Source of the DNA: an uncultured Actinomycetes bacterium
Lineage (GTDB): Bacteria > Actinomycetota > Actinomycetes > S36-B12 > CAIYMF01
DNA: 32,000 nt
Reading direction: 5' to 3'
Assembly (NCBI GenBank): GCA_963843975.1
Contig: CAWJMG010000001.1
Span: 1,170,001-1,202,000 of the forward strand
Positions 1-32,000 of this stretch are shown here, piece by piece; the first letter of the stretch is position 1, and each line of letters begins with the position of its first letter. The notes beneath the pieces were generated by a model. That model was given only the letters and a program-made list of their open reading frames with translations. It was not told where the DNA came from and did no database searches. Both the position numbers and the translations under genes were made by a program.

Positions 1-1
1 C

Positions 2-112
2 CGTCGGCTCGACGTACGAGGCCGCACCCGGATGACCAAGGACGACCTCGTCGAGGCCATCCGGAGGGCGAACGACCGCGAGACCCGCCATGCCCGTGAA
101 GCCGGCCGCTGA
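2..112 (+). CDS. 3' end of a CDS entering from upstream of the window; the tail resembles Rho_N/SAP-like helix-motif proteins
   Basis: Frame 2 is open from the window edge to TGA 110-112. The peptide is ..RGRTRMTKDDLVEAIRRANDRETRHAREAGR, with GC-rich third codon positions. The family guess rests only on a remembered C-terminal motif (GRSxMxKxELVxAL..AN). Confidence 0.4.
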   Translation, partial: RRLDVRGRTRMTKDDLVEAIRRANDRETRHAREAGR

Positions 113-139
113 GCCGCACCCACACGAACCGGAGAAACC

Positions 140-643
140 ATGAACGTGCTCCAGAACGCCGCCGCGGCGGCCACGACCCTCCTGCCCGTCGACCAGGGGC
201 GCGCGCTGCTCGTCGTGCCGGTGCGCCTCCTGCGCGAGGGCGCCGTGGCGGTGGCGCGCACCACGCGGCACTGGGAGCTCGTGCTCTCGGGACAGGCCGA
301 CGTCGACCTGCGCGACGAGGCCCCCACCCCGTCAGAGCCCACCCGCCCGCGGCCGAGCACCGTCGCCAGCACCATCGGCGACGACGTCGTACCCGGCGTG
401 CCCAGCTCGGGCACCGACGACCCGGCCACGACAGGGACCGATGAGCCGCCGACCGAGCCGCCGGCGGCGGACGACCTCGCGGTGGACGACTGGGCCGAGC
501 TCTCCCTCGCCGACGCCCAGGCGCGCATCAGCGGCCTCGACGACGGCGACCTCCGCGCGCTGCTCGACTACGAGCGAGCGCACGGCCACCGGCCGCAGTA
601 CACCCTCCTGCTCGAGCGCCGCCTCGAGCTGAACAACGCCTGA
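140..643 (+). CDS. Hypothetical protein whose C-terminus resembles the actinobacterial 'lipid droplet-associated protein' family
   Basis: ATG 140 has GGAGAA a few nt upstream; 167 aa. An acidic P/T-rich linker is followed by ..WAELSLADAQARISGLDDGDLRALLDYERAHGHRPQYTLLLERRL. This matches my recollection of that family's conserved C-terminal module. Confidence 0.6.
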   Translation: MNVLQNAAAAATTLLPVDQGRALLVVPVRLLREGAVAVARTTRHWELVLSGQADVDLRDEAPTPSEPTRPRPSTVASTIGDDVVPGVPSSGTDDPATTGTDEPPTEPPAADDLAVDDWAELSLADAQARISGLDDGDLRALLDYERAHGHRPQYTLLLERRLELNNA

Positions 644-745
644 GGCCGGCGCCTCACTGCTGGACGTCGTGCCTACGAGGTGCCTCCGGCGAGCCGCAGC
701 CGCGCGAGCGGCAGGGCCAGCAGGGCCAGGGGCCTCACAGCAGGT

Positions 746-762
746 CCTTCCTCTGGGAAGAA
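746..762. repeat. Possible degenerate copy of the family-1 palindrome core (CCTTCC-TCT-GGGAAGAA)
   Basis: It lies between convergent genes (140..643 + and 807..1328 -). Compare CCTTCCCTCAGGGCAGAA at 4743-4760. The similarity is short. Confidence 0.3.
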
Positions 763-806
763 CCCGTCGAGGACGAGCGAATGCACCGCCCCGGCCGAAG
801 GCGCGA

Positions 807-1328
807 TCAGCCCCCGTGCAGCGACATGATGCGTCGCCCGAGCTCGCTCATGGCCGCGCGCAGGTCGACGGGCAGCAGCACCTCGACGTCGGGTCCGAGC
901 GCCAGCAGCTCGCGCACAGCGTCGTCGTCCGACGTGAATCGGAACGAGCCCTCGATCCAGTCGGGGTGCTCGGCCGAGCCGTCCGGGACCGGCCGCTGAC
1001 GCCATCCGTCGGGCGCCCCGACGACCAGCACCCGCTGCAGCGCGGACGGCGAGATCCGCACGCGCACACGGCGTATCCGCCCTTGCGTCGTTGCCACCGC
1101 GGCGCCCCCCGGCACAGCAGGGGCTGGCTGCTGGAACGTGTCGAGCAGCTCGAACCCGCCGTGCGGCCCGCGTACGGCGTAGACCGGGACTCCGGTCGCA
1201 CTCAGCTCGTCGAGGTCGCGCAGCACCGTCCGCTCGGACACCTCGAGCCGCCGCGCGAGCTCGCGCGCGGTCACCCGGCCCTCGGTCTGCAGCACGAGCA
1301 GGACCGACAGAAGACGCGCTGCGCGCAC
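807..1328 (-). CDS. YafY-type HTH transcriptional regulator, short form: HTH plus a C-terminal WCX-like module, with no recognisable WYL domain
   Basis: ARLLSVLLVLQTEGRVTARELARRLEVSERTVLRDLDELSATGVPVYAVRGPHGGFEL is the canonical YafY/DeoR-like HTH_11 N-terminus. The C-terminus ..FRFTSDDDAVRELLALGPDVEVLLPVDLRAAM.. looks like the WCX tail. I chose GTG 1328 as start (AGAGG 8 nt upstream); the ORF could start as far up as 1388. Confidence 0.8.
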   Translation of the reverse strand: MRAARLLSVLLVLQTEGRVTARELARRLEVSERTVLRDLDELSATGVPVYAVRGPHGGFELLDTFQQPAPAVPGGAAVATTQGRIRRVRVRISPSALQRVLVVGAPDGWRQRPVPDGSAEHPDWIEGSFRFTSDDDAVRELLALGPDVEVLLPVDLRAAMSELGRRIMSLHGG

Positions 1329-1378
1329 GGCCACCGCCTCTCGCAGCCACCCGGATTCCTCGGACGGATTCCGGTGTA

Positions 1379-1397
1379 CATGACACAAGGTGTCATG
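1379..1397. promoter_or_regulatory. 19-bp perfect palindrome CATGACAC-AAG-GTGTCATG, a candidate operator in a divergent promoter region
   Basis: Read directly from the 92-bp spacer between the YafY-like gene (-) and the SRPBCC gene (+). A direct repeat GGATTCC x2 lies just upstream at 1353-1373. Confidence 0.5.
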
Positions 1398-1420
1398 AAT
1401 AGGCGGGCAGAGTCGGGCGC

Positions 1421-1852
1421 ATGCCCACCTTCGAGGCGACCACCTCCGTCGCCGCCCCGCCCGCCGCTGTCTGGGACTCCCTCCTCGCGACCGATCGGTG
1501 GACGGTGTGGGACCCGCAGCTCGAGAGCGTCGCCGGCCGCCTGGCCGACCGAGGCCGCCTCGAGATCCGTGTGAAGGACAACCCGCGGCCGTTCACGCTC
1601 AAGGTCTCCCGCTGGGAGCCGCACCGGCGGATCGTTCTGACGGGCGGCATGCCGCTGGGGCTGTTCACCGGCACGCGCACCTACACGCTCGCCGACGGCG
1701 ACGGCGGCAGCACGTCGGTGACCGTCCGCGAGACCTACACCGGTCCGCTCGCCGGCCTCATCGGAAGGTCGATCCCCGACCTGCAGCCCTCGTTCGACTC
1801 CTTCGTTTCCGGCCTGCGGCGCGACGCCGAGGGCCAGGATCAGCACCGATGA
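1421..1852 (+). CDS. SRPBCC (START/polyketide cyclase-dehydrase-like) family protein
   Basis: 143 aa. The N-terminus MPTFEATTSVAAPPAAVWDSLLATDRWTVWDP.. is the typical SRPBCC opening (..apaevVWdll.d...w..W.p), with C-terminal ..ETYTGPLAGL... It is divergent from a YafY regulator, which is a common pairing. Confidence 0.85.
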   Translation: MPTFEATTSVAAPPAAVWDSLLATDRWTVWDPQLESVAGRLADRGRLEIRVKDNPRPFTLKVSRWEPHRRIVLTGGMPLGLFTGTRTYTLADGDGGSTSVTVRETYTGPLAGLIGRSIPDLQPSFDSFVSGLRRDAEGQDQHR

Positions 1853-1877
1853 CCCCCGAGCACCCCGAGGAGCGTCC

Positions 1878-2294
1878 ATGACCGACCACATCGAGGGATC
1901 CGGCACCGCCGAGGACCCCTGGATCCTGACCACGCCCGTCGGCACGTCCGAGTTCGACGCGTGGCGGGTGCAGGACTCCGACCCGCCCGCGCTGTGGGTG
2001 CGCGTGGGCACCACCAAGCTCAGCTACCAGCTCCGCTGCATCGAGGACCTGCACGCGATGCTGACGGCGTACGGCGACTGGATGCCGCTCGGCAACGCCG
2101 ACGAGCAGAAGGAGGCCAAGCCCGGGACGGTCGAGGGCTGGGCCCGCGCCGACGACAACCCGGTCGGCGGCTTCTACGGCCTGCGCAAGGGATATCGCGG
2201 ACGCTTCGCGACGTACGTCCCGCCCGTCCTCGAGCACCTCGGCCTGGCCGAGGTCGAGCACAACCCGCGCAACAACCGCATGCGCGCGCTGTAG
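1878..2294 (+). CDS. Conserved hypothetical protein
   Basis: 138 aa ORF with ATG 1878, strong GC3 bias, and the terminator hairpin at 2312-2347 downstream. I recognise no domain. Confidence 0.65.
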   Translation: MTDHIEGSGTAEDPWILTTPVGTSEFDAWRVQDSDPPALWVRVGTTKLSYQLRCIEDLHAMLTAYGDWMPLGNADEQKEAKPGTVEGWARADDNPVGGFYGLRKGYRGRFATYVPPVLEHLGLAEVEHNPRNNRMRAL

Positions 2295-2311
2295 CGCTGC
2301 CGGCGTACGAC

Positions 2312-2347
2312 GAGACCGACCCGCTCGGGGGTGCGCGGGTCGGTCTC
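2312..2347. terminator. Bidirectional stem-loop between convergent genes
   Basis: Perfect 13-bp inverted repeat GAGACCGACCCGC (2312-2324) / GCGGGTCGGTCTC (2335-2347) with a 10-nt loop, followed by GTTGCCTTG. Confidence 0.65.
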
Positions 2348-2382
2348 GTTGCCTTGCGGTGGGGTTCCTCGGTCGGGCCCTC

Positions 2383-2814
2383 TCAGCGGTCCGACGCGTG
2401 CACGTGGCCCGGGGGAGGCAGGGCCGGCGGGCGCAGCAGCAAACTGATCGGCCGCGACCACCACTTCGTCTCCTCGACCATCGCCCTCGGGGCGCTGATG
2501 GTCGGCGCGCTGCCGCCGCCGATCGCCGCGACGGCGCTGGAGACCAGCGCCGTGAGGTCGGCGCGGGTCTCGGCCGCGAGCTCGGGCCACTCCTCCCACG
2601 TGGAGATGAGGGCATCGCCGTCGAGCCACACCAGCGCCGCACGCGGCAGCTCGCCGCGGGTCGGTGATGCGGGAACGCCGTCGGGGAAGAGCACGAGCAC
2701 GCGGTTGCGCGGGGCGTGCGCCATCGCGCGTGCAGGGACGGCGTACCGGTACCAGGGGCCGGGGTTCGTCGGGAACGCGTACATCCGTCCGACGCGAAGC
2801 TCGCCAGCACGCAT
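2383..2814 (-). CDS. Hypothetical protein
   Basis: The ORF is 2383..2901. I prefer ATG 2814 (MRAGELRVGRMYAFP..) because a purine-rich GGGGAAGGGG lies about 9 nt upstream and GC3 is high from there on. No domain recognised. Confidence 0.55.
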   Translation of the reverse strand: MRAGELRVGRMYAFPTNPGPWYRYAVPARAMAHAPRNRVLVLFPDGVPASPTRGELPRAALVWLDGDALISTWEEWPELAAETRADLTALVSSAVAAIGGGSAPTISAPRAMVEETKWWSRPISLLLRPPALPPPGHVHASDR

Positions 2815-3125
2815 GTGACCCCACCCCTTCCCCGGACACGTGGTCATGACGGTCGTCGGCCCCGACGAGAGCGGGAGTTGAGGAACCAGGCACGGAATCA
2901 CCCAAGCGGAGCATCAAGGACGCCCGGCCGCCGTCGAACATCCCGGTACCGCGCGGTCCGCCGTGCGGCTGGGCGCCGCCCCCCGGCCCCCTACGCCGCG
3001 TTGCGGTCGGCGTACGCCGAGGAGCGGCGCTCGGCACGCCCGGATCCCGGTCTCCCGCGGCCGATGCGTCCAGCGTCACGCCCGGTGGCACCCGATCCCG
3101 GCCGCGCGGCGGCGAGAATGACCGC

Positions 3126-3524
3126 ATGCGGTGGGTCTGGATCAGCCTCGGGGTGGCGTGCGTCGCCGTCGGGGCGGTCGCGGTCGTCGTGCCCCTGATC
3201 CCGACGACCCCGTTCCTGCTCGTGGCGGCCTTCGCCTTCGCGCGCTCGTCCGAGAGGTTCCACGGCTGGCTCATGGGTCACCCGCGCCTCGGGCCGCCGA
3301 TCCGCGAGTGGAACGAAGGGCGGCGGGTGCGCCGCAGCGCCAAGTGGCTCGCCACCGCGTCGATCACGCTGGCCTTCGGTCTCTCCGTCGCGATCGGGCT
3401 GCCCCTCTGGGTGCTCGGTGCCCAGGCCGTGACGCTCTCGGCCGTGGTCGCGTACATCTGGTCGCGGCCGGAGCCGCGCGTCAGCGACGTCCGAGCCGAG
3501 CTGCCGGCGTACGACGCCGCCTGA
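3126..3524 (+). CDS. YbaN/DUF454 family inner-membrane protein
   Basis: 132 aa. GAVAVVVPLIPTTPFLLVAAFAFARSSERFHGWLMGHPRLGPPIREW is the DUF454 signature (..lP.tPFlLlAa.cFarsS.r.h.WL..h..fGp.i..w). There are 3-4 hydrophobic segments. Confidence 0.9.
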   Translation: MRWVWISLGVACVAVGAVAVVVPLIPTTPFLLVAAFAFARSSERFHGWLMGHPRLGPPIREWNEGRRVRRSAKWLATASITLAFGLSVAIGLPLWVLGAQAVTLSAVVAYIWSRPEPRVSDVRAELPAYDAA

Positions 3525-3625
3525 GGCTGCGGCGCCACCGCCGGCGCCACCTCGCGGGTTCCGGGACGGTCGCCGGGGCCGCACGGCAGAGTGGTGTCCT
3601 CACGCACGTCGCACCGGAGGACCAC

Positions 3626-4681
3626 ATGAGCGAGCCTGTCCGCATCGGAGTCGTCGGCTACGGCCTCGGTGGCCGCGTCTTCCACGCGCCGCTGATCGCA
3701 TCGGCCGGCAACGCCGTGCTCGCCGGGGTGATCACCACCGACGACGAGCGCCGGGCCCAGCTGGCCGAGGTGCACCCGGGGGTGCCCGCGCTGGCCTCGC
3801 TGCGCGAGCTCGTCGACGCCGGCGCCGAGGCGGTCGCGATCAGCTCGACGACCGGCACGCACGCAGCGCTCGCGCACGAGGCGCTCGACCTCGGCCTGCA
3901 CGTGGTGGTCGACAAGCCGCTCGCGGTCGACGCTGCCTCGGCGTCCGAGGTCGTCGAGCATGCAGACCGCGTTGGGTTGCTGCTGTCGGTGTTCCAGAAC
4001 CGGCGCTGGGACTCGGACTTCCTCACGGTGAAGCGCGTGCTCGCCGAGGGCACGGTCGGCGAGGTCTTCCGCTTCGAGTCGCGCTTCGAGCGCTGGGCAC
4101 CCGGGCCGCCGCGGGCGTGGTGGCGCAGCGAGCTGCCGCCGTCCGAGGGGGGCGGCGTCCGCCTCGACCTCGGCGCGCACCTCGTCGACCAGGCGCTGCA
4201 GCTGTTCGGACCGGTTACCTCGGTGTACGCCGAGTCGGCGATCCGGCGTACGACGGGGAAGGCGGAGGACGACCTCGCGGTGTCGCTGACGCACGCGAGC
4301 GGCGTGCAGTCGTACCTCGCGGCGAACACGTGGAGCGGCGACGTGACGCGGCGGTTCCGCGTGCTCGGCCGCGAGGGCGCGTACGTCGTCGGCGGGACGG
4401 ACGGGCAGGAGGACGCGCTGCGGGCGGGGCTGACGCCCACGACGTCGGGCGACGAGTGGGGTGTCGAGCCCGTGACCGCGTGGGGCCACGTGCACCGCGG
4501 TGGCGACATCGAGGTCGTGCCGACCGAGCGCGGACGCTGGGACACCTACTACCCGGCGTTCGCCGCGGCCGTGCGCGGCGAGGGCGACGTACCGGTCGAC
4601 CCGCGCGATGCGTCCGCCGCCCTGCAGGTGCTCGACGCGATCGCGACGAGCGCCGCCGAGCACGAGGTCGTCACCCTCTGA
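3626..4681 (+). CDS. Gfo/Idh/MocA family NAD(P)-dependent oxidoreductase
   Basis: ATG 3626 has GGAGG 6 nt upstream. MSEPVRIGVVGYGLGGRVFHAPLI.. is a Rossmann N-terminus, followed by ..HVVVDKPLAV.. and ..VFQNRRWDSDF.., typical of this family; 351 aa. The 5' part of the listed 516-aa ORF overlaps the YbaN gene and is discounted. Confidence 0.9.
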   Translation: MSEPVRIGVVGYGLGGRVFHAPLIASAGNAVLAGVITTDDERRAQLAEVHPGVPALASLRELVDAGAEAVAISSTTGTHAALAHEALDLGLHVVVDKPLAVDAASASEVVEHADRVGLLLSVFQNRRWDSDFLTVKRVLAEGTVGEVFRFESRFERWAPGPPRAWWRSELPPSEGGGVRLDLGAHLVDQALQLFGPVTSVYAESAIRRTTGKAEDDLAVSLTHASGVQSYLAANTWSGDVTRRFRVLGREGAYVVGGTDGQEDALRAGLTPTTSGDEWGVEPVTAWGHVHRGGDIEVVPTERGRWDTYYPAFAAAVRGEGDVPVDPRDASAALQVLDAIATSAAEHEVVTL

Positions 4682-4697
4682 CGGGCCGCGAGGCGTC

Positions 4698-4778
4698 CAA
4701 GATCACGAATCTGGGCGGGACCGTGCAGTTCACCTGCGCGATCCTTCCCTCAGGGCAGAAACACGCAGTTCGCCAGGG
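4698..4778. repeat. Family-1 intergenic repeat, copy A1
   Basis: CAAGATCACGAATCTGGGCGGGACCGTGCAGTTCACCTGCGCGATCCTTCCCTCAGGGCAGAAACACGCAGTTCGCCAGGG. It is near-identical in organisation to 4816-4895 and 9217-9336 and lies between convergent gene ends. Confidence 0.85.
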
Positions 4779-4815
4779 CGCGACCGGCGCAGCGACAGCA
4801 TCTCCTCCACCCGAG

Positions 4816-4895
4816 CAAGATCGCGAATCTGGGCGGGATCCGTGCAGTTCACCTGCGCTTTGCTTCCCTAAGGGTGGACAAACGCAGTTCGTGGG
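4816..4895. repeat. Family-1 intergenic repeat, copy A2
   Basis: CAAGATCGCGAATCTGGGCGGGATCCGTGCAGTTCACCTGCGCTTTGCTTCCCTAAGGGTGGACAAACGCAGTTCGTGGG. It abuts the stop codon (4896-4898) of the minus-strand hydrolase gene. Confidence 0.85.
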
Positions 4896-6866
4896 CTACT
4901 CGAAGACGGTCTCGCGGAACTGCTCTCGCTCGTAGCAGGCCACCTTGATCGCCTCGAGCTGCTCGTCGGTGCACTCGAGGTCGAAGACGTCGCGGATGAA
5001 CTCCGGCAGGTCGGCGCGGTAGTCGTGCGCCCAGGCGCGGTACGACCCCGGCAGCTGCGCGTTCTTCATGTCGACGAGCAGCTGGAAGAACGTCGTGATC
5101 GGACGCCAGCGCATCGACGACGGGATGCCACGCGGGGATCGGCCCGGCAGCTCCTCGACGCGCGGCCGCTCAGGACCGAGCCAGGTCGGACGGCGGTTGA
5201 TGAGGTTGGCGCCGAACTTCGTGACGCCGTCGTTGTCGTGCGACAGGAGCACGTAGTGCTTGCGCTCCTTGGCCTCTTCGCCGTACGCGAGGAACTGCTC
5301 GTAGTCGTTGACGACGGCCACGGCGTCGTGGTCGACGTCGAGGCGGTTCGGGTCGAGGAGCTCGTGCCGCCACTTGCTGCCCTCGGGCGTACCGATCCAC
5401 AGCGCACGGTCGATGCCGAGAGCCTGCGGGCCGAGGGTGCCCCAGCCGACGAACGCCGACTGGCTGGTGTGCGCGCCGAGCGACTCGCCGAACAGCACGA
5501 CGCGCGGGCGCTTCTCCGGCGGCATCTCGCGGATGCGCTGCAGGATCCTCAGCCACAGCAGTCGGTTCTGCTCCTTGGCCTGACCCACCTTGCCCAGCGA
5601 CAGCGGCGACGGGCGCTTGGAGTACTGCAGCGTCACCGACGCCATGTCACCGCGGGTCATGTACTGCGTCGCAGCGATGGCGACGTAGTTGACGTAGCCG
5701 GTGCCCGTGGGGGAGACGAGCATGATCAGGGACCGCGACCAGGCATCGGTGCGGTCCATCTCGGCGAGCGCGAGCTCGACCCGCTCCTTGGCCGTGTCGG
5801 CGCTGTCGAGGCCGATGAAGATCTGGATCGGAGTGGCCTTGGCCGTCTCCTTCATCACCGTCTTGATCGACAGCTCGGGGCGCTCGACGCCGTTGATCAT
5901 CGCCGGGGCCGTCTCCCACTTCTCCGGCCGCACATACGTCACGACGTGGCGCCTGCCCTCGCGGCCGAGCGTGTCCCAGTGCACGAGGCTCTCGGGGTCG
6001 CCGCTCACCAGCGGGTGGGTCCAGACACCGGGTGCGCTCTCGTCGATGCCCTCGTCGTACGTCGAGGTGCCCGCCTCGATGCCGTGCATGGCCCGCTTCC
6101 ACAGCAGGTTGGTGCCGACGCCGACTCCGCCGAGCATGGCCACGTGCCCTGCGCGCCGCCAGGTGGTCTCGGAGCCGGGCAGCACCCGGCTGCCGACCGA
6201 GCCGAGCTGGCGGGCGGCCCACGACTCGCCGATGGCGAGGCCGGCGATGCCGAGGACGACGCCCATGCCGGCGGCGAGACCCAGCGCGGGGTTGGACTTG
6301 GCCGGGTCGGAGTAGTGCTCCGGCGGGGTCTCCCGCTGGCGGATGCTCTCGATGACACCGGCGGTGACGAGGCCGACGGGGATGGCGAGGGGGAGGTGCT
6401 CGATCCTGCCGCCGGCCCCGACCATCTCGTCGAACGTCTTCGTGCCCCACATGGCGACCGCGAGGATCGTCGCGCCGGCACCCGTGACGGCGGTGCGCCA
6501 GCCGACCTGGCGGATGAGCCCGCGTACGGCGGTCTCGTTGGCACGGTGGCCGATGAGGGCGACGATGCCGAAGCCGGCGGGGATGACGGCGACGTCGAGC
6601 AGCAGGGCAGAGGCCCGCTGACGCTGGTCCATCGTCCAGTCGTCGGGGAACGGGAAGACGGTGGCCATCGCACCGCCCGCGCCCTCGATGACGTCCTGGA
6701 CGACAGCCGTCAGGAGGAAGTGTGTACCGGTCGCGAGGCCGGTGATGAGGCCCTGGTCGATCCACGTGCGCTCGGACAGCGAGCGCGTGAACGTGCCGGG
6801 GACTGCCGCTGATGCGAGCACCAGGCCGACCTGCTGGCCGCGCCCGACGATCTCCCTGCTGACCAC
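4896..6866 (-). CDS. Membrane-anchored alpha/beta-hydrolase (Abhydrolase_9-like: N-terminal multi-TM domain plus C-terminal hydrolase fold)
   Basis: 656 aa. The N-terminal half has multiple hydrophobic helices. The C-terminal half has the nucleophile-elbow motif VVLFGESLGAHTSQ (GxSxG). I recall this two-part layout for the uncharacterised Abhydrolase_9 membrane family. Confidence 0.8.
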   Translation of the reverse strand: MVSREIVGRGQQVGLVLASAAVPGTFTRSLSERTWIDQGLITGLATGTHFLLTAVVQDVIEGAGGAMATVFPFPDDWTMDQRQRASALLLDVAVIPAGFGIVALIGHRANETAVRGLIRQVGWRTAVTGAGATILAVAMWGTKTFDEMVGAGGRIEHLPLAIPVGLVTAGVIESIRQRETPPEHYSDPAKSNPALGLAAGMGVVLGIAGLAIGESWAARQLGSVGSRVLPGSETTWRRAGHVAMLGGVGVGTNLLWKRAMHGIEAGTSTYDEGIDESAPGVWTHPLVSGDPESLVHWDTLGREGRRHVVTYVRPEKWETAPAMINGVERPELSIKTVMKETAKATPIQIFIGLDSADTAKERVELALAEMDRTDAWSRSLIMLVSPTGTGYVNYVAIAATQYMTRGDMASVTLQYSKRPSPLSLGKVGQAKEQNRLLWLRILQRIREMPPEKRPRVVLFGESLGAHTSQSAFVGWGTLGPQALGIDRALWIGTPEGSKWRHELLDPNRLDVDHDAVAVVNDYEQFLAYGEEAKERKHYVLLSHDNDGVTKFGANLINRRPTWLGPERPRVEELPGRSPRGIPSSMRWRPITTFFQLLVDMKNAQLPGSYRAWAHDYRADLPEFIRDVFDLECTDEQLEAIKVACYEREQFRETVFE

Positions 6867-6943
6867 TTCGTCCTCCCCAGGCCTGCGCCGTCCAGGTTCG
6901 TCTGCGACCGTAGTGCACCGACCTACGTGAGGAGAGCCGACCG

Positions 6944-7729
6944 GTGAAGGTGCTGAGCCGTACCGCGGGCGGCGTCGCCCTCGTCGCGGGCATCGTCATG
7001 GGCACCTGGCTGCTCGGCACCCTCGGGGCGATGGCCGGGGTGATCCTCGCCATGCTCGGCTTCCAGGCGCTCACCCGCAAGGTCGAGGGCCAGCACTACG
7101 TGAGCGCGGCGCTCGTCACGACCGCCGGTCTCATCGTCATCGGGTGGAAGCACGGAGTCACCCTCAACCAGCTCGGCCTCGGCCGGAGCACCTGGGTGAC
7201 GGGCGCGATCTGGTCGATCGGCATCATCGTCGCGGTCGGCGTCGTGATCGGGATCGCGGGCGGGATCCCGCGGCTTCACAAGTACTTCGCCGACGACCGC
7301 GTCAGCGAGGCCGACGGCGTGCTCACCTCGCGCCGCGTGCTCCTCGACATCCCGTTCGGCACGGTTCTCGTTGAGGAGTATGCGTTTCGCGGCCTGCTGC
7401 TCGCGCTCATGACCACGCAGTGGGGGGTCGTCTGGGCGGTCGCGCTGACGTCGCTGCTGTTCGGCCTCTGGCACATCGGGCCGGCGATGGAGATGCACAA
7501 CGCGCACCAGGAGGCCAGGGGCCATGTGCTCCTGACCGTCGGCTCGACCGTGCTGTTCACCGGGCTGTCCGGCGTCGGCTTCGCGCTGCTGCGGCTGTTC
7601 ACCGGCAGCCTCTTCCCGCCGTCCGCCCTGCACTGGGCCGCGAACGGCACCGGCGTGGTGGTCGGCTTCTTCGTCAACCGCCGCCTCCGCGACCAGGCCG
7701 AAGCCGCCGCGCCCGACCGCACCCTCTGA
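6944..7729 (+). CDS. CPBP family intramembrane glutamic endopeptidase (CAAX protease-like)
   Basis: GTG 6944 has GAGGAGAG upstream; 261 aa and polytopic. Signature motifs are VLVEEYAFRGLL (EExxxR) and SLLFGLWHIG (FxxxH). Confidence 0.9.
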   Translation: MKVLSRTAGGVALVAGIVMGTWLLGTLGAMAGVILAMLGFQALTRKVEGQHYVSAALVTTAGLIVIGWKHGVTLNQLGLGRSTWVTGAIWSIGIIVAVGVVIGIAGGIPRLHKYFADDRVSEADGVLTSRRVLLDIPFGTVLVEEYAFRGLLLALMTTQWGVVWAVALTSLLFGLWHIGPAMEMHNAHQEARGHVLLTVGSTVLFTGLSGVGFALLRLFTGSLFPPSALHWAANGTGVVVGFFVNRRLRDQAEAAAPDRTL

Positions 7730-7735
7730 CGTTCC

Positions 7736-7756
7736 CGACGAGGGTGCCCCTCGTCG
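7736..7756. terminator. Short GC stem-loop between convergent genes
   Basis: CGACGAGGG-TGC-CCCTCGTCG, a perfect 9-bp inverted repeat 7 nt after the CPBP stop. Confidence 0.45.
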
Positions 7757-7799
7757 CCCACGAGGCAACCAGGCTCCCCGGCGGCGGCAGGTGTAGCCG

Positions 7800-8498
7800 T
7801 TACGCGCGCCAGGCAACGGGGTGCGCGGTGGGCCCGGAGACCTCCGTCAGGGTGGCGACGACGTCCCCGACCGTACGGCGCAGCAGCAGCCCACCGGGGC
7901 CCACGACGTCCTCGCCGCGCTCGTCCAGGCCGTCGCCGGTGATCCGCCAGCGCCGCACCGTGCCGTCGACGTCCGTGCCGCCGACCATCACGACCTCGTC
8001 GCCGACGTCCTCGATCGAGACATGCACAGGCACGGGCACGAGGAAGGTCGACGCGTCGAGCGCGTCGCCCACGACGAAGGAGTACGCCGGGCCCTCGGCC
8101 AGGCGCCCGCCGAGCACCAGGGCCGGGAGCACGAGCGGGCCGCCCACGGAGACGGGCTCGAGCTCGGCGACGTCGACGAAGCGGCGCACCTCGACCGCAC
8201 CCGGCACCTCGACGCACGCGACCGTGGCGGACCGCACGACGCCCATGCCCGAGCCGACCCAGCGCAGCACGACGGTCGCGATCTCGGCCGACCAGCGGGC
8301 GTCGACCTCGAGGCGGCTCACGGGGGCGGCGGCGATGCGCGTCGAGCGCACCCGCACCGAGCCCGGCGCGATCTCGCCGGCCACCCACTGCTCGTCGATG
8401 CCGGCGGGGCCGCCGTCGGCGCGGCGGTGCAGGTAGCGACCGCGCGAGCGGTCGGCGTCCTGGGGCATGTCGGGCATCGACGGGTCAGCAGTGCTCAC
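7800..8498 (-). CDS. Hypothetical protein
   Basis: The ORF is 7800..8588. I prefer GTG 8498 (VSTADPSMPD..), which has GGGAGG 8 nt upstream. GC3 is high throughout. No domain confidently recognised. Confidence 0.6.
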   Translation of the reverse strand: MSTADPSMPDMPQDADRSRGRYLHRRADGGPAGIDEQWVAGEIAPGSVRVRSTRIAAAPVSRLEVDARWSAEIATVVLRWVGSGMGVVRSATVACVEVPGAVEVRRFVDVAELEPVSVGGPLVLPALVLGGRLAEGPAYSFVVGDALDASTFLVPVPVHVSIEDVGDEVVMVGGTDVDGTVRRWRITGDGLDERGEDVVGPGGLLLRRTVGDVVATLTEVSGPTAHPVAWRA

Positions 8499-8530
8499 GC
8501 CACCATCCTCCCAGCCGCCGCGGCACCCCT

Positions 8531-8582
8531 CGATCTGGATGCCTGAGAGGCCCGTCCATGTGCCTCTCAGGCATCCAGATCG
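8531..8582. promoter_or_regulatory. Perfect 21-bp inverted repeat with a 10-bp spacer in a divergent promoter region
   Basis: CGATCTGGATGCCTGAGAGGC (8531-8551), spacer ccgtccatgt, then GCCTCTCAGGCATCCAGATCG (8562-8582). It lies between gene starts at 8498 (-) and about 8611 (+). Confidence 0.6.
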
Positions 8583-8610
8583 GGCCACGCGGACGGCGTA
8601 CCGCGAGGAT

Positions 8611-9180
8611 GTGCGCGTGGAGCTTCATGGGACCGTGCGCCCCGACCTGCCGCTGCTCGTCGTGGCCCTCGATCTCGAGGCCGCGCAGCTCGGCGACCGC
8701 CTGCCGGTGCTGCTGACCGGGGTGGGGAAGGTGCGCGCGGCGATCGCCGTCACGCAGCTGCTGGCGGCCGCGCGGCCCTCGCTGGTCGTGAACATCGGCA
8801 CGGCCGGTGCCCTGCGGCACGGACACGACGGGGTCCACGAGATCGGCACCGTGATCCAGCACGACTTCGCGAGCGAGGCGATCAAGAGGATCACCGGCGT
8901 GGGCTTCGGCCCGCCGATCCTGCTCGGCGACGGACTCACCCTCGCGACCGGCGACCAGTTCGTGCAGGGCGGCCCCGTGCGCGACGCCCTCGCCGAGCGC
9001 GCCGACCTGGTCGACATGGAGGCGTACGCCGTCGCGGCAGCATGCCGTGCAGCCGACGTACCGGTGCGAGTCGTGAAGCTCGTGAGCGACGACGCCGACG
9101 AGCACGCGCTGCGTTCCTGGGTCGACACCGTCTCCGACCACGCCCGCACCCTGGCCGCCTGGGTCGACGAGCACCTCTAG
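8611..9180 (+). CDS. Nucleosidase of the PNP_UDP_1 (MTA/SAH-nucleosidase-like) family
   Basis: ..LLTGVGKVRAAIAVTQLL..VVNIGTAGAL..LATGDQFV..ADLVDMEAYAVAAAC.. reproduces the GxGKvnAA / GtAGg / DMEsaA motifs of MtnN-type nucleosidases. The start could be GTG 8611 or 8617 and is uncertain. Confidence 0.8.
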   Translation: MRVELHGTVRPDLPLLVVALDLEAAQLGDRLPVLLTGVGKVRAAIAVTQLLAAARPSLVVNIGTAGALRHGHDGVHEIGTVIQHDFASEAIKRITGVGFGPPILLGDGLTLATGDQFVQGGPVRDALAERADLVDMEAYAVAAACRAADVPVRVVKLVSDDADEHALRSWVDTVSDHARTLAAWVDEHL

Positions 9181-9216
9181 ACCGGCCAGCACCGGCCGAA
9201 CCACCGCCGGCCGCAC

Positions 9217-9336
9217 CAAGATCACGACTCCGGGCGGGATCCGCGCAGTTCAACTACGTGATCCTTCCCTTAGGGAAGAATTGAGCAGTTGAACTGCGTG
9301 TTGCTTCCCTTAGGGAAGAAACACGAAGTTCATGGG
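9217..9336. repeat. Family-1 intergenic repeat, copy B (double-core version)
   Basis: It has the same head (CAAGATCACGACTCCGGGCGGGATCCGCGCAGTTCAACT..). Two perfect 15-bp palindromes CTTCCCTTAGGGAAG follow at 9264-9278 and 9304-9318. They are embedded in longer arms (GCAGTTCAACT/AGTTGAACTGC and GAACTGCGTGTTG/AAACACGAAGTTC). It lies between convergent gene ends. Confidence 0.85.
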
Positions 9337-9357
9337 TCGTGCTGACGGTTGGGGCGG

Positions 9358-10236
9358 TCAGGCGCGGAGGATGGGGCGGGTCATGCAGGTGGGGCCGCCC
9401 TCGCCCTTGTCGCTCTGCTCGGAGACGAAGGTGTGCACCTCGACGCCCTTCTCGCGCAGCTTGTCGGCCGTGCGCACGTTGCGCTCGCCCATGAGGACGA
9501 CCCCGGGGCGCACCGCGAGGATGTTGCAGCCGAGGGTGACGTACTCCTCGTCGTCGACGACGACCCACTCGATGCCGCGCTTGGCGAGCGACTGCAGCAT
9601 CGCGACGGGCGCGAGCTTCTCGTAGACGACGGCGAGGTCCTCGCGCACCGGCGAGACCGTCGACATCAGGTGCAGGCAGTACTCCGGGCCGAGGTCGTGC
9701 GGCAGGTCGAACACCTCGACCGCGACGCCGTCCGCGGCCAGGATCCCGCGCATCTGGTCGACCGCGTCCTGGTTGGTGCGATAGCTGCGGCCGATCGCGA
9801 CGGTGTCCTCGTCCATCCAGTACATGTCGCCTGCGTCCGCCGTGGCGTCGCCCACGAGTCGGCCGATGGTCGGCACTCCGGCCGACTCGAGGCCCGCGAT
9901 CAGGTGCGAGCCCTCGCCGCGGCGCGCCTCCTTCGCCGCGATCAGCTCGATCGAGCCGGACGGCCCGACGAAGACCGGGTCGTACACGAACACGGCGTCC
10001 GGCAGCCCCGGCACCGGGTCGAGCTCGACGACCTCGGAGCCGAGCTCGCGCAGCGTGGCCACGAAGCCCGAGTGCTGGTCGGCGAGCCGGTCGAGGTCGG
10101 GCGTCTGCCAGTGCGCAGCCTTGTACTGCGCGACGACGTCGGCTCCGCCCATGAGCGGACGGCGTACGGCGACGCGCTGGAGCGGCGCGACCGACGAGCG
10201 GACGCCGTACGAGGAGGTGGTGGTGGCTGCGGTCAT
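9358..10236 (-). CDS. Dimethylarginine dimethylaminohydrolase-like amidinotransferase (DDAH / arginine deiminase superfamily)
   Basis: 292 aa. Features include ..DAVFVYDP.., ..CLHLMS.., ..GCNILAVRPGVVLM.. and a C-terminal catalytic-Cys motif GGPTCMTRPIL typical of the guanidino-modifying enzyme fold. Confidence 0.85.
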   Translation of the reverse strand: MTAATTTSSYGVRSSVAPLQRVAVRRPLMGGADVVAQYKAAHWQTPDLDRLADQHSGFVATLRELGSEVVELDPVPGLPDAVFVYDPVFVGPSGSIELIAAKEARRGEGSHLIAGLESAGVPTIGRLVGDATADAGDMYWMDEDTVAIGRSYRTNQDAVDQMRGILAADGVAVEVFDLPHDLGPEYCLHLMSTVSPVREDLAVVYEKLAPVAMLQSLAKRGIEWVVVDDEEYVTLGCNILAVRPGVVLMGERNVRTADKLREKGVEVHTFVSEQSDKGEGGPTCMTRPILRA

Positions 10237-10279
10237 GGGCGCGAGCCTGCCAGAGGAGGCACGGGCCTGGAAACTCGTG

Positions 10280-10316
10280 TGTCGACGCTGTCGAATCGGG
10301 AAGGGTGTGCTCGTAC
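10280..10316 (+). promoter_or_regulatory. Candidate ECF-type promoter upstream of the first YCII gene (tandem TGTCGA boxes, then CGTAC)
   Basis: TGTCGA at 10280-10285 and 10289-10294, a 17-nt spacer, then CGTAC at 10312-10316, about 45 nt upstream of ATG 10361. TGTCGA is what I remember as the -35 element reported for ECF42 sigma factors, but that memory is unverified. Confidence 0.35.
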
Positions 10317-10360
10317 AGGGGGTGAAGGGCAGCGAGGTGCCGCCCTGCCGAGGAGGAACG

Positions 10361-10711
10361 ATGACCTACTACAAGCTGAGCGTCTGCTACCACGACGGCG
10401 TGACCGAGCCGGGGCCGGACGAGCTCGCGCGGATCATGGCCGAGGTGGGGTCGCTCAACGACGACCTCAAAGCGGCGGGCGCCTGGGTGTTCGGCGGCGG
10501 CCTGCACGACCCGTCGACCGCCACCGTCGTGGAGACCACGGACGGCGACACGTCGATGACCGACGGGCCGTTCGTCGAGTCCAAGGAGCAGATCGGCGGC
10601 TTCACCATCGTCGAGGTCGACGACCTCGACGCCGCGCTCGCCTGGGCCGCGCGCTTCTCGACCGCGACGGGCACCCCCATCGAGGTCTGGCCGTTCGCCG
10701 GCATCGGCTGA
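10361..10711 (+). CDS. YCII-related (DGPF-motif) domain protein
   Basis: ATG 10361 has AGGAGGA 5 nt upstream; 116 aa. Features are ..LKAAGAWVFGGGLHDP..TDGPFVESKEQIGGFTIVEVDDLDAALAWAA.., that is, the DGPF motif plus a YciI-like fold signature. Confidence 0.9.
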   Translation: MTYYKLSVCYHDGVTEPGPDELARIMAEVGSLNDDLKAAGAWVFGGGLHDPSTATVVETTDGDTSMTDGPFVESKEQIGGFTIVEVDDLDAALAWAARFSTATGTPIEVWPFAGIG

Positions 10712-10852
10712 GCGCCGTACGCCGTTCGTACAGCACGTGAGGGTGCCGCCACCGGCACCCGCTGGGGAACCTGAGGGCCTCTACGGTTCGCGGGGGCACC
10801 CTCATACGGAATCTGACAGCGTTCGACCACCACATATCGAGAGGCACGAGAC

Positions 10853-11203
10853 ATGAGCGAGTACCTGCTGGCGGTGCACGGGTCGGACGACCAGGCCAAC
10901 TACGCGACCCCTGAGGAGATGCAGGCCGCCTTCGCGGCGGTGAACGCGTTCAACTCCGCGCTCCAGGAAGCGGGCGCGTGGGTCTTCGCGGGCGGCCTCA
11001 TGCCCAAGGAGACGGCGTACGTCGTGCGCACGAACGAGGACGGTGCCTACCGCACCGACGGCCCGTTCCTCGAGAGCAAGGAGCACCTCGGCGGCTTCTG
11101 GGTGATCGACGTGGCCGACGACACCGCGGCGTTCGAGTGGGCCGCGAAGGGTGCGGTCGCCTGCGCCCAGCCCGTCGAGGTCCGTCCCTTCCAAGGCGTA
11201 TGA
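10853..11203 (+). CDS. YCII-related (DGPF-motif) domain protein, paralog 2
   Basis: 116 aa: ..LQEAGAWVFAGGLMP..RTDGPFLESKEHLGGFWVIDVADDTAAFEWAA... GAGAGG lies upstream of ATG 10853. Confidence 0.9.
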   Translation: MSEYLLAVHGSDDQANYATPEEMQAAFAAVNAFNSALQEAGAWVFAGGLMPKETAYVVRTNEDGAYRTDGPFLESKEHLGGFWVIDVADDTAAFEWAAKGAVACAQPVEVRPFQGV

Positions 11204-11216
11204 CCCCGCTCCGTCG

Positions 11217-11267
11217 CACTGATCAATCCGTTGCTTCCCGTGCCCGGTAACGACGGATTGGTCAGTG
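11217..11267. repeat. Family-2 hairpin repeat, imperfect copy, overlapping the sigma-factor start
   Basis: CACTGATCAATCCGTTGCTTCCCGTGCCCGGTAACGACGGATTGGTCAGTG. It is homologous to the perfect copy at 12510-12558, and its last three bases are the candidate GTG start of the sigma gene. Confidence 0.75.
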
Positions 11268-12509
11268 TGAGCGCCGGCGTGAGCGTGGACCGGGCTGCGG
11301 TCGAGCGCGTGTTCCGCGACGACTACGGCCGTGCGGTCGCCACGCTCGCGCGGCTCGTCGGGGACGTCGGCCTCGCGGAGGAGGCCGTGCAGGAGGCCTT
11401 CGCCGTCGCGCTCGAGACATGGCCGCGCGACGGCGTACCGCCGAGCCCGACCGGCTGGATCGTCACCACCGCACGCAACCGCGCGATCGACCGCGCGCGC
11501 CGTGAGTCCCGGCGTGACGACAAGCACGCCGCAGCGGCGACTCTCGCCGACCAGCTGCGTCCCGACGAGCCCGAGGAGGTCGGCGCCGTGCAGGACGACC
11601 GCCTCCGCCTGGTCTTCACGTGCTGCCACCCGGCGCTGGCGCCGGAGGCGCGCGTCGCGCTCACGCTGCGGCTCATCGCGGGCCTGCAGACCGCCGAGAT
11701 CGCCCGGGCGTTCCTCGTGAGCGAGACGACGATGGCCCAGCGGCTGGTGCGCGCGAAGAACAAGATCCGTGCGGCGCGCATCCCCTACCGCGTGCCCGCC
11801 GAGCACGACCTGCCCGACCGCCTCACGCCTGTGCTCGCTGTGGTCTACCTCGTCTTCAACGAGGGCTACCTCGCGAGCGACGGCACCAACGCCGAGCGCG
11901 AGGACCTGGTCGCCGAGTCGGTGCGCCTCGCGCGACTGCTCGTCGACCTCATGCCCGACGAGCCGGAGGCGCTCGGCCTGCTGGCGCTGCTGCTGCTCAC
12001 GCTGTCGCGACGTCCGGCCCGCTTCGACGACGCGGGCGACCTCGTCCTGCTGCCCGACCAGGACCGCTCGCTGTGGGACGCCTCGCTCATCGCCGAGGGG
12101 CACGAGCTCGTCCCGGAAGTGCCTGCGCCGCAACGCACCTGGGCCGTACCAGCTCCAGGCAGCCATCGCCGCCGTGCACTCCGACGCCGCGTCGGTGGAG
12201 GCCACCGACTGGTCGCAGATCGTGGCGCTCTACGACCACCTGCTCGCCATCGCGCCGTCGCCGATCGTGGCGCTCAACCGCGCGGTCGCCGTCACCGAGG
12301 TGAGCGGACCGGGCGAAGGCCTCGCGCTCGTCGATGCCCTCGACCTCGACGGCTACCACCTGCTGCACGCCGTGCGCGCCGAGCTGCTCGCGCGCACGGG
12401 CGACGCCAAGGCCGCGCGGACGGCGTACGACCGGGCGCTGGAGCTGGTCGCCAACCCGGCCGAGCGCCGTCACCTCGAGCGCCGCCGAGCAGCCCTCACC
12501 CCGCCGTGA
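11267..12509 (+). pseudogene. ECF42-type sigma-70 family factor with a long C-terminal (TPR-like/DUF6596-type) extension, interrupted by an apparent +1 frameshift at 12112-12114
   Basis: The frame from GTG 11267 gives ..AEEAVQEAFAVALETWPRDGVP..WIVTTARNRAIDRARRE..LTLRLIAGLQTAEIARAFLVSETTMAQRLVRAKNKI.. (sigma regions 2 and 4), then ..DQDRSLWDASLIAEGHELV. The conserved continuation RKCLRRNAPGPYQLQAAIAAVHSDA.. up to TGA 12507-12509 is reached only by skipping one C of the CCC at 12112-12114. The span is 1243 nt, which is 3n+1. Confidence 0.8.
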
Positions 12510-12558
12510 CACTGATCAATCCGTCGTTTCCAGGCACGGGAAACGACGGATTGATCAG
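12510..12558. terminator. Family-2 hairpin repeat, perfect copy; probable bidirectional terminator
   Basis: The 20-bp perfect stem is CTGATCAATCCGTCGTTTCC (12512-12531) / GGAAACGACGGATTGATCAG (12539-12558) with a 7-nt loop. It lies between the sigma stop (12509) and the acyl-CoA ligase stop (12574). Confidence 0.7.
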
Positions 12559-12573
12559 GCTGAGCGGTAGGGG

Positions 12574-14271
12574 TCAACGGCGGTCGGGGTGGGTCTCCAG
12601 GATCTTGCGGACGTCGCGGTGCATCACCTTGCCGATGAGCGAGCGGGGCAGCTCGTCGAGGACGAAGACCTGGCGCGGCACCTTGTAGCCGGTGAGGTTC
12701 TCGCGCACGGCATCGCGCACGGCCTCCGGGTCGAGCACCGCGAACCCCTCCGCCACGACCGCAGCGACGACCGTCTCGCCGCCCGTGTCGTTGGCGAGCC
12801 CCACGGCGGCTGCGTCGGCTACGCCCGGCACTCGGCGCAGCGCGTCCTCGACCTCGGACGGGTACACGTTGAACCCGCCGGTGATGATCAGCTCCTTGAT
12901 GCGGTCGACCACGGTGACGAAGCCGTCGTCGTCCATCACCACGATGTCGCCCGTGCGGATCCAGCCGTCCGGCAGCAGCGTCTTGGCCGTGTCCTCCGGC
13001 CGGTTCCAGTAGCCGCTCATCACCTGCGGGCCGCGCACGAGCAGCTCACCCGGCTCGTCGGTCGCGACCTCGTGCGTCGGGTCGTGCGGGTCGACCACGC
13101 GCACCTCGGTGGACGGGAACGGCACGCCGACCGAGCCCGGACGACGCGTGCCGCCAGCGGGATTCCCGAGGGTGACCGGCGACGTCTCGGTCATGCCGTA
13201 GCCCTCGACGAGCAGGCCGCCCGTCACCGCCTCCCACTGCTCGACGGTCGACGGGGGCAGCGACATCGCGCCGGAGATGCCGTAGCGGATCGTGCTGAGA
13301 TCGACGCCGCGCTTCACGGCGGCCTCCGCAAGTGCTTGGTACACAGGCGGGACCGCCGGCAGGAAGGTGGCCGGACGCCGCGCGCTCGCCTCGAGCACCT
13401 GGTCGACGTCGAACCGTGGGAACAGCACGAGCACCGCGCCGATCGAGATCGTGAACGTGAGGCACAGCGTCAACCCGTACGCGTGGAACAGCGGCAGGAC
13501 GCCGTACACGACCTCCTGGCCGTCCTTCAGGCCCGGCATCCAGGCACGGCCCTGGGCTGCGTTCGAGCGCAGGTTGCGGTGGCTGAGCATCGCGCCCTTC
13601 GGCGTGCCCGTCGTACCGCCGGTGTACTGCAGCAGTGCGAGGTCCTCCGCGGCCGGCTTGGGGTGCGAGGCCGCAAGCGGCGTCGCCACCTTCAGCAGCC
13701 GCTCCCACTTCAGCGCGCCCGGTGCCGGCGCCGTCATGGCCGCACGCGTCGCGCGCGCCTTCTTCACCGGCAGCTTGAGCATGAGCTGCTGCTTGCGGGG
13801 GAGCGCGGTGGTGATGTCGACGGCGATGATCGTGCGCAGCGGCGCAGTCTCGGCGATCGTGGCGAGAGTCCCGGCGACCTTGTCCCACGCGATCGCGACC
13901 TCTGCGCCGTGGTCGTCGAACTGGTGCTGCAGCTCCTCGCGCGTGTAGAGCGGGTTGTGCTCGACGACGACCGCGCCGAGCCGCAGCGCCGCGTAGAACG
14001 CGACCACGTGCTGAGGGCAGTTCGGCATCACCAGCGCGACGCGGTCGCCCTGGCGCACGCCGAGCCCGAGCAGCACGTTGGCCATCCGCCGCACCTGGTC
14101 GCCGAGCTCGCGGTACGTCGTCTCGGCGCCGTAGAAGTCGAGTGCGACCAGATCGGCGAAGCGCTCGACGGATGTGTCGAGCAGATCGGCGAGCGAGTCG
14201 TCGTTCTGGTCGATCTCGGCGGGGACGCCCGGTGCGTACTGGGCGAGCCAGGGGCGGTCTGCGGTGCTCAC
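12574..14271 (-). CDS. Long-chain fatty acid--CoA ligase (FadD-type AMP-dependent synthetase)
   Basis: GTG 14271 has GAGGAG 6 nt upstream; 565 aa. Features are ..LQYTGGTTGTPKGAMLSHRNL.. (AMP-binding P-loop-like motif), ..EGYGMTETSP.., ..GWIRTGDIVVMDDDGF..DRIKELII.GGFNVYP.E.E.. and ..GKVMHRDV. The listed 789-aa ORF extends upstream into non-homologous sequence and is discounted. Confidence 0.9.
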   Translation of the reverse strand: MSTADRPWLAQYAPGVPAEIDQNDDSLADLLDTSVERFADLVALDFYGAETTYRELGDQVRRMANVLLGLGVRQGDRVALVMPNCPQHVVAFYAALRLGAVVVEHNPLYTREELQHQFDDHGAEVAIAWDKVAGTLATIAETAPLRTIIAVDITTALPRKQQLMLKLPVKKARATRAAMTAPAPGALKWERLLKVATPLAASHPKPAAEDLALLQYTGGTTGTPKGAMLSHRNLRSNAAQGRAWMPGLKDGQEVVYGVLPLFHAYGLTLCLTFTISIGAVLVLFPRFDVDQVLEASARRPATFLPAVPPVYQALAEAAVKRGVDLSTIRYGISGAMSLPPSTVEQWEAVTGGLLVEGYGMTETSPVTLGNPAGGTRRPGSVGVPFPSTEVRVVDPHDPTHEVATDEPGELLVRGPQVMSGYWNRPEDTAKTLLPDGWIRTGDIVVMDDDGFVTVVDRIKELIITGGFNVYPSEVEDALRRVPGVADAAAVGLANDTGGETVVAAVVAEGFAVLDPEAVRDAVRENLTGYKVPRQVFVLDELPRSLIGKVMHRDVRKILETHPDRR

Positions 14272-14370
14272 GGTGACTCCTCGGGTCGACGTACCCACCC
14301 TCCCACCTGCGCGCCGCCCATGAGGATCAAGGCCCTGGCAGCTCGGCATCGTGCTCGCTACGGTGGCGCC

Positions 14371-14577
14371 ATGGCGGAGCAGGTGAAGGGCCCGGCGGCG
14401 TACTTCCCTTCGATCGAGAAGAGGTACGGCCAGCCGATCAGCCACTGGATGGCCGAGATCGACAAGGTGGCGGGCGAGCCGCACATGAAGCAGGTCGAGT
14501 TCCTCAAGACCGAGCACGGCCTCGGCCACGGCCACGCCAACGCGCTCGTCGCGGCGTACCGCGCCGACCACGCCTAG
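14371..14577 (+). CDS. DUF4287 domain protein
   Basis: MAEQVKGPAAYFPSIEKRYGQPISHWMAEIDKVAGEPHMKQVEFLKTEHGLGHGHANALVAAY.. matches the DUF4287 pattern (..Y..iE.ktG.....W..........k..e.v.wLk.ehglGhGhAnalv); 68 aa. Confidence 0.8.
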   Translation: MAEQVKGPAAYFPSIEKRYGQPISHWMAEIDKVAGEPHMKQVEFLKTEHGLGHGHANALVAAYRADHA

Positions 14578-14637
14578 GGCGGCGACTCGCAGATGTAACG
14601 CGCCGCGACCGGCGTCAGCCGTGCGCGGCCCTCGGGC

Positions 14638-15372
14638 GTGGGGCAGGATCGGCGCGTGCGGATCCTGGCGGTGTCGGACCTGCACTACCGCCTGCCCCAC
14701 TACGACTGGCTGGTGAACGCCGCCGACGGCGTGGACGTCGTTGCCCTCGTGGGCGATCTCGCCGACGTCGTCAGCCCCGTTCCCCTCGGCGTCCAGACCG
14801 TCGTGCTGGAGAAGTACCTCGGGCTGCTCGCCGACAAGGCCGTCGTCCTGGCCTCGTCCGGCAACCACGACCTCGACGGTCCCGGCGAGCACGGCGAGCA
14901 GGTCGCGTCGTGGTTGCGATCGGCGGGCGGTGGCAACGTGCACACCGACGGCATGTCCGTCGACATCGGCGACACCCGCTTCACGATCTGCCCCTGGTGG
15001 GACGGGCCGGTCTCACGCGAGGCGGTCGGCGCGCAGCTGGCGGCAGCAGCCGTCGACCGACCGGCGCGCTGGGTGTGGCTCTACCACTCGCCGCCTGCCG
15101 GTACGCCGCTGTGCAAGGACGGGCGCCGCGAGTTCCCCGACCACGAGCTCGCCGCCTGGATCGAGGAGCACTCGCCCGACCTCGTGCTGTGCGGCCACAT
15201 CCACCAGGCGCCCTGGATCGACGGCGGCACGTGGCACGCCGAGCTCGGCGGCACGAAGGTCTTCAACGCCGGCAAGCAGCCGGGCAAGGTGCCGCCGCAC
15301 ATCACGTTCGACCTCGAGGCCGGGACGGCCGAGTGGTTCGGCGTCTACGACGTCGAGACGATCACGCTGTAG
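14638..15372 (+). CDS. Metallophosphoesterase (calcineurin-like)
   Basis: ..RILAVSDLHY.. (DxH), ..LVGDLAD.. (GDxxD), ..SGNHD.. (GNHD/E) and ..LCGHIHQ.. (GH.H). The start is GTG 14638 or GTG 14656. Confidence 0.85.
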   Translation: MGQDRRVRILAVSDLHYRLPHYDWLVNAADGVDVVALVGDLADVVSPVPLGVQTVVLEKYLGLLADKAVVLASSGNHDLDGPGEHGEQVASWLRSAGGGNVHTDGMSVDIGDTRFTICPWWDGPVSREAVGAQLAAAAVDRPARWVWLYHSPPAGTPLCKDGRREFPDHELAAWIEEHSPDLVLCGHIHQAPWIDGGTWHAELGGTKVFNAGKQPGKVPPHITFDLEAGTAEWFGVYDVETITL

Positions 15373-15381
15373 ACCCTCGGG

Positions 15382-15874
15382 TCAGTGGACGTGGTCGCCC
15401 TCGGGGTCGCGCGCGGACCCCGTGCGGATCTCCGGAGCCTGGTGGTTCACGAGCGTGTCGAGGATGCCCTCGACCATGCCGAGGTGGCCCTCGAGCCTCG
15501 GCGAACTGGCCCTTCACGTCGACGAGGTACTGCGTGAGGCCGTCGAGCCGGCTGGCCGTCGTACGCAGCACCGCGAGGGCGGCACCCGGGTTGACGGTGA
15601 GGAAGCCCTCGGCATCGTCGGCCACGTGCACCTCGACGTCGGTCTCCGCCCGCACGGTGGCGGTGGCCGGCTTGCGCAGGACGACGGCCATCTCGCCGAA
15701 CACAGCGCCGGGCGACTCGATCCGGGCGAACGAGACGCCGTCGCGCTCGATCGTGACGCTGCCCGACTTCAGCACGTAGAGGCGACCGGGATCGGTGCCC
15801 TCCTCGATGAGCATCGCGCCCGCGGGCACGGTCTCCACGGGCAGTCGCGACGCGAGCGAGAGCAGGTCGGCCAT
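15382..15874 (-). pseudogene. Cyclic-nucleotide-binding domain protein, interrupted by an apparent +1 frameshift at 15488-15490
   Basis: From ATG 15874 the sequence reads ..VPAGAMLIEEGTDPGRLYVLKSGSVTIERDGVSFARIESPGAVFGEMAVVLRKPATATVRA.. (cNMP-binding beta-barrel, FGE motif), then ..YLVDVKGQFAEAR. Skipping one base gives GHLGMVEGILDTLVNHQAPEIRTGSARDPEGDHVH* with almost every codon ending in G/C. The unshifted frame is full of A/T-ending codons (cca cct cat ggt cga ..). The span is 493 nt, which is 3n+1. Confidence 0.8.
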
Positions 15875-15951
15875 GCGCCAAGTCTGCCCGACCCGTGTTA
15901 CGTCCGAACGACGAATCCGAGGGACCTCGCCGTACAACCGTGATCGCGGGA

Positions 15952-16800
15952 TCAGGCGCGCGGGCCCAGCGCCTCGATCTCGGCCACGATCGCGTCGGCC
16001 GCCTCCCAGTTGACCGTGTGCCCCGCACCCGGCACGCGGACGAGCCGCGACCCCGCGATGCCGGCGTGGAGGTCGTCGGTGTGGAACGGCGGGGTGGTCT
16101 TGTCCTTCGACCCGACGAGGATCGTGCAGGGCAGCGAGATGCGGGCGAGGTCCGGGTAGCGGTTCTCCTGCACCATGGCCTCGAGGATCGGGATGAGGGC
16201 GCCGAGGTCCTGGGCGCGGAACATCGTCAGGAACGACTCGACCATGGCATCGGTCTTGCCGTCGCCCATGAGGGTGCGCGCGAAGGGCTTGCCGACGAAG
16301 TCGGAGGCCACGAGCTTCGGCAGGATGCCCGACCGGATCAGCGGGATCTGCAGCTTGTTCTGCGCGTTGTCCCGGTTGACGTCGCCGGCGAAGGTCGCGA
16401 CGAGCATCGCGCCGCGCAGGCGATACGCGACGACGTCCGGGTTCTCGACCAGGAAGCGGATGCCGACGAAGCCGCCCATCGAGTGCATCACGAGGACGGC
16501 GTCGGTCACGTCGTAGGCCTCGAGGACGGCGACGTAGTCGCCCGCCATCTGCTTGCTGCCCACGCCGTCCGACCCGATGGTCGTGCGGCCGTGGCCTCGT
16601 TGGTCGAACGCGACCACGCGGTATCCCCGTCCGACCAGGTCGGACGCGATCACGTTCCACTCGTCGGAGCTGATCGCGAAGCCGTGCGCGAGGACGACCA
16701 CCGGCCCCTCGCCCGCGCTCACGGTGTGGATGCGGGTGCCGTCCACGGTCGTCACCACGAGCACGTCACCCTCGAGGGGGGTTCGGACATCGACCGCCAT
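15952..16800 (-). CDS. Alpha/beta hydrolase fold protein
   Basis: 282 aa. Features are ..VVVLAHGF.. (HG oxyanion motif), ..VLVMHSMGGFVG.. (GxSxG-like nucleophile elbow) and a C-terminal ..GAGHTVNWE.. (catalytic His). Confidence 0.9.
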   Translation of the reverse strand: MAVDVRTPLEGDVLVVTTVDGTRIHTVSAGEGPVVVLAHGFAISSDEWNVIASDLVGRGYRVVAFDQRGHGRTTIGSDGVGSKQMAGDYVAVLEAYDVTDAVLVMHSMGGFVGIRFLVENPDVVAYRLRGAMLVATFAGDVNRDNAQNKLQIPLIRSGILPKLVASDFVGKPFARTLMGDGKTDAMVESFLTMFRAQDLGALIPILEAMVQENRYPDLARISLPCTILVGSKDKTTPPFHTDDLHAGIAGSRLVRVPGAGHTVNWEAADAIVAEIEALGPRA

Positions 16801-16849
16801 GGCGGAACGCTAGGGACGGCGCGCCCGTTCGGGAAGGGGAATCGGCGAA

Positions 16850-17056
16850 TCAGGGGCTGGGCGGCCCGGTGATGCCGAGCGCTCCGGCGACTGCGGTCGT
16901 GCAGGTCGACAGGCCGGGCTTCCCGGCGCGACCGGCTGCCGCGCCGAGGTCGTAGAGCCTGATCCGGGAGTACGCGCTGCCGTAGCCGATGATGTCCTTC
17001 ACCTTCTCGGGCGGGAACACGAAGCCCTTCTTCACCGAGTAGATGTCACCGCCGAG
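16850..17056 (-). CDS. Probable displaced C-terminal segment of the upstream Zn-peptidase lipoprotein, separated from it by a frameshift
   Basis: The frame ..LGGDIYSVKKGFVFPPEKVKDIIGYGSAYSRIRLYDLGAAAGRAGKPGLSTCTTAVAGALGITGPPSP* has strong GC3 bias but no RBS or own start context. It is continuous with the 17046..17897 ORF if one G of the GG at 17056-17057 is removed. It would add a sixth Cys to the five in the mature upstream part. Confidence 0.45.
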   Translation of the reverse strand, partial: LGGDIYSVKKGFVFPPEKVKDIIGYGSAYSRIRLYDLGAAAGRAGKPGLSTCTTAVAGALGITGPPSP

Positions 17057-17897
17057 GCTCGGCCATCGTGGCGTGGTGCGCCCAGGCGCCGATCCTCGTG
17101 TCGACCCAGGTGCCGTCGGCCGCCGTACGGCCCTGCACCCAGCCGCCCATGCAGTCCGCCGCCAGCTCGCCGATCACGGTGGCGCGGTTGGACACGTCGA
17201 AGTCCTCGCTCGCGAGGCGCTTGTCGAACCACGGCCGCTGCCCGGTGACCTCCTGCACCCAGTGGCCGAGCTCGTGCGCGACCTCGGTGGTGGTGCCGAC
17301 GAGCGGGAACCCCTTCGCCAGCGCGGCCGTCGTCGTCCCCGCGGTGGCCGCGTCGCTGGCCAGCACCTTGCGCTCCTTCGCTGCCACGACGTACTGCGTC
17401 GTCCAGTACTTCGCGGCGTTGGCGGAGACGTAGACGGTGCCGTTCTTGCCGCACCAGAACGACGCCTCGACCGCGTCGGTCTCGCTCAGGTCGATGCACG
17501 GGTTGGTCGGCGGCGAGCTGAAGATCACGATCTTCGGCGGCGTGATCCCGGTGACGCCACGGGACTCCAGCTCACGTGTCCAGGTCGCGACGTAGACCTT
17601 CACCGCGGTCGCGACGCACGCTCGCAGCGCCGCTGACGAGAATCCCTTCGGGCACGACGCGGCCTTCACCGGGCTCGCACTGGGGCTCGGGCTGACCGTC
17701 GCCGCGGCGCTCGGGGACTCCGACGGCGGCGTGCTGCTGCTCGCGGGTGCCGGAGTGGACGACGCCGTTGTGGGGGATGTTGACGGGGCGGAGCTGGTCG
17801 GGGCCGATGTCGGCTGCGCAGGCGAGGTGCACGCTGCGAGCCCGAGCGCGGCCGCGACCGCGAGCACCGCCGTACGCCGTACCCCTCGCCCGGTCAT
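17046..17897 (-). CDS. Secreted lipoprotein, putative neutral zinc metallopeptidase (HExxH)
   Basis: The signal/lipobox is MTGRGVRRTAVLAVAAALGLAAC. A long S/T/P-rich linker follows. The catalytic-looking motif is TEVAHELGHWVQ (HExxH). The ORF as given ends at 17046, but see the frameshift note. Confidence 0.75.
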   Translation of the reverse strand: MTGRGVRRTAVLAVAAALGLAACTSPAQPTSAPTSSAPSTSPTTASSTPAPASSSTPPSESPSAAATVSPSPSASPVKAASCPKGFSSAALRACVATAVKVYVATWTRELESRGVTGITPPKIVIFSSPPTNPCIDLSETDAVEASFWCGKNGTVYVSANAAKYWTTQYVVAAKERKVLASDAATAGTTTAALAKGFPLVGTTTEVAHELGHWVQEVTGQRPWFDKRLASEDFDVSNRATVIGELAADCMGGWVQGRTAADGTWVDTRIGAWAHHATMAEPRR

Positions 17898-18015
17898 GCC
17901 GCGAGGCTAGTCCGCGAGCACCCACCCTGGACCCGGGCGGCAGCAGGATTGGTCCGCGCTCCGAACGGGTACTCCCTCGTGATCGCGACCCGCGCGACGA
18001 GGAGGAGGAGCAGAC

Positions 18016-18198
18016 ATGTCCGAGGAGCAGATCATCCCCGCACCCGACGACCCGAACCCCGGGACCGAGGACGGCGTCGGCGAGCGCGTCCAGCACGGGC
18101 TCGGCAGCGACGGTGTGCAGCGCCTGGACGGCGAGTTCGGCGACCTCGAGCAGGACGCGCCGGCACTCGCTGACGACGAGAGCACCAGTTCGACCTAG
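18016..18198 (+). CDS. Small acidic hypothetical protein (60 aa)
   Basis: ATG 18016 is preceded by GAGGAGGAGGAG 5 nt upstream. Nearly all codons end in G/C. GC stem-loops follow at 18201-18223 (GGCCGCC/GGCGGCC) and 18224-18240 (ATCTTG/CAAGAT). Confidence 0.6.
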   Translation: MSEEQIIPAPDDPNPGTEDGVGERVQHGLGSDGVQRLDGEFGDLEQDAPALADDESTSST

Positions 18199-18301
18199 CA
18201 GGCCGCCGCCCGCGAGGGCGGCCATCTTGCTCTTCAAGATCGCTCCATGTAACCCTCGTGCCCGGTGCCTCGCCAGGGGGTCGGTCGAGAGGGCGGGACA
18301 G

Positions 18302-19939
18302 GTGGCGGACTCCAGCGTGCCTGCAGCTGATCCGACGCGCCGATCCGGCGGGAGCCCGGCACGGGTCGCGCTCGTCGTGATCGTGATCGGCGTCCTGTTC
18401 ACGGCCGTGACCGCCTGGGTGGCGTGGTGGTCCGACGAGCGGAACGAGCGCGACCTCCTCGAGGTGCAGACCCGGCAGGCAGCCGCCGTCATCGGGGCCC
18501 AGATCCTTGCGATCCAGGAGCCGCTCGAGACGGCGCTGCGCGTGGGGCAGGCGACCGACGGCGACCTGGCCCAGTTCCGTACGACGATGGCCCGCGCCAC
18601 GGGGCCGGGCCTCGTGTTCGTGCACGCCTCGCTCTGGGACACCTCCGGTGAGGTGCCGGTCCGGCTGGAGCAGATCGGCGTACCCGCAGTGATGGACCCG
18701 GCGTCGGCACGGGCCCGCGACTTCATCGATCACGCCCGATCGAGCGAGACCTTCGTCGTCACCAACCCCGATGCCGACTTCAGCCGGGTCGCGTACGCCG
18801 TGGGCGACGCGGCGAACCCGCGCTGGGTGATCTACGCCGAGCGGGCGATCCCAGCGGACCGCATCGCGCCCGTGCAGCGGACGGCGCCGTTCGCCGAGCT
18901 GCTCTTCGCCACCTACATCGGGGCGCAGGTGTCCGACTCGAACCTGGTCACGACCAACGTGCCCCAGGCCGATCTCCCACTCAGGGGCGAGTCCTCCGAG
19001 GTCCAGCTGCCCTTCGGCGACACCACGCTCACCTTCGTCGCCTCCGCCAAGCGCCACCTCGGCGGCGCCCTGGGTGGGCGCCTCCCCTGGATCTTCCTGC
19101 TGACCGGGCTCGTGCTCACAATCCTCACGGCGTTCGCGGCCGCCAACCTGGTGCGCTCGCGCCGTCGCGCCGAGGCCGACCGGCTCACGATCGCGGAGCT
19201 GTACGAACGCCTCGACGTCCTCTACGGCGAGCAGCGCAGCATCGCGCAGACCCTGCAGCGGGCGCTGCTGCCGGCCTTCAACCCGGAGATCCCCGGCCTC
19301 GACATCGCCTCGCGCTACGTCGCCGGCGCCGAGGGCGTCGACATCGGCGGCGACTGGTACAGCATCATCCGTCGCGGGGAGCACGAGGTCTGCTTCGTCG
19401 TCGGTGACGTGTCCGGCCGCGGCATCGACGCAGCCGCCGTCATGGCGCGCCTGCGCTTCACGATCCGCGCCTACCTGGCCGAGGGCCACAGCCCGGGCAC
19501 CGTGCTCGGCATGTGCTCGCGGCAGTTCGACATCGCCGAGGACGGCCACATCGCCACCGTGGTCGTCGGCGTCCTCGACCTCGACACGTGCGGCCTCGTG
19601 CTCGCGAGCGCCGGCCACTTCGCGCCCCTCGTGGTCGACGAGGCCGGCAAGGCGTTCTACGCGGAGATCGACCCCGGACCGCCGCTGGGCGTGCTCGTGA
19701 CTGAGTACGCCGAGACCACGCCGTCGATGGCGGTCGGGTCGACGCTCGTGGCGTTCACCGACGGGCTCGTCGAGCGCCGAGGCGAGAGTCTCGACGTCGG
19801 CCTCGAGCGGCTCGCGGAGGCGGCGTCGAGCGGCACCCCCACCGTGGAGGCGCTGCTCGACGTTCTGGTCGCCGAGCTCATGCACGACGGGTCCGAGGAC
19901 GACACGGCGCTGCTCGCGTTCCGCTGCCTCGGCAGGTAG
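18302..19939 (+). CDS. Membrane-bound PP2C-family (SpoIIE-type) serine/threonine phosphatase with an extracytoplasmic sensor domain
   Basis: GTG 18302. Two TM segments (VALVVIVIGVLFTAVTAWVAWW and LPWIFLLTGLVLTILTAFAAANLV) bracket a loop of about 210 aa. The C-terminus has ..IGGDWYSI..FVVGDVSGRGIDAAAVMA..ASAGHFAPLV..LVAFTDGLVE..DDTALLAFR, the SpoIIE/PP2C motifs. Confidence 0.85.
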   Translation: MADSSVPAADPTRRSGGSPARVALVVIVIGVLFTAVTAWVAWWSDERNERDLLEVQTRQAAAVIGAQILAIQEPLETALRVGQATDGDLAQFRTTMARATGPGLVFVHASLWDTSGEVPVRLEQIGVPAVMDPASARARDFIDHARSSETFVVTNPDADFSRVAYAVGDAANPRWVIYAERAIPADRIAPVQRTAPFAELLFATYIGAQVSDSNLVTTNVPQADLPLRGESSEVQLPFGDTTLTFVASAKRHLGGALGGRLPWIFLLTGLVLTILTAFAAANLVRSRRRAEADRLTIAELYERLDVLYGEQRSIAQTLQRALLPAFNPEIPGLDIASRYVAGAEGVDIGGDWYSIIRRGEHEVCFVVGDVSGRGIDAAAVMARLRFTIRAYLAEGHSPGTVLGMCSRQFDIAEDGHIATVVVGVLDLDTCGLVLASAGHFAPLVVDEAGKAFYAEIDPGPPLGVLVTEYAETTPSMAVGSTLVAFTDGLVERRGESLDVGLERLAEAASSGTPTVEALLDVLVAELMHDGSEDDTALLAFRCLGR

Positions 19940-19958
19940 TCGCTGGTCGTCCGCCCGG

Positions 19959-20465
19959 TCAGGTGCTGCGCCCAGGCACGGAGACGTCGCCGGAGCTGCC
20001 GGTCATGCCCTCGCGCGTGACCGCGGCCTTCGCCAGCGAGATGAGGCGGCCGACGCCGGTGGACGGGCCGTCCCACCACTCGCCGGCCTCGACCTGCACC
20101 TCGAGCACGCAGAGGTCCGGGTCGTCCGGACCCTCGAAGAACGCCTTGGCCAGCGGTGTCCAGAGCATCTCGACGCGTGCCCGGTTCCCGTTGACGTGCG
20201 CGCGGGCGCGCAGCGACAGGTACTTGGTACGACCCGGGTCGGAGTAGGCGACCCCGACGACGACGCCGTCGGCAGGCAGCGCCTCCGCGAGCGTGTGGAC
20301 CCAGTCCGACGCGCCCGACACGAGGAAGGCCAGGTGACCTGCGCTCACCTCCGCCACCGTGACAGGCCGAGCGAGCATCCCGTCCGACGCGGTGGTCAGC
20401 ATCAGGACGTCGCCATCGGACACGAGCTCGTCGAGGGGCCGGACGGTCGTGGTGTCGTCGGTCAT
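19959..20465 (-). CDS. Pyridoxamine 5'-phosphate oxidase-like (general stress protein 26 type) FMN-binding split-barrel protein
   Basis: 168 aa. ..VLMLTTASDGMLARPVTV..LAFLVSGASDWV..KYLSLRARAHV..EMLWTPLAKAFFEGPDDPDLCVLEVQVEAGEWWDGP matches the PNPOx/COG3871 pattern. Confidence 0.8.
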   Translation of the reverse strand: MTDDTTTVRPLDELVSDGDVLMLTTASDGMLARPVTVAEVSAGHLAFLVSGASDWVHTLAEALPADGVVVGVAYSDPGRTKYLSLRARAHVNGNRARVEMLWTPLAKAFFEGPDDPDLCVLEVQVEAGEWWDGPSTGVGRLISLAKAAVTREGMTGSSGDVSVPGRST

Positions 20466-20617
20466 CGGACGCTCCTTCGTGGGTAGGGCAGGGACCAGGA
20501 GCCGGCCGCACGGACTCCGCGCGCTGCGGACCTGCGCACACGTCCGGCGGCCGACGGCCTGGCACCTGGGGAGTACCCGGTCCGGAGCGGCTCACACCTG
20601 GAGCGGCGAGACCGCGG

Positions 20618-20968
20618 TCAGGCGACGCCCTGGAACTCGCGCACCTCGACGTCGCCCTCGCACGCGACGGTGGCGCGCTCCGCCCAGGCGACGGCCTCGG
20701 CCTCGTCAGCCACGTCGAGCACCCAGAAGCCGGCGATGTGCTCCTTGGCCTCGAGGTACGGGCCATCGACACGCTGCAGTGCGCCGTCGCGCACGCGCAC
20801 GACGCGGGCCGTCGTGGACGCCGCGAGACCGCCGGCGAAGACGAAGACGCCGGCCTCGCGCATGGCGTCGTTGACCTCGCCCGTGGCGGCGTACGCGCGC
20901 TGCTCCGCCTCGGGGGTCGGGTAGACGGGCGTGTCGTCGCTGTGGACCGACAGCAGGAAGTACGTCAT
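20618..20968 (-). CDS. YCII-related (DGPF-type) domain protein, paralog 3
   Basis: ATG 20968 (MTYFLLSVHSDD..) has GAGGATGAG upstream; 116 aa. Features are ..MREAGVFVFAGGL..VDGPYLEAKEHIAGFWVLDVADEAEAVAWAE... Confidence 0.88.
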   Translation of the reverse strand: MTYFLLSVHSDDTPVYPTPEAEQRAYAATGEVNDAMREAGVFVFAGGLAASTTARVVRVRDGALQRVDGPYLEAKEHIAGFWVLDVADEAEAVAWAERATVACEGDVEVREFQGVA

Positions 20969-21114
20969 GGGCTCATCCTCGCTCGGCGACCGGTGGTTCC
21001 GGCCTCTCATCGACTGCACGATCAGGCCGGCCGCCCTTCGACATTTCCGTCTGGGTTGCCGCAGGACGTTCGTGCAGCAGACTGGGCCAGCACCCTCGAC
21101 GTACAGGAGCAGGC

Positions 21115-21312
21115 ATGAGCTTCCGCGTGATCGCCGACTACGACCGCTGCAAGTCCCACGGACTGTGCATGGCGGTGGCTCCCGACGTGTTCGAGGTCCG
21201 CGCCGACGGCTACATGTACATCCTGCTCGAGACGATCGACGACTCGCGGCGCAGCGCGTGCGAGGACGCCGTCGACTCCTGCCCCGAGCAGGCCCTCTCC
21301 ATCGAAGGCTGA
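21115..21312 (+). CDS. Small single-cluster ferredoxin (3Fe-4S/4Fe-4S type)
   Basis: 65 aa. IADYDRCKSHGLCMAVAPDVFEV...EDAVDSCPEQALSIE shows the C..HG.C and CP spacing of actinomycete Fdx-type ferredoxins. Confidence 0.88.
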   Translation: MSFRVIADYDRCKSHGLCMAVAPDVFEVRADGYMYILLETIDDSRRSACEDAVDSCPEQALSIEG

Positions 21313-21349
21313 CACCCGACCGCTGATCGAGGGCGCGCTTCAGGCCGTG

Positions 21350-23101
21350 TCAGGCGACGGTGAGCAGCTTCGACACCGTCGTCCCGGCGAGGTAGCCGGT
21401 GCGGGCAGGCACGAAGACCCGGTAGCGGTAGTCGACGTTGCTGGTCGGCAGCCACGGGAAGCGGAACCTGCTCGTCGCGCTCAGCTTCATCGACTTCACG
21501 CTCGTCCACTTGCCGGAGACAAGCCGCTGCAAGAACACCGTCTGACCGGCAGAGGACGGCGACACCGATCCAGCGAAGACGACGGTCTGGGTGCGGGTCG
21601 CGGTGGAGTCGCTCAGCGCGAACGTCACGCGCGGGCGAACCGACACCCGCACGGAAACGGTCGATCGCCCCATGAGCCCGGGCCCTCCAGCGAACCGAGC
21701 GACGTACGCGGTGCCGATGGTCGGCTTCACCGTGAGGCTGTAGGCGCCGGACACGGTGGTCGTCGCGGTGCCTACGACGGAGTACGTCGCCGCTCTGGTC
21801 TTCTTGGCCAGGACCGTGACCGTACGGGTGCCCAGCGCGGCGTTGGCGAGCGTGGTCAGCTGACCTGTCACCTTGACGGTCGAGCCGTAGGTGATCGATG
21901 TCGCCGACGCCCCGATCGTGAGATAGGAGCCCTGCACTGAGACCGTCGTCGGCTGTCCCACGCCGACCGCGTTGACCGCCGTGATCTCGAAGCTGTAGTT
22001 CACGCCGGGAAACAGGCCGGGAACCGAGGTGGAGCGAGCCGAAGCGCCGAGATCGAGCACGGCACCCCCGGGTATCACCGTGACCCGGTAGCCCGTGATG
22101 GGTGAGCCGCCATCGCTCGCCGGCGCGGTCCAGGAGACCGTTGCGCTCGTCGCCGCACCGACGGCCGCGGCGCTCGCCGGTGCCGGGGGCGCGGTCGGCT
22201 GTGTGGCGTCGATCGAGGCCGAGCCGCCGCTGGTGGCGTTGGCGGCCACCTGGAACACCACACCGGTCGCGGAGGGATCGGCGTAGCTGCTGCCTCCACC
22301 ACCGCCGCCGCCGATGGTCTTGGCGATCGGGTTGCCGCTCGCGTCGGTGCAGCCGCCCGGGCTGCCGATGATCGAGCTGCGCGTGCCGCCTCCGCCGCCT
22401 CCGCCGTACCAGCCGTCGCCTCCCGCGCCGCCCTGGCTGCAGGGCGCGACCGCCGTGCCGGAGCCGCCGCCCAGGCCGCCGTGGCCGAACGTGCCCGGCG
22501 CACCGGACCCACCGGCGCCGCAGGTGCCCCCGGCCGCGCCGGGCCCGCCCAGCTGCCCGCCGCCCCCGGGGTGGCCGGCCTGGAACGAGCACAGCGCGGG
22601 GTCGAGGCCGGTGCCCGGCAGCCCCGCGGGAGAACCGCCGTCGCCGCCCACCCCTGGGCCGTCGCGCAGGCCGGTGCAGTTGCCGATCGCGTTCAGGCCT
22701 GCGAAGTCGGCGGGCGAGCCGCCTCCTCCCGCCACGAGCAGGCGGTCCGCCAGCGTGTACGGCGCGCGACGGATGTCGCTGGAGTTGCCGCTGGCGCTCT
22801 GCGCGAAGTAGTTGCCCACGTTGTACTCGAGCGTCTCGCCCGGTGTGACCGGAATCCTGGCGCTCACCGCTCCTCCGCGCCCGGCCGTGCTGCCGCAGCC
22901 CGGCTCCAGGCCGGCAGCAGCGACGAGCAGCACGCGAATCGACGTGACGCCCGCCGGCACGACGTAGATCCCGGGCGCGGCCAGCGACGGCCTGTCGATC
23001 CGGACAGCCTGCGCCGCAGGCGGAGCCGCGAACAGCGCCGCAGCGACGAGAGCGGGGGTCGCGAGCCACGCGACGGCTGCACGAGCGGATGAGCGGACCA
23101 T
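21350..23101 (-). CDS. Secreted glycine-rich-domain protein with FN3 and Ig-like beta modules
   Basis: The signal peptide is MVRSSARAAVAWLATPALVAAALFAAPPAAQA. It is followed by YVVPAGVTSIRVLLVAAAG..GGAVSARIPVTPGETLEYNVG and then multiple poly-Gly runs with 6 Cys. FN3 is seen at ..ATVSWTAPASDGGSPITGYRVTV..YSFEITAVNAVGVG. Two beta-rich repeats follow at the C-terminus. 583 aa. Confidence 0.8.
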   Translation of the reverse strand: MVRSSARAAVAWLATPALVAAALFAAPPAAQAVRIDRPSLAAPGIYVVPAGVTSIRVLLVAAAGLEPGCGSTAGRGGAVSARIPVTPGETLEYNVGNYFAQSASGNSSDIRRAPYTLADRLLVAGGGGSPADFAGLNAIGNCTGLRDGPGVGGDGGSPAGLPGTGLDPALCSFQAGHPGGGGQLGGPGAAGGTCGAGGSGAPGTFGHGGLGGGSGTAVAPCSQGGAGGDGWYGGGGGGGTRSSIIGSPGGCTDASGNPIAKTIGGGGGGGSSYADPSATGVVFQVAANATSGGSASIDATQPTAPPAPASAAAVGAATSATVSWTAPASDGGSPITGYRVTVIPGGAVLDLGASARSTSVPGLFPGVNYSFEITAVNAVGVGQPTTVSVQGSYLTIGASATSITYGSTVKVTGQLTTLANAALGTRTVTVLAKKTRAATYSVVGTATTTVSGAYSLTVKPTIGTAYVARFAGGPGLMGRSTVSVRVSVRPRVTFALSDSTATRTQTVVFAGSVSPSSAGQTVFLQRLVSGKWTSVKSMKLSATSRFRFPWLPTSNVDYRYRVFVPARTGYLAGTTVSKLLTVA

Positions 23102-23449
23102 GGCCGACGGTCACCATTCGTTCGAAGGTGGAGGCAGCCCCCGGCCCCGCAGTCGGGACCGACGAAGGGTCGACCCGCTGTTCGAGTGTGATCGCCGGTA
23201 GATGAACGGTCAATGGATCCGACGGTGCAGGCACTACGACGCAGCCGAACTCCTCCGCCGGGTGGTCGCCCGCGGCGACGAGCGCCGCGACGGCGGGAGG
23301 CAGGCCCGGCATCGCGCTCTCCCTACTGCCGCCGCGCCCGCAGGTCCACCTGACCGCGACGCACCTCTTCTCGGGCCTTCGCCGACCAGCTCTTCACTCT
23401 CGTCGCGTTCGGTGTCAACCTGGGACCGCCCTCGGCGCGAGTAGGGACC

Positions 23450-24013
23450 ATGAGCGAGGCAGCAGCCCGGTCGACCCGTGCCTGGGGCGACCGCAGTCCC
23501 GGCGGGGAGATCGTCGACCTCGGTGGCACCGAGGCTTTCGACACCTTCTACGTGCGTGAACTGCCTGTGCTGGTGGCGCTGGCGCGAGCCCTCACCGGTT
23601 CGTCGGCGGCAGCCGAGGACGTGGCGCAGGACGCCATGATCGCTGCCTACCGTCGATGGGCCGACGTAGCAGGACTCGACGTGCCCGCCGCGTGGGTTCG
23701 CCGCGTCTGCGTCAACCGGGCGACCTCGCACCTGCGTCGACGCTCCTCGGAGGCGCGCGCTGTGCTGCGGCTGAGCAGCGTGCGCGAGAGGGACTCCGAG
23801 CCCGAACCGGTCGACGCCGAATTCTGGGCCGCGGTACGCCGCTTGCCGCGGCGTCAGGCGCAGGCCATCGCCCTGCACTACCTGTACGACATGTCCGTCA
23901 ACGACATCGCGCTGACGCTGGGTTGCTCGTCGAGCTCGGTCAAGGCGCACCTGGTCCGAGGCCGCACCGCTCTCGCGCGGACGCTGGACCTCCCCCACGA
24001 GGAGCAGCCATGA
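23450..24013 (+). CDS. ECF (SigE-family, actinobacterial type) RNA polymerase sigma factor
   Basis: 187 aa. Features are ..FDTFYVRELPVLVALARALTGSSAAAEDVAQDAMIAAYRRW.. (region 2) and ..LPRRQAQAIALHYLYDMSVNDIALTLGCSSSSVKAHLVRGRTAL.. (region 4 HTH). Confidence 0.9.
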   Translation: MSEAAARSTRAWGDRSPGGEIVDLGGTEAFDTFYVRELPVLVALARALTGSSAAAEDVAQDAMIAAYRRWADVAGLDVPAAWVRRVCVNRATSHLRRRSSEARAVLRLSSVRERDSEPEPVDAEFWAAVRRLPRRQAQAIALHYLYDMSVNDIALTLGCSSSSVKAHLVRGRTALARTLDLPHEEQP

Positions 24014-24822
24014 GTCTCGACGCCCGAGCGCGGCAGGCATCGGCCTCCCTTCGTCATGCAACGAACGAGTCCCTGGAGGTTCACACCATGCTTCGCGAGC
24101 TGCATACCGCCGAGGGCCCAGACACATCCCGACGGCAGCGCGCTGGGGCTGGTCTTCTCGTCGCCGCGGTCGTCATCGGCATCATCGTCATCGGCGTGAT
24201 GGCTCTTCGCCCCGGCACCACCGCGGCACCCCCCGTTGCACCAGGCCAGCCGACCGTGTCACCGACACCGACCCCAACCGTCGACCGGCAGAACTACGCA
24301 TTCCCAGCCGCGCTCTCCGCAGCCGTACCGGCGTCCTGGGACAAGCGCGTGTACAGCGGTGGCGTCGACTTCCAGTCGCCCGACGGACCGGGGATCACGC
24401 TCAACGCCGACCCGAGCCCCTTCGGTGCCGGCAAGCCGAAGGACCTCACCGCCGAGTCGTTCGCCCAGTGGCTGGCCTCGCGCCCCTACCTGGAGAGCAC
24501 GCAGGTGGTCGCGACCAGGGTCTCGAGCTATCCCGCCTGGCAGGTCGACGTGCGGCTGCGCGACTCCGCCAGTGCCACGTCGGTGTGTCAGCCCTCCATC
24601 CCCGACTGCATCAAGATGATCAAGATGCCGTTCACCGACCTGCCGACGGGCATCTCGCACGGCCAGGTCGGGCGCATGATCTTCGTCCAGTACCCCGCCG
24701 GCCGGATCGTCTGGGTCTACGAGTGGGACGGCGGCGGGGCCACGGCGGACAGCCTGACCGGCGTGCTCGGCGTCCTCGAGCCGGTCTTCGACTCGATCGA
24801 GCTGGGGCCGATGACCGGCTGA
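24010..24822 (+). CDS. Single-pass membrane protein translationally coupled to the ECF sigma factor (putative anti-sigma/partner)
   Basis: ATG 24010 overlaps the sigma stop (ATGA). There is one TM (GLLVAAVVIGIIVIGVMAL), then a P/T-rich linker and an extracytoplasmic domain of about 190 aa. No zinc-binding anti-sigma motif is seen. Confidence 0.7.
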   Translation: MSLDARARQASASLRHATNESLEVHTMLRELHTAEGPDTSRRQRAGAGLLVAAVVIGIIVIGVMALRPGTTAAPPVAPGQPTVSPTPTPTVDRQNYAFPAALSAAVPASWDKRVYSGGVDFQSPDGPGITLNADPSPFGAGKPKDLTAESFAQWLASRPYLESTQVVATRVSSYPAWQVDVRLRDSASATSVCQPSIPDCIKMIKMPFTDLPTGISHGQVGRMIFVQYPAGRIVWVYEWDGGGATADSLTGVLGVLEPVFDSIELGPMTG

Positions 24823-24837
24823 GCGGACCATTGCGGA

Positions 24838-24871
24838 GGGAGCCGACCCGTCGGACGGCGGGTTGGCTCCC
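24838..24871 (+). terminator. Stem-loop terminator after the sigma/partner operon
   Basis: GGGAGCCGACCCG (24838-24850) / CGGGTTGGCTCCC (24859-24871) form a 13-bp stem with one G.U pair and an 8-nt loop. TTCAT follows. Confidence 0.65.
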
Positions 24872-25017
24872 TTCATAGCGCTTCATCGCGTTCCCGGCCA
24901 ACCCTGCAGGCCGCCCTCGCCGAGCACCGGGACGAGTCGGTTGCGAAGGACGAGGACTCTGATTCAGACCGGCGAAGGGCCGTGGCGCAGAGGCCGCGTG
25001 ACGCACCGTGTGCGTCG

Positions 25018-25693
25018 CTAGTCGTTGGCCCTCAGCGGCTCGAGGGCGGCGAGGACGAGGTCGAGTCCGAAGGCGAACTCCTCGGTCGGGTCGTAGCCGG
25101 CAGCAAGGAGCGCGGCGGCGGACTCGTTGAGGTACGGGAACTCGTCAGGGGGCAGCTGGGGCAGGAAGACGTCCTCGGTCATGTCCGCGAGCCCCTCGGC
25201 GTCGTCGAACGGCAGGCTGGCCTCCTGCAGGGCGTGCCCGTAGACGTAGCTGTCGAGCAGCCAGTTGGCGTGCGTCGCGTTCACGACCGAGAACCCCGCC
25301 GTGCGCAGGCAGGCGGTGACCGCTTCGCGGTGGCGGAGGTTCGCCGGACCTGGCGTGGTCCGCGACTCCATCAGCGCGATCGCCCACGGGTGCCGGGCGA
25401 GCACCTCCCGTGCGGACACCGATCGCCGGCGCATCGCCGACTGCCAGTCGGTCTCCGCGTTCGGGTAGCTCGATCTCCTCGAAGACGACGTCGATCATCG
25501 CGTCCAGCAGCTCGTCCTTGTTCGCGACGTAGTAGTAGAGCGACATCGCGCCCGCGCCGAGCGCGCTCGCCAGGCGGCGCATGCTCAGCCCGTCGACCCC
25601 TTCGCGGTCGGCGAGCCTCATCGCCTCGGCCACGACCCGCTGCGTGCTCAGCCCCGCATCCGACGCGGCCGGGCCCTGCTTCTTCGCTGGCAC
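25018..25693 (-). pseudogene. TetR/AcrR family transcriptional regulator, interrupted by an apparent +1 frameshift at 25463-25465
   Basis: GTG 25693 has GAGGAG 4 nt upstream. The N-terminus is ..LSTQRVVAEAMRLADREGVDGLSMRRLASALGAGAMSLYYYVANKDELLDAMIDVVFEEIELP (TetR HTH). The C-terminal ligand domain NAETDWQSAMRRRSVSAREVLARHPWAIALMESRTTPGPANL.. continues in the frame reached by skipping one base of the run (CCC on the coding strand). The span is 676 nt, which is 3n+1. Confidence 0.8.
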
Positions 25694-25726
25694 GGGTCTC
25701 CTCGCTCGCTCGTACGGCTTGACAAC

Positions 25727-25772
25727 CGTACAGCGTACGAGTGATCGTACGGTGTACGACGTACAGCGTACG
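25727..25772. promoter_or_regulatory. Three 13-bp palindromes CGTAC-N3-GTACG, candidate TetR operators in a divergent promoter region
   Basis: CGTACagcGTACG at 25727-25739, CGTACggtGTACG at 25746-25758 and CGTACagcGTACG at 25760-25772. TTGACA at 25719-25724 lies immediately upstream. The region sits between the TetR start (25693, -) and the membrane-protein start (25811, +). Confidence 0.65.
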
Positions 25773-25810
25773 AACCGACGAGGTCCCACGAGGACGCGAG
25801 GAGAGACGAC

Positions 25811-26305
25811 GTGAGAACCACGACCGCAGGACGCACCGCGCTGGAGGACCGGCAGATCCCGGTCCAGGGCAAGCTCGCAGCCGCGTGGGCGAGCTTCATG
25901 TTCTTCTACATCTACGTCGACTACCTGGCGCTGTATAAGCCGGGCTTCCTCGGCGACATCCAGGCCGGCGTCGTCCACGACTTCGAGACGGGCCCGCTCT
26001 TCGTCGGCGCCTCGCTCACCCTGGTCGGGATCCCGGCGCTGATGATCCTGATCTCCGCCGCCGCGCCCGCACGGGTCGGGCGCATCGTCAACCTCGTCGT
26101 GGCAGCGCTCTACGTCCCCGTCACGATCTACAACGCGTCGGGCGAGTCCCTGAGCTACGCCTACTTCTACGGCCTCTCCATCGGGGTCGAACTGCTGCTC
26201 CTGGCCTTCATCCTGCGTTCCGCCTGGACGTGGCCGCACACGACGGTGACGTCGATGCCCGACGTCGTGGAGCACGACGTGGCGCGGGTCCGCACCTCGC
26301 ACTAG
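25811..26305 (+). CDS. Small polytopic membrane protein (DUF6326-like)
   Basis: GTG 25811; 164 aa with 4 hydrophobic helices. ..KLAAAWASFMFFYIYVDYLALY.. resembles the N-terminal motif I recall for DUF6326. Divergent from the TetR gene. Confidence 0.7.
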   Translation: MRTTTAGRTALEDRQIPVQGKLAAAWASFMFFYIYVDYLALYKPGFLGDIQAGVVHDFETGPLFVGASLTLVGIPALMILISAAAPARVGRIVNLVVAALYVPVTIYNASGESLSYAYFYGLSIGVELLLLAFILRSAWTWPHTTVTSMPDVVEHDVARVRTSH

Positions 26306-26357
26306 GCAGGTGGGCGAGTCCGGCGCTGCCCGCCAGCTGGTCAGCAACCAAGTGCGT

Positions 26358-26394
26358 GAAACCCACCGGAATCGAGCTCCATCCGGTGGGTTTC
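26358..26394. terminator. Perfect 13-bp stem-loop downstream of the membrane-protein gene
   Basis: GAAACCCACCGGA (26358-26370) / TCCGGTGGGTTTC (26382-26394) with an 11-nt loop. There is no U-tract. Confidence 0.55.
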
Positions 26395-26403
26395 GCGCAC
26401 CTC

Positions 26404-26720
26404 GCGTAGGGGCGAGGGATCCGTCTCGGGCTGGCGCAGGTACGCGAGCGGAGGGCGAGGGATCCGTCTCGGGCTGGCAGAGGTGCGACGGTCGGGCGGC
26501 TTCGCCGCGGTGGGTCGAGGGGCTGCTGGGGTTCCTCCCGAATCCCTCGCCATCGGGCTGGGGCCCTACGGGCCCGGCGGAGGGCGAGGGATCCGTCTCG
26601 GGCGGGCGCAGCGGCGGTCAGGGGGGCGCCTTCGGCGCGGTGGCCCGGGCGGCGCGGGGGTTCCTCCCGAACCCCTCGCCCTCAGGCTGGGGCCCTTCGG
26701 GCCCGGCGGAGGGCGAGGGA
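26404..26720. repeat. Tandem array (about 43 + 129 + 129 bp, then a partial unit) of palindromic units, each ending in a copy of the tRNA-Ser acceptor/T-stem 3' strand
   Basis: GGCGGAGGGCGAGGGAT recurs at 26576 and 26705; variants lie at 26447 (AGCGGAGGGCGAGGGAT) and 26408. GGGGTTCCTCCCGAA(T/C)CCCTCGCC recurs at 26528 and 26657. Hairpins GGGCCC-TAC-GGGCCC (26561-26575) and GGGCCC-TTC-GGGCCC (26690-26704) occupy equivalent positions. Confidence 0.85.
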
Positions 26721-26757
26721 TTCGAACCCTCGGGATGTTTCCATCCAGCGGTTTTCA
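26704..26757 (-). other. Orphan 3' portion (anticodon loop to acceptor end) of a tRNA-Ser(UGA) gene; probable att-site remnant
   Basis: The minus strand reads CTTGAAA (loop, anticodon TGA) ACCGC TGGATGGAAACATCCC (class II variable arm GGATG-GAAA-CATCC) GAGGG TTCGAAT CCCTC (T arm) GCCCTCC G CC. Upstream sequence lacks the complementary anticodon-stem strand (it has ATGAT where GCGGT is needed), a D arm, and the 5' acceptor strand GGAGGGC. Confidence 0.65.
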
Positions 26758-26864
26758 AGATCATTCCCCGGGTCGGGTGCGCACGCGAGAATCCTTGTGC
26801 TGAGCACGAAATCGCGGTTCGGGGCCGTCCTTGAATGCCTTCTCTGGCCCCTGTTTCCCGCTAC

Positions 26865-26897
26865 ATCTGGCACGGATCTGGCACGGATCTGGCACGG
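26865..26897. promoter_or_regulatory. Perfect 3 x 11-bp direct repeat (ATCTGGCACGG), iteron or recombinase arm-type site candidate
   Basis: ATCTGGCACGG ATCTGGCACGG ATCTGGCACGG read directly. It lies about 110 bp from the tRNA fragment in non-coding DNA. Confidence 0.7.
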
Positions 26898-26915
26898 CAC
26901 GAGAAGGCCCGTGGG

Positions 26916-26943
26916 GTCCTGGGCGTCCCCCCGGAGCCCAGGA
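26916..26943 (-). terminator. Stem-loop downstream of the minus-strand sigma/anti-sigma operon
   Basis: GTCCTGGGC (26916-26924) / GCCCAGGAC (26935-26943), 9-bp perfect stem, about 55 nt after the stop at 26998. Confidence 0.45.
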
Positions 26944-26997
26944 CACCACCGGTCTCGCAGCCCGCGCGCCACCGGGGCACGTGTCGTCGCGCGGGAG

Positions 26998-27480
26998 TCA
27001 TGGGCGGGGCTGCGGCACGCCGAGGCGCGCGCAGACTGTCGCGTCGTCGGGGAACACCACGAGCGATCCGTCCACGATGCAGGCGGTGAGCTCGGGCGGG
27101 ATGCCCGTCTGGTCGGGGGCGGTGACGATCCCCGCGCGCCACATCGCGGTGCACGCATCGACTGCCTGGAACGCTGATTGGTTCCCGTCGACGTCCGGCA
27201 CGGCACCGAATGCGAGCTGACCCCAGACTGCGGAGTCCAGTGACACCGTCGGTGAGCAGTAGCCCAGGTTCGGCTCGTCCGGGCTGGCGAAGCGCAGGTA
27301 GGCCGCCGCCGTACCCGCGCCCACCAGTAGCACCGCGACGACGGCAGCGATCACCGCGAGGATGCGCCGGCGGTGTCGCACACTCGTTGGCGCTAGACGG
27401 ACCTCGGCCATGACGACGGTCTTGATCTGCGCTGCCCGCGCGTCGCTCAGCGGGGGCGGCCAGGAACCCAGGTCACTCAT
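26998..27480 (-). CDS. Single-pass membrane protein coupled to an ECF sigma factor (putative anti-sigma factor)
   Basis: ATG 27480 overlaps the sigma stop by 8 nt (ATGAGTGA). One TM (ILAVIAAVVAVLLVGAGTAAAYL) is followed by a Cys-containing extracytoplasmic domain of about 100 aa. 160 aa. Confidence 0.7.
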   Translation of the reverse strand: MSDLGSWPPPLSDARAAQIKTVVMAEVRLAPTSVRHRRRILAVIAAVVAVLLVGAGTAAAYLRFASPDEPNLGYCSPTVSLDSAVWGQLAFGAVPDVDGNQSAFQAVDACTAMWRAGIVTAPDQTGIPPELTACIVDGSLVVFPDDATVCARLGVPQPRP

Positions 27481-28072
27481 CGCCCTCCCCCTCCCCTGCG
27501 GGGTTGTATCCGGCTTCGAGCAGCGCCGTACGCAGCTGCTTGCGGGCCCGCATCAACCGCGACCGCACTGCCGCATGCGTCAGGCCCAACGCCTCGGCGG
27601 CCTGCTCGTACGACAGCTCCTCCATCAAGCACAGCGACACCACCTGTCGGTCGGTGTCAGCCAATCCGGCCAGCGCCGCCGCCAGCGACCGTGCCGCTGC
27701 CTCCAGCGATGCCTGCTCGATCACCGCGCCGGCGTGATCCGGTTCCACGGCCGGCTGCGGAAGCCGTGCCAGTGCCGCTCGATACCGGCGGCGCGAGCGT
27801 CGATGGTTCAGTGCGACGTTCGTCGCCGTCGCCAGGAGCCACGGCAACGCGCTCCCGTCGACCACCCGGATCGCATCACGGCGCCGCCACGCCTCCAGGA
27901 ACACCATCGCCACAAGGTCGTCGGCGTCCTGCACCGTGCCAAGCTGGCGGGCGCAGTGCGCGTGGATCCGGACCACGTGCCGGTCGTACAGCTCCTCGAA
28001 CGCCGCCGACTCGCCCGACGCCACCCGGGCGCACAGCGAGGGCTCGTCGTCCGGGGGAGCCTCCTGCCTCAC
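27473..28072 (-). CDS. ECF RNA polymerase sigma factor
   Basis: ..SAAFEELYDRHVVRIHAHCARQLGTVQDADDLVAMVFLEAWRRR.. (region 2) and ..LADTDRQVVSLCLMEELSYEQAAEALGLTHAAVRSRLMRARKQL.. (region 4). The start is uncertain: GTG 28072, or upstream ATG 28207 / GTG 28234. Confidence 0.85.
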   Translation of the reverse strand: MRQEAPPDDEPSLCARVASGESAAFEELYDRHVVRIHAHCARQLGTVQDADDLVAMVFLEAWRRRDAIRVVDGSALPWLLATATNVALNHRRSRRRYRAALARLPQPAVEPDHAGAVIEQASLEAAARSLAAALAGLADTDRQVVSLCLMEELSYEQAAEALGLTHAAVRSRLMRARKQLRTALLEAGYNPAGEGEGDE

Positions 28073-28394
28073 ACCCCCTAGTGTCCGGCCCGCGCAAACC
28101 GTCGCACGGAGCCCTCCGCAGGCCGCGTCAACGAGGCGGCGGTCGTTGCCCAAGCCTCCTGGCGCGGAGCCGACACTGGCGTGCGACGAATCCGCGGCTT
28201 CGGACATAGGGCGTGTGTGGGCGACCCTCCCCACGGGGGTGGGAGGGATCGGCCACGCTCACCCGGCCGCCGTCGACCTAGGGAGCCACGTCTATGACCG
28301 TGCGTCAGCACGTCGCCCGGTTGTGCCTGGTGGACGAGCGCCGGGTCGTGCTCCTTGAGGCCGACGACCCCGAACATCCGGCAGTATCACTCGC

Positions 28395-28886
28395 ATGACA
28401 GGGGAGGAGTCGGAGCCGTTCGCGACGGTGCGACCCGCGGTCCACCAGCCCGTGCGACAGAGACGCCGCTGGTGGCTCGTGATTGCTGCGGCGACCTCCC
28501 TGCTGATCCTTGGTGCCACTGCTGCGGCGCTCGGCCTGCGCGATGACTACAACAACGGGGCATTGTTCTTCTGCATCAGCGACGACGTGGCAGCCGCGAT
28601 CCATGACGAGACACTCGCGCTTGTCCCGGCGAACGCAACAGGTATGACCAGTCGGGTCTCGGACTGCGACGATCGCCGTGCCACGACGGTCCAGTTCACC
28701 GACACGTCCAGCGACGAAGCGACGCTGTTCCAGGCGGCGGCGCGAGCTGGATGGACAAGAGCCACTCCCACATGTTCCGAGAAGCAGATCAGCGGCCGCA
28801 GCGTGCATCTGAAGATCGACGTCGTTGCTGCCCCTGACCCCAGCGCTGGGCAGTGGTCCCTCTACGCCTCACCGGGATCGTGCTAG
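28395..28886 (+). CDS. Hypothetical membrane-anchored protein in a lower-GC patch
   Basis: 163 aa with one N-terminal TM (WWLVIAAATSLLILGATAAALGL) and 4 Cys in the exported part. Divergent from the ECF sigma gene. Codon GC3 is weaker than elsewhere. Confidence 0.55.
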   Translation: MTGEESEPFATVRPAVHQPVRQRRRWWLVIAAATSLLILGATAAALGLRDDYNNGALFFCISDDVAAAIHDETLALVPANATGMTSRVSDCDDRRATTVQFTDTSSDEATLFQAAARAGWTRATPTCSEKQISGRSVHLKIDVVAAPDPSAGQWSLYASPGSC

Positions 28887-29255
28887 TCGCGAATTGGCGC
28901 GGACTTGGCGATCGAGCTCGACTGGTCGCCGACAGGCGATGATCTGCCCGTGGCGACACTCAGGCACCGGATCCTTCCCCGAGAGCGCGGCTGCAGTTCA
29001 CGTTGTCCGTGCTCTGGACTCTGAAGGTGTCGTGACAGGCGTTGAGGTGAACGAGCCTAACGCCGCGCCAATCGACATCACGTTCGACATCATGGGGAAG
29101 AACCGATGATCGTGACGATGGGTGCTGGGGTTTCCAACGCGCGCATCGTTGGTACACGTCCAGAGCACGCGCGCCCCATCATCGAGCTCGCGTGGAGCCT
29201 GAAGGGATGGCCCAACTTCAGGCGCGATTGACACACCTAGGTGCTGATTGTGCTC

Positions 29256-29282
29256 GTGTGAGCCCCGCTGCCGGGCTCACAC
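29256..29282 (-). terminator. 10-bp perfect stem-loop overlapping the abiEii stop codon
   Basis: GTGTGAGCCC (29256-29265) / GGGCTCACAC (29273-29282) with a 7-nt loop. Confidence 0.45.
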
Positions 29283-30161
29283 CCAGGTCCCGGTGTGGGC
29301 CTCCCACCGGCGATCGGTGACGCGACCGAGTAGTACCGGGTCCGCGAAGCCGATGACTCTGCCGAGGACGTCCTGGAAGGTGCTCGGCAGATCGTCCCTG
29401 TCGTGGCGACGACGCCAGGTCGCGTACCGCGGTTGAGCGAGTGCGGGGAAGCCGACCAGGACTTCGCTGAGCGGCAGCAGGTGAACTGCGCGGTGGGCAG
29501 CGACAGAGCTGATCGCGAGTTCGAGCTCATCGCCGGCCACGTCGTGGCGGCCGGCGAGGGAGTACACGTCGCCGAAATCCCGCCATCGAGTGTTGGCGGT
29601 ACCGCGGCTGACGGCCGTGACGATCTTCTCGGCATGGACCATGACGATCGGATAGCCGCGCAGAGCGACAGGATCCCCGAGGACGCGGGGCAGCTCGATG
29701 ACCTGTGGCTCGGGGACGATCGGGTCTCCGACGTTGACGTCGATGTGCAGGTGGATCTCGACCGTCGCGAGGTGGGCGACGAGACTGACGCGGACACCGG
29801 CGTACTCGTCGTCGTCCCGGATGATGCTGGCGGTCGCAGCAGCAGTGTCGAAGGTCAGGCCATCTTCGGCCGGCAGCGCGGCCACGGAGCGAACCATGGC
29901 GAGCACGGTCTGCGCATCGTTGGCCAGGTCGTGGGCCTGCAGGTCGATGTCTCGGGTCGGGCGCCGTAGGTCGAAGGCGGCGAGCAGCGCGCCACCCTTG
30001 AGGACGACGTGGTCTCGCTCGGGCGAGGCGGCGAGCCTGGCGAGGAACCCGTCCAGGGCGTGGAATGTGTAGAGCTCCTGCGGCGACCGTCCGGCGCGGG
30101 GCGCAAGATTGCGCAGGTCGTTGAACGCGGCCCCCGACGGCGTCGATCGGGGCACGGTCAC
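29277..30161 (-). CDS. abiEii: AbiEii/AbiGii-family nucleotidyltransferase toxin (type IV toxin-antitoxin, DUF1814)
   Basis: GTG 30161 overlaps the antitoxin stop (GTGA). 294 aa. ..ERDHVVLKGGALLAAFDLRRPTRDIDLQ.. is the hLKGGtAL...R.T.DiDl NTase motif, followed by ..VRVSLVAHLATVEIHLHIDVNVGDPI... Confidence 0.88.
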   Translation of the reverse strand: MTVPRSTPSGAAFNDLRNLAPRAGRSPQELYTFHALDGFLARLAASPERDHVVLKGGALLAAFDLRRPTRDIDLQAHDLANDAQTVLAMVRSVAALPAEDGLTFDTAAATASIIRDDDEYAGVRVSLVAHLATVEIHLHIDVNVGDPIVPEPQVIELPRVLGDPVALRGYPIVMVHAEKIVTAVSRGTANTRWRDFGDVYSLAGRHDVAGDELELAISSVAAHRAVHLLPLSEVLVGFPALAQPRYATWRRRHDRDDLPSTFQDVLGRVIGFADPVLLGRVTDRRWEAHTGTWV

Positions 30162-30761
30162 AGCAGGATCTCCAGCGCCGACCGGATGGGTGCCTCGGCC
30201 CGGGGGAACCGGGACGCCAGAGCGAGCAGCTGCGATGGCTGGGCCCCGGGCCGCGCGAGCCATCGGCGCAGCGCCTCGTTGCCGAGCTCGGGCCCCTCCA
30301 GCCGGCGGAGCCGGAACGCGTCGACGATGCAGCGCTGCGCAGAGTAGAGCCCGATGGAGTGTCCGTCGCCGAGCCTCGAGGTGCTCTCGTCCGAGGTCGA
30401 AGGTGGCGGCAGCGAACCGGTGCCACGCGATGGGGATCGCCAGGCTGGGTGGACGGGTGCCGGCGGGCAGTGCGATGTGCAGTCGAGAAGGGATGTCGTC
30501 GGACAGGCCGTGGCGCGACAGCGCTGATCGCAGGCAGATGGTTGCCGCGGCCGCGCGTACCGAGATCGTGAGCAGGTCGGGGTCGGCCGGCGCGTCGGTC
30601 GCCTTGGCGTACCAGCCCCGGCCCGCGAGCTCGAGCAGGCCCTCCCCCCGCAAGCTCTCCAGCGCCCAGTCGCTGACACCCAGGTCCAAGGCCTGGCCGC
30701 GCGAGAACGACGGGGGGAGCAGATCGAGCCACTCGCTCCGGGGGGTAGCCGGTCGGGCCAT
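30158..30761 (-). pseudogene. abiEi: AbiEi-family antitoxin/transcriptional regulator, interrupted by an apparent +1 frameshift at 30374-30375
   Basis: From ATG 30761 the sequence reads MARPATPRSEWLDLLPPSFSRGQALDLGVSDWALESLRGEGLLELAGRGWY.. (AbiEi N-terminal wHTH), up to ..AWHRFAAATFDLGREHLE. The conserved C-terminus LGDGHSIGLYSAQRCIVDAFRLRRLEGPELGNEALRRWLARPGAQPSQLLALASRFPRAEAPIRSALEILL* is in the frame reached by skipping one base. The span is 604 nt, which is 3n+1. Confidence 0.8.
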
Positions 30762-30880
30762 GACCTGGTCGCTCCTCCCCTTTGTCTGGAAACCGTATCA
30801 CTGAGAGGTTTCACAATAACACTTCCTCAAGTAATGTGCGAGGCATTGCCCCCGTGGATCGGACGGGCAAGGCTGCGCAC

Positions 30881-31966
30881 ATGGAAGACCGGGACGCCGT
30901 CGATGCAGTGCAGCGGCGGATGCAGCCGGCTGCGTTCCGCGCGGACCTGGCAGGCAGCGTCGCTGCGATACCCGACGCGATCGACGCTGGGCTGCTCCAC
31001 GCCGCCGTCCCGGTGGCGATCGTCGCGCTGCGGCAGGAGCGGGCCGCGGTAGGCCTTGAGCGCCTTGGCGACCTCGACCTCAACCGGCTCGGCGACGCTC
31101 TGACAGCCCGGGGCTGGGACGGCGACGACGTCGCCGTCGAGGCCCTGCAGGCCGCACGGTCGGGCACGCCGACCGGCCGCATCGAGATCCCCGCCGACCT
31201 CGAGATGCTCGGCGACGTCCTGAACCAGCAGCTCGGCGGCTACCTCGAACGCGCCACCGGGGAGGCGTGGCCGGCGTCGGTGTTCGAGGACGGCGCGCTC
31301 GAGGACGACGGCGACCCGGACGAGGACACCGACCGGTGGATGTACGTGCCCGGCGACTCCCGCGACGCCTGGCAGGACATGGCCGACTTCGCCGCCCACG
31401 CGCCCGACCCCCACGTCCGCGAGCTCCTCGAGCTCGCCATCGAGGGTCGCGGCGCGTTCAGCCGCTTCAAGTCCGCACTCGACCGGCACCCGACGTACTG
31501 GACCGACTGGCACGTCTGGTCCAGCGAGCGGGCCATCGGACGCGCCCGGAGCTGGCTCGCGTCCGAGGGCTACGACCCGCTCCCCTGCGCTCACCCAGGC
31601 GCGGACTCTTCTGGCTCCAAGAAGCGGCGACGCCGGCAACATCCCTTGTCGCACGGTCGCGCGGCCGTCCCAGGCGTACGACACGGCACCATCCGGCACG
31701 CCGCAGGGGACCACCGAGCGAGCAGCAGCCCCGGCCCCCCTACGCCCCGCAGAGGACACCCTCGCGGGCCCGACGCCGTCATATGCATCTCGTGCTCGCT
31801 CAGCCGCGGGTCCTCGATCACGGCACACACTGGTATCTGGAAACCCATTGCGGAGCGCACGAGGATGCGCCGCCGACACCCACACCGTCGACCGGGGCCA
31901 GCAGCCGCGGCAGCGACCTCGGCTCCAAGCAGGCGGTCGCCTGCTGCGGCATGCGAATCTGCCTGA
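30881..31966 (+). CDS. UPF0158 family protein; the 3' end is uncertain
   Basis: ..LGGYLERATGEAWPASVFEDG..DTDRWMYVPGDSRDAWQDMADFAAHAPDPHVRELLELAIEGRGAFSRFKSALDRHPTYWTDWHVWSSERAIGRARSWLASEGY matches UPF0158 (..I.GrGAFrRFKd.l......w..w..f...r....a..WL...G). Conservation ends near 31580. The ORF stays open to 31966 with deteriorating codon bias. The start is ATG 30881 or GTG 30854. Confidence 0.7.
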   Translation: MEDRDAVDAVQRRMQPAAFRADLAGSVAAIPDAIDAGLLHAAVPVAIVALRQERAAVGLERLGDLDLNRLGDALTARGWDGDDVAVEALQAARSGTPTGRIEIPADLEMLGDVLNQQLGGYLERATGEAWPASVFEDGALEDDGDPDEDTDRWMYVPGDSRDAWQDMADFAAHAPDPHVRELLELAIEGRGAFSRFKSALDRHPTYWTDWHVWSSERAIGRARSWLASEGYDPLPCAHPGADSSGSKKRRRRQHPLSHGRAAVPGVRHGTIRHAAGDHRASSSPGPPTPRRGHPRGPDAVICISCSLSRGSSITAHTGIWKPIAERTRMRRRHPHRRPGPAAAAATSAPSRRSPAAACESA

Positions 31967-32000
31967 CGTTGCCCGCCGTCGCATCGGCGGTGCCGCCGCC

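Follow-up and report, generated by a model that had tools for sequence, protein, structure and literature searches.

Elements of the ERIC, REP/BIME, Correia and MIRU types are GC-rich, transcribed intergenic DNA and form hairpin families present at tens to hundreds of loci per genome. Pre-4.5S RNA is a hairpin substrate processed by tRNA-end enzymes such as RNase P, and site-specific recombination of folded hairpins is so far known from integrons and Xer-exploiting phages. Integron attC sites are imperfect palindromes of ~60-140 nt with conserved base boxes and a variable interior whose structure is kept, and they stand in tandem at one primary site with a one-strand folding bias (PMC2727003, PMC5027507). 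Mini-hairpins of the d(C-GNA-G) type serve as single-strand initiation signals and are found in phage N4 promoters and Streptomyces telomere overhangs (PMC13037366, PMC3201870, PMC4513846). In addition, displaced tRNA 3′ fragments together with direct repeats mark genomic islands in tRNA genes (the logic of Islander; PMC4383910), and the integrative elements of actinomycetes include tRNA-gene islands with such fragments and repeats (PMC2440964).

The locus described here lies in 32,000 nucleotides of DNA from an uncultured member of the Actinomycetes (the window, by which the whole stretch is meant); related loci are designated by L numbers. A clade-specific tandem array of 0-3 modules of ~130 bp, inserted exactly after the last bases of tRNA-Ser(UGA) (...CCCTCCGC[C]), is well supported, as are its host clade (Sporichthyales/'Nanopelagicales'-type actinobacteria) and the change of copy number and of the order of unit types A and B by recombination between 17-26-nt copies of the tRNA 3′ core. 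Like the dispersed families, the units are GC-rich imperfect palindromes of ~100-130 bp with a copy number varying between strains, but they are found only at the tRNA-Ser(UGA) 3′ end, and their arms copy the end of the adjacent gene. The likeness to tRNA-gene islands consists of a fragment that starts in the anticodon loop, 17-26-nt copies at the unit ends that resemble island repeats, and reuse of the site; the units differ in being ~130 bp long, free of genes, homologous over their full length and provided with an inverted copy of the tRNA end, in having no anticodon-loop crossover, and in a compensatory evolution of the interior that is not expected of scars.

The attC properties named above are shared by the units. 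However, no integron integrase was found beside the examined loci, including the arrays with an intact tRNA, the RYYYAAC and GTTRRRY boxes are absent from the units, nearly all 'cassettes' are empty, and a tRNA gene end serves as the primary site. With tRNA minihelices and pre-4.5S RNA the units have in common a coaxial acceptor plus T-stem helix of 11-12 bp, a 3′ G-C-C tail and a rod of ~105 nt, but a ~75-nt rod replaces the T loop, position 1:72 is mismatched (types A and B), and the units are recognised by neither ARAGORN nor Rfam. As in d(C-GNA-G) DNA mini-hairpins, loops GAA, GTA, GGA and GCA closed by C-G, G.A-rich mismatches and hairpins densely packed on one strand are present (PMC13037366, PMC3201870, PMC4513846), whereas those hairpins sit at origins, promoters and chromosome ends and have known proteins, and the units are internal and beside a tRNA. 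No description of minihelix repeats linked to a tRNA, or of att units in tandem, turned up in the literature searched, in agreement with an earlier note on this DNA, which had held that no such element was known.

Array layout and the split tRNA-Ser gene

Two full 129-bp units and one truncated unit occupy positions 26410-26704 of the window and abut a tRNA-Ser(UGA) 3′ fragment (26705-26760), all on the minus strand. The period given in the earlier note was borne out by Tandem Repeats Finder (period 129, 2.1 copies, 84% matches, 26448-26721; a second period of 43 bp at 26395-26478) and by the 21-nt core CCCGAGACGGATCCCTCGCCC, which occurs three times on the minus strand (at 26410, 26453, and 26582) with 0 occurrences expected by chance (100 shuffles, even with 3 mismatches tolerated). 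The fragment starts in the anticodon loop (TCTTGAAAACC), contains the variable and T arms and the 3′ strand of the acceptor stem, and reaches G73-C74-C75. ARAGORN called no tRNA in the window. From TCTTGAAAACC to ...GCCCTCCGCC, the fragment aligns base for base with the intact tRNA-Ser(TGA) genes of two relatives (L003 and L014), and the tRNA-Ser 3′ fragment reported earlier is therefore real.

Linker mini-hairpin 1 (GGGCCC-GAA-GGGCCC, 26690-26704) directly follows the tRNA end and is itself followed by the pyrimidine-rich linker CAGCCT (26684-26689); at other loci, its position is taken by GGGCCC-GTA-GGGCCC, GCGGCC-GAA-GGCCGC, GCGGCC-GCA-GGCCGC or GAGC-GAA-GCGAG variants. The body of unit 1 (type B, 26577-26683, GAGGGCGAGGGG...CCCTCGCCCTCCGC) is a 107-nt rod hairpin according to the consensus structure and the single-unit fold, and it matches the covariance model with 96.4 bits (E=2e-15). 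Its base helix pairs GAGGGCGAGGGGTTCG with CGGATCCCTCGCCCTC, and its apical hairpin is GCGCC-GAA-GGCGC (26626-26638). Mini-hairpin 2 (GGGCCC-GTA-GGGCCC, 26561-26575) and the linker CAGCCC (26555-26560) lead to the body of unit 2 (type A, 26448-26554), a 107-nt rod hairpin as well (107.9 bits, E=2e-17), with the apical hairpin GCGGC-GAA-GCCGC (26496-26508) and 92% identity to the type A unit of Longivirga aurantiaca. Unit 2 begins GATGGCGAGGGA, and its 5′ arm thus contains one mismatch, a disruptive change to GATGGC where GAGGGC is expected. The truncated third unit (26410-26447) comprises the linker TCGCGTACCTGCGCCAG and the 3′ block CCCGAGACGGATCCCTCGCCC; it stops after CCCTCGCCC, before TCCGC, where the chromosomal flank CTACGCGAGG begins. 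L009 has a homologous truncated end, and L008 and L010 share the cut point at other flanks. The apical hairpins (written GCGGC-TTC-GCCGC and GCGCC-TTC-GGCGC in the earlier note) and the outer ones (GGGCCC-TAC/TTC-GGGCCC) lie where they had been placed, but the outer hairpin, taken to be inside the unit, belongs to the linker between units (GGGCCC-GNA-GGGCCC), and the supposed short unit of ~43 bp with an internal deletion is the linker plus cut 3′ block just described.

Judging by its alignment, the fragment appears to be the displaced attR-type half of a tRNA gene split by an integrated element; such a displaced piece, matching the intact gene over its 3′ portion, is a genomic-island trait. 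The break point is common to three other upstream sequences (L008/L012/L010, L009, and L004), and at least four different element junctions are found at the tRNA-Ser locus, which is a proven hot spot of integration and has served different elements more than once. Here the split gene has the array on its chromosomal side, and the array therefore follows only the displaced 3′ fragment. Neither the att nature of the fragment nor the position of the array on the chromosomal side of a hot spot had been noticed before. There is no integrase among the window ORFs scanned up to position 32000, the far end of the element lying beyond the window; in L009, an integrase, a resolvase, and a primase stand 5-9 kb from the fragment, and in Longivirga the intact tRNA sits on another contig than the fragment. 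The elements seen here have their crossover in the anticodon loop, and the implied identity block is ~55 nt long. Serial att-site scars, each the remnant of one integration, would be bounded by this block, but the units share only the last 17-26 nt. The fragment is 55/55 identical between the window and L005 despite ~12% difference in the neighbouring DNA, and gene conversion could therefore mimic constraint.

Several other candidates were also tried. In Rfam, the window had 0 matches at the gathering score and 12 weak matches at E<=10, of which the best (Plastid-psbl-rps4 and tRNA-Sec) fell on the tRNA fragment and the remainder were low-scoring, unrelated hairpin-type families, some overlapping unit 1. 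A phage or plasmid origin was rejected, blastn of 26380-26960 against both collections having found only a tRNA match in a Brevibacillus plasmid. Among viral contigs, three unit patterns produced one chance match, which the covariance model rejected, and contigs with the same tRNA-Ser 3′ end held ordinary tRNA arrays or att fragments without units. Chance was taken as the cause of the core matches found in a Clostridia MAG, in a Phormidium contig, and within a coding region of an Actinomycetota MAG; the tRNA-Ser(GGA) of this last MAG has no fold-back. An in-frame protein repeat is disfavoured by unit lengths of 129, 130, and 131 bp and by the 0-3 copies, and a degenerate tRNA pseudogene by the absence of similarity to D, anticodon or variable arms. 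The contiguous GGAGGGC-GAGGG-GTTCG is simply the uninterrupted 3′ end of the tRNA in reverse complement. Repeats of type III toxin-antitoxin RNAs, which stand just upstream of a toxin endoribonuclease gene and share its transcript, do not fit either, a terminator-like hairpin and the convergent DUF6326 gene lying downstream.

Distribution among relatives

At least six genomes or metagenome contigs of relatives contain the modules, which in every case begin immediately after the tRNA-Ser(UGA) 3′ end, in tRNA orientation and in 0-3 copies. The tRNA is intact at two of the loci, L003 of Longivirga aurantiaca CGMCC 4.7317 (2 units, contig NZ_JBHSTI010000059.1) and L014 (one unit with a completely different interior). 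A second Longivirga locus, L004, has a tRNA fragment and 2 units beside DUF6326, and a Nanopelagicales MAG (L005) has 1 unit. A metagenome scan yielded a 3-unit array (L008), and neighbour-gene look-ups yielded L009 (1 unit and a partial one), L010 (2 units), and L011 (a partial unit). In L012 there are 0 units and the tRNA end is joined directly to the terminator, and in L013 the end is decayed. Counted from the tRNA, the unit order is B-A-partial in the window, A-B in Longivirga, A in L005, B-A-B in L008, and B-A in L010. Comparison of L012 with L004 reveals a precise insertion after CCCTCCGC, ahead of the same terminator.

In a scan with the 21-nt core, which covered one genome per species, all units detected lay at tRNA-Ser(TGA) 3′ ends; exact-core matches in Longivirga and the Nanopelagicales MAG lay nowhere but at these ends, and the covariance model detected no copy elsewhere in the ~160 kb + 86 kb of DNA searched. 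The units are thus present in relatives, and no copy was seen away from the tRNA-Ser 3′ end. Dispersed REP/BIME, ERIC or MITE families were rejected on the same scans, which found no scattered copies. Inverted arms are present, and the candidate target-site 'duplication' is the 17-26-nt tRNA end; since this 'duplication' is the tRNA end itself, it is indistinguishable from recombination at that core.

It is conceivable, though rather unlikely, that the units are neutral by-products of att-site scars and palindrome growth and have no function. Their origin would then be an ancestral fold-back (a template switch at the small hairpin behind the tRNA) with a duplicated tRNA 3′ end, or an element remnant that carried one; unequal crossing-over between the 17-26-nt direct repeats would make them a variable-number repeat. 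Templated repair from arm to arm inside the palindrome, together with gene conversion by the tRNA end, would keep the arms identical and produce apparent compensatory changes. The copy number of 0-3, with units lost in L012 and decay seen in L013 and L010, fits such a history, as does the resemblance of the unit 3′ ends to ~30 nt of tRNA (CAxCCCGAG...ATCCCTCGCCCTCCGCC, with GGTTCGA changed to ACGG). The 55/55 identity of the dead fragment in the window and L005 and the ~97% identity of the L003 and L004 arrays point towards conversion between copies, and the interior identity of ~87% between species is only slightly above the fourfold-site identity of the neighbouring gene (62-78%). Single units of the window also have weak z-scores (-1.5 and -2.1). 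On the other hand, both type A and type B persist in genomes that have only 72-88% identity in the flanking protein.

Alternatively, the rods could be folded single-stranded DNA recombination sites, with units and occasionally genes shuffled as cassettes by a recombinase acting in trans. Formal parallels are integron attC x attI recombination and the hairpin integration of CTX phage at dif. The rod base recreates the double-stranded last 12-17 bp of the tRNA-Ser gene and could therefore recombine with the tRNA end or with units. This reading agrees with the integration hot spot and its at least four element junctions, and with array ends that break at one fixed point, after CCCTCGCCC(C), next to at least three unrelated flanks (window/L009, L008 twice, and L010). 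Gene inserts speak for it too: L008 contains a ~500-bp insert with a DUF4440 gene, flanked by direct copies of GGATCCCTCGCCC, and in L011 a unit with a 5-nt duplication at its end precedes a SMI1/KNR4 gene. However, the gene insertions number just two, a consistent link between the array and any recombinase is missing at the examined loci (the genes beside the intact-tRNA loci are ordinary, without an integrase), and the units lack the anticodon loop in which elements here cross over, the integron core motifs, and any copies in the viral and plasmid collections. Moreover, array divergence parallels that of the chromosomal flank, which suggests vertical descent and not mobility. Recombination at folded single-stranded sites is considered doubtful, and its strongest form, a tRNA-anchored and mostly empty integron-like cassette platform in Actinobacteria, with a trans recombinase and gene capture in L008 and L011, improbable.

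Most of the arrays found lie behind dead tRNA fragments without a tRNA promoter, yet they are well preserved. In Longivirga, the array behind the intact tRNA (L003) has perfect base helices, whereas two derived A.C disruptions are present in the one behind the fragment (L004) of the same genome, which speaks for a link of the modules to a live tRNA.

Fold of the modules and its strand

Each module is a short C-GNA-G mini-hairpin followed by a rod hairpin of ~105 nt. The rod base, which is 12-16 bp long and invariant, copies the tRNA T-stem plus acceptor 3′ strand and its fold-back: the 5′ GAGGGCGAGGG(R)TTCG of a unit pairs with its own 3′ CGGATCCCTCGCCCTC, the base strand reads CGAAT-CCCTC-GCCCTCC opposite its complement, and the end is GCC. 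At its end, every unit has 17-26 nt that directly repeat the tRNA 3′ end, and the ACGG-altered 5′ half of the T arm is invariant in all units. The minihelix of the earlier note, an acceptor/T-stem stack without D or anticodon arms, is thus largely right. The interior, which had been described as T-loop-like with two separate GC hairpins, is instead a continuous rod that contains three helices and, at its apex, only one hairpin (C-GAA-G), and RNAalifold returned one rod hairpin per unit. A second local hairpin, GGGGTTC-GGGAG-GAACCCC, was set aside, being outside the consensus fold and absent from L009 and L014.

Pairing statistics were derived from 14 units of 7 loci, with slid partners as controls. 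Paired cells reached 97.1%, against 40-46% in the slid controls, 8 pairs had double compensatory changes (a number reached in 0/500 shuffles), and the covariation score was 0.224 against <=0.043. The base helix showed no covariation across the 14 units, its sequence and not only its pairing being fixed, and the covariation evidence is therefore limited to the interior. Structure kept while sequence drifts, as proposed earlier, thus holds for the interior, where further copies do compensate, but not for the base. The L014 unit has only the base blocks in common with the others, yet its fold has z=-5.1. In keeping their structure while the sequence varies, and in their strand bias, the hairpins show an attC-like trait, and a base that is invariant and identical to the target, below a variable interior of kept structure, is the attC pattern that single-stranded recombination sites would display (PMC2727003).

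Pairing favours the tRNA-sense strand. RNA z-scores were more negative on this strand in 4/4 units tested, a one-strand preference that would also suit folded single-stranded DNA. In the consensus pairs there are 30 G.U cells versus 3 A.C cells, whereas symmetric maintenance of a DNA palindrome, as under neutral upkeep, should yield both. Three-base-loop hairpins are C-GNA-G on the sense strand in 26/31 cases in the arrays, compared with 16/628 elsewhere (2.5% background). At least seven different stems carry C-GNA-G loops, all on the same strand, which drift and templated repair do not predict, and the unpaired internal loops GGGAGGA / GAGA are invariant even in the L014 unit with its unrelated interior; both observations argue against a neutral by-product.

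The leading reading, held tentatively and short of an even chance, is the array as described above with a fold that works on the tRNA-sense strand, most plausibly as RNA, namely a structured tRNA-trailer RNA. At the intact-tRNA loci, the modules separate the tRNA 3′ end from the next downstream inverted repeat able to form a hairpin, and they should therefore be transcribed as a 3′ trailer. Pairing of the 5′ arm with its own 3′ arm would leave the tRNA acceptor strand free, and each module would then show a tRNA-like acceptor/T-stem stack with a G-C-C tail, a shape that RNase P, 3′ trimming enzymes, and the CCA-adding enzyme may be expected to handle.

Several points are counted against the RNA reading. 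In the thermodynamic optimum of the whole array, the 3′ arm pairs with the next unit's 5′ arm across the linker hairpin (z only -2.6), and the tRNA end likewise pairs with the next 5′ arm, so that the minihelix register is one of two competing folds. A generic RNA helix accounts for the fixed base sequence less well than does gene conversion or a site that needs identity with the tRNA gene. In RNA hairpins under selection, GNRA or UNCG tetraloops are usual. The C-GNA-G bias, the weak z-scores, the lack of an Rfam match, and the preservation of arrays behind dead fragments without a tRNA promoter weigh in the same direction. As DNA, the C-GNA-G loop is exceptionally stable, far more so than as RNA (PMC13037366, PMC3201870). 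Together with G.A-rich internal loops, such loops are hallmarks of DNA mini-hairpins (PMC13037366, PMC3201870) and recur in Streptomyces telomere overhangs (PMC4513846), in favour of single-stranded recombination sites.

If the fold acts as RNA, a bacterial tRNA gene would have tandem conserved tRNA-end-like hairpins in its trailer, a new class of tRNA-linked structured RNA and a natural in vivo test of RNase P, 3′ trimming, and CCA-adding enzymes on minihelix-type substrates. If it acts as DNA, folded-hairpin site-specific recombination would reach the tRNA genes of high-GC Gram-positive bacteria. Either way, the array changes the post-tRNA sequence expected by island-mapping tools, at a site that is among the most heavily used integration sites of these genomes, and provides a ready variable-number marker for a poorly studied clade. 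Longivirga aurantiaca is a cultured strain, and a direct test is therefore possible.

Neighbouring genes and possible tRNA-Ser mimicry

On the chromosomal side, a DUF6326 membrane-protein gene (25811-26305, plus strand; Pfam PF19851, E=1e-6) forms the conserved flank that was used for finding orthologous loci; its orthologues, with 72-88% amino-acid identity, adjoin the same site in L004, L005, and L008-L013. A 19-bp inverted repeat found by repeat search (GTGCGTGAAACCCACCGGA ... TCCGGTGGGTTTCGCGCAC, 26352-26400, without assigned strand, 95% complementary) is kept in L005 and L009 and is likely a shared convergent terminator between the array and this gene. It fails the simple hairpin-plus-T-run rule, and no terminator-like site was found in 26200-27100, the unit hairpins being followed by G/C-rich sequence.

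On the element side, an AbiEii-family gene (MenT/AbiEii-type nucleotidyltransferase toxin by Pfam; 29277-30761) lies 2.5 kb from the array. Processed units with a CCA end might act as tRNA-Ser mimics or decoys that titrate seryl-tRNA synthetase (SerRS) or such a toxin, which is considered very improbable. The units agree fully with tRNA-Ser in acceptor positions 2-7 with 66-71, in the T stem, and at G73-C74-C75, and MenT3 of M. tuberculosis prefers serine tRNAs (PMC7450476, PMC11541572). However, SerRS binding also uses the variable arm (PMC11541572), which the units lack, and position 1:72 is always mismatched in A and B units. In addition, arrays also lie beside unrelated elements without AbiE and at island-free loci, and the toxin gene is on the element side whereas the array is on the chromosomal side.

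The arm of the element beside the crossover (26761-26997, minus strand) was characterised by repeat searches and contains a perfect direct repeat of 11 bp in three copies (ATCTGGCACGG, 26865-26897) as well as an inverted repeat of 20 bp (26905-26955); it is conserved in L005/L015, and a related CGTGCCACATCG motif is present in the arms of L008, L012, and L010. Beyond it, genes for a 160-aa protein without a Pfam match and an ECF-type sigma factor (Pfam Sigma70_r2 and r4; 26998-28234, minus strand) are transcribed toward the tRNA fragment and the array, and this region is 90.7% identical to L005 and L015, compared with 81% on the chromosomal side.

The array and its tRNA-Ser(UGA) integration site

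The array at 26410-26704 on the minus strand, directly 3′ of the tRNA end, seems securely described: its fold-back hairpin modules derive from the tRNA-Ser(UGA) 3′ end, to which they are anchored, and the array is specific to one clade and varies in copy number. It is comprised of unit 1 (26577-26683), unit 2 (26448-26554), and a truncated third unit (26410-26447). Tandem Repeats Finder reported a period of 129 bp at 26448-26721 (2.1 copies, 84% matches), bearing out the tandem period claimed in the earlier note, and a second period of 43 bp at 26395-26478; the hairpins quoted in that note are all present where it had placed them. The minus strand of the window has three copies of the 21-nt core, CCCGAGACGGATCCCTCGCCC, with none expected in shuffles even when three mismatches are allowed. 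ARAGORN detected no tRNA genes in the window. The stretch at 26705-26760 (-) aligns with the intact tRNA-Ser(UGA) of relatives from the anticodon loop (TCTTGAAAACC) through G73-C74-C75, which confirms the tRNA-Ser fragment recognized previously, and the window array sits behind this dead tRNA piece. A 19-bp inverted repeat (26352-26400), a DUF6326 membrane-protein gene, and a TetR gene lie to the left of the array; three perfect 11-bp repeats (26865-26897), a 160-aa gene, an ECF sigma factor gene, and an AbiEii-family gene lie to the right.

In relatives, the same tRNA fragment is found beside the same DUF6326 gene, yet the sequence upstream of the break differs. The break reads ...aatga/TCTTGAAAACC in the window, L005 (a Nanopelagicales MAG locus), and the related locus L015; ...gttga/TCTTGAAAACC in the related loci L008, L012, and L010; and ...cagcacc/CTTGAAAACC in L009, whose inserted DNA codes for integrase, resolvase, and primase. 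A fourth type occurs in L004, a Longivirga aurantiaca locus. Because L008 and L012 have the upstream arm in common but differ in the variable arms of the tRNA fragment, the crossover lies in the anticodon loop, and the fragment and everything 3′ of it are therefore chromosomal. The window and L005 are 90.7% identical on the sigma-factor side (up to 28271) vs. 81% on the DUF6326 side. Taken with the crossover position, this puts the array on the chromosome's side of an att site that has seen frequent use.

L010 carries two different tRNA-Ser 3′ fragments on one contig (10150-10200 and 12720-12780); units are missing from the older of the two, which has diverged (acceptor CCCTCCCCCTCC), and the other has two, as if inserted elements had accumulated in tandem at a single tRNA. 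The dead fragment of the window (26705-26760) is identical to that of L005 (4072-4127) at 55/55 positions despite about 12% difference in adjacent non-coding DNA and 77% identity of the DUF6326 genes, which suggests that the intact copy has converted the fragment or that selection preserves the att site.

Distribution and anatomy of the units

A scan of one genome per species with the 21-nt core matched L. aurantiaca (Sporichthyales) and one 'Nanopelagicales' MAG. L. aurantiaca carries two units behind an intact tRNA-Ser(TGA) (L003), and another contig of that genome (L004) holds a tRNA fragment, two units nearly identical to those of L003, and the DUF6326 gene; in the MAG there is a single unit (L005). 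When metagenomes were scanned with an independent block, the three-unit array of L008 emerged, and neighbour-gene look-ups added L009 (one unit and one truncated unit), L010 (two units, behind its second tRNA fragment), L011 (a partial unit at a contig end), L012 (zero units), L013 (a decayed end), and L014 (an intact tRNA and one divergent unit). The earlier note had raised the questions of whether units recur in relatives and always lie 3′ of tRNA-Ser. Further copies do occur in relatives, and none occurred away from tRNA-Ser 3′ ends in the two species-representative genomes, in a covariance-model search of about 160 kb of related loci, or in viral and plasmid collections. L012 has nothing between its tRNA end, ...CCCTCCGC, and the same terminator hairpin that in L004 comes after both units; thus, the array is a precise insertion after the last bases of the tRNA.

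The apical hairpin distinguishes type A (GCGGC-GAA-GCCGC) from type B (GCGCC-GAA-GGCGC), types that are older than the species splits. Counted from the tRNA, the order is B-A-partial in the window, A-B in Longivirga, A in L005, B-A-B in L008, and B-A in L010. On the tRNA strand, each module contains a mini-hairpin (GGGCCC-GNA-GGGCCC, GCGGCC-GNA-GGCCGC, or GAGC-GAA-GCGAG), a short pyrimidine-rich linker, and a body of about 105 nt, for which RNAalifold gave one rod hairpin (11 bodies; 14 after model-based alignment). In the 16-bp rod base, GAGGGCGAGGGRUUCG pairs with CGGAUCCCUCGCCCUC; above it are a conserved purine-rich internal loop (GGA/GAGA), three internal helices, and the apical C-GAA-G hairpin. 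The base corresponds to the contiguous tRNA 3′ end (CGAAU-CCCUC-GCCCUCC) and its reverse complement, and the simplest origin would be that the tRNA end was copied twice, once as a fold-back and once directly, with ACGG replacing GGTTCGA in the direct copy. The L014 unit retains GGAGGGCGAGGGGTTCGGGAGGA and GGTTCCCTCGCCCTCCGCC alone; although its interior sequence is unrelated to that of the other units, it folds into a perfect 12-bp helix with a GGCGC-GCA-GCGCC tip (z=-5.1).

Copy numbers of 0-3, decayed loci, near-neutral interiors, and the 55/55 identity of a dead tRNA fragment are what neutral scars or palindrome repeats homogenised by conversion might leave; the loop bias, strand bias, and invariant unpaired motifs make this account rather unlikely. 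The literature search found no description of a tRNA-end hairpin-unit arrangement and no database family matches the units, in agreement with the earlier note, whose author knew of no such element. The ingredients combined in the array are known ones, namely direct repeats of tRNA ends at islands, intergenic hairpin repeats, and repeats of variable number, with a modest probability that the array is of a more unusual kind.

Maintenance of the fold and nature of the folded molecule

It also seems secure that the module fold is maintained on the tRNA-sense strand. In 14 units, standard pairs occupy 97.1% of cells vs. 40-46% when partners are slid by 1-3 columns, and the covariation score is 0.224 vs. 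at most 0.043, for a consensus structure derived from the same unit sequences (the test was also computed in an 11-unit version). Two-sided changes occur at 8 pairs (slid controls, 0-4; matched by 0/500 shuffles), which represent few independent events because covariation largely separates types A and B. The compensatory change described earlier extends to these pairs but not to the 16-bp base, which shows no covariation in 14 units. Five disruptions are the sole exceptions to standard pairing in the base, and each belongs to an array that follows a tRNA fragment: one in window unit 2, one in each of the L004 units, and two in L010 unit 2. The pairs favour one strand (30 G.U vs. 3 A.C cells), and RNA z-scores are lower on the sense strand in 4/4 units tested.

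Single units adopt the 'minihelix' fold previously proposed, whereas in the minimum free energy structure of the whole window array (z=-2.6) each 3′ arm, the tRNA's own included, pairs across the mini-hairpin with the 5′ arm of the next unit. Only the minihelix register leaves the tRNA acceptor strand free, and it would be expected to form first during transcription. The favoured reading, still tentative and somewhat short of even chances, is that the units form a structured RNA in the 3′ trailer, with a base resembling a tRNA. Obligatory co-orientation, position before the terminator, tolerated G.U pairs, the tRNA-compatible register, and confinement of base disruptions to copies behind tRNA fragments would fit it; the invariant base, the DNA-type loops, and the good preservation of arrays even behind dead tRNA fragments argue against it.

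With regard to the loops, 26/31 perfect hairpins with three-base loops in the arrays are C-GNA-G on the tRNA-sense strand (GAA, GTA, GGA, and GCA, on at least 7 different stems), compared with 16/628 outside arrays. A GNA loop closed by C-G is a classic, extraordinarily stable DNA mini-hairpin with much weaker RNA counterparts (PMC13037366, PMC3201870), so that the enrichment appears to point to DNA. The arrays share this loop with natural single-strand initiation signals and phage N4 promoters (PMC13037366, PMC3201870) and with Streptomyces telomere overhangs (PMC4513846).

Arrays end in two ways: after the full core CCCTCCGC(C) in L003, L004, L005, the L008 distal block, L014, and the tRNA of L012, or after CCCTCGCCC(C) in the window/L009, L008 (twice), and L010, with unrelated sequence beyond each time. 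In L008 (1573-2110), an insert of about 500 bp with a DUF4440/SnoaL-like gene (1640-2053) lies inside the array, between a truncated unit end (GGATCCCTCGCCC/GGCCGAGCCT/GATCCCTCGCC/) and a lone full 3′ block abutting the terminator, so that GGATCCCTCGCCC is present in direct orientation on both of its sides. At 1928-2671 of L011, a type A unit and the DUF6326 gene flank an SMI1/KNR4 (SUKH-1, immunity-protein-like) gene, and the unit ends in CCCTCGCCC-CGCCC-TCCG, a 5-nt duplication within the core. These few cases are suggestive of site-specific breakage. Fixed break points and inserted genes, GNA loops, a unit base identical to the target, and a conservation pattern like that of integron attC (PMC2727003) would suit folded single-stranded DNA recombination sites or cassettes. 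However, integron motifs are absent, no recombinase is consistently linked to the arrays, and divergence looks vertical, which leaves this possibility doubtful.

Inserted DNA and other window features

On the inserted-element side, about 100 bp from the tRNA crossover, ATCTGGCACGG occurs as three perfect head-to-tail copies (26865-26897), kept in L005 and L015 as two perfect and one degenerate copy; a related motif, CGTGCCACATCG, is found in the arms of L008, L012, and L010. An integrase or excision factor may bind these repeats as arm-type sites. An imperfect inverted repeat (26905-26955; 20 bp, 85% complementary, 11-nt spacer) between them and the stop codon of the 160-aa gene is probably the terminator of that gene's operon.

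A 494-aa protein (29277-30761, minus strand), encoded 2.5 kb from the tRNA-Ser fragment, has a long N-terminal extension and an AbiEii/DUF1814 nucleotidyltransferase-toxin domain at residues 239-466. MenT3, a relative of this family, modifies the acceptor ends of serine tRNA. The nearby gene could suggest that the units are a tRNA-Ser decoy for SerRS or a MenT/AbiEii toxin, which is highly improbable: arrays are also found without such toxins, and the preference of MenT3 for tRNA-Ser depends on a long variable arm (PMC11541572) that the units lack. That the gene lies so near the tRNA fragment is probably fortuitous. GC content immediately upstream of the AbiEii-like gene (28500-29500) falls to about 64-65% vs. 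71% for the window, and similarity to L005 and L015 stops at 28271; therefore, the inserted DNA looks mosaic. Elsewhere, a 40-bp tandem repeat at 9245-9320 (1.9 copies, 88% matches), unusually AT-rich against 71% GC, includes the palindrome TTCCCTTAGGGAA and may be an operator.

Follow-up and report, generated by a model that had tools for sequence, protein, structure and literature searches.

A tRNA-Ser(UGA) 3' copy as the probable attR end of a 7,387-bp integrative island in an uncultured Actinomycetes bacterium

The displaced tRNA-Ser(UGA) copy

The window analysed was a 32-kb stretch of DNA (G000:C1:1170001-1202000) from a genome of 4.19 Mb with 71.6 % GC in 3 contigs. It was used together with locus L001 (C1:1194001-1212000), where L001 position + 24000 gives the window position; positions past 32000 are quoted as window-equivalent. 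The minus strand from 26760 to 26705 reads TCTTGAAAACCGCTGG-ATGGAAACATCC-CGAGGGTTCGAATCCCTCGCCCTCCGCC. This is a 56-nt 3' portion of tRNA-Ser(UGA), designated attR. It opens with the first anticodon-loop base and closes one base beyond the discriminator; after the loop come the 3' half of the anticodon stem, a class-II variable arm with its two sides paired, the T arm and the 3' strand of the acceptor stem. The original prediction had recognised a tRNA-Ser 3' half on this strand, which stands; the limits given there, 26704-26757, are replaced by those of the repeat, 26705-26760.

The sequence 5' of the copy (...GGGGAATGA, longer form ...CCCGGGGAATGA) makes pairing with ACCGC impossible, and no D arm, 5' acceptor strand or 5' anticodon stem was found on that side of 26705-26760, in agreement with the earlier description of the 5' side as not tRNA. 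ARAGORN called 0 tRNAs in the whole 32-kb window and Rfam returned 0 matches in it at gathering score, as had been anticipated for tRNA predictors at 26.7 kb. With a relaxed threshold Rfam gave a forced tRNA-Sec alignment (20 bits, E 0.32, 5' half mismatched) and a spurious plastid 3'-UTR family aligned antisense to the copy.

BLAST of the fragment against the whole genome found one other site, C1:1204148-1204203, with 50/56 identities and an E value of 7.6e-11; nothing comparable was found elsewhere in the genome. The site is the 3' part of the sole tRNA-Ser(tga) gene, an intact gene called by ARAGORN in the whole genome at C1 c[1204148,1204234] (window-equivalent 34148-34234, minus strand). 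The repeat block inside it (attL) occupies window-equivalent 34148-34203 on the same strand. The two copies are identical over 16 nt (TCTTGAAAACCGCTGG) and 29 nt (CCGAGGGTTCGAATCCCTCGCCCTCCGCC). All 6 mismatches of the 56-nt repeat fall in the variable arm and are compensatory (GGATG-GAAA-CATCC vs GGGTA-GCGA-TACCC).

Gene content between the copies

Exactly 7,387 bp separate the two tRNA-like copies, both on the minus strand of C1, and the interval between them begins at window 26761 and ends at window-equivalent 34147. In the direction of the tRNA strand, the intact tRNA gene (attL, 34234-34148) is followed by the P' arm, a membrane ORF, int and xis, then by a UPF0158-family gene, AbiEi/AbiEii, an unknown ORF, an ECF sigma gene and its partner ORF, and last by the P arm, the 56-nt tRNA copy (attR, 26760-26705) and the native flank. 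Both int and xis are transcribed towards the tRNA.

The tyrosine integrase (371 aa, window-equivalent 32451-33566, plus strand) matched PF00589 at 2.1e-21, a SAM-like N-terminal domain, and phrog_1 at 3.5e-60 over residues 8-360. Its catalytic residues (R, HxxR, H and Y) align to those of IntI4. The N-terminal extension is homologous to phage integrases, the phrog_1 match beginning at residue 8, and Pfam gave no arm-domain match on the N-terminal domain. Immediately upstream of int lies the excisionase gene (68 aa, window-equivalent 32222-32428, plus strand), which matched HTH_17 at 1e-12 and TIGR01764 ('excise') at 3.2e-14, above cut-off. A 124-aa ORF with two membrane spans (window-equivalent 33634-34008, plus strand) lies between int and the tRNA. 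The other end had been forecast past 32000, with a same-strand tRNA-Ser(UGA) and an integrase, and this is where the tRNA gene, the integrase and the excisionase are located. The proposal that the fragment is an identity block duplicated on integration is supported by the intact tRNA-Ser(UGA) and tyrosine integrase at that end. The element had also been placed above 26760, and this side holds the integrase and xis, in the interval up to 34147, while the sequence below 26705 is native chromosome.

An ECF-type sigma factor carried as cargo (27473..28234, minus strand) matched Sigma70_r2 at 4e-11, Sigma70_r4_2 at 1.5e-12 and TIGR02937 at 2.2e-20. Directly downstream of it is a 160-aa ORF with one predicted membrane span (26998..27480, minus strand, GC3 0.85), for which Pfam, NCBIfam and PHROGs gave no family match. 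The sigma gene and this ORF are conserved in G038 at 93 %. A paralogue of the sigma/partner ORF pair with 75 % DNA identity is present outside the window at G000:C1:1134132-1135240. A 163-aa ORF (28395..28886, plus strand, GC3 0.77) lies in the lowest-GC patch of the element and had no family match in Pfam, NCBIfam, PHROGs or PADLOC. The AbiEii nucleotidyltransferase toxin (29277..30161, minus strand) matched PADLOC AbiEii at 5.2e-75 and PF08843 at 1.3e-29. The AbiEi antitoxin (30158..30761, minus strand) matched PADLOC AbiEi at 1.1e-46 and has one frameshift as assembled, around 30374; read across the break with X, it gave a full-length PADLOC match.

The UPF0158-family gene (30782..31966, plus strand) matched PF03682 at 2.5e-4, with the conserved part ending near 31600; its homologue in G033 matched PF03682 at 2.6e-8. 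In G033 and G038 the related elements also have this gene next to xis-int. The ORF stays open for ~120 codons beyond the conserved domain (31600-31966), and all three plus frames are open as far as the xis region.

No replication gene, FtsK-like Tra, relaxase or phage structural gene was found among the 9 element ORFs in Pfam, NCBIfam and PHROGs. The ECF sigma gene, the AbiE pair and the UPF0158 gene had been listed as island-like content and are confirmed as such; the 160-aa ORF, listed there as an anti-sigma factor, is possibly the partner of the sigma factor, judged from position only. The GC of the element is 69.9 %, at the 14th percentile of equally long genome windows (71.6 +/- 1.9 %), and GC3 is 0.76-0.92 in element genes and 0.88-0.96 in flanking genes. 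A GC and codon-usage profile had been proposed as a check on the junction; the GC signal is weak, with GC3 of the element genes somewhat lower than in the flanks, and base composition was rejected as a boundary marker as not discriminating.

Arm repeats

The P arm (26761..26900, minus strand) contains three perfect 11-bp CGTGCCAGATC repeats at 26865-26897 and a CGTGCT site at 26803-26808, all of them putative arm-type sites. The triplet, described earlier as a 3 x 11-bp iteron, is a perfect repeat by TRF (3.0 copies, 100 %) and lies 104 nt inside attR. Two copies of CGTGCCAGAT(C/G) are present on the P' arm (window-equivalent 34058-34079, minus strand). This pair reads CGTGCCAGATC CGTGCCAGATG, lies 68 nt inside attL and has the same orientation as the repeats of the P arm. 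Of the 7 occurrences of CGTGCCAGATC in 4.19 Mb, the two arms account for three, and one falls within int; for the 12-mer GTGCCAGATGTA the genome has 3 occurrences, 2 of them in the arms. The P arms of G000 and G038 are 93 % identical.

CGTGCC doublets were found in 20+ related elements, ~70 nt past the tRNA end (P') and ~105-135 nt before the block (P). The CGTGCCnnnnn repeats stand on both arms at conserved positions and co-vary between the arms: the five variable nucleotides change together in the two arms of one element, as in ATTCG/ACATC of G039, CGCTG/CGTAG of Geodermatophilaceae and AGATC of G000. The P' arms of the clade all start with (C)TGACC(T/A)GC.

Lambda/L5-type integrases have direct repeats at fixed distances on both attP arms, a separate Xis and an N-terminal extension before a SAM-like core-binding domain. 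The G000 element is like them in its arm repeats on both sides, the N-terminal extension of its integrase and its separate xis, and by this analogy the 11-bp repeats would be the arm-type sites to which the integrase binds. In the reconstructed attP they would stand to either side of the tRNA-like core. Unlike lambda and L5, the G000 element is not a phage, and the N-terminal domain of its integrase is without a Pfam assignment.

Native 129-bp tandem units

The native flank consists of tandem units of 129 bp (26448..26721, minus strand; TRF period 129, 2.1 copies, 84 %). The final 17 nt of the tRNA open each unit (window 26404-26721), which also contains the complement (GAGGGCGAGGG), and partial copies of the tRNA 3' end are present in the flank at 26592, 26463 and ~26428. 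The tRNA-like unit ends match the local T stem, with CCCAC in both tRNA and units of G018, G003 and G013 and CCCTC in G000 and G012. Since units are present in element-free congeners and co-vary with the T stem, they are native and not part of the element. A reading of the units as older att scars was rejected on the same two grounds, that they follow the intact tRNA in those congeners and that they vary with its T stem.

Unoccupied and occupied sites in relatives

Within the genus the block was present in 17 of 28 genomes, 6 of which had 2 or 3 copies. The intact tRNA is followed directly by native-type units in G031:C59, G012, G010, G018, G003, G013 and G039:C3. A comparison with close relatives had been suggested for this locus, and in these seven the tRNA is fused to the flank that here follows the fragment. 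G031:C59 matches L001 2443-2760 and 10148-12911 contiguously, with an overlap of exactly the 56-nt block, and identity to G000 in the G031 flanks is 86-87 %. The G031 assembly is a fragmented MAG, and contig C59 runs into other DNA beyond the units. On a second contig (L041, G031:C17) a decayed tRNA-Ser-like 3' fragment with the loop CTGAGAA and a different variable arm was observed at 3980-4040. It precedes the same units and DUF6326/TetR; the intact tRNA on C59 precedes near-identical units. The difference between C17 and C59 suggests a strain mixture or a second island. Because the MAG is fragmented and these two structures coexist in it, the G031 site is an attB-type junction and not a clean whole-locus empty site.

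Comparison of G038 with G000 on the attR side gave ~78 % identity through TetR-DUF6326 and a step to ~93 % exactly at the fragment, which continues through the sigma gene. On the attL side, G033 is ~91 % identical to G000 in xis-int and ~75-80 % in the chromosomal flank. From these identity steps the element is a mosaic that crosses species faster than the chromosome diverges. In G038 (L038, G038:C10 7866-9973) the UPF0158-xis-int module, whose integrase protein is 92 % identical, has the opposite orientation to the attR/P-arm end, and the P' arm is on another contig. G039 carries two complete tRNA-Ser(UGA) genes (C3:274388-274476 and C4:813944-814042), one syntenic with the native flank at a contig end and the other heading a 17.8-kb element elsewhere.

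The integrase clade and its attachment site

The integrase was scanned in one genome per species, giving 33 loci, 27 of them with an integrase at least 59 % identical. In 23 of these 27 a tRNA-Ser(tga) gene lies just downstream on the opposite strand; the 4 exceptions are three loci at or near a contig end and G038, which is mid-contig. The 23 tRNA-linked loci are from Geodermatophilus, Blastococcus, Modestobacter, Sporichthyaceae and Nanopelagicales-type MAGs. The repeat starts at the first anticodon-loop base in the G000 element and in every related element examined. Five complete Geodermatophilaceae genomes have exactly two block copies each, 9.8-17.5 kb apart on one contig in four and on separate contigs in one.

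Cargo differs between the elements. The G033 element carries HAD, a sigma factor, an Imm1-like gene and IS110 in two copies; in that of Blastococcus sp. TF02A-30 a TrwC relaxase is accompanied by a TIR-plus-UvrD pair. What stays constant, therefore, is a backbone of att, xis and int, to which exchangeable cargo is added.

Two further contigs were noted in the course of these searches. On a 12-kb contig (L018, G011:C59) the tRNA-like block at ~4978 stands between a P arm and the P' arm of another element, which would mark either the joint of two elements in tandem or the attP of a free circle. A 4.5-kb contig in a Myxococcaceae MAG (L042, SCUS01000033.1) encodes an integrase 94 % identical and is probably a mis-binned actinobacterial contig. 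A metagenome scan for free attP (P-arm junction, block and P' junction) gave 0 matches, and with the P-arm junction 21-mer it returned one unrelated attR with a different P arm.

A brief literature search did not find a tRNA-Ser(UGA)-specific integrase clade of Geodermatophilaceae/Sporichthyaceae/Nanopelagicales. Such a clade, readable in its att and arm-site architecture and found in actinobacterial lineages that have been little studied, could become an integration tool for these hosts.

Interpretation of the locus

We interpret the orphan tRNA half as the attR of a 7,387-bp integrative island inserted by its tyrosine recombinase into the sole tRNA-Ser(UGA) gene, with a probability of about 0.93. 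An attP carrying the tRNA-like block, from the anticodon loop to the 3' end, would have been joined to attB inside the gene. Integration would then regenerate a working tRNA and displace the 3' copy, and Xis would direct excision. The annotation of the region is thereby fixed as a mobile island carrying an ECF sigma pair and an AbiE toxin-antitoxin/abortive-infection pair, with native chromosome below 26705.

That the fragment is a decayed tRNA pseudogene or a part of the 129-bp duplication, with no link to integration, is highly improbable. The further partial copies of the tRNA 3' end in the flank would agree with such an origin, but the flank units hold only the last 17-27 nt of the tRNA, also follow the intact tRNA in relatives that have no element and vary with the T stem of each lineage. 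The beginning of the 56-nt copy coincides exactly with the att boundary of the clade; the copy adjoins a P arm that is shared with other elements and is matched by an attL bearing int and xis 7.4 kb away, and among the relatives none was seen that lacks the element and keeps the 56-nt fragment. An island that is real but now fixed and immobile, its fragment a scar without present function, is a more serious alternative, if less than an even prospect. It would fit the frameshift in abiEi as assembled and an island whose ORFs show no relaxase, replication or transfer gene by Pfam, NCBIfam and PHROGs. Against it, int and xis are full length with the integrase catalytic residues in place, the two blocks are identical outside the variable arm (16 + 29 nt), the arm repeats are perfect, and near-identical island modules occur in other species beside a more diverged chromosome. 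The island described here may still be mobile.

Strand-exchange point and the variable arm

Within the inserted island, strand exchange probably took place in the anticodon loop. In all elements of the clade, with integrases only ~60 % identical, the first loop base marks the beginning of the repeat, and such a boundary is expected only with exchange in the loop. For the same island an exchange 3' of the variable arm, in the T loop or at the T/acceptor junction, is rather unlikely. In that case the intact gene would keep the native variable arm, and the fragment would be native only in the T arm and acceptor end, its part from loop to variable arm belonging to the element. Several arms conform to this: GGGTAGCGATACCC at the unoccupied G031 junction is the arm of the intact gene of G000, with 3 differences in the next 51 nt of flank beyond it; the fragment arm GGATGGAAACATCC recurs in G038 beside the 93 % identical P arm; and a single P' arm type, without a difference over >50 nt between G005 and G035, adjoins another variable arm in each of these genomes and a third in G039, which shares the P' type. 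Other arms speak for exchange in the loop. In Blastococcus G042 the arm of the unoccupied G045 site, which has a homologous flank, is found in the displaced fragment and not in the intact gene. In Geodermatophilaceae the AAGAGG-type arm is present in 11/11 sampled unoccupied sites and 2 attR fragments and in 0/19 integrase-adjacent intact genes, counts that come from related genomes and are thus not independent. All fragment arms are moreover perfectly paired, as expected of former or future parts of a working tRNA. Across ~20 genomes the variable arms thus gave conflicting signals in their links to the P arm, the P' arm or the host flank. With exchange in the anticodon loop, the conflicting arms might be explained by occasional loss or capture through the 29-nt identity.

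The same arm sequences are found as host alleles at unoccupied sites, as arms of regenerated genes and in displaced fragments, and their combinations track neither the chromosome nor one element arm. We suggest only tentatively that islands of the clade repeatedly rewrite the variable arm of a single-copy, presumably essential tRNA-Ser(UGA). Such rewriting would need resolution on either side of the variable arm. It could proceed by anticodon-loop exchange, with recombination in the 29-nt T-arm/acceptor identity causing loss or capture, or through two usable exchange points. If it does occur, the tRNA allele of a species would largely record past element traffic.

Classification

Islander recognises crossover subsites in the anticodon loop, the T loop and the T/acceptor junction, and classed 2,083 islands as anticodon-centred by a fragment-start rule (PMC4383910). 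At the present locus the features that Islander calls for take the following form. An intact tRNA gene and a same-strand 3' fragment (56 nt, 50/56) lie 7,387 bp apart, with a tyrosine integrase between them (PF00589, phrog_1, catalytic residues). The fragment starts at a recognised crossover subsite, the first anticodon-loop base. The unoccupied site is found in seven congeners, with the caveat for G031 that it is a fragmented MAG. The G000 island is like the class 'A' anticodon-centred islands (PMC4383910) in its regenerated tRNA, its displaced direct 3' fragment starting at the anticodon loop, its internal tyrosine integrase and the tandem arrays in relatives (G011). It is no different in kind from the Islander tRNA/tmRNA-gene islands (PMC4383910).

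The element shares with pSAM2, SLP1 and pMEA300 (PMC2440964) an actinobacterial host, an xis-int module, a similarly small size, an attB overlapping the tRNA 3' end and an att identity segment common to attP and attB. It differs from them (PMC2440964) in that it has no replication gene and no FtsK/SpoIIIE-type transfer gene, carries a sigma pair and an AbiE pair as cargo and targets tRNA-Ser(UGA). Since it lacks genes for replication, transfer, a relaxase and phage structure, it belongs neither to the AICEs nor to the prophages. An AICE was rejected as int/xis and the tRNA 3'-end att are present with no RepSA/RepAM/prim-pol module and no FtsK/SpoIIIE-like Tra; the three ORFs without assignment (160, 163 and 124 aa) are too small for the latter. 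A prophage was rejected as PHROGs matched only the sigma factor, the excisionase and the integrase, with no capsid, tail, terminase or lysis genes. The AICE, phage or P4-type element named in the original prediction is accordingly abandoned in favour of a plain tRNA-borne island without replication or transfer genes. An integrative mobilizable element was rejected on the relaxase criterion, no relaxase being found in G000 by Pfam and NCBIfam. The island is of a known kind, an ordinary tRNA-gene integrative island and otherwise a textbook case, with a clean arm-site architecture and the variable-arm shuffle as a minor curiosity.

The element of Blastococcus sp. TF02A-30 is an integrative mobilizable element (MOBF/TrwC) of the same integrase clade, with the same att site and arm layout, from which the G000 element differs in having no relaxase. 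It is inserted at the same tRNA (L087, 2025-12876) and is 13.7 kb long. Its TrwC is a relaxase-helicase, and its TIR-domain protein is CAP12/Pycsar-effector-like and adjoins the UvrD helicase, the two likely forming a defence pair.
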